DNA of 64,000 bases from Mantamonas sphyraenae STR306 (GCA_026936335.1 JAPMXV010000046.1:186001-250000), one strand, 5' to 3'. Shown: positions 1 through 64,000, counted from the stretch's first letter. Notes: generated by a model not told the origin, from the sequence alone. Made by a program: numbers and translations.

Positions 1-2641
1 CCTATGCCCACCATGGCAAACATCTCCGGGTAGCCCTTTCGTCCCATGTCCATGAGTTCGCCACGTGTCACCTGCACATCTGATTGCAGTGTTTCCAGCT
101 GGTGTTGCAGCGTGGCCATTTCCTGTTGGTACTCCTGCAGTTGGTCATCCAGACGCTTCTGCACGTCGTCGCTCACCTCGTCTTCCAGATCCGCTGTCAA
201 CTTCAGATCGTTGAACTTGTACTGCACAAAGTTGATCTGCCGCTTGACGTTGATCATCAACTTTTCCTGCTGCTGCGCCTTGAGCACAAACACATCCTTC
301 AGCGATGCTTGCTTCTGTTCCATCAGCAAGTCGTTCGTCATGCTTGTGTATCGTTCCAGTACAGCCGCCGCTCCATCCTCTTCCAGGCGCTTCAGTTCGG
401 CCTCCAGCTTGCGCACCAAATCCCGTGTGTACGACACCAGGTTGCGGCACGCCCCGGGTGCCATCGATTTGATCTGTTTCACCAAGTTGAACTCCACCTG
501 CATGGCGCGCGACAACTCCTTCAGGAACCCGTCCGTCAACGAGGAAAAGTTGCTCATGCAACCTGCCACGCTTTCCATCCACTTGCTCAAGGATTCGCAC
601 TCTGCTGTAATTTGTCCCGGTGTCCCGCTACCATCTGATGTTCCCTGCTCGTCGTCTTCGAGACTACTGGGAGGATCCAGTGCCTCGAGGTTGTCCAACG
701 CCTTCTCGGCCACATCTTCCGTCTCACTCTCCTGTGCGTTGTCAGCATCCTCATCCGTCCCAACGTCATCCGCTGAATTGAAGGACGCCGAGGACGCCGA
801 GGAGGAGGAGGAGGAGGAGGAGGAGGAGGACGAAGGCCGCGCAAACGGGTTGCGGGCGTTGGCCATCGCCCCAGCGACGCTCGCCATGCTCTCGGGCTCA
901 CCGTCCAGGTCTTCGGCGGACTGGTCGACAAAGGCCAGATTGGAGGAGCAAAGCGCAAACGCGGCGTTTGCACTGGCCTTGTTGAGCGCTGTGTTGAGCT
1001 CGGCTATCCACTTGCGCAGCTGGTTCATGCGGCTGGCTTGGGCCAAGCCTGCACGTGGGAGCACCTCCAGGGCATTGCTGTCTCGCATGGCTGTGAGTGT
1101 GTTTTGGCGAGCCTCATCGCGTGCGCGAATCGTCTCTTGATGGCCATCCATGTTGCCGCCGACGGACAGTTGCATCAACTGCCGCTGCAGCTGTGTGTAT
1201 GTCGTGTGTGCTTCCTGGATACGTTGCATGCCTCCCTGATCGGGCATCTCTGACTGGAAAACGTCGTCAAAATGGGCCTCGAGCAAAGCGGCCTCCTTGT
1301 CGCGCAGCTCCTTGAGCAGGTTGCGCACGCGTGGGTCCTGCATAAAGTCGAGGCGTGTGCGATCACGATGAAGAGTGCGCCAGGAGGATGCAATTGCGGA
1401 AAACTCGTCGTCCGTGGCTGCCGTTTGGTAGGTGACGTCGAGTGCTTGTTCGTCCAGCACAAGTGCATCGGTGGACATCCACACGTCCCCGTCCGGCGTG
1501 TATGCACTACCACCAATGCTCAGAACAATGTCTGCGCGAGCCGTGCTGAACGCTACTGCAGCGTGTGCTGAGCGAGCAAGCGCATCCGGGTTGCTTTGCG
1601 TGTCCGCTTTGCGGTACCACATCATGGTGTCGATGTTGAGCACGTGTGTATCACTCAATGTTCTGCGGCTGTTGACGTTGTCATAGGGTTGGTACATGCC
1701 GCCAAAGACCACGAGCTTGTTGTCGACAACAGACGCTGTGTGCTTGCCACGCGCAGGGGGGGAAGGGCCGCGCGGCTCCAGCACCTGGGAGTGCAACGAG
1801 TCTGTTCACAACCCGGAAGGGAGTCAAGTGGCGCGTACACGTGTGAGCGGGTAAGTGAGTGAGTGAGTGAGTGCGTGCAAACATGTAACAAAGACGGAAA
1901 ACCGCTCCCCTTACCCAGATCGAGCACCTGCAGCTTGGTAAAGTAGCGGCGTGTGCCCGGATGGTGTCCTCCCAGAATGACAACCTTGTCACGAACCACA
2001 GAAACACTGTGGTTGGTCAGTGGAAGCTCGCTGTCTCCGGTGAACTCGGGTTGTTCCCACTCCCAAGTCTCGAGATCCAACACAAACGGATCGGTGCGTG
2101 CAGACGAGCTGTGGCCCACCGCCACGAGCTTGTTGCCAACCACGCCGATGCCATGGTGGCCTCGGAACGACACGTGCACTCCGCCGCACTCTTTGGTTTC
2201 CCACGTCATCGATTCTGAGAGCGCGTGTGCGCGCGCGCGTGTCAGGGATCCTCCCCCGGAGCGACTGCAACCCATCCCGCCAAGCCGTCACAACCACACC
2301 ACACAGGTTCCCAGCCAGACATGACACCTACCCAAGTCCAAAAGATACACATTCTGTGCAGTGGACGTGTTTGCCTCGAGGGAGTCAAAGCCTCCAAAAA
2401 TGAGCAGCTTCCCTTGCCACACAGCGCTGCTGCAGTCCCACAGGCCCGGTGGGACGGTTCCATGGCACTTGGGACGCGTCCACTCCAAATCGACAAGGTC
2501 CAACACCATCAGATCGGCCACGGGAGTCTGTGTTCCTCGTTGCAGTCCGCCAAACACATAAACCTTGTTGTTGTACTCACACGCCGTGTGCATGATGCGT
2601 GGGTCCACGCTTGGGCTGCAATTTGCACGCACCCATCGCAT
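1..2641 (-). CDS. Kelch-repeat protein with long coiled-coil C-terminal part (3' end runs off the window)
   Basis: ATG 2641 (MRWVRANC). Kelch repeats (HTACEYNNKVYVFGG, LLIFGG, HSVSVVRDKVVILGG, HTASVVDNKLVVFGG) are joined by GT-AG introns ~2331-2215 and ~1914-1803. The frame then stays open to position 1 through a heptad-rich helical region. Confidence 0.8.
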
Positions 2642-2790
2642 GGTAGTGTGTGTGTGTGTGTGTGAGTTGGGGTGGATGCGAAAGGGCGACAGAAAACACC
2701 GCGTTGTTCCTTCCACACACACAACGCACACAACCTGATCCTCAGCAACCTAATGCTTGCCATTGTCCTATATTGCATCCTTCTTCCATT

Positions 2791-5218
2791 CTACACAATT
2801 GTCAGCTCCTTCAAGTATTCGCGGACGATGACAGGAACACTTGTGACGGGGAGCATGCCGGCCTCGGTGATGACCATGGACACAAACTCGCTGGGAGTGA
2901 GGTCGTAGCGCAGGTTGAGCAGCTTGAGCGAGTCGACGTCCCTCCAATCCTGCACGGGACTGTCCTCCATCCCCTCGACCATCTCTTCCGGGTCACCCAG
3001 CTCGTTGAATGTGATCGAGTCGAGCTGCACACGCTCGGTGAACTTGTAACTTTCACAGCAAACAATGACAGGCACATTGAAGCTCTTTGCCATCATGGCG
3101 ACCAGTGCGGTGCCGGCACGCGACAGCGTGTTGCCGTTCGACAAGAGTGCGTACGCACCCACAAACACCTTGGTCACCTCGCGCATCATGTACGACACTG
3201 CGTTGAGCATGACGTAGGTGCACTCGATGTCGTACTTTACCAGTCGGCCCAGCATCTCCTTGCCCTCGCGCAGCGGGTTCGAATCCACCAAAACCACACG
3301 GAAGCGCTTGTTCTCGTCCTTGGCTCTCTTCAAAATGAGCTCCACCACGCGCGAACACGCATATACCATCAGCACGTCGCCGTCGCGGATCTTGCTGACG
3401 CCGTTTGCCGCAATCAGCTCGTCTGCTCGGAAGATGCGTTGCTGCAGAAAGGTGTCGATGTGGCTCAGGATGATGTTCTTGGCCTCAAAGTCGTTCATGC
3501 TGCCCGGGATTTCGCTAATCAGCAGCTTGATGCGCTTGATCGCGTTGCCCATGGAGATCGACTTGGGCCGGCAGTCTTCCAGGAACTGGATGTTGGGCTT
3601 GAACACATCCCAAAGGTCACGCGACAGCTCCTTGCCCGAAGGGGTGTTGTAGTCCGACACCAGCTGCTTGAACACATTCAGCATGGCCACGCAACGTGCA
3701 TTTGAGCCGCGGATCTGCATATCCGCGTATTTGAGGCCCAGATGCAGCACGGCAGGGTGCACCTGCTCCTTGCTGGAAAACTTGATCTCTGTGGTCAGCG
3801 ACTCGGGGCTCTCGAACTGCGGAAGGTGTGAAAACAAAGGCACTGGCTTCTGCGACAGCGACAATTGAGCAATCTGCGCCAACAGACCGAGAGTGAGTGT
3901 GTGTCCCCAGCTCTATGTGTCAGCGCACATGCTTCTGCTCCCTATTTCTACGCTCAAACTCTCCCGCTGCGTTTCCCTACCTGCTTCTTCTGATGCTTGG
4001 CCAGCCTGCGCTGATCATCAAACTGCATCAGCAGCGATGCCGTCTTGCCTCCCTTCTTGCTGTTACCCGAGCTGCTCGACGATCCTGCTGCCGAAGGCGA
4101 TACTCTGTGTAATGTGTAAAACGCGTGGATTGCATGTGTGTGTGTGTGTGTGTGTGTGTGGTGGGTTGTCAGTTGCCGATTGGATCACCCCACGCGCTCC
4201 ACCGTCGCATTTTTCTGGGAAGTTGCACGTACTGCTCCGTCTCCTCAACCTTCTTGCCCTTGCCCTTGTTTGCGCCGGCATTCGACAAAGAGGCTCCTCC
4301 TGCGCTGTTGCCTGCATTGTTGCCTCCTTTGCCTCCCTTGCCTCCTTGTTCCTGCTGTTTCTGTGCGCGTTCGCGTTCCTGCTTTGCTCGGCGTTCGGCC
4401 TTGCTCAGTTTCTTGTGTTGCTTTGCGGCCGCCATCCGTGCCTGGAACTCCGGATCCTGCTCCATCAATGCCTTGCGCCGCGCCTTGTCCAGTTTCTTGC
4501 GATGCTTCTTGCTCAGCGGCTTGCCGTCTTCGTCGTGCGTGGGGATGCTCACGTGAATGCCGTCTGCATCAAGCTCGTCGTCGTCCCCGCCCTTTGCGTT
4601 GCTCTTGGCCTTGCCTTTGTCTCCAGTCCCAGCATTGGCCTTGTTGTTCGATTTGTTCGACGTTGCCAGGCCGCTGCCGCTGCCGCTGTTGCTGTTCTCG
4701 CCCTTGCTGCCGCTGTTGCCCTCGCCCTTCTTTGAGCTCAGCTCGCTTCCCTTCTTCTCGCTCTTCTCCTGGCTTCGCTTCTTGCCCGCCGTCACACTCT
4801 GCACGCTCTGCTTTTCAAATGTCAGCGTGCTGCCACCCGAGTTTGTGTTGCGTGACGACGACGACGACGACGACGACGTGCGCTTCGGAGGTCGCTGCAC
4901 CTCTTGCTTGGCGAACAGCTCGTTGGACCCAAACGCATTGAAGCTCATGTCGTGCTTCGTTGGCGACCAGCCCGTAATCTTGGCCCCCTTGTTCGGCATC
5001 GACTTGGAGAACAGCGCTTGGTTGGGGCTCTTTGTCACCGGATTCACGTCGTCCATGGACGTCTGCCGGCGAGCGATCCGAATGCTCGTGCTACGCTTCG
5101 GCCGCTCCGTGTTGCCTGTATCTTCATCATCTTCGGAAACACGCTTTGCCGCGCGCTTCTGCTGCTCTTCGTCCAACATGGATTCCAGCTGGCTCAGAGA
5201 GTCCTTGTACGATGACAT
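2791..5218 (-). CDS. EIF2B4: Translation initiation factor eIF2B subunit delta
   Basis: C-terminal exon has VHPAVLHLG, GSNARC, SMGNAI, GAYALLSNG, SRAGTA, CCESYKFTERVQLDSITFNELGDP and LRYDLTP. N-terminal exon has the typical KLSKAERRAKQE motif. Exons ~5218-4232, ~4104-3982, ~3873-2791. Confidence 0.93.
4135..4161. repeat. (GT)n microsatellite in an eIF2B-delta intron
   Basis: gtgtgtgtgtgtgtgtgtgtgtgtgtg. Similar (GT/CA)n runs occur at ~2646-2663 and ~59202-59230. Confidence 0.9.
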
Positions 5219-5362
5219 CGGGAAAGGTTTGCGTGGCCGCCACTTCGCACCAAATCCTGCCGCCCTTTGCCTCCAGCATGGACCCTTTCTACGCACCTAC
5301 GCCTCGTCGTCCCGTAGATGAGCCTCACACGCATTTTTTTCGCATGTGGAGCATCAGCACCC

Positions 5363-8300
5363 ATGTTTGTCCAACGAAATCCACCCAAAATGTCCTGGCG
5401 ACTCTCACGTGCTTCGTCCAAGGCAGACCTCTCGGGCTTTGCCAAGGACGACCTGTCTGCCATCGGCAAAACTGGCAAGCTGGACATGTCCAACCGCAAC
5501 CTGGACACATACCCGGCCGGCAGCGACCGCGAGCTCGACAACGTGGAAAAGGCCAACTTTAGCCACAACAAGCTGCCGTATCTGCCGCCAGACGTGCAAC
5601 TCCTCATCAACGTCACCCAACTCGATCTCTCTTACAACCAGCTCACCTTTATCCCCGAAGAGGTGCGTGTGTGGACTTTTACATTTCCCACGCAGTCCCA
5701 TGCCCCTCTCGTACGTGTCTTTGCGCTCGCTCACCTGCCCCGCCGCGTCTTTTCCCCTCTCTCAGATCAACAAGCTCTCCAAGCTCAAGTCACTGCAAGT
5801 CGGCTTCAACAAGCTCCAGTTCCTCCCTGAGGGCATCTGCCAATGTGCTTCCCTCACCCATCTCTACGTGAACGACAACAAGCTTCTGACTCTTCCTGTG
5901 TACGTCCAAACCAGAGCAGAACTTTGACCCGCTGCCCATTTCACAGCCAGCCCACCCCTCACACGCCTGCACGCAATCCTTTTCTCCTCTCCGCATGACT
6001 ATGATGGCCACATGCGTGCGTGTCACTCACTCCGTCTCGCGTTTCTCGTCCACAGCTTCTTGTATCGCATGAAGGCGCTCCAGGAGATTCACGCCTACAA
6101 CAACGAGATTCGCGAGCTCAGCGACACCCTGTCCGCAATGGAGAATCTGAAAAAGGTATGTGTGTGCGCAAGAGAGTGTGTGCGACTCGTACCTGTGTTT
6201 CCATGCTCCCCTCCCTGCATCCACACCCAAGGGTGCCTTTCCCTCTTTGCGGTGGCCCACCGTTGACACTCTCCTGTCCCACCATTCCGCCGCGGTCCTT
6301 TGTGCAGCTCTACCTGGGTAACAACAAAATCTGCGAGCTGCCCAGCAGCTTTGGTCGCCGCATGACAAGCCTGATGCAGCTGCAGCTGCAGGACAACATG
6401 ATCGGTGAGCTCCCGCCTACCATGAGCTTTATGGCCCGTCTCTCCTCATTCACCATGGACAACAACCCGCTTGTGTTTCCTGAACACGTGTTTGAGAGCG
6501 GAGGCATCGAGGCAGTGCTTGCCTGGTGTGAGGAGAACAAGAAGGAATTGGACATCCAGGAGCCGCTCAACTTCCCTGATGCGACCTACACGGGCACCCT
6601 CACCAAGCGTGGTGGTTCCAAGGGGGGCATCAAGAGCTGGAAGAAACGCCACACGGTCATCAAGGACCGAGTGCTCTCGTACTACAAGAACGAAGGCGAC
6701 AGCGAGCCCGCAGGCACCGTCTCCTTGAAGAATGTCACCGTCGCCATCGAAGACCCCAAAGCAAACCAGTTTGTCATTTCGGGCAATGATGTCGACCTCC
6801 ATTGCCAAGCAAACAACCCCGTTGAGCTCTCCGAGTGGCTAGACGTCATTCAGCTGGCCATCAACTCCAGCTCTTACAACACAGGGCAACGCTCGCGCAA
6901 GGAGAAGCGCAGCGACACCGTCACCGCAGCCTCGTCTGCATCCAAGGCGGCAGCCTCTGCGTCTTCTTCTTCGTCGTCTTCTTCGTCTTCGTCTTCGTCG
7001 TCGTCGTCGTCACCCTCGTCGCCCTCGACGCCGGCCAAGACGATCGAGGCGACCGTCGAGTCTGGTCCCAAGCCGCAGTATCCTTTCTCAGGCTTTGCTC
7101 TCACCTATGTGCAAGACACCGAGGCGGTGGCATCGCGCTACCTGGAACTCGAGGGATCGGTGCTCAGCGTGTTTGTCGAGCAGGACGAAGACGAGCAACC
7201 CGAGTCTCGCCTGAACCTTGCCGGCTGCAAGGTGGAAGATACAGCGTCGCCTCTGGACGATGACAACACAGCCATGGCAATTGTGCTGAGCACGGGTCGC
7301 CGTGTGCCGCTCTCCGTGCCCAACAAGCACGCCGAGACCCTGCTAACCTGGATGGCACGCTTTCTGCGAGCCAGCGACGCTGCGGCTACCCTGCCCGACG
7401 CATTGCAGGCTCTTGATGAACCCGAGGCAGAAGACGCCACAAAGAAGCGTCTGCGGGCCGAAAACCTGTCGCACATGGACTTTAGCATCGACAACGGCGA
7501 TGGCAAGGACAAGCAAACCCACAAAGGAAGTGTCTACGAAGAGGGATTTGGCGGAACGGCTGCACAGACCCAAGACGAAGACGACAGCTTCGACGCACCA
7601 CCTCCTGTGGACGATGGTTTCGAGGCGCCGCCTGCAGTCGACGATGGCGTGGATGGCGACGACGACGACGCGTTTGAGGCGCCACCACCTGTGATGTCCA
7701 GCAGCAACGAACCATCGCCTGCTGCATCACCAGTAGCCTCGCCTGCTGCCTCGCCTGCTGCCTCGCCTGCCCCTGCCAAGCGCACGCGTCGTGTGGTGGT
7801 TGCTCTGGGCTCTGGCAAGGACGACCCCTACGGCATCTGGGATCAGATTCCCGACCTGTACACGGCTCCGCTGGAGAAGCTGAAGAACTTGGAGACACTA
7901 CAGAAGGGACTGGACGACGAGGAGCACCGAGGTGTCATCCTGAGCGTGGTGGAGCAGATGTTGGAGTCCGGCCAACTGGACGCCGACTACAAGTCGTTCT
8001 GGCAGGCAACTCGGGACTTTGAGGAGCAGTTTGACACGCTGGACGACCCGGAAGACAGCGCAAACGACATTGTCGAAAAGTACTTTGACGAAGACGGCGA
8101 TTCGTATCTGAGTGGCATGCAGTATGCGCTGATGGTGGAAATCATGACCAAAATCGAGAGCGGCGAGATCACAGCCAAGCTTTTCCAGCCTGCTCGGTCC
8201 AACCTGTTTGCACAGGCATTCTCAGCCTGGCAGGACAGCGTGGACGCCGACGCGCTGGCCGAGTTGATGGGCGAGCGCAAGCCGAGTGAAATTTTCAAGG

Positions 8301-11300
8301 AGCTGGAGGCAGAGGCGATCCGCAAGGAAGCAGAAGAGCTGCAAAGGCGCAAGGAAGAAGAAGAGAAGCGGCGCAAAGAGGAGGAGGAACGCAAACGCAA
8401 AGAGGCTGAGGAGAAAAAGAAGAGGGAGGAAGAAGCGGCGCGTCTGGCGGAAGAACAACGTCAACGTGAGGCCGAGGAGCGCAAACGCAAGCAAGAAGCC
8501 GAAGAAGAGCGCCGTCGTGTGGCTGCAGAGGAAGCCAAGGCGAGGGAGGAGGCACGCAAGGCCAAGGAAGAGCAGGAGCGGCAAGAGGCGCTGGCAAGGA
8601 AGAAGCGGCAGGAAGAGGAGGAAGAGGCGCGTGCGGCAGCCGATGCGGCGGCGCAGATCGCAGCGATGGAAGCCAAGCTGGGCATTCCGTCGTCTGCGCC
8701 GTCGCCAGTGGCCAAGGCGGCTGCGGCGGTGGAGAGCGAGCCAGAAGCGGATGAGGATTCGAGGCGGTGTCGGACCACGACCCGTTTGGTGCCAGCGACG
8801 TAATGGGCGGAGAGGCATACATGCAGACACAGGACGACGAGCCGCCTGCGCCGTCTGCTGTGGAAGACGCGTCTAGCACATCGATGCTGTTTGAGGCCAA
8901 GGCACAGGACAGGACGGTGGAAGGGTACGACAGTGACCGGCGGTCGCAGGTCTCTGTGGAACTGGACATGAGCTTGGAGGGCCTTGTGCAGCGTGCGGCA
9001 GAAGCAAACGCAAGTGAGCTGGACTTGTCGCACAAAGGCGTGCGAGACACGCCTGTGGCGACGCTGCAGGTGCTGAACGAGACCCTGGAAAAGCTTGTCT
9101 TGGACTGGAACAAGATCGACGAGTTCCCGTCGGGTCTGTCGCAGGCGCTGCCGAAGCTGCAGTGCCTGTCGCTGTGCAACAACCGAGTGCGTGTCCTGGA
9201 GGATGTGTTTGCAGCGGGCAGCTATGCGTTGCTGGAGGAACTGCACCTTGCGCACAACAAGTTGTCGGAGCTGCCGGATGAGATCGCAAACCTTTCCGGC
9301 AGCCTGCAGGTGCTGAACCTGGCACACAACCGCTTCGATGAGTTTCCGGTGCAAGTTGTGGCGCTGCAGAGCCTGGTGACGCTCGATCTTGCGGGCAACA
9401 GCATCGGAGGCATCCCAGACGAGGTGTGTGTGAGCGAGTTTAGCGTGGTGAGCCTGGATCTGTCGAACAACAAGGTGCGCAAGATCAACCCGAGTGTGGT
9501 GAAGATGGCCAATCTGCAGCAGCTGGTGCTGGCAGGCAACGAGGTGCAGATGCTGCCGGAGGAGCTGGGCGACATGCCCAGTCTGACCCATCTGGATGTG
9601 TCCGACAACGAGCTGCAGCGTGTGCCCATGGGCATCCGCAACTTGCGTCAGCTGGACACACTGAAGCTTGGCGGAAACCCTTTCGAGACGCTGCCCTCGA
9701 CCATCATGGGCCGCATTCCCACCAAGACATTTGTGGACTACCTTGACAACCAGGTGATGCAGATCGGCAAGCTGAGCGGCTATCTGCAGACGTGCATTGA
9801 GAAGCAGGTGACCGAGGTGGACCTGAGCAACGTGCCGGACCTGGATCTGGCCCCGCTGCTGGACAAGGTGTGCCGCGTGACAAGCGCCGAGGAGGTTGCG
9901 CTGCGAAACAACGCGCTGACGAGCTTGCCATCGGCCATTGCACAGCTGGGCAACCTGCGTGCGCTGCATTTGAACCACAACAAACTGACGGAGCTGCCTG
10001 CAGAGATGTGGCAGCTGGAAAATCTGATGCTGCTGGATTTGAGCGACAACCTGTTTGAGAACGTGCCAGACAGCGTGTTTGAGCTGGGCTCACTGCAGCA
10101 ACTGCAGCTGAGTCGCAACAAGATCACGGATCTGCCAGGCAGCATCGGCAACCTGATCAACCTGGTGACGCTGTACCTGGACGACAACGAGCTGGACGAG
10201 ATCCCTGCTGAGATTGGCAAGTGCACGGCACTGACGGAGTTTTCGGTCAACTCCAATGAGCTGGACGAGCTGCCGCATGAGCTGTTCCAGTGCACGCGTC
10301 TCACAGTGCTCACAGCCAACAACAACTACCTGACGGAGCTGAGCGACGAAGTGGCGAACCTGGAAATGCTGGAGGACCTGTCGCTGTTCAACAACCAGCT
10401 GAGCGAACTACCCGTGGGTTTGTTGGCCCTGGAGCATTTGGAGTCGATCAACCTGTCGTTCAACGAGCTGCGTGAGTTGCCCGAAGAGTTTGGCGAGATG
10501 CAGAGCCTGAAGAAGATCTTTCTGAACAGCAACTTGCTGGAGCGGCTGCCCAACTCGATGGGCAAGTTCCGCAACCTGTTGGCGTTTGACTGTGGCGACA
10601 ACGCACCGCTGCGCTACCCGCCAAAGAACATTGTGGAGAAGGGCAAGGCGTTGGCGTACCTGCGCAAGTACGGCGCACGCCAGGCGACCCTGAACGAGTA
10701 CCGAGCGGGCGAGTACGACGACGGCGACTCGTTCCTGGACGAGTTGGGCCTGGGCGGTGTGGGCGCCACTGTGTCGTCATTCTTTGTGGGCGACGAGGGC
10801 GAAACGCTGGACGAGGACGGCAACGTGATCGAAAAGCCTAGTGTGGAGGCACAGATTGCAGACACAGTGAGCTGGCTGGGTGACACGGCGTTTGATGTGT
10901 TTGGTGGGGCCAACGACATGGTCAACTCGTGGTGGAGCGGACCCTCGGCGCCGGTGGACGAGGAGGCGAGCTCCGAACTCGGGTTTGATCTGGGCACGTC
11001 TCAGAACGCCCTGGCCGTGTCTGCTCTGGACGGACTGGACGGATTGGACGACGATGCAGCCGCGGGTGCAGGTGCAGCTGCCGGTGCAGGTGCGTCTGAC
11101 GGCGGTGCGGGCTCGCTGGACTACGATTTCGCGGAGCTGGACTCGCTGGCTGGCGTGGAGGAGGAGCAAAAGGTAAAAGCGTCACAGGAGGACCTGAATT
11201 CGGCGATGGAATCGGATCTGTTTGCCGAGATCTGGGGTGGAGCAGCGTCGGCATTTGACGGCGTGTGGAACGCAGCGGTGGGCGGCGAAACGACAGCGAC

Positions 11301-11841
11301 AGCAAACAACACAGGTGCAGGCGATGAAGCACCTGTGGATGGAGACGACCAAAAGAGTGTCGCGGACGAGGCGGACTCGTTGCTGTCGTCGCTGGGCTTT
11401 GGAGGCTTTTCGTTCGGCGCGGCGGCAGCAACGACAGCGGCAGCAGAGAGCAGCAGCCCTGAGCAGGCGGGAACAAGCGGACAGCAGGAGCAAGGCAGCG
11501 TGGAGGACGATGCGGACTCGCTTCTGGACTCTCTGGGCTTTGGTTTCGGCGGACCAGCCAGCCCCGCAACAGACAACCAGGCTGAGGCGGAAGCCCCAAA
11601 GGACGGCGAAGCTGTGACAGCAGAAGCAGATTCCCTGCTGGACAGCCTTGGATTTGGCAACTTTGACGCGGCGAGCGAAGCCGAGGGACTTCTGGCAAAC
11701 CTGGGGTTCGGCATCGCGGACGAGGGAGGCAGCAACGGCGAAAGCACATCATCGGACAACAAGAAGAAGGAGAGCGGTGGGCAGGACAACGAAACGTTGA
11801 ACAAGGAAACAGCCGACCTGTTGGCTGAGCTGGGGGTGTGA
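5363..11841 (+). CDS. Large multidomain protein: LRR - PH - PH-like - RGS-like - coiled coil - LRR - acidic tail (one apparent 1-nt frameshift at ~8760)
   Basis: LRR exons ~5363-5662, 5766-5898, 6055-6155, then 6308 onward. PH domain (GTLTKRGG..KSWKKR..LSYYK..WLDVIQ, ~6580-6870), second PH-like domain (~7075-7375), RGS-like helical domain (FWQATRDF..ANDIVEKYF..LFQPARSNLF, ~7890-8240), E/K/R coiled coil. Adding one base at ~8760 joins this to the >20-LRR ORF 8767-11841. Confidence 0.8.
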
Positions 11842-11873
11842 AAAAAGGAGAACCGAAATCAACAAGATCATTG

Positions 11874-13076
11874 TCACGACAAACCACTGTATTGGCTGCT
11901 GACCACAGATGCCAGGTCACTGCCAGTGCGACTGTGGGCCTTGGCACGCAGGAGCTCCTCAATTTCCCTGTTGCGTGTCTCGAGGGTGTGCTGGACGTCG
12001 TTGAGCTGAAACTGCAACTGTGCGTTGTGCTGCTTGAGCGCATCCAGCTCGGAGTGGGCACTGTGCAATTGCGATTTGAGGTCGTTGTTTTCGTCCTGGA
12101 GACGCTGCATGGTTCGCTCGTTGAGCTTGAGCACGTCTGCGGCCACGTTTTGCCTGGCCTCTTCGTAGGCGCGACGCTGCTGTTGCCGTGCCACATCGAC
12201 CATGTCTGTGTGCAAATCGACCAATTTGTCCTTGCCCAACGAGGTGAGGTCCAACAGATCTTGCACATTTTCCAGTTGTGCCTCGAGGCGCTGGCTCTCA
12301 AACTCGGCCTCGTCGAGGGTGTCGTCCTCCTTGCCCTCCACCTGTTCAAACCACGCCGACAACGAACCCAGCAGATCCTTGCGGTCCGTGGACAGCGAGT
12401 TGTACTCCATCAATAAATAAGCAATCTTGGCCTTGGTATCGGCAAAGTTTTCCAGTTCGCCCAGCCCGTCGTCGGCCTGAAAGTCCACCTCTGCGTCGTC
12501 GTCCGCATCGTCGTCGTCAAAGCTGTCTGTGCTGCGCGAGGACAGTGGCTTGCCCTCGTGTGCCCTTAGCAGATCTGCCACGCGACCGTTGATGGCCTGC
12601 AGTTCCTGGTTGATCTTCTCCAGCTTCTCAATGCTCACCCTCGAGTCTGTCTTGACAATGACACTCTGGCCCAGGATCTCGTTGCCCTGTTCGTCCTTGC
12701 TCCACTCGATGTCCTGCATCAGCTGCTTGTATTTGGGGTCTTCCAGCAACGTCCGTTTCCGCGCTGCGCTCTTGACCTTTTTGCTCGCCTCTGTGGCGGC
12801 ATACACCTGTTCATACTTGCCTGTGGTACGCTTCTGCGATAGTTTCGAGTATGGCGATGCCGACGACGACAACGCTTCGTCAATGACCTGGTCCAACGCC
12901 TTGCCGCGGCGACGCGACGTTCGCGAACTGCTTCGTGCGCTCGACCGCGCCGACTCGCCCCTGGCTGAGCTGCGTGCACTGCTCAGCCGGCTGCTGCTCA
13001 TGTGGCTGCGTGCGGACGTCACACTCCGCGCAGAGGATTGGCGTCCCGTGGAGATGGTCGACCGGGACGAGTGCAT
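11874..13076 (-). CDS. Coiled-coil protein of unknown function with Ser/Arg-rich N-terminus
   Basis: 400-aa intronless ORF with coding-like codon usage and heptad-rich C-terminal half. Fills the gap between two confident genes. Confidence 0.75.
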   Translation of the reverse strand: MHSSRSTISTGRQSSARSVTSARSHMSSSRLSSARSSARGESARSSARSSSRTSRRRGKALDQVIDEALSSSASPYSKLSQKRTTGKYEQVYAATEASKKVKSAARKRTLLEDPKYKQLMQDIEWSKDEQGNEILGQSVIVKTDSRVSIEKLEKINQELQAINGRVADLLRAHEGKPLSSRSTDSFDDDDADDDAEVDFQADDGLGELENFADTKAKIAYLLMEYNSLSTDRKDLLGSLSAWFEQVEGKEDDTLDEAEFESQRLEAQLENVQDLLDLTSLGKDKLVDLHTDMVDVARQQQRRAYEEARQNVAADVLKLNERTMQRLQDENNDLKSQLHSAHSELDALKQHNAQLQFQLNDVQHTLETRNREIEELLRAKAHSRTGSDLASVVSSQYSGLS

Positions 13077-13202
13077 GCCTTCGCTGCGGATTGGGTTGGC
13101 GTGGCCGTTGGAATCCTTCGATGGTCCATGGACATGTGTGTGTGCAGTGTCGTGTTCATTTGATGGGGAGGGGAAAGGGGGGTGGGGGTGAGGGGGGCCC
13201 TC

Positions 13203-15131
13203 TCAGAAGTAGAAGCCACCGCCGCCAAAGCCACCCGCACTTCTGCGTCCACCACCGCGGCTTCGTCGTCCACCGCCGCCGCCGCCCATGTTGGCACCCA
13301 TGAACATTTCAAAGATGTCGCCCATGTCGCCGCCGTGGAAGCCTCCTCCGCCAAAGCCGCCCATGCCCGCAGAGCCGTTGTTGATGTCCTCCAGATCGTG
13401 GCCGTCGTCGTACAGCTTGCGCTTCTTGGGGTCGCTGAGGATCTCGTTGGCCTCGTTGACATCCTTGAAAATCTTGTCGGCCTTTTCTTTGTCCTCGTCC
13501 GAGGCGGAGGTCCACTTGTCCGGGTGCCACTTGAGGGCCTTCTTGCGGAATGCCTTTTTGATCTGCGCGTCGTTGGCAGTCTTTTCCACCTCCAGAATCT
13601 TGTAATAGTTCTTGCGCTTGCTCTTCTTGAGCTCGAGCTTGGCGGAGCGCAGCTGCTGTTCAATGTCCCTGGAGCTGGGCTCGAGTTGCTGGGCCTGGGT
13701 CAGGTCGTTCACGGCCTCCTGGTAGCGCTCCAGAGCCAGGTTGGCCTGTGCTCGGCGCAGGTATGCCTTGGTGTACTTGTCGTTCAGGCCAATGGCCTTG
13801 GTGCACGCGTCTGCAGCCTCCCTGTACATGTTGAGCTTCAGCGCAGCGGCGGCTTGGTTGGCATACAGGGTGGAGTTGATGCTATCGTTCTCCGGATCCT
13901 GCTCCAGGGCTTCGCTGTAGTTGTCGTAGGCCTCCTGGTAGCGTCCGGCCTTGAAGGCGTCGTTGCCGGCCTGTTTGAGGCGGTTGAGCCTGCGGATGGT
14001 CTTGATGGCGGTGCGTGCGGTCTGGTTGTCCGGATCCTTGCGCATGGTCTCTTGATACACGCGAATGGCCTGGTCAAAGCTGCCCGAGTGGTAGAGAGCG
14101 TACGCACGTGCGTTGTACGCGCGCACATTGTTCTTGTCCCAGTTGATGGCGTCCACAGAGGAGCTCAATGCCTTGTCAAACTGGTTCAACTGGTTGAAGG
14201 CCACCGTCAGACTCGTGGCCATTTCCGAACTGCGGTTGATCTGCTCTCGCAGGCTCAGCAGCATCCGCAGCGCCTGCCTGGCATTGCCAGCCTCCAGCAA
14301 CTCCTCCGCACGATCCCATTGCGTCCTCAGCTTCTTCACATTTGCCATATCCTTCATCGACTCGTCGTGGCGCGGATCCACCACCAGGGCCGCCTGATAC
14401 ATGTCCAGGGCCCGGTCCAGCTTGCCCAGCGCTACCCACGCCTTGCCAGCCCGCGTGTATGCCTGTGTGGTTGCCCCACCGCACCGGAAAGTGTCAGTGC
14501 TCCGACGATGATGTGTTCACCACGTTCTGCGTTCTTCCGGGTTGCCCAGACGCTGCCTGGCCCCTACGGCCCCTTTTGGAAGCAGGCATTTTCCGCCGCA
14601 GCGCGGGGCGAAAAATGCGCCAGCCAACCTGCACGCGCCACGGGCGGCTGCGGGTGCCTGCGAAGCGACTTACCTTCATGTAGGTGCGGTCGAGTTCGAT
14701 TGCACGCTCGCAGTCTTCAATGGCCTCCTTGTACTTGTGGACCATGACGTAGGCCGCGGAGCGGTTGCCGTAGTAGTTGTGCGACTGCGGGTTGAGTTCT
14801 GATGGAGACGGCCCGCGGTTTTTGGCCCATATGGCGGTGCGACGGGTTAGTGGCTGGTGTGGTGTGGACAAAGGGTGGACGGGAAGGTGCACACAGTCCT
14901 ACCAATGGCCTTGCTGTACAGACGCGCTGCGCCGTGGTAGTCCTTCTTCTTGTACAACTCGTTGCCCTGGACCTTGGCTTCGGCGGCCGCTTCTTCGTCG
15001 ATCACGACAGGCTCTGGCTCAGCCTCCTCCACCTGCTGCTTGCCCTGCTTGTCCACACTCTGCACGTCGACAACCATTTGGTCGTCGTGTGAGTCCTGGC
15101 TGCTGCTGCCGCTGCTGCTGCTGCTGCTCAT
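13203..15131 (-). CDS. DNAJC7: DnaJ homolog subfamily C member 7 (TPR repeats + J domain)
   Basis: TPR motifs (KVQGNELYK, YYGNRSAA, KQAGNDAFK, KAYLRRA), C-terminal J domain (NYYKILEV..KALKWHPDK) and G/F-rich tail. Exons ~15131-14903, ~14799-14675, ~14463-13203. Confidence 0.92.
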
Positions 15132-15186
15132 GCGGGTGGCGGGTGAGTTTTGGCCGGCCGCCCGCGCGCCCGGATCGCAAACACAA

Positions 15187-18100
15187 ATGCATTCGAGAAA
15201 ACACACGGGTGCCTGGCCATGGCTATGGCTGGCACTGTGGTGTGTGGTGGTGCTCGTGTGTGTGCGGAGGGCCCGTCACACAACCGCATCTTTCCAAACA
15301 GACAGGCCAAGGCGGCGGAAATCCTGCGCGAATCTTCATGGCCGCAAGAACAGGGCAAGGGTTACTCGGTGGGCAACTTTGCCCTGGCCGGAGAAGTCAC
15401 ACCCAACGGTCGCATCTTTGGCGACATCCAACTCAACCCAGCACATGCTGAGGCTGAGCTGGAGAGCGTTGGCGAGGGCTCGCTCTCCGTGAACATGCCC
15501 CATCTTGCCTCGCCTCTCCACGACTACACATTGGACGGCATCGAAATCACCCGCACAGTACGTTGTGTCCTCCCCCCCCCCCCTCTTCCCCCTCCCCTGC
15601 CTCGACACGACATGGTTGAACCATATCCATCGTCTGTGGTCTGCGGATCGCGCTTGTGCCACCGCGCAGCCGTTTTCGGCGCGAACTCGGCGCTCACACA
15701 CGCTAACGCACTGTCCGTGCGACTGCCCACGTTCTCCCCACAGTTCCCAGAGTACATGAAGCTAGTGCGCGATAGCCGTTTGGGCGACACTTGGCTCAGC
15801 GTGCGTGCACACGCACCCATCGATGCGTCCGACAGGTGCGTTTTCCTTGCACAGAACACCTCACCCCCAAAAACAAAAAAAATCCACCCACCCGCGTCTT
15901 TCCGCACCACTCACACCGAAGCCCACGGCACGTGCGCCATCGTATACCGCCTCCCAACAGTCTGCCGGGCTTCTTGCCAGCGCTGATTGTGGACGTTGTG
16001 CTCGGACGTGGCGGCAACCAGATGGTAAGTGGGGATAATTGCGAGAGCGCGGATCGGTGAAGCCGATTTCTGACTCGTCCCTTCACAGGCCGACTACGCC
16101 TCTGCCGAGGCTCTGCACACGAGTATGGACAGCAGGGAACGGACACAGACAGAGAGACAGGCAGAGTGGAAGGAGACCAGTGGCCACAAGTCTCCGCAGG
16201 CACAGCAGGCGAGGACGCAAGTGCAGATTGCGTACGAGTTTGCGCCGGCCGTGCTTGATTCGTCGCACTTTGCCCAGCATCTGCCGGACGGGGCTGCACA
16301 GCAGGCGACGGAGGAGGCGGAAAGGGCTTTCAACAGAGCAGAGAACGGAGCCCAAATGGTGCAGCAGCACAACTTCTTCCTGGTGGTCACAGGAGGCGAC
16401 GCACAAACGGCGCTCGCACTCGATGGAAACCTGCACGCACGCGCCAATGTGAGCCTGGCCGAGGGTGAAACCATGCGCGTTAGCTTTGTGCTGGGCCATT
16501 ACGACAGCAACGGCGCGTACGCAGAGAAGATCCCCTCGTTGGTGGAGCTTGTGGAGCATGTTGTGACGAAGCGTCAAGCACATCGCCAGGGCCATCGATC
16601 GTTTGTGGCCACCCTTCCTCGCACGGGGTCGCCACATGTGGACACGTACCTGCGCTGGTATACGAGCGCGGCCGTGCTGCTGACCAAGGGCCAGCGCGGC
16701 GTGCCTGCGTACACGATGGGCCATGTCAGTTATCAGCAGCGCGACAGCTTCTGGGCGTCGTGGCTACACATGCATCTGTGGCCAGAACTGGACCGGGGCA
16801 TGATTCGCCTGGCTGCTCGCAGTCAGCTGGCCTCGGGCAAGATCCCGCACTCGCTGATGCCACAGACAGACCGGCCAGGGGGCATCGAGGGCACGGAGTA
16901 CTTTGTGCTGCGTGTGGCTCGCCACGTGCTGTGGTATCGTGACGAGGAGCTGGCGCAGGAGCTGTGGCCTGCTGTGGACTCTGCGTTGGCGTACCTGCAA
17001 AGCCTGGACGCCGGCGATGGGATCCCGCAGCATCGTAACGAGTGGGCAGACTGGAAGGCTGCTCCGTTTATGCGAGGACGCAAGTATGCAGCCAACACCG
17101 CGCTGCTGTATCTCGCCACGCTGAAGCAGGGGGCTCGTGTGGCGCGGCTGGCAAATCGCACGCGTGCTGCGAAGCGAGTGGATACGCGCCTGGAGGCGGC
17201 CAGCAAGTTTGTCAATGGCGACGCGAACCAGGGCCAGGGTCTGTGGAATAACACACACTACGTGGACGTGTGGCGTGACGGACGCGCGGTGGACTACGTG
17301 CAGCAGGACCAGCTGGTGGGGTTGCTGTGGGATGTCGTGCCTGCCCAGCGCAGCACAAGCATGCTGGACAAACTGATGCAAAGCGAGAACAGGTGCGGCG
17401 TGCGTGAAACGTATCCGTACAACGTGGCGTGGCCTGAGCCGTCCAATGGGTACAACGGAGGCGTGTGGCCTTGGCTCAACTTTGTCGACGCAGGGGTGCG
17501 ATTTCGCGCCGGTCGCCCTGCAGACGCTTTGCGACTTCTCCACGCCATGGGCGAGCGTGGACTGCGCAGCAACGACGCATCCCACCCTGCCGAGTTTCTG
17601 GATGGGGACGAATGCCGTGCGCACACCCACCCTGTGCAGGCTTGGAACAGCGACGCCGCCGTGTACGCCAGTGTGCTGCACGGGTTGTATGCCCTCGAAC
17701 GCGTCGACACACACACACACACGATCCCAGGTACGGCTACGGCGGGCAAGCGAGTGTACACACTGCGCGTGATGACCGAGCTGTTGCAACGCAATGACCA
17801 TGCACACGCACGCACACAGCGCCTCAGGAGACAGGAGGGCAACGAAAACGAGGACACACACGCATATCAGCAGCAGCAGCAGCAGCAGCAGCAACATTTT
17901 GACACTTATTTACCTTTGGGCGGCGCCCGTGTTCACCTCAAGGTGTGCCACGGCACAGAGGACGGACACGATGAACACGATGAGCGGTTTCTGGAGATTT
18001 CTGTGGAACCTCCGCAGGAGGATGTGATCTTGCACATCCACTTTGACCGCCGACCCGTTTGCTCGCGCCTGTGCCACCTTGTGGCAAGCGACACGGCCTG

Positions 18101-18194
18101 TCGCAGATGCAGCTCGGCGCAGTCGCGCATGGCCAAACGCCAGCCTATGCGCATGACCATGTCTGGCCGTGAGACACAGTTTGTGGAGGTGTGA
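15187..18194 (+). CDS. Secreted six-hairpin (alpha/alpha)6 glycoside hydrolase-like protein (amylo-alpha-1,6-glucosidase / GH116-like fold)
   Basis: Signal-peptide-like MHSRKHTGAWPWLWLALWCVVVLVC joins the main frame after removing 2 nt in a (GT)n run at ~15258. Introns ~15558-15743, 15836-15960, 16025-16088. Motifs QRDSFW, QLASGKIP, ELWPAVDSALAYL, ADWK, GLWN..HY, YNGGVWPWL. Confidence 0.7.
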
Positions 18195-18248
18195 AGGGAA
18201 TGGAGGGAGCGCGCAGGCGCGTGGAAACAAAACAGGTTGTCCAAAACG

Positions 18249-21171
18249 ATGAGCGCCGGCACCTCAGCCTGCCAGTTGGTCGTCGGCAGTCCGGTGGAGG
18301 ACACGCCCACCACGGTATTTGCCCTGACACTGGTCATTGTGACTGTGTGCCAGATGCTCTACGTGGTGTACGACCTCACCAAGACGTACAACCGCAAACG
18401 GCGCGGCATCCGCAACCGCCAGGTAAACCTGATGGAAACGGTGTTGATGGTGAGTAGCACGCGGGTGGGAGGAAAGGGTAGCTCAAGAAAGGAAACAAAT
18501 AGGGCTGGTGGGGCAGCCAACTGACGCCGGCTGCACTCGCCATGTGAACCCACGCAGAATCCGGTGTACTTTTCCTTCCTGCAGTTTGTCTGCCTCTACT
18601 TTATTGCTGTCATGTTTTACTATCTGTTTGTACACACAGTACAGCTGCGTGCCGCACTGGGTCTGGCCATCGACGCCCTGTTTACGGTGAGTGGGGGGCG
18701 GAAAACGCGGCGGGGGCCTCTCCACACACACGCACGCACGCTCACACCTCGAGGCCGGTTGCCCTTGGCACACCTTTGTGGCCCTGCCGTGTTCACAGTA
18801 TATCAACAATGCTGTCGTGGTGTTTCTTTTCACCACCAACGTGCACCGCTTTGGCAACCGGCGTGCGCTGGTGTTTGCTGGCACACTGGCTGCTTCGCGG
18901 GTGGCAATCGAGTTCTGGCTCGTTTTCTTGCTTAAGGAACCAGCCGAGTCGGACGCCTGGTTCCCGCTGCCGTACAACCACCATCCGCTGACACAGACGG
19001 CGACGTACGCCACGCTGAATCGTTTCTGGCTGGGCTACGACCTGTTTTTTGCCGTGTTGTACCTGCTGTTGCTCTTTGTGCCGCAAGTGCTGCTGAAGCT
19101 GTATCCAGGAAGCCGATGGGCACGCGTGCAGCACAAAAGCACCTCGAGGCACTATTTGACGCTGATGAGCAGCATGTATGTTCTGTACGTGATCGGGAGG
19201 GCGATGCTCACAGCCGGTGTAAGCGAGGGCTTCTGCCTGCTGGGGCTGGGTGATCTGATGTACAACGCCCTGTTTGCACCCGTGGTGTACTTGACTCTGT
19301 GGGCCGACAGCCGTGTCATGCACTTTGCGGCGTTGAATCGCATGCATCAGGTGGCCAAAACGCGCGGCACCTCGGTGCCACAGGCTCAGCGGCTTGCCAA
19401 GCGCATGTTGCGCAAGAACATGGTGGTCACACGGCACAAGAATCAGGATGACCTGTACTACACTGCGTTCAGTGATACGAGCCAGGAGACGGAGGGTGAC
19501 GAGGATGGGCCGTTGGTGGGCGCAGCGCTGGACGAGGCTTACGATGAGTTGGATTCGACCACACAGCGCATGCTGGACGCCCTTGACCCGGAAATGGGCG
19601 AAACGGCAGCTGAGAACCACGGAATGCCCGGGCGCAGAGATCACATTGCCTTGTTTCGGCAGCTGCAGCGAGATCCGCTGCTGGCCAAGCCGAGCCACGA
19701 GGCGTGGGGCACGCTGAACTACATTGCACACAAAGACCTGGAATTTGGGCGTCTGTTGGGCACCGGGGCGTTTGGACGGGTGTACGAAGGCCTGTGGCAA
19801 AGTACGCCGGTGGCAATCAAACGTGTGCAACTGCGCGCTGGCGACCTGCAATTGTCGCAGGAACTGATTGACGAGTTCAAGTCGGAGCTGATGCTGATGA
19901 GTACGCTGCGTCACAGCAATGTGATTCTGTTCATGGGCGCAAGCGTGCAGCCGCCGTTCATGGACCTTGTGATGGAACTGGCAGCAAACCGGTCGCTTAC
20001 GGCGCTGCTTGACTACAGCGTGCGGGAAGAGCAACGGCGGTTCGACAGCGACAGTAGCGCAGAAAGCGAGTCACCGGCGCTGTCGTCGGGTGCAGTGCAT
20101 CAGTACTCGCTGGCCAGCTCGCCGTCGGTGGGCAATCTGCTGAGCGGGGTGTCGGAAATGGAGGACATGTCCTGGGGTGGGACATCCACGGGAGCGACAG
20201 GCGGCAGGCGGAGGCACCTATCGTCGAACGAGAGCGAACGAAGCAGGCACACGGGCGGAGGGCAAAGCGTGCGCTCGATGAGGGGATTGCTGGGTAGGAT
20301 GCGTTCGGAGGGCAGCAGCGACGTGACGGAGCAGCTGATTGGGGAGGAGGTGGTACACGACGACAGTGTACACACCGTGGGGGTCACAAGTCATCACAGC
20401 CAGGGTGTAGGAGGCGCCGCGCAACACGGCCATGGGTATGGACGGTCGAACCAGTCGCAGCGTAGCCGAGGCGGGTTGAGCTGGAGGCGGCTGATGAACC
20501 AGGGAACGAGCAACAGCACGGAGGGAGGCACTGGATCCGGCACTCGGACTACACGCATGCAGTCGTCCAACACACAGGCGAGCAAACGGTCGGGAGCGAG
20601 CTCGCGGCTGCGACGGCGGGAACTGAACTATGGATGGCCGATGCTGCTGCGCATGGCTGAGGAGGTGGCCACTGGGATGGTGTACCTGCACAGCAAGGGT
20701 GTGCTGCACCGAGATCTGAAGACGATGAATGTGCTGGTGGACCATTATCTGACGTGCAAGATTAGCGACTTTGGTTTGAGTCGCGTCCTGGAAGGAGAGG
20801 CCAGTGCGACCACGTTCAAGGGTACCCCCCAGTACATGGCACCTGAAGTGATCAAGGGCCAGGCGTACGGCATGCCAGCTGACGTGTACGCCTTTGGCGT
20901 GGTGCTTGCCGAAATGCTCACTCGCACAAAGCCGTACCGAGGCGTGCGTCCCCTGCAGATCATCTACGCCGTAGCCAATGAGAACAAGAGGCCCGAGCTT
21001 CCCAAGCCTTCGCGTGACTGTTGTCCGCCCTCTTTCATCGAGCTGATTGAGGAATGCTGGCAAACCGAGCCCGAGCTTCGCCCGACGTTTGCGCAGGTCC
21101 TCGAGCGCCTGCGCGAGTTCCGTGCCAGCGTGGAATATCGCAACCTGACGTTGCCTCGTGTGGACTTGTGA
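18249..21171 (+). CDS. Seven-transmembrane (TPRA1/GPR175-like) domain fused to a TKL-type protein kinase
   Basis: Exons ~18249-18449, 18558-18686, 18799-21171. About 7 hydrophobic helices ending in EGFCLLGLGDLMYNALFAPVVYLTLWADS. Kinase motifs GTGAFG, VAIK, HRDLKTMN, DFGLS, GTPQYMAPE, DVYAFG, CWQTEPELRPTF. Confidence 0.85.
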
Positions 21172-21356
21172 GCGGTGGTGCTGGGGATTGCACAGCAGCT
21201 GGGTGCCGTGGCCTGCCCAACCAAACAAAACCAAAAGCAGAAAGTATGTCCACCACGTGTCGAATCACACTGCAACACACACACTCACGCACCCATCACT
21301 CGTACATTGCTTCTCCACCTGCGCCATCTCCACAGCTCAACCCAATCAACCACAAG

Positions 21357-24300
21357 ATGCGAGGCGACAAACTTTTTGTGGCATTTGTGGTTGTTTCCCT
21401 CTGCATCGGTGTCTGGGCCGCTGAGGAGCAACTCAGGTATGTTTCTGCACGCACGAACGCTGAGAAGGGACGATGGAGACGCTCTGCACATGTGCAATCC
21501 CTGCGCCTGTGTCCACGTCGTTGCGCAGCGGCCGAGGAAAACTGCGCTCGTGAGCAGCAGCACCATCAGCATCCACAGCTCACACGTTCCGCGCCCTCCC
21601 ACAGCACTCAGGGACTGTTTGCAGACGACGACGCCTTCCTCATGGACCATCCTCCTCTGCTCGATGTGGATGACAGCCATCCGGCGCTTCATGGTGCGTC
21701 CATCCCGTCCTGTCACCACCACAGCACGCCACCGACGCCTTTTTTCGCCCATGCCGGAAAAAAAAAGGGGCCGCCCAGCGCCAGTTGCCAGCGCTGACAC
21801 ACGATTCCCGCCCGCATTCCTGCGTATGCCGGTCGCACAGAGAATGACATCGACTTTGACGTTGGTCAGGAGATCCGGGCCAACGAAGAAGAAACATCCA
21901 GCGACGACAACGTCGAGGATGCCCAGGGCGAGGTCGAAGATTCCGAAGAGGACTACGTCGAGCTGACCGACGCGGCAGCCATTGGTGCGTTTCCTGTCCC
22001 GTGTGTCCATTGTGCCCGCCTGTCACCCTTTCCAACTGTTGCCCGCTGCCCATCCCCGCCGACTTGGCCTCCATGCACATTCCATCTCCACCTGCGAGTG
22101 TGCCTTTGTGTGCGCCCTCTCATCTGCCGTCGCCTTTTTTTTTTCGCTTCCGATTATCATTCGCCCCGCGCTCACCCGTCGCCTTTGCTTCCGCTCTCCT
22201 CACCTGTGCAGCTCGCCACGGCGCTTGCAAGCGCATCCGCCGCCTGGGTTCGCTCATCGGCCAGGTTGTGCCCAACGGACATCACCACCATGGCGACTGC
22301 TGGCTCATCAAACCTCGCGCAAGTAAGTTGCCCAGATGCACAGAGAGGGTCTTTTACCTACCGCCAGCCACCCCGAGAAACCTTGCGCAAAAAGCCCACA
22401 CAAACAGCACACGCACGTTTGCACACGCACTGACTCTTCAATGCCCTCACTCGCTTGCCACACACCGCACGTGCGTGTGCACACATCACACCCCGTACGA
22501 CACACGCAGGCGTGAAAAAGGCTTGCCGCGTGCGCCTCAACTTTGCCGGCGTCGATTTGCACGCCCACGAGCGCCTCGAGGCCTTTGAGGGAGTGAGCAC
22601 CAACGGAAAGCTGCTGGCACGCATTCAGAAGAGCGTCCCGTCCGCCATGACACGTGTGTCTGCACCCTCGGGCGTCATTCTCCTGCGCTTTGTCAACAAC
22701 AAGGCCAAGGGCAAGAACAGCAAGATGGCATGCTCCAACTTCAACGCATTCACCAACGTCGACTACATGGACTCGTGCGGCGTTTGCGGCGGAGACAACC
22801 GTTGCAAGACCGACCTGTGCAAGAACCCAAAGAAGATCATTGGCTTGTCGGGCAAGATCAACAGCGGCGACCTGCGCGACGGCTGCTGGCAGGTGGTCAG
22901 CCCCACCGCGGCCAGCAACAAGGCCTGTGGCATCCGTCTGCGCTTCAACACCTTTGCCCTCGAGAGCGGCTCCGTGTTCTCTGTCTACACCGGCGGCAAG
23001 GCCAGCCCGGCCAAGCTCGCCATGCGCTACACGCATGCGAACCAGACCGCTCCGGGGCACATGGTCTCCATCCCCTCGCGCAAAATCACCCTCACCTTCC
23101 ACTCGTACACCGATACGCGCGTCCGACGCACAATCGACTCCTCCGAGTTCTCCGCCATCTGGGAGAGCGTACACAAGGATGACTGCGGCGTGTGTGGAGG
23201 CATGAACGAGTGCAAGCTCAAGACATGCCCCACCACAAAGACCCTCTCTGCACCCAAGGGCGTCTTCAACAACGTCGGCTCCATGCTCAAGAGCCAGTGC
23301 TGGCTGGTCAAGCCCAACCGTGGTGGTCTCTGTGAGGTCAACGTGCGCGTGAACAAGTTCAACCTGCATCCCAAGCAGCTCCTGCGCTTTCTTCAACTCG
23401 CCCAACCCCAAGGTGCTCGACAACCTGTGGAAGAGCCTGCGAGGCAACTACAACCTCGCCCCGACTCCCATCGAGCTCACCTTCAAGCCCACCAACGAGG
23501 CCATGCTCATTCACTACTTTGCTGGAAGTGCTCATCTGCACCACGTCTTCCACAAGCTGCCCAACCTCGACCAGAACAACGACAACAAATGTGACGGCTT
23601 TGCCGCCACCTACTCGCTCAAGTTCAAGGACGTCTGCGGCATCTGCGACGGCGACGGCAAGAGCTGCCTCGGTTGCGACGGCGTGCCCCACTCGGGCAAG
23701 GTCCTGGACAAGTGCGGCGTGTGCGGAGGCGACAACAGCGAGTGCACAGGCTGCGACGGCGTCCTCGTCCCGCCCCCGGGCAAGCCCAAGAAGAACGACC
23801 AGTGCGGCGTGTGTGACGGCGACAACAGCTCCTGCACAGGCTGCGACGGCGTCGTCGTGCCCCCGTCCAAGGGCAAGCCCGCCGCCTATGACAAGTGCGG
23901 CGTGTGCGGAGGCGACAACAGCGCCTGCCGCGGCTGCGACGGCAAGCTGTACCCCAACGGAGGCAAGAAGGTGTACGACCGCTGCGGTGTGTGTGGAGGC
24001 GACAACAGCGCCTGCACAGGCTGCGACGGCGTCGTGGTGCCCCCTCCGGGCACGCCGGCCAAGAAGGACCAGTGCGGCGTCTGCAAGGGCGACGACTCGT
24101 CCTGCCGCGGCTGCGACGGCAAGCTGTACCCCAACGGCAACAAGAAGGTCTATGATCTGTGTGGCGTGTGCGGCGGCGACAACTCCGCCTGCACAGGGTG
24201 CGACGGCGTTGTGGTCCCGCCTGCCAACGGCCAGCCCAAGAAGAAGGACCAGTGCGGCGTGTGCGGCGGTAACGACGCAACGTGCACAGGCTGCGACGGC

Positions 24301-27300
24301 AAGGTCGTGCCTCCTCCGGGCAAACCTGCCGAGAAGGACGTGTGCGGCGTGTGTGCCGGCGACGGCACAAGCTGCCTCGGCTGCGACGGCAAGCACTACC
24401 CTCAGGGCAACAAGAAGGTGTATGACCAGTGCGGTGTGTGCGGCGGCAACGACGCGACGTGCACAGGCTGCGACGGCAAGGTCGTGCCCCCTCCGGGCAC
24501 TCCGGCCAAGAAGGACGTGTGTGGCGTGTGTGCCGGCGACGGCACAAGCTGCCTCGGCTGCGACGGCAAGCACTACCCTCAGGGCAACAAGAAGGTGTAT
24601 GACCAGTGCGGCGTGTGCGGCGGCAACGACGCAACGTGCACAGGCTGCGACGGCAAGGTCGTGCCTCCTCCGGGCACTCCGGCCAAGAAGGATCCGTGCA
24701 ACGTGTGCGGAGGCGACGGCTCTAGCTGCGCTGGCTGCGACGGCGTGCCCAACTCGGGCAAGAAGTACGACCAGTGTGGCGTGTGCGGCGGTGACAGCTC
24801 GAGCTGTGCTGGCTGCGACGGCGTGCCCAACTCGGGCAAGAAGATCGACGTCTGCGGCGTGTGCGGAGGCGACGGCAAGGACTGCCTCGGCTGCGACGGC
24901 GTGCCCAACTCGGGCAAGAAGCTGGACAAGTGCGGCGTGTGTGACGGCGACGACTCGACATGCAAGGGCTGCGACGGCGTGCCCAACTCGGGCAAGAAGT
25001 ACGGCCCGTGCGGCATCTGTGACGGCGACGGCAAGACCTGCCTGGGCTGCGACGGCAAGCATTTACCCAACGACCCGTCCAAGCGCCCCGTGATCGACAA
25101 GTGCGGCGTGTGCGGCGGCGACGACACCAGCTGCGCAGGATGCGACGGCGTGCCCAACTCGGCAAGAAGAAGAACGACGCATGCAACGTTTGCGACGGAG
25201 ACGGCAAGAGCTGTCTCGGATGCGACGGCAAGCACTACCCCAACAACCCTGCATCGCGCCCTGTGATCGACAAGTGCGGCGTGTGCGGCGGCGACGATTC
25301 GTCCTGCCGCGGCTGCGACGGCCAGCTGTACCCCAACGGCAACAAGAAGATCTACGACGCCTGCGGCGTGTGTGACGGCAACAACAGCACGTGCACGGGC
25401 TGCGACGGCAAGGTGGTGCCGCCCTCTCAGGGCACGCCCACCAAGAAGGATCAGTGTGGCGTGTGTGGCGGCGACGACTCGTCGTGCACAGGTTGCGACG
25501 GCAAGGTCGTGCCCCCTCCGGGCACTCCTGCCAAGAAGGACCAATGTGGCGTGTGTGTGGCGGCGACGACTCGTCGTGCACAGGCTGCGACGGCAAGGTC
25601 GTGCCCCCTCCGGGCACTCCTGCCAAGAAGGACCAAATGTGGTGTGTGCAAGGGCGACGATTCGTCGTGCACGGGCTGCGACGGCAAGGTCGTGCCTCCT
25701 CCGGGCACACCCAAGTCGCGAGACGCCTGTGGTGTTTGTGACGGCGACGGCAACAGCTGCCGCGGTTGCGACGGCGTGCAGCACTCGGGCAAGAAGTACG
25801 ATAAGTGTGGCGTGTGCGACGGTGACGACACCAGCTGTGCAGGCTGCGACGGCGTGCCCAACTCGGGCAAGAAGTACGACGCCTGCGGCATCTGCGACGG
25901 CGATGGCAACTCGTGCCTGGGTTGCGACGGCAAGCAGTACCCGAACGACCCGTCCAAGCGCCCGCTGAACGATGCCTGTGGCGTGTGCGGAGGCAACGGC
26001 AGCTCTTGCTTGGGCTGCGATGGCAAGCACTACCCGAACGACCCGTCCAAGCGCCCGCTGAACGACGAATGCGGTGTGTGCGGCGGCGACTCCACCTCGT
26101 GTGCAGGCTGCGACGGCGTGCCCAACTCGGGCAAGAAGTACGACGAGTGTGGCATCTGCAACGGCAACGGCAACTCATGCTTGGGCTGCGACGGCAAGCA
26201 CTACCCGAACGACCCGTCCAAGCGCCCGCAAAACGACCAATGTGGCGTGTGCGGCGGCGACGACAGCAGCTGTGCAGGATGTGACGGCGTGCCCAACTCG
26301 GGCAAGCAGTACGACGCCTGCGGCATCTGCAACGGCGACGGAAAGAGCTGCCTCGGATGCGACGGCAAGCACTACCCGAATGACCCGTCCAAGCGCCCCG
26401 TGCTGGACCAGTGCGGCGTGTGCGGCGGCGACGACAGCAGCTGCGCCGGATGTGACGGCGTACCCAACTCGGGCAAGAAATACGATCTGTGTGGCGTGTG
26501 CAACGGCGACAGCAGCACCTGCAAGGGCTGCGACGGTGTGCCCAACTCGGGCAAGGTGTTTGACGCATGCGGCGTGTGCGGCGGCGACGGCTCCAGCTGC
26601 GCAGGATGTGACGGCGTGCCCAAGTCGGGCAAGAAGTACGATCCATGCGGCGTGTGCGACGGCGACGGAAGCACGTGTGCGGGATGTGACGGCGTGCCCA
26701 ACTCGGGCAAGGTGTACGATCCGTGCGGCGTGTGCGGCGGCAACGGCTCTAGCTGCGCTGGCTGCGACGGCGTGCCCAACTCGGGCAAGAAGAACGACCC
26801 GTGTGGCATCTGCGACGGCAACGGCCAGAGCTGCGCCGGCTGCGACGGCGTGCCCAACTCGGGCAAGGAGTACGACGCCTGCGGCGTGTGTGCAGGTGAC
26901 TCGACCTCGTGCGCTGGCTGCGATGGCGTGCCCAACAGCGGCAAGAAGTACGACGCCTGCGGCGTGTGCGGAGGCAACGGGCAGAGCTGTGCCGGGTGCG
27001 ACGGCGTGCCCAACTCGGGCAAGGAGTACGATGCGTGCGGCGTGTGTGGCGGCAACGGCCAGACGTGCGCAGGTTGCGACGGCGTGTCCAACTCGGGCAA
27101 GGTGTACGACCAGTGTGGCGTGTGCGGAGGCGACAACAGCGCTTGCCGCGGATGCGACGGCGTGATTGTGCCCCCTGCCAACGGTCAGCCGGCCAAGTAC
27201 GACCTGTGTGGCGTGTGTGGCGGCAACAACAGCACGTGCACTGGATGCGACGGCGTGATTGTGCCCCCTGCCAATGGCCAGCCCAAGGCGTATGATGCCT

Positions 27301-28712
27301 GCGGCGTGTGCGACGGCAACGGCCTGAGCTGCCTGGGCTGCGACGGAAAGTTGTACCCCAACGGCGGCAAGCCCGTGTACGACCAGTGTGGCGTGTGTGC
27401 GGGCGACAACAGCGCGTGCACAGGCTGCGACGGCGTCGTTGTGCCTCCTCCGGGCACACCCACAGGATACGACCAGTGTGGCGTGTGCGGAGGCAACGAC
27501 GAGAGCTGCAAGGGTTGCGACGGCGTGGTCAACTCGGGCAAGACGTACGACGTGTGCGGCGTGTGCGGTGGCAACGGACAGAGCTGCCTGGGATGTGACG
27601 GCGTGCCCAACTCGGGCAAGGTTTACGACCAGTGCGGCGTGTGCGGAGGCGACAACAGTGCATGCACAGGCTGTGACGGCGTGATTGTGCCCCCTGCCAA
27701 CGGCCAGCCCAAGGCGTACGACGTGTGTGGCGTGTGCGGTGGCAACGGACAGAGCTGTCTTGGATGCGACGGCGTGATCAACTCGGGCAAGGTGGTCGAC
27801 GCATGCGGTGTGTGCGGAGGCGACAACGGAACGTGCACAGGATGCAACGGCGTGCCTGTGCCGCCGCCCGGATCCCCGGCGACGTACGATGCGTGCGGCG
27901 TGTGTGGCGGAAACGGCCAGAGCTGCGCTGGATGTGACGGCGTGCCCAACTCGGGCAAGCAATACGACCAGTGTGGCGTGTGTGACGGCAACAACGCATG
28001 CGTGGGCTGTGATGGCGTGGCTGTGCCCAACGGCGAACCGGCTCAATACGATCCGTGCGGCGTGTGTGGCGGCAACGGCCAGAGCTGCGCTGGATGTGAC
28101 GGCGTGCCCAACTCGGGCAAGGTGTACGACCAGTGCGGTGTGTGTGGCGGCAACGACGAGTGCGTGGGCTGCGACGGCGTTCCCAACAGCGGCGCACAGC
28201 TGGATGCGTGCGGCGTATGCGGCGGCTCCGGCAGGCGCTGTCTTGGCTGCGACGGCGTGTTTGGCAGCAACAAGAAGTACGACCAGTGTGGCGTGTGCGA
28301 CGGTGACGGTAGCACGTGCCGTGGCTGCGACGGCGTCCTGAACTCGGGCGCCACGTACGATGCTTGCGGCGTTTGCAACGGCGACAACAGCACGTGTCTG
28401 GGTTGCGACGGCGTGCCCAACAGCGGCAAGGTGTTTGTCAACGGCGTGTGCGGAGGCAACAACACCAACTCGACAAGCAACGGCAACCAGCAGGCGGCGG
28501 TCACAAGCGGCCTGGTGGCCGGTGCGGCCGGAGGCGTGGGAATCCTGTCCTACTGGCTCAAGAAGCAGCTGGGATTCAGCGGTTCGCATGCCGAGATGAT
28601 GGACGACGTCGACAATGCGTTTGCCTTCCAGGACAGTCCGCTCTACGACGGCTTTGGCGACATGGGAAGCCAAAACCCTCTGTACCAGGCGCCAGAGCTT
28701 GGAGACGCGTGA
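21357..28712 (+). CDS. Type I membrane surface protein: signal peptide, 3 CUB-like domains, ~58 Cys-rich repeats, TM helix, NPxY tail (four apparent indel frameshifts)
   Basis: Signal peptide [21 protein letters not shown] and four introns in 21437-22508. CUB-like CW.I/V..RLRF..F.LES..V.....ITLTFHS....FSA.W domains at ~22220-23620. Tandem DxCGVCGGDxSxCxGCDG repeats. TM segment [24 protein letters not shown]. Tail SPLY...NPLY. Confidence 0.85.
23629..28460 (+). repeat. Coding tandem array of ~58 degenerate Cys-rich units (~75-95 bp)
   Basis: Recurring tgcggcgtgtgcggcggcgac ... ggctgcgacggc with several alternative linker types. Counted by hand from the translation. Confidence 0.95.
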
Positions 28713-28832
28713 TGAAGGGAAGGGATGGAAACTGATGAGGGGGAGATGAGGGAAGCAAAAAGAAAAGCGTGCTTGACCCTTGCCACGAGACCACGAGTTT
28801 TGTTGTTGTTGTGCTCTGTGTGAGGCAAAGCG

Positions 28833-29530
28833 ATGTCGGCGGGAACCGGAACCGGCCAGCAGCGGGAGCTGGCGGCCATCGGGATCCGCGTTGCGCAGCA
28901 GTGGGTGGAGGAGCAAGGATGGTCTTTGGCAAACTATAGCATTAGCATCAGCTCTGTGCAGTCGTGTCCAGAGGGCCTGTTGAGCGTCGACGCGTCGCAC
29001 CTGGCTCACGCCGCAGACCTCGCTTCGCCCCTGTCGCCCAAGGAGAGGCTACGCAGGTCGCGTGTGCTTGTGAGTGGATGGGAGAGATGGGAGGGAAGAG
29101 GGGGAGGGAAGAGGGGGGAAAGGGAGAGGGAGAGGGATCAAGCTGACACAGAGCGCAGGAGATCGATGTAGAAGAGGGTGCTGTGGATGAGGTGCTTGCG
29201 GCACGGGACGAGTCGATGTTGCAACGGATAACAGGTGTGGAGGCACTGCATGTGCGTGCAGAGGAGCTGGAGGACAAGATCGAGCAGAGCAGGGCGCGGC
29301 AGCGGTTCTTTGAGACGGCCACGGACGAGGAGGTGGAGACCATGCTGCAGGTGGAGTATGCAGGAGGGACGGGTGGAGAGGAGGAGGGAGGACAGGATGA
29401 GGAGGAGGAGGACGGGGCGCTGGATGCGACGGTGGAGCAGGTCGGAGAGGAGAGGAGGAGGAGGCGGAAGGGCAAAGCAAGGGTGGAGGAGATTGGAGAG
29501 GAGGTGGAGGAGGAAGAGGCAGCGTGGTGA
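28833..29530 (+). CDS. Acidic protein of unknown function (~200 aa, two exons), copy 1
   Basis: Exon 28833-29069 (MSAGTGTGQQ..RSRVL), GTGAGT...CTGAC...CAG intron 29070-29158, in-frame exon 29159-29530 (EIDVEEG..EEEEAAW). Confidence 0.65.
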
Positions 29531-29927
29531 CGTGGTGACGAGGATGGGATCACACTTGGGGCTGGTGGGGATGTTTTTGGCATGGGATGGGTGGGATGGA
29601 CGAGTTCCAGGGAATGGGCGGGTTTGCAGCGAGGGGCCCCGTTTCGTCGAAGGCGGCAGGGCGGCGAAAGGAGGGTGGCTGGGGGAGAGTTGAAAAGGGC
29701 CCGGGCCGCGAGTGCGCAGGGTGGAGCAAGTGAATGCGATTGGGCCACGGCTACTTGATCTGGACACAGAGCAACAGGAGCAGAAGCACGAGTCAACGCA
29801 GCAGGGAGAACAACAACCACGCAGCAACAAGGGCAACGAGCCACAGACAAGAGAAATCATACAGGAGAGGCGAGAGTCAAGAAGAAGCATGAGCAGCCAC
29901 ACGAGCAGGAGAGAACGAATGAGGAGG

Positions 29928-30452
29928 ATGGGGGACGAAGATGACAAGGAAGTGTTTGGGAACGAAGGGGAGTTTGAGACGGGGGCGGAGACGTCGATGA
30001 CGAAGGCGGTGGGGGCGAATGAGGTGCGTGTGGGGTCGTACCTGATGGTGAAGGGCACACACCCGTGTCAGGTGACGTCGCTGGAGCGGTTCCAGAACGG
30101 GAAGCACGGGGGAAGGAAGATGACGGTGGTGGGACGGTGTCTGCTGAGCGGGAAGCGCGTGGAGGATGCGTTCTCGTGCCACGACCGTCTGGACGAGCCC
30201 GTGGTGGAGCGGGCAGACTACATGGTGGTGGACATCCAAGACGGGTATCTGGCAATGCTGGATGAGGCCGGAGAGATGCGGGAGGACGTGGCGATGCCCG
30301 AGGACGAGCAGCTGGCGATGGAGATTGAAGAGAGCATGGAGAAGGCGGAGGGGTCGAGCATGGAGGAGGCGAGGGAAGTGTATGTGCAGGTGATGCGGGT
30401 GATGGGCAAGGATGTCGTGCTGGGGGTCAAGACGAAGAAGGTGTCTGCGTGA
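29928..30452 (+). CDS. Divergent eIF5A-family protein, copy 1
   Basis: VRVGSYLMVKGTHPCQV, GKHG, DYMVVDIQDGYLAMLDEAGEMREDVAMPE and VYVQVMRVMG match the eIF5A layout. The hypusine loop reads ERFQNGKHGGRK. Confidence 0.88.
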   Translation: MGDEDDKEVFGNEGEFETGAETSMTKAVGANEVRVGSYLMVKGTHPCQVTSLERFQNGKHGGRKMTVVGRCLLSGKRVEDAFSCHDRLDEPVVERADYMVVDIQDGYLAMLDEAGEMREDVAMPEDEQLAMEIEESMEKAEGSSMEEAREVYVQVMRVMGKDVVLGVKTKKVSA

Positions 30453-30512
30453 TGAGTTGAGAGGGAGAAGGGGTTTGTGAATGCAGGGATGAGGATTGTA
30501 CATTGCATGGGA

Positions 30513-32660
30513 TCACAGAGTGGCCATCCAGTGCATCACGCGCGAAAACAGCTCGTCCGGGAGTGTGCTCCACAGAGCAGTGGGCTCATACGCCTGCATG
30601 TCACCAGCCTCAAACATCACATGTCGTTCCTCAGAGTTCATCACCATTGCCGTCTCCAAAGCCTCGTCCAGCTGCGACGACCCACCAATCCAATGCCATT
30701 CCTCCCTCCAACCCCGTTCCTGCACCATCTCCCACGCACTGGGGCAGAATGCATAGCCTTGGAACCGAACTGGTTGCAGCCACGGATCTGCACCAAACTC
30801 ACGTGCGACATCCACAACTTCGGCGTTCTGGCATCGAATGCCCACTTCAAGGATGGATCGTTCATCCATGCCGTCGTCCACCGACCATGGCATGGCGTCC
30901 ACCGGTACCCCGTCCTTCAGCAGCCTCCGTACACCCTCCACATCCCCCGACTCTGCACGGAGGACCATCTCCTGCGCACGACGACAGTTCCTGCTGGCCA
31001 GATGGGCCCCACCCCCCGTGTTCCACCTGCCCATGCTCAGCAGCGTGGTGTTGGACGACAGATCCTGAAATTCGCTGCCCCGGTCGATGCAGACCACCAT
31101 CAACCTCGGATTGCGCAACAGCGACGACTCCAACGCCGGGAATGCCAACTGCGGGCCGAAACTGGGTTGAATCATGTTCCCTAGAAACCGAAAGTCCCGC
31201 AAGCCTTGGTTGTCTCCCAGTGCTTCCATCAGCTCCACCATCCCATCTGCGTCATAGTCGTTTACCAGAGTGTATCCCAGGTTCAGATGCCTCAGGGTGG
31301 AGTTCTTCCGCACCATGTGTGCCACCAACGGCAGATCCTTTGCCTTGATGGGCCACTTCCTCATGTCGCAGTAGTGCAAGCTAGTGTTGTCTGCCAGAAT
31401 CCCCAGCATCGTTTGCACCGTTTCAGGATGCGTGCGTATCATGTAGCCAACGTTGAGATGCACCAGAGTGCTGTTGTTTGCAAGGCCGTCCAGGAACGCT
31501 TCTTCGTCTTCCAAGTTTGCCACCTCGGGTGCATGGGACGATCCATAGGCGATGTTCAGATGGGTGAGCACATCGTTGGTGGCCAGCGCTTGGCCAAGGT
31601 AGAACAGAAACCTTGTCGTGACTCTCCGAACTTGTGCCATGGCAAGCTTGCGCACAAATCTGTTGTTGATCATCCACTTCGACACGGTGCACAATGCCTT
31701 GCCGGACATCGTGCACTTAATGAACTCGAGGGATTGCAAGCATTTGTGCACATTCAGGACTTTGAGGAGCGAGGCCACGCTGTTTGCACTCACGTTGCTG
31801 CTCTTGATGTGGAGGTGGCGCAGTTTGGATCCTTTAAGTCCCGCTTCAAGCCCGTCCAGCGACTTGCACTTGACCTCCAACTTTTGCAAACAGTCCCAGC
31901 CACTCAAAGCCTCGCCCAACTGGGCTCCATCTGTGTCATTGTGCTTCAGACCGATGGCAAGGTGTTCCACACGAGCGTTGTGAAGAGCTGCCACCGTTCG
32001 GTGACCAACTTCGTTGAGGATGAAGCGCAGCTGTTCCATGCGCCTGTCACTCAGTGCCTCCACGATGGCAGCTCCAGCTCGGTCCTGCACACCCACGTAG
32101 TTCAATGTGAGGCGCACGATGGACGATTGTGGCAACGCGGCCGCAAGGGCAAACGTCGCATCTTTGCCAATCACGTTTCTCGACAGCGTCAGCTCCTTCA
32201 GAGTCTGCTGAATCAACACAGTCACAAAGATGGTATTCAATGCCTCTAAAGAGGCCATCGACAGACTCTGGTACAGATGTAGAGACGTGAGTTGCGAGCA
32301 TGACAAGCTTGCGAGCTCGTCACGATCTTCGTTCAGCGCAAAATTCCACACAAAGGACGCAACCTTGTCCGTGGCCAGCAACGCAGCCGCCGTACCCTGC
32401 ACTCCCTCTCCGCAGGAGACGTCCAGGCGCCGCACCACGCCGTGGTCGAGCCGTTCCAGGGTTTCCACCAGTTGCGGCAGGGTTTCGTCCGTCAGATGCA
32501 CAGTGGCCTCTCCAAGGCTGGAAAGCAACGCCACACACCCATCAATATCGCCCCGGAGAAGCAAGCTTCCAACTGTGGGTGGGGCTCTCTTGAAATTGCC
32601 ACTCAGAGACCCCAAAGACCCAGCAATCAAATTGAATGGTTTTCGCGTGTTTGGTTTCAT
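30513..32660 (-). CDS. RNI-like (NLRC3-type) LRR protein with one ankyrin-like repeat and a C-terminal F-box/PRANC-like motif
   Basis: LRRs such as LATNDVLTHLNIAY, LANNSTLVHLNVGY and KNSTLRHLNLGY. Ankyrin-like AESGDVEGVRRLLKDGVPVD...GADP. Ends in WSTLPDELFSRVMHWM. Likely ATG 32660, just past the ARMC2 stop. Intronless. Confidence 0.8.
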   Translation of the reverse strand: MKPNTRKPFNLIAGSLGSLSGNFKRAPPTVGSLLLRGDIDGCVALLSSLGEATVHLTDETLPQLVETLERLDHGVVRRLDVSCGEGVQGTAAALLATDKVASFVWNFALNEDRDELASLSCSQLTSLHLYQSLSMASLEALNTIFVTVLIQQTLKELTLSRNVIGKDATFALAAALPQSSIVRLTLNYVGVQDRAGAAIVEALSDRRMEQLRFILNEVGHRTVAALHNARVEHLAIGLKHNDTDGAQLGEALSGWDCLQKLEVKCKSLDGLEAGLKGSKLRHLHIKSSNVSANSVASLLKVLNVHKCLQSLEFIKCTMSGKALCTVSKWMINNRFVRKLAMAQVRRVTTRFLFYLGQALATNDVLTHLNIAYGSSHAPEVANLEDEEAFLDGLANNSTLVHLNVGYMIRTHPETVQTMLGILADNTSLHYCDMRKWPIKAKDLPLVAHMVRKNSTLRHLNLGYTLVNDYDADGMVELMEALGDNQGLRDFRFLGNMIQPSFGPQLAFPALESSLLRNPRLMVVCIDRGSEFQDLSSNTTLLSMGRWNTGGGAHLASRNCRRAQEMVLRAESGDVEGVRRLLKDGVPVDAMPWSVDDGMDERSILEVGIRCQNAEVVDVAREFGADPWLQPVRFQGYAFCPSAWEMVQERGWREEWHWIGGSSQLDEALETAMVMNSEERHVMFEAGDMQAYEPTALWSTLPDELFSRVMHWMATL

Positions 32661-32724
32661 TCTGGATGCGTTGGGGCAGCACTGCACTGCACACGTCGAC
32701 CCACTCACACATCCACCCAAGCCC

Positions 32725-35700
32725 TTAGCCTTCATTGTCCTGTGCCACGGGAAGCTCTTCCAGCATGGACTCTGTTTGCTGTGCTCGCGCTTCAATGTCA
32801 TCGTGCATTGTGACAATGTCGTCGAGGTCTTCCAGGAGGGGCATGGCCACCTGTTTAAGTTCAAGGAGGAGAGAAGGATCGTGTGACTGTGGCGTGGCTG
32901 TGGCTGTGTCGAGAATGCGGCCGACAACGAGCTTGATGAGGTTGCACTCGTCACGGGTGAAGCACAGGCGGTGGCTGTGCTGCAAACGGAAGTTGTACAG
33001 GGTCTTGCAGACAGCCACAACCATGGCCAGATTGTGACTAAAACGATCCAGGACGTCGATGAGTTTGGTGACGCCTGCGGCGTCGCGTAGGATATCTGTG
33101 CACTGGCTATCGCTCATCAGGTTCATGAGCACGCCGCAAACATTGATGACAATGGCCTCCTCGTTGTGGTCCAGCAGGATGACCAGGGCTTCGTCCACAC
33201 GGTGCGACTGCATGAGCATGCGCACGTCGCCACTGCGGGAAAAGTTGCCCATGGCTCGTGTGGACTCGATGACAAACTCTTCGTTGTCGTGAAAGAGCAT
33301 GTCCTTGAGGATGCCCGTGTACTCCAGGCGTTTGTGCAACACGCGGTTGTCCTCACTGTCGTAGAAGGAGATGTTGCGCACCGCACAAACGAGATTGAGC
33401 TCCAGCTCCTCCAGGGCCTCGGTGCGTGTGTCATCGAGGATGTCCAGCAGCGTGTCGATGTTCTCGTGGGCGGCAATGCGGATACCAATGTTGGGATCGA
33501 TGGCCAGGTTGGCAATGACGCGCACAAGCTTCATGAGCACATCCGCCGTTGTGCGCACGGCTCGCTCTCCCTCGGCGTCCAGGTACAGCCGGCCATACTC
33601 TGCGAGGAGGCCCAAGAGGCCCGTGACACCCGACTCGCTGGCAATGACCTGGCGAATGTCGTTGGTGGAGGAGGAGAGGTTGCCGAGGATGAAGCACGCG
33701 CGGATGGCCAGATTGAGGTCGCTCTGGTGGGTGGCCAGGACGTTCTTGAGCTGCGAAATGTAATGTGGGTTCTCTTGGTAAAAGGCGCGAAATTCTGCGT
33801 GGTAGGTGAGCTTGCTGAGGATGCGCATGACGTGGAACATGAGCTCCGCGTGTGCTCCATACGCGAGGGTGAGGTCACTCAGCGGCTGCATGACATTAAA
33901 GACAAGCAACTGGGTGCGTTGTTGCTCGTCCAGGGAGAGGTTGCGCAGTGTGGCAGTGACCTGAATGTACAGCTGGGCGAGCTTGAGAGCACGCGCCTCG
34001 TCTAGCTCGCTTGCCTGGGCGGCCTGGTCGTCGATTTCCGACTTGAGGAGTCCAATGAGCACGGGGATAGCGCCGTGGTGTGTCAGCTGCGCTTGGTTTT
34101 TTCGATTGATGGAGGCATTCTTGAGGGTGCCCACGGCAAAGAGCATGATCTCAAAGTTGAGTTCGCCCATGTCCAGAATGTGCAGGAGCGGGGCAAACAG
34201 TTGCTCCTCGCGGAATACGCCGTCATTGTGTTCGTCTTTGCTGAGTTTGAACAGCAGCTTGCAGATGTTCTTCATGCTACGCGAGTTGGTCGTGGTGATT
34301 TTCAGCGAGATGCGCGCAATCTTGAGCAGCACAGACACAGACGAGGTGTCCATGTACTGGAAGAGACACTTGAGGATGTGCTTGCGTTTCAGACCTTGGG
34401 TGTCGCTGTAGGCCAGGAAGTGGTACTGCTCCAGCACCATGTACAAAGAGTCGAGCACGGTTTCCAGCGTATGTACATCCATGCACTCTGGCTCCTCGTC
34501 GTCAAACAACTCGTCGTCGTCGCGCAGATGCTCGGCCAACAACCGTTGCTGCTCCTCAGCCTGCTCCTGTGCGTCCAACGCTGCCTGGCTGCCCTCCAGG
34601 GGCACAAGAAGCGACAGCAGCTGCTGTACGTTCATCCATGCCAGCTGTTCGTCCTTATTCGATGGTGCCTCAATGTCCCCAAAGCTGCTCGAGCGTTGCA
34701 TGCGATGCTCCCCTTGTGCGTCATCCGCGGTGTCGTCTTCACTGTTGCGTGCAGCCAGAACGGAGGAGGACACGGCCCCGGAGGAGAAGGGCGACGAGGT
34801 TGTGACACGCACCGATCCACTACTGCTGCTGCTACTGCTGCTGCTGCTGCTACTATTGCTGCGTGGGTTGTGTTGCAGGTCATTGGCGGATGAAGCACGC
34901 ACGGGTGGCCGTGGGTTGCCAGACGGCGGCCGAGGACGACGCCCGGGCCGACCCGACGGCGGGCGTGCTTTGCCCTTGCGTGACGGCGGACGGCCTGTGA
35001 ACGGAGTCAGCGGTGAGAGAAGAGCAGAAGAGGAGAGAGACAAAGCAGACGCAAAGTGGAGAATGAGTGTGGGGGGGCTGGGGTGGTGTGGGAACAAACC
35101 TCGTGATGTAGAGTCGCCGCCATCGTCTTCTGCTTCGTTGCCTTCTTGGGCATCTCGCTCAGCCTGCAGGGCATACTCTTGTTCCAGGCGCACCTGAGCT
35201 TGTTGATACTCTTCTGAGGAGCGTGTCGGGTGGTGGCGGATCATCGTGTGGCGGTCGTCAGAGTGCACTTTGAGAACTTGGGCCTGGGCCTGGGCGCTCG
35301 GTTGCACTTCCTCCTCAGCATCCTCGTATGTAAAGCTGTCTTCCTCCTCGTCGCCGCTGCTGCCGCCTTCATTGTCCTCCCCGCCCAGTCGGCTGTCTCC
35401 CATGGCCGTTTCAGGCCGTTCGAGGTCGCTCATAAACACGGCACGGTTCATGCTGCAGTGCGCGCGAAAAACGTCCGGGTCAGCCGAAACCAAACCCTCG
35501 TCAGGGCGGCCATGGTACTGCGTGGAGGAAGAATGGGCAGGTGGCAATGGACATGCATACAGGTGGAGGGAACCTACGCGTAGGAGGAACTGGGTCGCGC
35601 CTGGGGTTTGTACTCTCCGGGACGAAACAAGCGGCGTTGCGACCCATCCATGGGCGTCTGAGGACGCGTAGGACGTGCCAGCGACGCACGTTTACGTGCA

Positions 35701-35759
35701 CCGCGCATGGCCTTTGCCAGCGTGGTCGACGGGGCCATCGGGTCTTCCGGCTCGCTCAT
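32725..35759 (-). CDS. ARMC2: Armadillo repeat-containing protein 2 (flagellar radial-spoke transport adaptor family)
   Basis: N-terminal RPQTPMDGSQRRLF..RPSSSYA motif plus ARM repeats (LFKLSKDEHND, VGTLKN, VTATLRNL, RILSKL, FILGNL, KLVRVIANL, RNISFY, RAMGNFSR, CGVLMNL). Exons ~35759-35580, ~35452-35100, ~34994-32725. Confidence 0.85.
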
Positions 35760-36008
35760 GGTGGACGGGCAAAACGCGTCGTGCAGTTTTGGCTCGGCAG
35801 GCGTTGTCCCACAGTTCAGTTTCAAAGGTGCACAAGGCGACAAAACGATGCACAGCGGACGCAGAGAGTAAAAAGCGCAAGGGGGGAGGTTGTCTATTCA
35901 TCGAGTATCAACATGGAGGCCTGGAGGGAGGGGAAGAAGGGACCAGGAATTGCCCCACGAGGGATCAGCTCGCTTCAGGGCGTCCTGACTGCGTTTGCAA
36001 GGGCAGAC

Positions 36009-36356
36009 TCAAAACAGTGTGGACTTTTGCGGAACCTTGCGTACAGAGAGGACGCCAAATTCGATGAACTTCATGTCGGCTGCGGTAAGGTGGTCACTGC
36101 TGGAGCTAAGGGGGTTGCCGGCATCAGCCAGCTCAACTTCGTCGACGTGCCAGCCTGTCATGTCAGCCACGCGGTTTTTGATGTCCATCATGGTGTCGAA
36201 GGAGTGGACGGTGAAGAGGCAGCGCCCAGAGGGCATGCGCAGCACGAGGGGAAATTTGTCCACGGAATCCATGGTTTCGTGCTCTCCCATGAGAACGGTC
36301 TCTTCCATTTTAATGTCAGCCTCCACGTTTTCTTCGTTGTTGAAGGGCGTGGACAT
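36009..36356 (-). CDS. Small protein with possible ubiquitin-like fold
   Basis: LVLRMPSGRCLFTVHSFDTMMDIKNRVADMTGWHVDEVEL..G.PL resembles a beta-grasp pattern. The 3' end may splice (GT ~36035) to a short last exon near 35987-35964. Confidence 0.5.
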   Translation of the reverse strand: MSTPFNNEENVEADIKMEETVLMGEHETMDSVDKFPLVLRMPSGRCLFTVHSFDTMMDIKNRVADMTGWHVDEVELADAGNPLSSSSDHLTAADMKFIEFGVLSVRKVPQKSTLF

Positions 36357-36602
36357 GGAGGTGAGGTGAGGTGGTGGGTGGGTGGGGTGCTGGGGAAGTT
36401 TTGGTTGGCGAAGGAGGCGGAACGCAGCTTGACTCAGATGATTGAGGCTGGTGACATGCAGGCGTATGAGCCCACTGCTCTGTGGAGCACACTCCCCGAC
36501 GAGCTGTTTTCGCGCGTGATGCACTGGATGGCCACTCTGTGATCCCATGCAATGTACAATCCTCATGCCTGCATTCATAAACCCCTTCTCCCTCTCAACT
36601 CA

Positions 36603-37127
36603 TCACGCAGACACCTTCTTCGTCTTGACCCCCAGCACGACATCCTTGCCCATCACCCGCATCACCTGCACATACACTTCCCTCGCCTCCTCCATGCTCG
36701 ACCCCTCCGCCTTCTCCATGCTCTCTTCAATCTCCATCGCCAGCTGCTCGTCCTCGGGCATCGCCACGTCCTCCCGCATCTCTCCGGCCTCATCCAGCAT
36801 TGCCAGATACCCGTCTTGGATGTCCACCACCATGTAGTCTGCCCGCTCCACCACGGGCTCGTCCAGACGGTCGTGGCACGAGAACGCATCCTCCACGCGC
36901 TTCCCGCTCAGCAGACACCGTCCCACCACCGTCATCTTCCTTCCCCCGTGCTTCCCGTTCTGGAACCGCTCCAGCGACGTCACCTGACACGGGTGTGTGC
37001 CCTTCACCATCAGGTACGACCCCACACGCACCTCATTCGCCCCCACCGCTTTCGTCATCGACGTCTCCGCCCCCGTCTCAAACTCCCCTTCGTTCCCAAA
37101 CACTTCCTTGTCATCTTCGTCCCCCAT
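36603..37127 (-). CDS. Divergent eIF5A-family protein, copy 2
   Basis: Translation from ATG 37127 is identical to copy 1 (one synonymous AAG/AAA change noted). Confidence 0.88.
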   Translation of the reverse strand: MGDEDDKEVFGNEGEFETGAETSMTKAVGANEVRVGSYLMVKGTHPCQVTSLERFQNGKHGGRKMTVVGRCLLSGKRVEDAFSCHDRLDEPVVERADYMVVDIQDGYLAMLDEAGEMREDVAMPEDEQLAMEIEESMEKAEGSSMEEAREVYVQVMRVMGKDVVLGVKTKKVSA

Positions 37128-37523
37128 CCTCCTCATTCGTTCTCTCCTGCTCGTGTGGCTGCTCATGCTTCTTCTTGACTCTCGCCTCTCCTGTATGATT
37201 TCTCTTGTCTGTGGCTCGTTGCCCTTGTTGCTGCGTGGTTGTTGTTCTCCCTGCTTCGTTGACTCGTGCTTCTGCTCCTGTTGCTCTGTGTCCAGATCAA
37301 GTAGCCGTGGCCCAATCGCATTCACTTGCTCCACCCTGCGCACTCGCGGCCCGGCCCCTTTTCAACTCTCCCCAGCCACCCTCCTTTCGCCGCCCTGCCG
37401 CCTTCGACGAAACGGGGCCACTCGCTGCAAACCCGCCCATTCCCTGGAACTCGTCCATCCCACCCATCCCATGCCAAAAACATCACCACCAGCCCAAACT
37501 GTGATCCCATCCTCGTCACCACG

Positions 37524-38200
37524 TCACCACGCTGCCTCTTCCTCCTCCACCTCCTCTCCAATCTCCTCCACCCTTGCTTTGCCCTTCCGCCTCCTCCTCC
37601 TCTCCTCTCCGACTTGCTCCACCGTCGCATCCAGCGCCCCGTCCTCCTCCTCCTCTCCACCCGTCCCTCCTGCATACTCCACCTGCAGCATGGTCTCCAC
37701 CTCCTCGTCCGTGGCCGTCTCAAAGAACCGCTGCCGCGCCCTGCTCTGCTCGATCTTGTCCTCCAGCTCCTCTGCACGCACATGCAGTGCCTCCACACCT
37801 GTTATCCGTTGCAACATCGACTCGTCCCGTGCCGCAAGCACCTCATCCACAGCTCCCTCTTCTACATCGATCTCCTGCGCTCTGTGTCAGCTTGATCCCT
37901 CTCCCTCTCCCTTTCCCCCCTCTTCCCTCCCCCTCTTCCCTCCCATCTCTCCCATCCACTCACAAGCACACGCGACCTGCGTAGCCTCTCCTTGGGCGAC
38001 AGGGGCGAAGCGAGGTCTGCGGCGTGAGCCAGGTGCGACACGTCGACGCTCAACAGGCCCTCTGGACACGACTGCACAGAGCTGATGCTAATGCTATAGT
38101 TTGCCAAAGACCATCCTTGCTCCTCCACCCACTGCTGCGCAACGCGGATCCCGATGGCCGCCAGCTCCCGTTGCTGGCCGGTTCCGGTTCCCGCCGACAT
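37524..38200 (-). CDS. Acidic protein of unknown function, copy 2
   Basis: Inverted duplicate of 28833-29530 with the same intron. Differs by an A/V substitution and a 7-aa in-frame indel (EEEGGQDEEEED vs EEEED). Confidence 0.65.
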
Positions 38201-38283
38201 CGCTTTGCCTCACACGGAGCACAACAACAACAACACTCGTGGTCTCGTGGCAAGGGTCAAGCACGCTTTTCTTTTTGCTTCCC

Positions 38284-39888
38284 TCATCTCCCCGTCATCT
38301 CCTTCGTCCACCCTGCTTCAAAAGCATGGGCAACGTCGGCAAGCCGCGCATCCTCAAACTGCCCTGCAAGCAGCTGCACTCCCCGCATGGGTCCTGTGGG
38401 CAGAGAGACAGCTGGCAACCCCGCCAAGTTGGCGAGTACATGCATGGCCACACTGACGTCGTACAGACGCACCGTGTCGTCCTGAGGCGTGTGCAGCGGC
38501 CACGGTTGGGTCACCGCCGACGGCGTCAACATCACATCCACATGCTGTGCAAACTGAGCTCGGAACTGTGCGTGGAGCATGGCACGCAGCCGCATGGCGC
38601 GGTCGTAGTAGCGCGAAAAGCCGCCCCGAGTGAGCACCCACGACCCGGTCAGGATGCGCCGTTGCACAGGGACTCCAAACGCCTCTGTGCGGTTGCGTGC
38701 TGTGATGGAATCCAGCGTGTGAATGGTGTCGTCGTCGCTCAGGGCCGTGTGGCCGTATCGGATGCCGTCGTACCGCGCCAGGTTGGACGACGCCTCTGCC
38801 GGGCTCAGAATAGAATAAATGGACAGGGCGTACTTGATGAGAGGCATGTCGACTGCGTGTACAGACGCACCCAGCGCTTGCACATGCTCCACTGCTCGCT
38901 GCCAGTCCTGGAGCACCTCTGCGTCCAACTCCTTCATGTTTGCCTGCACGGGGACCCCCACACGCACGCCATGCAGTGACCCTTCTGTTGTAACCGCGTC
39001 ATTGTCGTGTGCCCACATGCGATCCACCGATTCACTCAGCGCTGTGTGCACCTGGTCCGCCCGTCCAACCGTCGTCGCGTCTTGCGCGTCGTTGCCCATG
39101 CACACAGCCACCACTGCGGCAGCGTCGGCCACACTGGTTCCCAACGCACCCACTGTGTCCATGCTTGACGCATATGCAATCAGTCCGTGCCGACTCAGCG
39201 TGCCGTACGACGGCTTGAACCCCACAAGCGAGCAGAACGCAGCCGGCATGCGCACAGACCCTCCCGTATCGGAACCCAGTGCTGCACACACCTGGTTGGA
39301 CGCTACAGCTGCGGCACTCCCACCCGAGCTGCCTCCTGGCACCAGCGCCGCTTGCAAAGCCGCGTCGTCGACATGCTCCAACGTCCCGTGCTCCTGCACA
39401 TGCGCCTGCAACGACGGCGACAGGGGATTCAGAACGGCGCCGTGTATGCTTTGGCTGTTGTCGCTGCCCATGCCAAACTCGTCCATGTTGGTCTTTGCCA
39501 GGATGATCGCCCCGCTCTCACGCAGTTTCCGCACTACCGTCGCGTCGTACCCGGCCATAAACTCTCGCAACATGCCCGATCCCGCCGTTGTGCGCATGTG
39601 TGTCGTGCAAAGGTTGTCCTTGATTCCCAGTGGCACACCGTCCAGCCATGACAACGCAGTGCCTGCTGCCCGACGCTTGTCTGCAGCTTCTGCCTCGTCC
39701 AGTGCCCGTTCGCCCTGTTCCACATCCACCAGCGCGTTCAAACACTTGGCGCTCGCCATGTTGTCCAGACACGTCTGCACAAGCTGCACCCTGCTCACCT
39801 CCCTGCGTGCAAACATCTCGCTCCTGGTCACCCTCGCGCCCTCCCAACCAAATCCATCCAAAGACTCGCTCGTTGGTCGCCCATCCAT
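38284..39888 (-). CDS. QRSL1: Glutamyl-tRNA(Gln) amidotransferase subunit A (amidase signature)
   Basis: GVPLGIKDN, TTAGS, KTNMDEFGMGS, PGGSSGGSAAAVAS, GSDTGGSVRMPA, GFKPSYG, EASSNLARYDGIRYG, RRILTG, ANLAGLPAVSLP. Start is either ATG 39888 or ATG 39816. Confidence 0.92.
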   Translation of the reverse strand: MDGRPTSESLDGFGWEGARVTRSEMFARREVSRVQLVQTCLDNMASAKCLNALVDVEQGERALDEAEAADKRRAAGTALSWLDGVPLGIKDNLCTTHMRTTAGSGMLREFMAGYDATVVRKLRESGAIILAKTNMDEFGMGSDNSQSIHGAVLNPLSPSLQAHVQEHGTLEHVDDAALQAALVPGGSSGGSAAAVASNQVCAALGSDTGGSVRMPAAFCSLVGFKPSYGTLSRHGLIAYASSMDTVGALGTSVADAAAVVAVCMGNDAQDATTVGRADQVHTALSESVDRMWAHDNDAVTTEGSLHGVRVGVPVQANMKELDAEVLQDWQRAVEHVQALGASVHAVDMPLIKYALSIYSILSPAEASSNLARYDGIRYGHTALSDDDTIHTLDSITARNRTEAFGVPVQRRILTGSWVLTRGGFSRYYDRAMRLRAMLHAQFRAQFAQHVDVMLTPSAVTQPWPLHTPQDDTVRLYDVSVAMHVLANLAGLPAVSLPTGPMRGVQLLAGQFEDARLADVAHAFEAGWTKEMTGR

Positions 39889-40923
39889 GCGCTCTGCCAC
39901 TACCCTTGTCTTTGCACTGTTCCTTCTCGTTGCTGTGGCCACAGCCACCACGTACGACGTCACCGAAGGTTCTCGCCGTGCCGTTTTCGACGACACAGCA
40001 CCCTTCACCCTGAAGATGGGCCGCGAGAACGACAACACAAACTACGTCCAGTTGCAGTACACCTCCATGCAGGGGGTCACCAAAGACTCCAGCGGCACCG
40101 TGACCGCCACCGGTGCGTTTTAATGAGGAGGCCCACTTGTCCCAGTTGTCCCACCGCGCTACTGACACCTCCACCGCCCCCGCACTCCACAGGAAACACC
40201 CTGGACATCGCCAACAATCTTGTGTCGGGCTCCGTGTCTACATCCACCACAGCAACTCATCACTCGGCCATTGTCCAGACGGTGACCACGGTGGGGAGCT
40301 CCCAAACCGCTGTCCAGCTTGCGTACTACATGGGTCGCACCAACTTCACCTACAACGGCGTCACGATCGAAAACACCAAGCGTTGCGTCACCGAAGGCAC
40401 CGCAGCGCCCACTTGCGGCGCATCCCGCTCCGTGAAACCCGGCCAGCTCAAGTTTGCCATCTACTCCCGCAACTTCCCGTTCCAGGCGGCAAGCACACAT
40501 CTGCGCATCACTGCAACCCTCCGTGCCTTTGGCATGCCCAACACAAAGATTTACTTCAACGGCGACCCCAGCAAGACAACCGTGGCCTCCATGGCCGGCA
40601 TCCAGCTGCACAACATCACCTTTGAGAACGACGCCGTCATCAACGTCTGGAGCTGGGAACAAAAGTTCAACCGCAACGGCGCCACTGTTTTCGGCGATGC
40701 CGTCCTCACCCTCTCCGCTCCGCCCACTAGCGGTCGCAGTGCACAGCTCAACCTCGACTTTCCCCGTGCAGGATGGGATGGCTCGAACCAGTGGATGCTC
40801 TACGATCCGGAGACCACCGTCACCTTCAAGGACGTCAAGACCACCAGCGACGCCGCCTCCCGCGCCATCCATGTCGCTCTCCTTCTCCTCTGCTCTCTCG
40901 CAGCCACCCTGAGCCTCCTGTAA
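39887..40923 (+). CDS. Secreted, probably GPI-anchored or tail-anchored beta-rich surface protein
   Basis: Signal peptide MRSATTLVFALFLLVAVATA, intron ~40113-40192, KFAI..NFPF...LDFP...YDP motifs, and hydrophobic C-terminus (SDAASRAIHVALLLLCSLAATLSLL). Confidence 0.75.
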
Positions 40924-40968
40924 ATCAAGGATATGTGTGCTCTTCGATTCACTGTCATTCACGGTCAT

Positions 40969-41885
40969 TCACAGCAACAACGCACCTCTCGTCTTCCGCA
41001 ACCGCGTCCCAAAGTCTTTCCTCTGGATCCGCCTGCGAGCCTCCATAATATGCACAGGCTGCAGCGGGCCAGGCTCGCCCCACTGCTGCTGGATCAGCTT
41101 GCCCTGCTCGACAATTTCTCCCAGAAACACTTTCGTCACTCCTGCCACCACAATGGCGCTCTTGTCCGTCACCTTGCCACTTGCCACCGCAAGCATATAC
41201 TTCAACACTGCGCTTTTCTTCAGATGTGACCTTCGGAACGCTTCGTATCGCCGCAGCTGCGACTCGCTCATTTGCCTCAGCAGCGCACTCATCTTTTCGT
41301 TCGACAGCTCCCGTGTCGACGGATCGTCAAAGTTCACCTCCTCCTCTTCGTCTTCAGACTACAACACACGCAAACAGAAAGCACACCAGCCACAATGTAC
41401 ACGCACCCGCCCTTTGTGTCAGCGCAAACGCTCACGTTCCACACATCGCCGGAATGCGCCCTCCAGGTGCCTTCCCTCCTGCGCAACTGTGCTCATCCTA
41501 CATCCTCCCACACACACAACCCACCTCTTCGAAGAATTGCTCTTCTGGTGCTGCTCCCTGTGACGCTGTAGCCTCCTCTTTCCCCTTCTTCCTACCCTTG
41601 CTTTTCTGTGCTCCCAGCCCGATTTCGCGTCAGCAAACTTCCCTCGCGCGCCCCTCCTCTTCCCCGCTTCACCAAGCCACAACACCCTCTGTTCCATGCG
41701 CACCACCACATCCCGTTGCCTCCCTCCTCACCCCCTCTCCCTTTGCCACCCACCTTGGAGGTCTTTGCCTTCTTTCCCCCGTTGCCTGCGTCTGCACCCC
41801 AGCTCCCGTCCTCATCCTCATCATCAACAAAGTCATCCTCATCCTCTCGCTTCCTCTTCTTTCCACGAGCCCTCTTTGCAGGCAT
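40969..41885 (-). CDS. TAF11: Transcription initiation factor TFIID subunit 11
   Basis: Histone-fold motifs MSESQLRRYEAFRRS, IVVAGVTKVFLGEIVE and PGPLQPVHIMEARRR. Basic/acidic N-terminal exons from ATG 41885, with two introns. Confidence 0.9.
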
Positions 41886-41947
41886 CGCGCTCTTTACTGT
41901 TCAGCAAACCTTGCCTCCCCTGTCGCCCCTCCCGAGTCACACACAAG

Positions 41948-43627
41948 TCAAACGTTTAGTTGATGATCCTTCGCAAACTGCTCCACAAACGCCTCCATCG
42001 CATCCACATCAATCTGGCTTACGCTGCTCGAGTTCAACATCTCATCCAGCTCCGCCTGCTTTGCCAGCGCCCTCTGAAACGCTCGCTCGCTTGCCAACTC
42101 GTCCCCTTCCTCCACTGCCTCGTCCTCCGCTGCTCGCCTTCCATACGCCTGATCATACCCACCATCTCGTTTCCTGTCCATACTCCCATCTCCGTGCCCG
42201 TCCGTCGTCCGCTTCCCCTTGCCAATCGCGCTCAGCCGCCCGCTCCCGCGATTCTTCTTTTTGGCTTCCCATGCAACCGTCCTCCCCTGCCCCTGCCCTT
42301 GTCCCTGAAGCTGCATCTTTGCATCACGCAACTGCCTCTTCAAGCTTTTGTTCGCCTCGGACAGCGTCAGCAACTTCTCCTCCACCCGTGAAGTGTACTG
42401 TGCCTTTTCCGCGGCCTCCTTCCGTGCCTCTGCCAGTTGCTCCTCCAGCGCGCTCATACGCTTCACTGCTGCCCCGAGATGTTTCCTCTGTTTCGTCACC
42501 ATTCCCGCAAGTTGCCCATTTTCCTGACGAACCTTGTTCATCTGCTCCAATTGCTCCTCCAGCCGCGTGCAGTGACGTGACAGGTTCTTCAGATCTTCCT
42601 CTGCCTTGCGTTGCTTCGATTGTGCCACTTCTGCCTCTGTGCGCAGAAACAGCCGCTCCTTGTGCCCCAGCAGCCCAGCGTCCTCGCTGGTTTCTTCTCC
42701 AGCCCAGTTTTCACCCGATAGCGTCGCTTGGAAACTCTGTTGCGCCACTGTGTCCTTCCACCTCTCTTCTTCCATCATTTCCGCCACCGTCATCGTGTGT
42801 CTCCGTTCAGCGCTCACGCCATGGCGCACCAGCCCGCGCAGTGTCTCGGCGTCTTTTTCCAGCTCCTGTACCTGTGATTGCATCTCTGTGTTTTCCCGTT
42901 TGTACGATTCGTTCTTCTGCAACAGTTGGTGGTTCTGGTGAAGCAGCTCTTGCACAATCTTTGTGCACGTGCGAGTCAAGGCAATCAAACAACCGCTTCG
43001 GCCCGCGCCAAAACCAACGAATCCGTTCTTCTCCCCTTAAACCCCCTCCCCTCCCCCCATGCATCCCATGCACCCCTTCACTCCGCCCCCCCACCCACCC
43101 TCCCTCCCACATAAACACACAAAAGGATATAATAGTTTCTCGCTGCGGCTTCGATATGTATCCGCATTGTCTGCCTCCCGCTCGGCCTCAACCCGTTGTC
43201 GCAGCCGGCTGCTCTTGGCAAGCTGTTTCTGCACCTTGCCCTCGTCCAGCTCCCCTCGCTTCCTTTGCGACCTCTTTTCCTCATCCTCACCTTCCTCACC
43301 CTCTTCTCCCTCCTCGCCTTCGTCCGTCCGACGCCGCCGTGTGCTCTTCTTCACTCGTCGCTTCCCGCCACTCGTCGCCCGCTGCTTGGCCACGCCCGAT
43401 GCCCGTGCACTTCGCCTGCTGCTTGCGCTTGCTTCAGACTTGGCCGACCGTGCGCTCTCCAATCGTCCCTTGTCGTACCGTCGCCCGCTCAACGCCTCAA
43501 TGTCTCGCGTCAAATCGTCCTCGTTCTGCTCCTCCTCCTCATCTGGACGGTCCCCCAAGAAGCCTAGCACCGCCTCTCGTTCCCTTGGGCTCATTTTATC
43601 CAGGTATGACCCGCTCCATGCACTCAT
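41948..43627 (-). CDS. Coiled-coil protein of unknown function (two exons)
   Basis: ORFs 43037-43690 and 41948-42988 can be joined by an intron at ~43140-42960. E/K/Q-rich heptads. Confidence 0.65.
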
Positions 43628-43716
43628 GCTACCGAGGTTTCTGGTTCGTGTTTGGTCGAGCCGCCGCCGCTGCCGCCGCCGCCGTGCCAACCAACCATTC
43701 CACTCATCCTGCAGTC

Positions 43717-46700
43717 ATGCTTGGAACGAAACCAAAGACCCCCACTCGTTCCTTCTATCAGCTGGACGACGCCGCGTCGGTGTCCACAGCTGGTGACTCG
43801 CCCCGAGCCGGTGACGAAACCACCTTCTCCTTTGCCGGCACACACGCACGCAGTGCGTCGGCACAGGCCAACGCACACCAGGCTTCCAGCAGCGCTGCAG
43901 CCAATCTCGACCTCGGCCACTCTGCAGACAACACGGCTTCCCTCGGAGCCCTGTCCGTCTTCCCGGCCGAGCTCGAGTTTGAAGACACCCTCGCCGGCAC
44001 CGTCTACATCAGCAAGATCTACATCCAGAACCTTGGCCGTCACACCACACGCATTCGCTATGCCCCACCTTCCACTCGGTATGTTCTGTGCCTGCTTCCA
44101 TCGCCCGCCTAGCTCGCCCTCTCGCCTTGCAAAACGGGCACGCGTGACCGTTGCACACGCGCCTTTTGCCTCGAGCCCCGCCCCCGCTCACACATGGCCC
44201 CGCATGGGCACACACACCCAACAGATACTTCCAAGTCAACTTTACCCAGAACAAGGTCCTGGCACCGGGCCTCGAATGCGAGATGGAGATCGTCTTTACC
44301 CCCGAAGACAATCGAGACTACCACGACTCCATCACCATCATGACCCCCAACGAGCAGCTCGACGTCCCGCTCCACGCCCTCACCCTCAAGGCCAACGTCC
44401 AACTCGACAGCTTCCTCAACATGGGCGTCGTCACACTGGGCTCTCGCACAGCGCGTACCCTCACCCTCCAGAACACTGGCTCTCTCGCCGCTCGTTTCAC
44501 CGTCCAGTACGACGCCAACGACGTCCCCTTTGTCGTCTCTCCCACCTCGGGCGCCATCAAACCAAACTCGGTTGCCCAGCTCCATGTCGAATTTGTCCCC
44601 GAACAGCTCGGCGTCGAGCGCACCCAGCTCCTGGTCGCCGTCGAAACCGCAAAGAACGACTTTCAGGAGCGCCTTGTCGACCTCACCGCCACCGTTGTCG
44701 AGCAACGCCTCGAGCTCCTTTTCCCCGAGTCTGGTTCGGACGACATGGGCGACGCCCTCGACTTTGGCGACCTGTATTATTGCCAGCAGCGCGCCGTCAA
44801 GGCCACCCTCGTCAACAACGGGCCCCAGGAGAGCTCCTTTGTCATCTCTGTCGACGCAGCTTCCTCCAAATACCAAAAGCGCAACGGTCAACAAACGGGC
44901 AAAAGGATCTTTGCCGTCCAGCCCTTTGAAGGCCGCCTCCAGCCCTACGAAAAGATTGACGTCGAGTTCATCTGCGACACCACCATCTCCAAGACCCAGC
45001 TCGAGCGCCTCGTCCACAAACAGCGCACCTCCCATCACTTTGACGTCTACATGGGCATCCGTGTCGTCGAGACCCAGGAAGTGCTCGACGTCCGCCTGCA
45101 AGCCACCGCACACACGCCGCAGCCAGTCCTTTCCTCCCAGGAGTTCCTCTTTGGCGAATGCGAGTCTGGCAGCGCTTCCGACATGATGTTTTCGCTCAAG
45201 AACAACAGCGCAGACATGGCCATGCCCTTTGCCTTTGGCAAGGTGGCCCACTTCAAGGTGCGGCCTGCCACAGGCAAGCTTCTGCCCATGCAAAGCCAAA
45301 ACATCATCGTCACCTTCCAGCCCAACCAAATGGGCGTGTTTGACAACACCATTGACCTGTCCCTGTGCAAGGGCATCCACAAGCGTCAGCTGTACGTGCG
45401 CGGCTCGTGCTCGGCCCTGGGTTCCAAGAAGAAGCTCATCGGCGGCCCAGAGTACTCCAAGGAGGATTTTCTGCCTACCGTCAACTTTGTGGAGGCCTCC
45501 ACCAGCTACGGTGGCTCGCGTCAGGGCAAGCGCAACTTCAACCGAACGCGTGTGGACGTCGCCGAATACGACCGCACCGACTCCATCCATGCCTTCTCTG
45601 CACAGCAGGAGGATGCCCGGCGCCAGCGCAACGCCCACTACAACACATACGTCCGCCCGCGCAAATCGCAGAACAAGCTGCAACGCCGTCGCCACGTGCC
45701 CAACCACGAAAACGAAGTCGACCTGGGCATCGAACCGGCCTCGGGCCTCGTCTCGCCGCGCCTTGAGCTGCCCGCCTACACCGAAGGGCTGTACCTCGAA
45801 CGGCCCTTGGCAGAGGTCGACACAGAAGGGAGCAGCAGCACCAAGCATAGCGGCACGGCCAAGCCGCGCATGCGCCCTTCGTCGCGACGTGGAAGCACAG
45901 CCGGCGGACGCGCACGCCAGTACGACGACACGCGCATCATTAAGCGCAAGTTCAAAACCAAGCCAGCCAACGCAACCGAAATGCGTGACTGTAAGCAGCA
46001 GTTGTCGCCCAGTGACCTAATGGCCATCAAGAGCGACACCAAGGCCATCGACTTTGGCAACGTCAACGTGTATTCGCACAACGTGCGCTCGCTCATCTTC
46101 AACAACGACCTGCGCACACATGTGCTCATCTCGCTGGACGTCGACGATTCGGAGCTGAGCGAGACGGGCCCAATGGCTCAGGTGGTGCCTCCGGGCGCCA
46201 CTGCCGGCTTTGACATCACCCTCTGTGCTGCCAATCCGGCACGCTTTGTGTCTTCGTTCAAGTACACCATCAACGGCATCCACACGTACTCGGTGGACGT
46301 CAGCGCAAACATCACCCCGATTGCACTGGCCTTTTCCACCTACGATGTCCAGTTCCAGTTTGACGACACCAACCTGCTCGAGGAGGAGATCCGCCAGCAG
46401 TTTACAGCCACCAACGAGGGCAACCACCCGGCCGAGTATCGCTGGCAGCTGCCGTCCCACTGCCCCTTTGGCGTCATCCCCAGCGAGGGTGTCGTCGAGC
46501 CGGGCAAGAGCGTCCTCTTCACCGTGCGCTTCAAGCCCCAGGCACTTGCTGTCAACGACGAGCAGCTTTGCCTGGAGGTGTTTGGTGGCGACGACCACCA
46601 CGTGCGCGCCCACTGCGTGCTCCCAGACACAAAGGTCGTCTTTGTGCAAAAGGGAATCGAATTCGGCTCGCTTCCCGTCGCCGTGCGCTCGCAGACCCAG

Positions 46701-49700
46701 CTGGTCACCCTGCGCAACACGGGCAAGAACAAGGCCGTGTTTTTTCGTTTCGGCCACCTCCAAGCAGATCGGCTTCCATCCGGCCAAGGGCATCGTGCAG
46801 CCCGGGGACACCATGGATGTCAAGGTGCACCTTGTGCCGGACAAGGCCGCCGTCATCGACCAGTCGCTCGTCTTTACCGTCCGCGGCTGCCGGGTGACCA
46901 AAATCCCCGTGCACGCACAGGCCGACCTCGCCGCTGTCGAGGTCGAGCAAGACGAGTTTGACTTTGGTGACATCTACGTGGGCACCTCTGCACGCAAGAC
47001 CGTCACCATTGCCAACACGGGCTACATCAACGCCGTCATGTTTCTCGATCTGTCGGAACACCCCGAGTTCCGCGCCCACTTTGACATCGACGCCCTGCAG
47101 AGCCGCCGTGCCCTCATCAGTGGCCGTGGTGCAGGTAGCAGCAGCGGAAGTGGTTCAGGCGCAGGCGCAGGCATTTCTTCTTCCTCCTCGTCCTCCTCGT
47201 CTTCGGCCTTCAGCGGACGCCTTGACAGCGCACGCAGCTCGCGCAGCGTGCGTGGAGGCTCAGGGCGCAGTAGCAGTCGTGCAAGCAGCCGCGGAGTTGG
47301 CAACGAGCGCATCCAAGTGACTGTGGTTCACGATTCAACCCAGGCAACCGCAGACGCTGCGGCAGGCGATGCCGGATCGGTGCGTGCCTCGTCGCGCATC
47401 AGCGACGTCAGTGTAGACGAGGCTTCCTCCATGGCCGATCTCAACAACGAACACAACAGCCACTTTAAGATTGTGCTGCCGGCACAGCAGAAACTGGAGT
47501 TTCAGCTTGTGTTTACACCGCCCACGCTGGCCACGTATGCATTTGAGCTGCCTCTCACCGTGAGTGGCATGGAAAACACATCCGCCACGCGACGAGTGGT
47601 CGTGGCAGGTGCCAAAAAGCCGCCCGTCACGCTGTCGCCCGCTCAGCTGGACTTTGACCGCAAGGTGCTCATCAAGGAGGGCGAGCAGCCGTACCGCTTG
47701 CCTGTCACGGTGCGCAACGATTCGCAGGACACACTGGAGTGGTACTTCAAGTTGGATCCACGCACGTTCAACAAGCGCATCTTTGCCATGAGCAGCAGCG
47801 GCGGCGTGCTGGAACCCGGCGCAGAAGAGACCGTGCACGTCAGCTTCTCGCCCACGGAACACGCCAGTCACCTGGCCATGGTGCCTCTGCACGTACGCAA
47901 CCACGAACAGGTCAGCTTTGCCCAGCTGCAAATCCACGGCGACGGCATTTCGCCACAGCTCAACTTTGACCGCCGTGAGCTCGTGCTGCCCATGGTTCCC
48001 TTGGGCATGACCGCAACAGCCACCCTGCACGTCACCTCGCAGGGCTATGACAACGTGACCATCAGCCACAAGCTGCCTGCAGACAGCAAAACTGTGCCAC
48101 TGCAGATTCGCTACCCCAAGGGCTGCGACATGGACTACACACGCTCCCGCGTGCCCGTGGAATTCAGTTTTGCAAACGACACGCCACTCAGCTTCACCGT
48201 CACCGTCGACTTTGTGGACACCGCAGGCAACAAGTTTCCCGTGCGAGTCAGCGGCAGCTGCGACAACAGTCTGTTTTCACTCTACCCGTACCTGCTGCGC
48301 TTTGGCGAGGGCGTCAACGTCGACGCCACGCGCATCAACAAGCCCGTCCTGGTGACGCCATTGGGCTCTGACGACGACCAAACCGCCCTCTCGGCCCTCT
48401 ACTCGCGCAAACAGGACGTCTTCTCCCTCTTTCAAATGAGCGAAGAGCCCGTGGTGGAGCGCCCCGAGGCGCTGGACATCATGCCTGCACAGCTGGTTGA
48501 CTATGTGGTGGCTTGGCTCAACGCACACGCCCTGCCCAACAACCCCGTCGAATCGTTCCCGTCCAGCCTCGTGCAGAGCAACGGCCGCCTGTTTGTGGAA
48601 ATGGTCGAGGCACTGACGGGCAAGAGCTTCCGCAGGCAGAACGTCAAGCGCAACGAGCGTGCTGCGTACCTTTTGCAGCTGTACGAGGACGTGCTGACGT
48701 ACCTCAAGACTCAAGGTGCCTTGCTGAACTTGGTCAAGCCCGAACACCTCCTGGGTTTCCAGGAGTACTGCGCCGTGGCCAAGCTGTACGGGTACACAGC
48801 GCGTTCGGCTGGCGGCTCCAGCTCGCGACGCTCCTTCTCTTACCTTCACCGCATGGAGCAAATCTTTCCGCTGCTGTCACGCGACAGCTGGTTGATGGTG
48901 GCGCTGCAGCTGATGCGCTTGTACGTGTCCACGCGTGCGACAGTGCGCTCGCTGCGCGGCTTGCCAGGAGGACCCGAGAGCGTACGCGACCTGGGCGTGC
49001 CCCTCAAGGGCTCCAATCTGTACAGTGTGTCGGAGAACCTGCTTCTGGGCTGGCTGACGTTCCACTTCAACAAGCATGCCAGCGACGGCCATGCCCACCG
49101 CGTGATGAACTTTGACGAGGACCTGAAGGACAGTCGCGTGCTCATGACGCTTGTGCACTCGCATGTGCCCCACCTGGGTGTGATGCGCGAGTTCAAGCGC
49201 ACAGGCGACGCAGACGTCGAGGCCGAGGTGGACATGTTCAATGCCAACCAACTGCTTGCTGTGCTCGAGTCCTTGGAGCTTGTGCCTCCTGGAATCGATG
49301 CCTCCACCATTGTCGGCGCAGACAACCCGCTGGCCATGCTGATGCTCGTCAACTACCTCTACGAACACCTGCCGCAGTTTGTGCCCCGCACCACCGTTCT
49401 CTTTGACGGCCAGCTGCGCGACCGTTTGCGCAAGAGCATCGAACTCAGCAACCCCAGCGCCCACGAACTCGTGTATCGCGTGGAAATGCACGGCAGCGAG
49501 CAGTTCCGCATTGGCAACCGCGATGTGGTCATTGCCGCCAAGTCTTCTGTGCAGTTTGACATTGAGTTTACGTCGCGCTTCACCACCAAGGAGCGCGCCC
49601 TGCTGAGCTTCATTGGACCGGCTACTGCCTTCCATGCGCCGTCGGCCATTGTCTTTCAGCTGGAGAGTGGGCAAATCACGCGTCCCAGCTCCACCAAGGT

Positions 49701-52700
49701 GGTGTCGTGTGCCACCAACGTGTTTGAACCCACCACCGTCAATCTGGAGGTGAGCAACGTGTTTGCCGACGAGGCCGTGCTGGGCGTGTCTCTCGTGCAG
49801 GAGGAGATCCGCTACGAGCGCAAGGGAGGATCCTCGTCGCGTCGCTACGGAGGCACAAACCGTGGCAAGGCGCCGCTGGAACCTGTGATCACCACCACCG
49901 ACAGCGTGTTCTTCTGCATGGAGGACTCGCTGGTGTTGCGTCGCAACGAGATGGACGTGCTGCCCATCCACTTTCTGCCGCTGCACGCGGGCAAGTTCCG
50001 CTGCCGCGTCGTGCTTCTGGACAAGCGTCTGGGCGAACTCAACTTTGAGATCCACGCCGAGAGCAAGGCCGGCGGCGCCCTGGACACGTTCCGTTTCAAG
50101 TGCGAAAACACCGGCACGTATTCCAAGGACATCCACGTGGCGTACCACAACCCGATGATGGAGCAGGCCAAACGCACGCTGCACGAGTTGGCCCAGGGCA
50201 ACTCAAGCGTGCAGGCGCAGCTCGAACGTCGACTGGAACTGGAAGGCCCCAGCAACAGTCAGCCTGTGCGGTACCGCGTCGAGTACAGCTCGCCCTACTT
50301 CACCGGCCCCTCGGAGCTGGTGCTGACGCCTGCGGGCGACGGTGCGGTCGCTCGCAAGCGTGACAAGAAGCGTGTGGCTGCAGAGGAGGCTGGATCATCA
50401 TCGGGAGCGCCGTCCAGCAATGTGCTCACATTTGAGTTTACGCCCAATGGCGTGGGCACGTACCCGGCACGCATCACGCTGGTGAGCGAGTTTGACACGC
50501 GCGTGTACATTCTGGAAGCGCGTACGACGTCGCCTGGCCAACGTGCAGCGCTGGACTTTGTGGGTGCCGGCGCGCCAGAGCGTACGCCAAGAAATCCCAG
50601 TGGTCAACTCGAGCGATCACGAGTGGCGCGTGCGTGCGTCGCTGCGTGGCGAGTACTTCCAGGGACCACGTGAAATTGTGGTGCCTGCACGAAGCACACA
50701 GCACTACCGCTGGTCTTCAAGCCGGCGTGGGTGACAACTGTGAGCGGTGAGCTTGTCCTCATCAACGATCGCACCTCCGACAAGATCCTGTACAGCTTGC
50801 GCGGTGTGGCAGAGGAGCCGCTGGCCGAGGACCATGTTGTCATCGAGTGCAAGGCTCGCTGGAAGACTCGTCACGAGTTCCGCCTGCACAACTTTGCACG
50901 TGGCGACACCGAGTTTACGGTGGAGAGCGATCTGCCGGACATTGCGGGCGAGCCAACAGTGCTGCTCGAGGCCGGCCAAGCCGAAGGCGTGTACGAGCTG
51001 GAGATCTGTCCGTCGCGCGCGGGCGTGTACACGGGCTCCATCACGTTCACCGCACCCAATGGCCAGTACATGTGGTACACGGTGGAGGTGCGTGCAGAGA
51101 TCCCTGCGCCCGAGCAAACGCTGGAGTTGCACACGGTGCAGCGGCAGCCCGTGGCGGTGGAGATTGGCATCAAGAATCCGCTCTCCACAGCCATCCAGTT
51201 TGAGGTGACGTTGTCCTCGCACGAGCTGCTGGGCGACTCCTTCCTCATGCTGGGCCCCAAGGAGATTGCCACGTACGAGCTCATCTACTTGCCGCTCGTG
51301 ACAGGCGCCCACGACGGCTCGATTGCGTTTTGGAACGAAGAGGTGGGCGAGTTTTGGTACGAGCTGAAGCTGGAGGCGGACGAGGCCACGCCGGTGATGG
51401 TGGAACAGATGGAGTGTGCGGTGGGTGCGCGTGGGTCACGCACAACCGTGCACGTAGAGTCTCCGGCCACGGAAGACATGCGGCTGCGCGTGTCGTGCAG
51501 CAACGAGCAAAACTTCCGTGTGGTGGGAGCCGACGCGCTGGTGGTGCCTGCGTACGAGTCGCTGCCTGTGGAAATCGAGTTTCTGCCGTCCAAGGTGGGT
51601 GAGGTGGTGCAGGGCCGCGTGGAGCTGACCAACGACAAGTACGGCAGCTGGGTGTTCCTGGTGAGTGGGGTGGGGCGTGCGCCGGGTCGCATGGAGGAGG
51701 TGCGCGTGAGCAGCCTCATCCACAGTTCGGCCACGGGCGCGGTGCACTTTCGCAACCCGTTTGAGTGGCCGCTGCCGCTGTCTGTGACCATGCACTGCGA
51801 CGACAAGTATGTGTTTACGCCGTTTGTCAAGAGCGAGGTGCAGGTGCTGGACGCCTTTGATGGCCTGGACGTGCCGTTCACGTTTGAGCCCAGCCTCATG
51901 AAAGAGTACTCGGCCGAGGTGCACATCCGCACGACGGGCGACGACATAGAGGAGGCCATGGAGTGGGTGTACCCTGTGGTAGGCCTTGTGGAAGCGGAGC
52001 GCACGTCCGGCAGCAGCTCCTTCAAGTGCCAGGCACGCAAGCACGTGGACAAGGTGGTAGAAGTTCGTGTGGGCGACACCACAGACATGCGCGCAGAGGA
52101 TGTGTCCATCACGGTGGAGGCGTCAGGCAAGACGAAGCAGGCGTGGGTGGAGGCTGGATTCTCGGCCACCGCACAGAGTGTGGGCCAGGGCGTCGTGCGG
52201 GTGATGGGTTCGTTCCAACCATGGCGTGCAGGCACGGCCAGGGGCGACCTCGTGGTGTATGTCAAGGGTCACGGCGTGTGGCGCCACGGCATCGTGCTCG
52301 AGGCGGACGAGCCAGAGGTGGACGACGTGATTGAGATCGAGGCCAACCTGGGCAAAAAGGAGGCGGTGAGTTTTGTGCTGAGCAACCAGTTTGGGGCAGC
52401 CACGGAGTTTCAGGCATACTTTGCGCATGGGTCCAGCGACTGCTTCACTGTGAGTCCGCAGGAGGGCGAGCTGCCTGCGTATGGCGAGGACGGCCAGCTG
52501 TTTGTGGTGTCGTACAAGCCACTGCGCTTTGGCAAGAAGCACGAAGCCAAGCTGGTGATTGAGACGGCGGCCAGCCAGTGGAGTTTCCTGGTTCGTGGCT
52601 CGCCTCCCAAGTACAGCAAGCCGACGGTGGAAAAGAGCAAGCTGGACAACTCATGGCGCGACGGCGAGATGCCGAGTCCTAGCAGCACGTCCAGTCGAAG

Positions 52701-52743
52701 GGCCAGGGCCAAGGGCAAAGGCAAGATGACGCGACGGGGATGA
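43717..52743 (+). CDS. CFAP47: Cilia- and flagella-associated protein 47 (multiple ASH/MSP Ig-like domains + CH domain; three apparent indel frameshifts)
   Basis: Repeated L.N.G....F / P..G.I.P ASH motifs. CH-like region SNLYSVSENLLLGWL..VMNFDEDLKDSRVL, then KSIELSNPS and a C-terminal W.FLVRG..PKY..P. Intron ~44079-44224. Frame changes at ~46740, ~50560 and ~50708. Confidence 0.88.
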
Positions 52744-52813
52744 AGGTGAAGGGGGGGGGAGAGAGCGGACCGGCCGTGCGCATGTCCATCCAACGCATCC
52801 AACAAACTCGATC

Positions 52814-55800
52814 ATGAGCAGTTCCAGTTCCTCGTCTGGCGAGTCCCAACTGGACAGCACCCTGTCTGATCTTGAAAACTTTGTGCTGGTTGACGAGTCG
52901 CCGAACATCGAGGGTCTCAACTTTCCCTTGAAGTTTGTGCCCGTCAACGACACGGAGTACCACGACATGCATGCGTTTGACGTGCCTCCCAAGTTCCGCG
53001 AAGAGGCAAACTACATTGCCGAGCTGGTGAGTAGCGCGTAGAGTGACACCTTAGCCCTGAGGCGGGTGTGGCTCGCGTGAATCCGCGAGGATTGGAGCCT
53101 TTGCAAGAGGTCACTGACGCCCCCCATTTCGCACCTGCGTTTGCACACGGCGCATGAAACGGCGTCGACACCTTGCGTGTGCGTGCACATACACAGGCAC
53201 AAGCTGTGGCCGACGGTGAGAAGTACGTGTCGATGCTGTACACCTTCCGGTCGTGCTCGAAAGCCATCCCGCAGGTGAAAACCACCGACCAGGCCAACAA
53301 AGAGGAGATCCACTCCAAGACCTACGAAGTGCTCAAGCCCGAGATTGACAAGCTCAAGGAGTGCATGAACTACCAAGAGTCTGCCATCACGCTGTTTGTA
53401 CGTGTCCCCGTGGCCCTGTGTTCCTCGGCGTAGCCGGCGGCCAGCACTTTTTGTCCACCGTCCGATTTCCCTCTTTTCGCCTCGACCTCTGCCAAAACCG
53501 GCCCCTCAAGGCACCCCACGCGCCCTCCTGCACGCAACCACGCCAGCGTCGGCAACTGTATGCATGTGCAAAGGAGCACTGTGCACGTGTCCCATGTGCT
53601 GTCGACACATGCCCAGCTGCTCCCGCTTGGCGCCTTGTCGCTGCGTTTGCCGTTGGCCTCTCATGACAAACAACACCCAGCTCACACATTCCTCTCCCTC
53701 GCCTCCACGTCCCCTGTCACTGCTCCCGCCTCGCCCACCTGCACGCACCTGGCCGCCTCTGCCTGTATTCCTCGCCACAGTGCCACAACGTCGACAAGAT
53801 GGCCGGCATCTGGAAGAAGGAGGTCGTTTCCGAAAGCTGGGTCGATTCCATGATTACCATGCTTGACCACCTCCTCGTCCTCGACAACCTCAAGAACAGC
53901 AGGGCCAGCCTCAACAACGACTTTTCCTTCTACCGTCGGTACGTGTCCCGTCCCTCACCCGTCGCCTCGTTGTGTTTCCCCTTGCTTCATACAGGCCGCG
54001 AGTGTTGCCGGCTGGACTTTTTCCTTTTCGCCTTGTTCCTTCGCCCCGCACCTCGCCACGCGTGTCTCGTCACGCTCGTCCCCACACAAAGCCACTCACA
54101 CCATGGATGCTCGGTCTGCGGCGTGGTCGCGTGTCGTACGCCTGACTTGCAGTGCGTTCTCGTCGCTGCGCAACGTGGCTGGCTCCGACGAAGCCGCAGA
54201 GACCCAGCAGAAGCTGTACATGTTTCTGGCCAGCAACAGCAGCATTTCCACGTCCCTCAAGGCTAGCCTGGAGAAGGTGACCAACTACGACGACGTGCTC
54301 ATCCTCATCATCGAGCAGGCGCACGAATACCTGGAGAGCGATCGTTTCCTGCTGCCGCGCGAAAAGTTCCGCCTCATTCGTGTGCTTGCACTGTGCATCT
54401 TCCTTCTGGATCACGCAAACAACTCGGTGTTCTCCTCCAAGAACAAGAAGATCAAGATCGAAAAGTTCATGGAGCCTTTCAAGCGCTATCCCGTGGTCAT
54501 CCTGTACGGTGACATGAGCGTGGACATCCTGTCCATCCTCGGCCGCTGCCCCAACTTCCACAGCGAGTGCAAGTTTACGCCCACGCCCGAACACAAGGTC
54601 GAGCAAGAGTACATGCTCGTCAACTCGCTTGACGAGATGCGCGAGAAGCACAACACCTACCTGGCCAGCTTCACCACCACCATGAGCGAGATCAAGGCCA
54701 AGATCAAGCGCAACACCCCGGTCGACGTCACAGGCTCCCACCAGATTGCCACCTTTGTGCAGCGCGGCCTGCTGCTCCTGCGTGACCTCTCCTGCCAGAT
54801 CCAGGAACAGACCGCCTGGAAGTACGTCCACCCTACACGTGAGGACGCCTACACAGAGTGCACCGAGTACGAAAAGGCCGGCCGCTACAACTACACACGC
54901 GCCGAGCTCACTGCCCTCGTCGAGTACATCGCCATGGTCAAGGGGCTGGCTGCAGTCATGCGCGACGCAAGCACCATCCTCGCACCCATCATCCGCCGCT
55001 ACATCCACAACTACACGCAAAAGTTCATCCAGCAGCTGCTGCGTGATGTCATCCGCTCCGTGGCCAAGCGCAAGAAGAGCACCATGAAGGATAACCTGCT
55101 CGCCGTGCGTTCCATCTGCGTCGACTGGCTCAACGGCGTCGAGCCAGCCAACGACCCGGCCCTGTCGGGCAAGCAGTACTCGGAGGAGTTTGAGGTGCCC
55201 GAACGAGAGGTCGCTCCGGGCGTCACCCAGCTCTTCTTCCTGCGCAATGTCACATACTCCCTGTACTCGACAAAGTCTCCCGCGCTGCAAAAGACGACGT
55301 TGCTGGGCAAGAAGAAGGACAAGGACGGTGACATCAAGGAGAAGCACACCACTCAGATGCGCGAGTTCTTCCACGACTCGTCCTTCTTCATGAGCCTGCT
55401 CAACTACGGCGACTCGCTCACTTCCATCAGCGACCTCGGCGACCTGTGGTACCGAGAGTTCTACCTGGAAATGAGCAAGCAGATCCAGTTCCCCATCGAG
55501 ATGTCCATGCCTTGGATCCTCATCGACCACATCCTGTCCAGCGGCGACACAAGCATCATGGAGTGCGCCCTGTTCCCGCTCGACCTTTACAACGACGCAG
55601 GCAACCGCGCCCTCCACTCGCTCAAGCAGCAGTTCCTGTACGACGAGGTGGAGGCCGAGGTCAACCTGTGCTTCGACCAGTTTGTGTTCAAGGTGGCCAA
55701 CGGCATTTTTGAGCACTACAAGGTGCAGGCCAGCGCGCAGATCTTGGACAAGCCGTTCAAAATGCACATGGACAAGGTGCTCAACGAGCCAGAGAGCCGC

Positions 55801-58104
55801 TTCACCATTGTACCTTCGCGCTACGACGTGCTCATGCGCCAGCGCCACTTCCAGCTGCTGGGCCGCTCCGTGAACATGAACGCGCTGATTGCGCAGCGCA
55901 TCAACACCTTTATCCGCGAAAACGTGGGCCTTGTCATTGCACGCTTCGAGGCCGATGACCTCACGAGTGTGGTCGAGACAGAGTCGTTGCTGAAGAATGT
56001 GCGACGCACCCACCAGCTGCTGTCCAAGTACCTGGAGCTGGACGACTTTGACTCGATCCTGCGTGAGTTTGACGACAGCGTCGCGGTGGTGTCCTTCCAC
56101 GGACGTACGATCCTGCACGCCATCTACGAGCTCATCTTTGACCTGTTCCCCAACTACGTGTACAACAACACCACGGACCGCTTCGTGAAGGGTCCTGTGC
56201 AGTACGCCGACGCAGTGCAGCGCGAAAAGGTGGGCACGGCTGCGCCGACAATGATGTACGGCAACAAGAGCATGAACCTTGCTTTCTCGGCCGTAAACGA
56301 CCTGTACCGAGGCTTTATCGGTGTTCAGCATGTGATGGCGCTCGTGCGCCTGATCGGCCTGCAGCGCGTTCCAATGCTGTTTGCCGAGTGCATGAAGAAC
56401 CTGGAGCTGAAGATCGAGACGACTCTGCAGCCGTACCTGCAGTCGCTTGCCGCAGGCATGCCTCCCACGCTCAAGCTGCCCATTTTCAGCTACGGCGCTC
56501 AGGGATGCTTCGGCTACTACGACCTGCAGCTCAAGGCCATCAAGAGCTACCCGCAGCTGAAACCCGAGGTGCTGCAGGGCTTCCGCGAGGTGGGCAATAT
56601 CATTGCGTTTCTGCGCATGCTGGACACGGCTGTGTCGCTTGTGCGCAACGTGCGAGACACGTTCACGTATGTGTTCCTGAACCGTGGCGCGGAGGCGGAC
56701 GAGGACGACATGACGCCGCTGGAGCTGACGATTTCAGATCTCGTGGAGGAGCTGGAGGACAGGGAGGACGGCAAGGACATGGAGAGCGTGAAACACCTGG
56801 ATCCGATTGCGCTGCGTGTGGAGGCGTCGTATGCCGTGCGCAACCAATCGTCGTTGCTCAAAATGGCCCTGACGGTGATGCAGGGTCTGTTGGAGCCCGT
56901 GTGGGACGAGTGGAAGGGCTATGCGTTTGACAACGAAGATGATTATCAGGTGGAGCAGACGACGGAGTTGTACCGCCTGTGGAGTGCGCTGCAGTTTGTG
57001 TTCTGCCTGCCGACGACGATGCAGAGCGACGGTAGCGACGACAGCCACGAGAACCTGGCCATCTTTGGCGAGGGTGCGCTGATGGGAGGCACTGCGTTTG
57101 TGTACCTGCTGGGCCAGAAAGAGCAGTTTGAGACGTTTGACTTTTGCTACCACCTGCTGCGCGTGAACAGCGACAGCAGCGTGCCCGCATGCGAAGACCA
57201 GTCGATCATGCGCTTCCTGGACAACTGCAGGCGAGTGCGCGCGATGAACATCCGCTCGTTTGCTCTGTACGAGAGCGCCTTCGACCTTGGCGAGCCCGAC
57301 GTGGTCATGGTGCGTCCGCCAGGTTTGGTATCGGAAAAGAAGAAGGGCGATGTGGCTTCCCTGGCTGCTGCGTCGTCCTCCTCTTCCTCTGCTTCGGCTG
57401 CTTCCGACAAGGCCAACCAGCAGGAGGCCCAGCTTGCGCCGCCGCCTTCGGAACAGGCACCTCCTCCTCCTGCTCCGCCTGGAGACGAGCCTCCCCCCCT
57501 CGTGGACGATCTGCCGCCTCCTCCAGTGGAAGAGCAACCGCCTCCTCCCGCACCTCCTGCAGAAGAGCAACCGCCTCCTCCTGCACCCCCTGCGGAAGAG
57601 CAGCCGCCTCCTCCTGCACCCCCCGCGGACGAGCAGCCGCCTCCTCCCGCGCCCCCCGCGGACGAGCAACCGCCTCCTCCTGCGCCGCCTGCGGATTCGG
57701 ACGAAGAGGACGAAGAGGATGAGGAGGACGAGGAGGAGGACGAGGCACCGCCCCCTCCTGCACCTGAGGAGGACGACATGCCGCCTGCGCCCGAGCCCGA
57801 GCCCGAGCCTGAACCTGAGCCTGAGCCCGAAGAGGAGCCAGCTCCCGCGCCGGGTGACGATTTCGGAGCACCGCCGCCTATGGACGATGATTTCGGAGCA
57901 CCGCCGCCGATGGACGACGATTTCGGAGCACCGCCGCCTATGGACGATGATTTCGGAGCACCGCCGCCTATGGACGATGATTTCGGAGCGCCACCACCGA
58001 TGGACGACGATTTCGGAGCGCCGCCACCCATGGACGACGACGATTTCGGCGCCCCACCGCCGATGGACGACGATGATTTCGGCGCCCCGCCGCCGATGGA
58101 TTGA
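52814..58104 (+). CDS. CYFIP: CYFIP/Sra1/PIR121 (WAVE regulatory complex subunit) with a long acidic Pro-rich C-terminal extension
   Basis: MLYTFRSCSKAIPQVK, LDNLKN..ASLNNDFSFYRR, AWKYVHP, DLWYREFYLEM..IQFPIEMSMPWIL, QFLYDEVEAEVNLCFDQFV, RLWSALQFVFC. Exons ~52814-53026, 53197-53397, 53781-53938, 54153-58104. Confidence 0.95.
57529..57693 (+). repeat. Coding tandem repeat, 5 x 33 bp ([ED]EQPPPPAPPA)
   Basis: gagcaaccgcctcctcctgcaccccctgcg-like units within the CYFIP tail. Confidence 0.9.
57853..58101 (+). repeat. Coding tandem repeat, 8 x 30-33 bp (DDDFGAPPPM)
   Basis: gacgatgatttcggagcaccgccgcctatg units running up to the CYFIP stop codon. Nucleotide differences between units are synonymous apart from an extra Asp codon in the last two. 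Confidence 0.95.
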
Positions 58105-58201
58105 GGAGAACGAACGAGAGAAGAGAGAGGAGGTGAGGAGGTACAACAACAACAACAACACCACATTCAGTCAACCCAACATCTTCATTCGCACGCAACG
58201 C

Positions 58202-58891
58202 TCACTGCGACTTTTTCGCTTGGCCGCCTCGCTGAACTGCCCTTCGCAGCTGAAGCAGAGGCCCAAGGGCGGGGAAACCGTACAGAGTGCACAGAAAGAA
58301 CCAGCCAAAGGCATTCTCGACCTTCCACTGGTCAAGTTTGGCGTCAGCAGCCTGTGTGCGGATGATCGAATTGATGTCTGCAGGAGGCAGAGATGGACGC
58401 ATCACATCATGGTGTTGGCAGAAAGCATCCACACATACACAAGCGCACATCGAACGGGTTAGCACGTGCGTGTACGCAGCAGGGACGGGCCAAAGCGGGG
58501 GGGGGGAGGGGGATGCGGTAGGAAGCGAGAGGGCAAACGCACCAAGGGCGACGTAGAAGCCAATCATGCCCTCTACAAGATGGGCAAGGTAAGCAAGGAC
58601 GAAAATGATCATCACAATGCTCTGGAAGGTGTCCTTGTTGGCCGAACCAAGTCCTGTGAGCGTCAGGGTCAGGTAGTCCAGGAGCTGCTGGGACGCACGC
58701 ACGAGCGTGTCGTACTTGGGGTCATGGATGTTGCAAAAGGCCAGAAAAGCCACCAGTCCCATGCCAACAAGTATGGGTGCCCCAATCAGCAGGCTTGGAT
58801 GCTTGGGCATCGGCCGCACGGTCTCAGTTCGGGCCATTTCAACACAGTTGAGAGGATTCGCTGGGTCCCCTAGCGACACCGCCGGCACCAT
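58202..58891 (-). CDS. TMEM254/DUF4499-like small membrane protein
   Basis: Three hydrophobic segments with AYLAHLVEG..G and WFFLCTLYGFPAL motifs. Probable in-frame intron ~58540-58420. Confidence 0.6.
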   Translation of the reverse strand: MVPAVSLGDPANPLNCVEMARTETVRPMPKHPSLLIGAPILVGMGLVAFLAFCNIHDPKYDTLVRASQQLLDYLTLTLTGLGSANKDTFQSIVMIIFVLAYLAHLVEGMIGFYVALGAFALSLPTASPSPPPLWPVPAAYTHVLTRSMCACVCVDAFCQHHDVMRPSLPPADINSIIRTQAADAKLDQWKVENAFGWFFLCTLYGFPALGPLLQLRRAVQRGGQAKKSQ

Positions 58892-59104
58892 AGGGAAACG
58901 TCAGTCCTGCTCGCGCTCGTTTGGAAGTGTGGCTTTGTGGGGCCGTGCACACTTGCATTGAGTGAGTGGGTCAACGCGCCGCTGCAGCCACCCAAACTCC
59001 GTGCGTTTCGATGCGAGCATCCACCACATGCACGTCCCACCACCCACTCACCCTTGCGCACCCTCGCCCTCGTCCTTCACCTACTCGCCCCAGACAGAAC
59101 AACC

Positions 59105-62100
59105 ATGTCCAATTCCATCAACGTGAAGAGCTTTGTGGAAAAGGTAGGATCAACGGCCTGGCTACGACGCCGTTCCCTCAGTGCGCACACTCACACTCAC
59201 AACACACACACACACACGCACACACACACAGCTGAACAGCACCGACTTTGACCTGCGCTACATGGGTCTGAACGACCTTGCAGAGGAGCTGGTCAAGCCG
59301 TCTTTTTCGCTGGACCACTCGAGCGAGGCCAAGCTCGTCGACAAGGTGCTTGAGCTCCTCAACGATGTGTCTGGCGAGGTCAAGGGTGTGGCTGTGGACT
59401 GGTGAGTTGCATGTGCATGCGTGTGGACAACCCTGCAGATTGTGTTTTGGTTGGACGATCAGCGGGCGACTTTTCCCCTCTCCCACTAGCTGTCAAAAAG
59501 GACTCGTGCATCGCACGCAGGGCCCTGGCTTCCTGTGCACGACGTCTGTGTGCCTTGTTCTGGCCCTGGGGTTCCCATATCTTTGTCCTGCAGCATGTTT
59601 GTGTGCAGGCGTCTTCTGGTGTCGCGCGATGAGGGGGTTCCTGGTATTCTGTGCTGACTCTGCTTTTTCAGCCTGGGTGTATTCATCCAGCACGTCTCTG
59701 ATGCCACCCTGGCCAACATCATCACCACTCTCATTGACGGCCTCGTCGACGGCAAGGATGACCAGCGCGAGATGAGCGCCACAGCCCTCAAGAAGGTCGT
59801 GTACGATCTGCCGTCCGACCAGGCTGCTCTCCTCACAGCACGCAAGGTCGTCGATCTCCTCGCACCCAGCATCATCAAAGCTGTCGATGTACGTTTTTGT
59901 CCCAGCCCCCTCCCCAGTTTCGCATACGCCTTGCTTGCAGCATAATACTGCATGCCCAGTGTGCTTCCGGTGGACGGGAGTTTTGCTTGCCTTTCACTTT
60001 TCCCTCTTGACGGAATTCTGACTCCCACCACTCTGCCACCGTCGCGTGCCCCTCACCTGCACACGCTGACTGTTCCCACCCCGTTGTCCTTTGCTTGTGC
60101 ATGGTGTCTGTCGCCTCGCCCTGTGTCATGCTGCGTGTCCTCTCGTGCACACACAGAGCGAGAACGTCCAGGTCAAACTCGAGGCGCTTGATCTGCTTCA
60201 CGACCTGCTTCGCACATACTCGCAGTTCCTCGTCGATCTGCAGGACAGCATTGTGGACGTGCTCTTGCCTCAGCTTCATGTGACTCGCCAGGCAGTGCGC
60301 AAGCGAGCCATTGTGTGCCTGGGTCCCACTTGCAGTCTGTGTCGCGAGGACCTCTTCAACGTCCTCTGCACAGACATCATCGAGCAGATCAACAAGTCCA
60401 GCAAGCAGGAGATGCAGGCCACGTTTGTGCAGTCCATGGGCACCATTGCACGCTTCTCGGGCTACCGCGCAGGCCGCTTCTTCAAGAGCTGCGTGCCGAC
60501 CATCCTCGACCATGTGCTCAACACAGACGCCGACGAGGACGAGGACGACGAGCTGCGCGAGGTCGAGCTCATGACCCTCGAGTCGTTTGTGCGCAAGGCT
60601 CCCAAGGACATCACTCCGTTCATCCCGCGCATCGTAGACGCCTGCGTCGAGTACATCGCGTACGACCCCAACTACGTCGACGACGACGACGACGACAGCG
60701 CAGATGAGTACAGCGACGACGAGTACAGCGACGACGAGTATGACGACGACGTGTACAGCGACGACGCCGATGTGAGCTGGAAGGTGCGCCTGGCATGCAG
60801 CAAGACCTTGTGTGCCATCATCAGCAGCAGGCCCGAGCTCCTGTCCACCATGTACCACGACGTGTGCCCGCTGCTCATTCAGCGCTTCAAGGAGCGTGAG
60901 GAGAACGTCAAGCTGGACATCTTCCACACCTTTGCCGAGCTGCTGCACGCCACAAACACAGCCGTCAAGTACAGCTCCACGGGCTCCGACTACCTCGACA
61001 TGCTGCGCAGCCGCATGGACCGCGTGGCCAAGGTCCTGCCCAAGCTCCTCAACAACAAGAGCTTCAAGACGCGTCAGGGCACATTCAACATGCTGCGCGA
61101 GCTGACCCAGGTCCTTCCGGGCGCCCTCGAAGACTGTGTCGGTACCCTGGCCAAGGGCATCACCACCTCGCTCGAGGAGACCGCAAACGGCTGCACACCC
61201 CTCAAGATCGACACCTTGCTCTTTACGCAGGCGCTCATCACGCACAACAACGCCACCAGCATCCAGCCGCACCTTGGCACCCTGTGCCCGCCCGTGTACG
61301 CCTGCGTCGGCGAGTCCTTCTTCAAGATCATTGCCGAGGCGCTTCGTGTGTGCCAATTGCTCATCGACGTGATGAGTCCGGTCAAGGACACGTCCGGCGA
61401 GGTGGAGATGGGCGACGGCTTTGACTATGCCCCGTTTGCCCAGGACCTCTTTGACGCCGTCTATCCGCGCCTGGAGGACCAGCAGCTCGACCAGGAGGTC
61501 AAAGAGTGTGCCATCACTGCTGTTGGACTCATTGTGGCTCGCCTGAGCTCGGGTCTGAGCTCCGGTGTGGACAAGGCTCTGACGCTGCTCGCCGATCGTC
61601 TCAACAACGAAATCACGCGCCTGAGCGCCGTCAAGGCCTTTGCCACCATTGCTACCTCGCCAAGCCTCGTCGATGTGTCGGCCGTGCTCACCGACGTCGT
61701 GTCGCAGCTTGCCCTCTTCCTGCGCAAGAGCGACCGCCCGCTGAAGATCAACACGTTGGCTGCGCTTGACGCCATTGTGCAGCGCTACTCCGCGGATGTG
61801 GGCTCTCTCGTGGGCCAGATCCTGGACGAACTGTCGCCCCTGGTGTCGGACGAGGACCTGCACCTGTCGCACCTTGCGGTGAAGTTGGCTGTGTCGATCC
61901 TGCGCGCCGATCCGTCGTCCGTGGGCGCCATCAACGAGACGATTGTGCCCAATGTGCTCAGCCTGCTGCGCTCGCCGCTGCTGCAGGGCGCAGCACTGCG
62001 TTCGGTGCTGTCGCTGTTTGAGGAGCTGTTGCGCACGGGCGACAGCAGTGTGAGCTTCGATGCGCTACTGGCTATGGTGTTGGACCTGTCCAAGCAGGCG

Positions 62101-63456
62101 CGCAACGGCAAGACGAGCGTGGCTGCGGCATCGTCGTCCGCCAACACTTCGGGTTACTCGCGCCAGAGCTTGTCTTCGATCGCCAAGTGCATCGCCGTGC
62201 TGTGCAAGAACGCCAGCCAGTCGCAGGTGCAAGGCACCATGTCCTCGTTTGTGGCCGACCTCAGCGCAGACGACGAAGCCACGCAACTCATGGCCATGCT
62301 GTCCATCGGCGAGACGGGTCTGCTGGTCGACCTTTCCGATGTCGACGGCGTGTTTGCCACCGTGTTGGCTGCCTTTGACTCGCAGTCGGAGGAGGTCAAG
62401 ACGGCTGCGTCGTTCGCTCTGGGTGGCCTCACGGTGGGTTCCCTCAAGGGTTTCCTGCCCCTGCTGCTGGAAGAGATCCAAGCCTCGCCCAAGCGCCAGT
62501 ACCTGCTGCTGCACTCGCTGAAGGAGATCATTTCGCGTCAGGCCGCCGATCTGTCTGCCATCGAGAACTACTTTGACTCGCTGCTGGACATGCTGTATGC
62601 TCACTGCGAGTCCAAGGAAGAGGGCACGCGCAATGTGGTGGCCGAGTGCCTTGGCCGCGTGGCGCTGCTCAACCCCTCCAAGATGGTCGATTCGCTGGAA
62701 GGCAGGCTGGCCGACTCGAGCGCCAACACGCGCGCAACCGTGGTCACCTCCATCCGCTTCCTGGTGACCGAGGACGGCGCCGACGACGAGGTGATCATGC
62801 CGCTGCTGACGGCGTCGATGAAGCTGATTGGCGACAGCGACCTCAACGTGCGCCGCGCCACGCTGATGACGCTCAACTTTGTGATCCACAACAAGGTGAC
62901 GCTGATCCACGACGAGCTGCCGGGTGTGCTGCCGCAGGTGTATGCCGAAACCGAAGTGAAGGAAGAGCTGAAGCGCAAGGTGGTAGTGGGTCCGTTTACA
63001 CGCACGGTGGACGACGGTCTGGACTTGCGCAAGGCCGCTTTCTCTGTGATGAACACGCTGCTGGCACGCAGTGTGGATGTCCTGGACATGCCCGAATTCC
63101 TGCAGCATGTGACCGACGGCCTGGGTGACGAGTACGACATCAAGACACTGTCGCATTCGATGGTGCAGAAGCTGTGCTCGGCCGCACCCGTGGCGGTGTT
63201 GGAGTCGCTCTCGGCCATGGTCCCGCCTCTCAAGGAGACTGTGAACCAGAAGATGAAGAAGAACGCCATCCAGCAGGAGATTGAGAAGAACGAGGAGACC
63301 ATCAAGAGCGCTCTGCGATGCACCGCTGCGCTGCGTTCTCTCGAGGACGCAGACTCCAACGAGGAGTTTGTGGCCTTTGTCAACGAGATCGAGGCCGACG
63401 AGAAGCTGAGTGCCACCCTGGCTGAGGTCAGCGCAAGCAACCAAGCCGACATGTGA
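59105..63456 (+). CDS. CAND1: Cullin-associated NEDD8-dissociated protein 1
   Basis: DFDLRYMGLNDL, LLNDVSGEV, YDPNY, YSDDADVSWKVR, RFKEREENVK, DQEVKECAI, NEITRLSAVK, EEGTRNVVAECLG, VGPF..TVDDGLDLRKAAF. Exons ~59105-59143, 59232-59401, 59672-59888, 60157-63456. Confidence 0.96.
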
Positions 63457-63522
63457 GCGGGAGGAAATGGAAATGGAAAACGAGGATTTTGTTTGAGTGC
63501 AACGTGGATGTTCTGTTCCGTC

Positions 63523-64000
63523 TCAGCAAAAGCCGATGGCGTTGCCAACGGCGTTGAGGACGTGGCCAACGGGCGATGTGCCGTGGAGGACAATGGCCGC
63601 GCTGATGAGCTTGATCATCTGGTTTTCCAGATTGGCACGCTGATAGGCGTTGTTAAACTTGCAACTGGGAAGCACATCCAGGACGCTGGTGCTACCTGCG
63701 GTGCAAACGGGTTGGTTGCCGAGCATTCCGCCTGCAATGGCCAACAGGATGACACTCAGGAGCGTGGAGCAGCACATGCATCCGTAGCTGAACATGGTTG
63801 GCTCTTTGCCTCCCAGCGAGCAATGGGCGGCTGTCTGGACGCAGAATATGATCGAAGCAAACACAATGTGTGCGTACATGACGCCCTCGAGCAGATTGAC
63901 AACGGAGCCGTAGTGATCGGCGCACTTGCCAAACTGAGCTTGGATTTCGGGCCGCGCTTCGTTGGTCAGAGATGCCTTTGTGCCCTTGCAAGTGCCATCG
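63523..64000 (-). CDS. Multi-pass membrane protein with Cys-containing loops (5' part off the window)
   Basis: Reading frame open from the window edge to the stop at 63523, with three hydrophobic stretches. Confidence 0.55.
   Translation of the reverse strand, partial: DGTCKGTKASLTNEARPEIQAQFGKCADHYGSVVNLLEGVMYAHIVFASIIFCVQTAAHCSLGGKEPTMFSYGCMCCSTLLSVILLAIAGGMLGNQPVCTAGSTSVLDVLPSCKFNNAYQRANLENQMIKLISAAIVLHGTSPVGHVLNAVGNAIGFC

Follow-up and report, generated by a model that had tools for sequence, protein, structure and literature searches.

In the genome of the protist Mantamonas sphyraenae, a block of three genes is enclosed by two nearly identical copies of a two-gene segment that lie in opposite orientation. 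This structure was probably left behind by a single small duplicative inversion in a compact diploid genome, a view that we hold with guarded confidence. The locus represents a known kind of rearrangement, and one that recurs often in this protist's genome. Positions are counted in the window, the whole stretch of 64,000 nucleotides that was analyzed.

A repeat search and MAFFT alignment placed the left arm at 28734-30618 and the right arm, in opposite orientation, at 36437-38299, with a spacer of 5818 bp between them. By global alignment the left arm is 1885 bp long and the right arm 1863 bp, and the two differ by 18 substitutions, one 21-bp indel and one 1-bp indel (~99% identity); solid identity covers 28740-30613 of the left arm. 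This pair is the only inverted repeat of at least 60 nt in the 64-kb window, and a search of the whole 25-Mb assembly found exactly two copies of the arm sequence, both at this locus. An earlier note on this DNA had described near-identical inverted copies, each carrying an unknown gene and an eIF5A-like gene, and that description holds on both counts. The arms consist of host genes and otherwise unique sequence, with two ORFs per arm. Past the arm ends the flanks are unrelated, and the only shared sequence is a 4-5-nt GATG(A), so that the junctions were formed without long homology. Differences between the arms number 11 in 520 noncoding nt versus 5 in 1170 coding nt; four of the five coding differences are synonymous, and the 21-bp indel is in frame.

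The unknown gene of the earlier note is an orphan, with its left copy on the plus strand at 28833-29530 and a product of about 202 aa whose C-terminal half is acidic. Exon 1 (28833-29069) and exon 2 (29159-29530) are separated by an 89-nt intron (29070-29158) with GT..AG ends and, by frame check, phase 0; these 89 nt are skipped in one contig of the short-read run X4, in which the intron has been spliced out. With the two exons searched separately, the orphan gave no Pfam match and no usable Atlas match. The right copy (37524-38200, minus strand, ~195 aa; coordinates transferred via the arm alignment) carries three synonymous differences from the left copy, together with an A-to-V replacement and an in-frame deletion of seven codons. 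The second arm gene is a divergent eIF5A paralogue, recognized by Pfam (PF01287, 1.6e-14; PF21485, 2.4e-10), with its left copy at 29889-30452 on the plus strand (187 aa counted from the first ATG). Its right copy, identified by Pfam and the arm comparison at 36603-37166 on the minus strand, encodes an identical protein, the sole difference being synonymous. Genome-wide, eIF5A loci comprise the two arm copies and one more on contig C31. A homologue search of the protein collection gave no match for the eIF5A-like protein, and exact-protein look-ups with that protein and with a 189-aa ORF across the right inner junction also gave none among records that may leave out this genome's own.

The three interior genes all lie on the minus strand. 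The first, at 30513-32810, is called LRR-type from its translation and a weak LRR_6 match (E 0.058, below the cut-off); the second, at 32725-35547, encodes an armadillo-repeat protein (Pfam Arm, 8.8e-7, with a partial ARM_ARMC5 match); and the third, at 36009-36356, is a small gene for a ubiquitin-like (UBL) protein with a weak, sub-threshold ubiquitin match (E 0.041), and 80 nt separate its ATG from the right arm. The three genes named LRR-ANK, ARMC2 and UBL in the earlier note are present, but the names fare poorly in Pfam, where the Arm repeats alone pass the cut-off. The left flank is occupied by a long Cys-rich repeat protein gene, a surface gene from the ORF list (25101-28712, plus strand) with ADAMTS_CR_3-like Pfam repeats and 78-nt repeat families, and its stop codon is 21 nt upstream of the left arm. 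On the right lies a GatA-type amidase gene (38284-39888, minus strand), identified by its translation, its homologues and Pfam (Amidase, 2.3e-109); the best homologue in the protein collection is 42% identical.

The arms also carry the ends of two boundary genes, arranged diagonally. The final 34-35 codons of the LRR-type gene (30513-30618) fall inside the inner end of the left arm, and an orphaned copy of the last 34 codons lies in the inner end of the right arm at 36438-36542, on the plus strand. This copy differs from the left-hand tail by one residue (F to I) and resurfaced in a genome family search as a partial match of 94% identity; the C-terminal module of ~50 aa of the LRR-type protein is common to at least 150 ORFs genome-wide. 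Conversely, the GatA stop and last four codons (38284-38299) occupy the outer 16 nt of the right arm, and their 16-nt copy at the outer end of the left arm (28734-28749, minus strand) serves no gene there. As the earlier note had it, a complete LRR-type gene exists only at the left arm and a complete GatA only at the right. The fragments of both sit at the novel junctions.

How might such a structure arise? The ancestral order would have been the surface gene, UBL, the armadillo gene and the LRR-type gene, all reading in one direction, met convergently by the eIF5A-like gene, the orphan and GatA. The inverted segment would have begun shortly upstream of UBL and ended 16 nt within the end of GatA, while the 1.87-kb stretch between the final 34 LRR-type codons and the GatA stop would also have been retained in place, leaving two inverted copies of the unit and every gene unbroken. 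Such an outcome could follow from breaks staggered by 1.9 kb at one side and then end joining, the stagger being generated by single-strand nicks or by breaks on two sister chromatids, or from an equivalent replication event with two switches. The diagonal tails, read from the sequence, fit both this order and a single event, as the earlier note proposed. The protein collection searched contained no relative close enough for synteny comparison, and the ancestral order is therefore drawn from fragments of 105 nt and 16 nt. The staggered break that the earlier note gave as the mechanism does not follow from these data, since a staggered break, template switching, and an inverted insertion with a later flip all yield the same sequence. 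Subsequently, both copies of both arm genes would have remained under purifying selection, and the copies have probably been homogenized in part by gene conversion.

The best parallel comes from Drosophila, where 17 of 29 inversions have unique breakpoint sequence duplicated in inverted orientation, with copies of up to ~1.9 kb (PMC1885836). In these staggered-break inversions of the melanogaster group, as here, non-repetitive, gene-bearing sequence that was single in the ancestor appears twice, inverted, at the ends of the segment; one of the two breakpoints is duplicated; and partial gene copies at the novel junctions provide polarity (Ranz et al. 2007, PMC1885836). The arms described here match the top of that size range. 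Unlike this locus, where both genes are intact in two copies at 99% identity, the Drosophila duplicates are mostly decayed (mean identity 88%) and presumed non-functional (PMC1885836). The inverted segment here is also just 5.8 kb.

The junctions provide a further clue to the joining reaction. The pentamer GATGA is present at both novel junctions, which hints at microhomology-guided rather than blunt joining of staggered breaks. Four more inverted duplications were verified in this genome (RPL18A, PABP, RPL23A and pirin), and the three of these pairs that were aligned are 98-99.6% identical. The other inverted pairs of the genome include arms of at least 2.8 kb, more than one would expect from the single-strand-nick form of the model. 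The arm boundaries of these other pairs are crossed by too many spurious open frames, in this 60% G+C DNA, for the diagonal pattern to be read there. As a candidate general cleavage or recognition motif, GATGA was rejected: it occurs at roughly random frequency in the window, and neither the RPL18A nor the RPL23A pair has it at its ends, so the pentamer is not a general signal.

One alternative dispenses with inversion altogether: the left unit and interior would be original, and the unit would have been copied, inverted, into the 3' end of GatA by template switching, with two switches at microhomology. The same pentamer does lie at both ends of the right copy with a mismatch adjoining each, and replicative repair is error-prone close to junctions; moreover, this genome has made many inverted duplicates, and the evidence that the outer end of the left arm came from GatA amounts to just 16 nt. 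We nonetheless consider this route unlikely. The ancestral GatA would have needed 40 further codons and would have overrun the start codon of UBL, the diagonal arrangement of the complete genes would be a coincidence, and the RPL18A and RPL23A pairs lack the pentamer. A quite different objection is that one real unit was written twice by the assembler, either through mis-joined haplotypes of a heterozygous simple inversion or through chimeric PacBio reads. The organism is indeed a heterozygous diploid, and the 1% divergence between the arms resembles the allelic divergence of the interior (13 differences in 795 nt, with paired contigs at 32174-32310). An artefact of this kind is still very improbable, considering that a heterozygous simple inversion yields no read linking the UBL side to the inner end of the arm, that missed-adapter or amplification chimeras produce palindromes without unique flanks at both sides, and that the same architecture was found at the four further loci checked, among them the PABP pair, which accounts for every PABP copy in the genome.

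Further evidence on this objection comes from k-mer contigs assembled from four public short-read runs of the same species (X1-X4), among which no contig spans an arm. These runs are probably the assembly's own data, from the assembled culture, and offer an independent technology rather than an independent sample. Contigs of 670 nt from X1 and X2 bridge the outer left junction, covering 28520-28769 with no mismatches. They enter from the surface-gene flank and extend 36 nt into the left arm, ending at the last 31-mer that contains a flank-specific base, which is where a contig should stop if two flanks lead into one repeat. In X3 and X4, loose ends at 28734 read into the GatA flank, meaning that the GatA side enters the same arm, and both flank-to-arm junctions at the outer end are therefore carried by Illumina contigs. 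At the inner end, an X2 arm contig ends at 30613 and a 776-nt contig begins at 30584 without re-merging, which indicates a second continuation; support for the right inner junction (36436|36437) consists of the assembly and this X2 branch point. Arm contigs have 1.2-1.7 times the depth of their neighbors. These ratios, all below 2, could be taken to favor a single unit, but contig depth is not copy number, and the values are compatible with two arm copies after allowing for SNP-bearing k-mers, though not decisive. The view of the earlier note that this is no trivial read-duplication artefact, argued there from the SNPs and the 21-bp indel, is supported. Two other loose ends were seen in the interior: one at 30901 (X1 and X2) was considered as a rearrangement and discarded, as it matches a paralogue on contig C34 instead, and the sequence beyond one at 33661 (X4) does not occur in the window.

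Can the interior flip? Unique regions bracketed by inverted repeats, with two isomers that leave all genes intact, are familiar from the yeast 2-micron plasmid (FLP/FRT) and from plastid genomes. The site-specific recombinase of the 2-micron plasmid is encoded by the plasmid itself and acts on short sites, and the plastid isomers are equimolar in multicopy genomes; the locus described here, by contrast, is nuclear and single-copy and has no recombinase gene. Pfam and RNA searches across 24-42 kb turned up neither a recombinase or transposase nor any tRNA or RNA family in or beside the structure. In either isomer all ORFs are kept and the same arm sequence lies upstream of UBL, with the LRR-type tail alone changing, by the single residue noted above. 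A crossover between the arms would therefore break no gene, as the earlier note had predicted, whereas its term "cassette" is inappropriate in a functional sense, because a flip alters no gene or upstream region. After a duplicative inversion of the kind we favor, the arms should be able to recombine by ordinary homologous recombination and re-invert the interior harmlessly, without any regulated switch.

It is a stronger proposition that the arms recombine often, such that the 5.8-kb interior exists in both orientations, either within the culture or between haplotypes, and that the assembled form may even be the flipped isomer of an inverted insertion. Arms of 1.9 kb with 99% identity, 5.8 kb apart, constitute a good substrate for homologous recombination. 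In Candida albicans, likewise a heterozygous diploid microbe, long inverted repeats that contain ORFs give rise to inversions, changes in copy number and loss of heterozygosity (Todd et al. 2019, PMC6591007). Those copies (~1.7-3.2 kb, >99% identity, with whole ORFs and intergenic DNA, ~11 kb apart) are of the same type as the 1.87-kb arms here, and they invert their spacers by ordinary, non-allelic homologous recombination (PMC6591007). The recurrent or "toggling" inversions of humans also involve a unique segment between highly identical inverted duplicates and repeated inversion by non-allelic homologous recombination, although on a scale of tens of kb to Mb and with many haplotypes to compare rather than one assembly (10.1101/2021.12.20.472354). 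The C. albicans inversions between isolates were proven by PCR and sequencing (PMC6591007), whereas a single orientation is known here, the one that FALCON placed, in a primary contig. In each of the four runs the arm contigs mix left and right alleles, but such mosaics are also produced by bubble-popping in a k-mer assembler. Differences between arms are about fourfold denser in the terminal 150 nt of three pairs (pooled p = 5e-9), a pattern that gene conversion would produce by homogenizing the arm centers; at this locus, however, the edge effect largely reflects coding constraint, with 1.9% divergence in central noncoding sequence versus 2.7% at the ends. Considering also that the isomers are functionally the same and no recombinase is encoded, we judge frequent flipping to be improbable.

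The age distribution of inverted pairs is relevant both to flipping and to the genome at large. In a census that covered 264 kb of one contig and the four additional loci, all inverted pairs within the 264 kb were 98-99% alike, with no older, diverged pair among them, whereas direct repeats ranged from 65 to 98%. We tentatively propose, as a reading that may well prove wrong, that this is a genome-wide habit. The genome would contain about a hundred gene-bearing inverted duplications of 1-4 kb around blocks of 1-12 kb, ~98-99.6% identical and none decayed. With intergenic spacers of only ~100 nt, inversions would survive only if they duplicated the breakpoint genes, ongoing gene conversion would keep the arms alike, and the blocks would keep flipping as a by-product. 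If so, the sole two copies of PABP, and likewise of RPL23A, would also lie in such pairs.

The locus is a clean case of an inversion with duplication of its breakpoint region in an organism that is neither animal nor fungus, and it has doubled two expressed genes, including a divergent eIF5A paralogue. The architecture is repeated across a small, gene-dense genome from a deep-branching lineage near the base of Amorphea. Such inverted duplications go unmentioned in the genome paper for this species. Should the census hold, the species would offer a tractable system for studying how compact genomes tolerate inversions, and a measure of how rapidly inverted repeats are homogenized and how frequently they flip. 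Annotators should be warned that many "single-copy" genes in this genome occur as near-identical inverted pairs.

The earlier note had described near-identical inverted copies of a gene-bearing unit around a three-gene segment, a description borne out by a repeat search, by MAFFT and by global alignment. The repeat search places the two arms at 28734-30618 and 36437-38299, with 5818 bp between them, as three collinear inverted blocks. In the MAFFT alignment the arms are near-identical over their full length and the flanking sequence is unrelated past both ends, and the global alignment of the left arm (1885 bp) with the right (1863 bp) gives 18 substitutions, one 21-bp indel and one 1-bp indel. 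Apart from the arm pair, the 64-kb window contains no inverted repeats of at least 60 nt. The whole assembly (25,061,354 bases in 78 contigs) holds exactly two copies of the arm, its remaining matches being short and consisting of a gene-family module and acidic low-complexity sequence. The genome paper describes a diploid genome with mostly mono-exonic genes, assembled from PacBio reads with Illumina polishing into a FALCON primary assembly of 25.06 Mb, 78 contigs and 59.19% G+C (PMC10492846); G+C in the window is about 60%. Purine skew on the coding strand is far stronger in the arms than in the interior genes, with GC skew at about +0.32 (28001-30000) and -0.30 (36001-38000) versus about 0.03-0.1.

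Each arm carries an orphan gene and a divergent eIF5A paralogue. The left copy of the orphan gene comprises exon 1 (28833-29069), an 89-nt GT..AG intron (29070-29158) and exon 2 (29159-29530), and the intron is exactly skipped in one contig from X4, one of four public sequencing runs of the same species, all from one study (X1-X4). The joined frame, checked for length, gives a product of about 202 aa from the left copy and 195 aa from the right; with exon 1 and exon 2 as separate queries, Pfam and the Atlas gave no usable match. The eIF5A paralogue (29889-30452 and 36603-37166) is 187 aa long counted from its first ATG and has Pfam matches to PF01287 and PF21485; the only other eIF5A locus in the genome lies on contig C31. 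A word-based protein search found no homologues of the paralogue, and the protein collection searched holds no close relative. The loop around the hypusine lysine is altered in the duplicated paralogue, and its C-terminal half is acidic and insertion-rich.

The interior encodes, all on the minus strand, an LRR-type protein (named from a weak LRR_6 match), an armadillo-repeat protein with Arm repeats above the Pfam cut-off, and a small ubiquitin-like protein (UBL; weak match). A gene for a Cys-rich repeat protein (the surface gene) occupies the left flank on the plus strand and ends at 28712, and a GatA-type amidase gene occupies the right flank on the minus strand. No tRNA genes or Rfam families were found in 24-42 kb of the window. 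A C-terminal module of ~50 residues closes the LRR-type protein (30516-30680, minus strand) and ends in an LPDELF...-type motif. Across the genome this module stands at the end of long open frames, at least 150 of them (319 candidates), and many lie in tandem arrays (for example on contigs C73, C70, C69, C29 and C15). The frames make up a very large lineage-specific family with a common F-box-like C-terminus.

The LRR-type gene is whole at the left arm only, with its last 34 codons orphaned at 36438-36542, and GatA is whole at the right arm only, with its last four codons and stop repeated at 28734-28749. A single duplicative inversion would be expected to leave this pattern, with the two genes whole on opposite arms, and inversion with duplication is the best supported explanation of the locus. 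The ancestral order would have been surface > UBL > ARM > LRR > [unit] < GatA, with an implied gap of about 100 nt between the surface gene and UBL; the present gap between GatA and the orphan gene, 84 nt, is in line with that figure. The right arm could instead be an inverted insertion, a less likely reading since the ancestral GatA would then need 40 more codons, reading over the UBL start codon; insertion of an inverted copy with a later flip may also have produced the arrangement. The product seen here is the one on record for 17 out of 29 Drosophila inversions, with duplications of up to about 1.9 kb (PMC1885836), and this kind of rearrangement is already known. Staggered single-strand nicks, staggered sister-chromatid breaks or a two-switch replication error may each have been the mechanism, and would look alike in sequence. 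Of the proposal of one inversion with a ~1.9-kb staggered break, the duplicative inversion is supported, fitting the diagonal gene tails, but the staggered break is not singled out. A GATGA pentamer lies directly outside the solid identity at both novel junctions, its adjoining base being an arm-arm mismatch. As a recognition site it was rejected, since it is not enriched in the window and two other inverted pairs checked lack it at their ends; it is possibly microhomology or chance.

Could the duplication be an artefact of assembly? Logan contigs of X1-X4 were aligned to 28520-34500 (5981 nt), a range that ends short of the right inner junction; the runs probably come from the assembly's own culture, and represent an independent technology, not an independent sample. 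On the surface-gene side of the outer end, a 670-nt contig in X1 and X2 reaches 36 nt into the arm with zero mismatches and stops at 28769, the last 31-mer still holding the flank-specific base 28739, which is where a contig has to stop if the repeat can also be entered by a second path. On the GatA side, contigs of X3 and X4 join the arm at 28734, and their 30-letter flank is that of the right arm's GatA side. At the inner end, the arm contig of X2 stops at 30613 and a 776-nt contig begins at 30584 without re-merging, so that this end has two continuations rather than a SNP bubble. With both outer flank-arm joins and the inner-end branch in these contigs, the duplication is no read-duplication artefact, as the earlier note had argued. 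Nor does a heterozygous simple inversion, mis-joined in assembly, fit, for it provides no source for a read linking the arm's inner end with the UBL side. Long-read chimeras do not fit either: they yield palindromes, whereas the two arms here have four unique flanks between them. Arm contig depth is 1.2-1.7 times that of neighbours, which is not a measure of copy number but is compatible with two copies once k-mers carrying SNPs are taken into account. Among the runs, X3 seems noisy and low in depth, and X4, with a spliced contig and very uneven depth, behaves like RNA data. In the interior, the short-read contigs hold two haplotypes at 31330-32310 (roughly 1:2 in depth, 1-1.6% divergent; 24 versus 56 at 32174-32310), and the assembly in places follows the shallower one.

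Differences between the arms number 11 in 520 nt of noncoding sequence, two in 106 nt of LRR tail and five in 1170 nt of coding sequence of both arm genes. Of the five coding differences, one changes A to V and the other four are synonymous, and the 21-bp indel removes seven acidic-tract codons in frame. Both copies have thus been maintained as functional genes over some period. Neutral divergence of the arms, about 2%, is similar to the interior allelic divergence in the X1-X4 contigs.

The locus had also been proposed as a potential flip-flop cassette in which recombination between the arms would break no gene. The arm sequences agree with this: crossing over at any point within them would turn the interior round again with every gene intact, the sole change being one F-to-I replacement in the LRR tail. 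Since no recombinase gene was found and the two isomers would have the same gene and promoter connections, any flipping would occur by general homologous recombination. Similar ORF-bearing inverted repeats flip by homologous recombination in Candida albicans (PMC6591007). Flip-flop is plausible as recombination; as a switch it is unsupported. In each of the four runs the arm contigs mix left and right alleles, but k-mer bubble-popping gives the same picture.

The part worth pursuing is the recurrence of the pattern in the genome. A BLAST self-comparison of 264 kb of the window's contig (C46) recovered exactly two inverted pairs, the arm pair and one whose arms hold the RPL18A region (L026-L027; C46:268943-270371 and 277951-279379); the latter has 1429-bp arms with 16 substitutions, Sec8-like and Pcf11-like genes in a 7.6-kb spacer, and a right outer end that takes in the final nine codons of THOC2. 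At sensitive settings no older inverted pairs appeared in the 264 kb, and direct repeats of 65 to 98% identity were detected. Whole-genome Pfam searches added three pairs. The genome's only two PABP (MLLE domain) copies are inverted (L045 and L046; C28:50101-60669), with arms of at least 2811 bp at 99.6% identity and domain matches about 7 kb apart; its only two RPL23A copies are likewise inverted (L047 and L048; C60:268312-275484), with 2305-bp arms at 98.1% and a 1.1-kb spacer; and two of three pirin copies are inverted, with matches 3.3 kb apart. This small census, covering 264 kb of one contig and the Pfam-found pairs, lends partial support to the hypothesis of a genome-wide habit of inverted duplication. 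Excerpts of the genome paper do not discuss inverted duplications, 'inverted' there describing the microscope (PMC10492846). Some 32 kb left of the window, C46 also carries a 3.2-kb tandem array of 66-bp period (153698-156862) with units about 98% alike. Across the three pairs for which both ends were available, the terminal 150 nt show a fourfold higher density of differences (pooled p = 5e-9), which fits gene conversion homogenising the arm centres; at the eIF5A-arm locus, the terminal effect is mostly explained by coding constraint.
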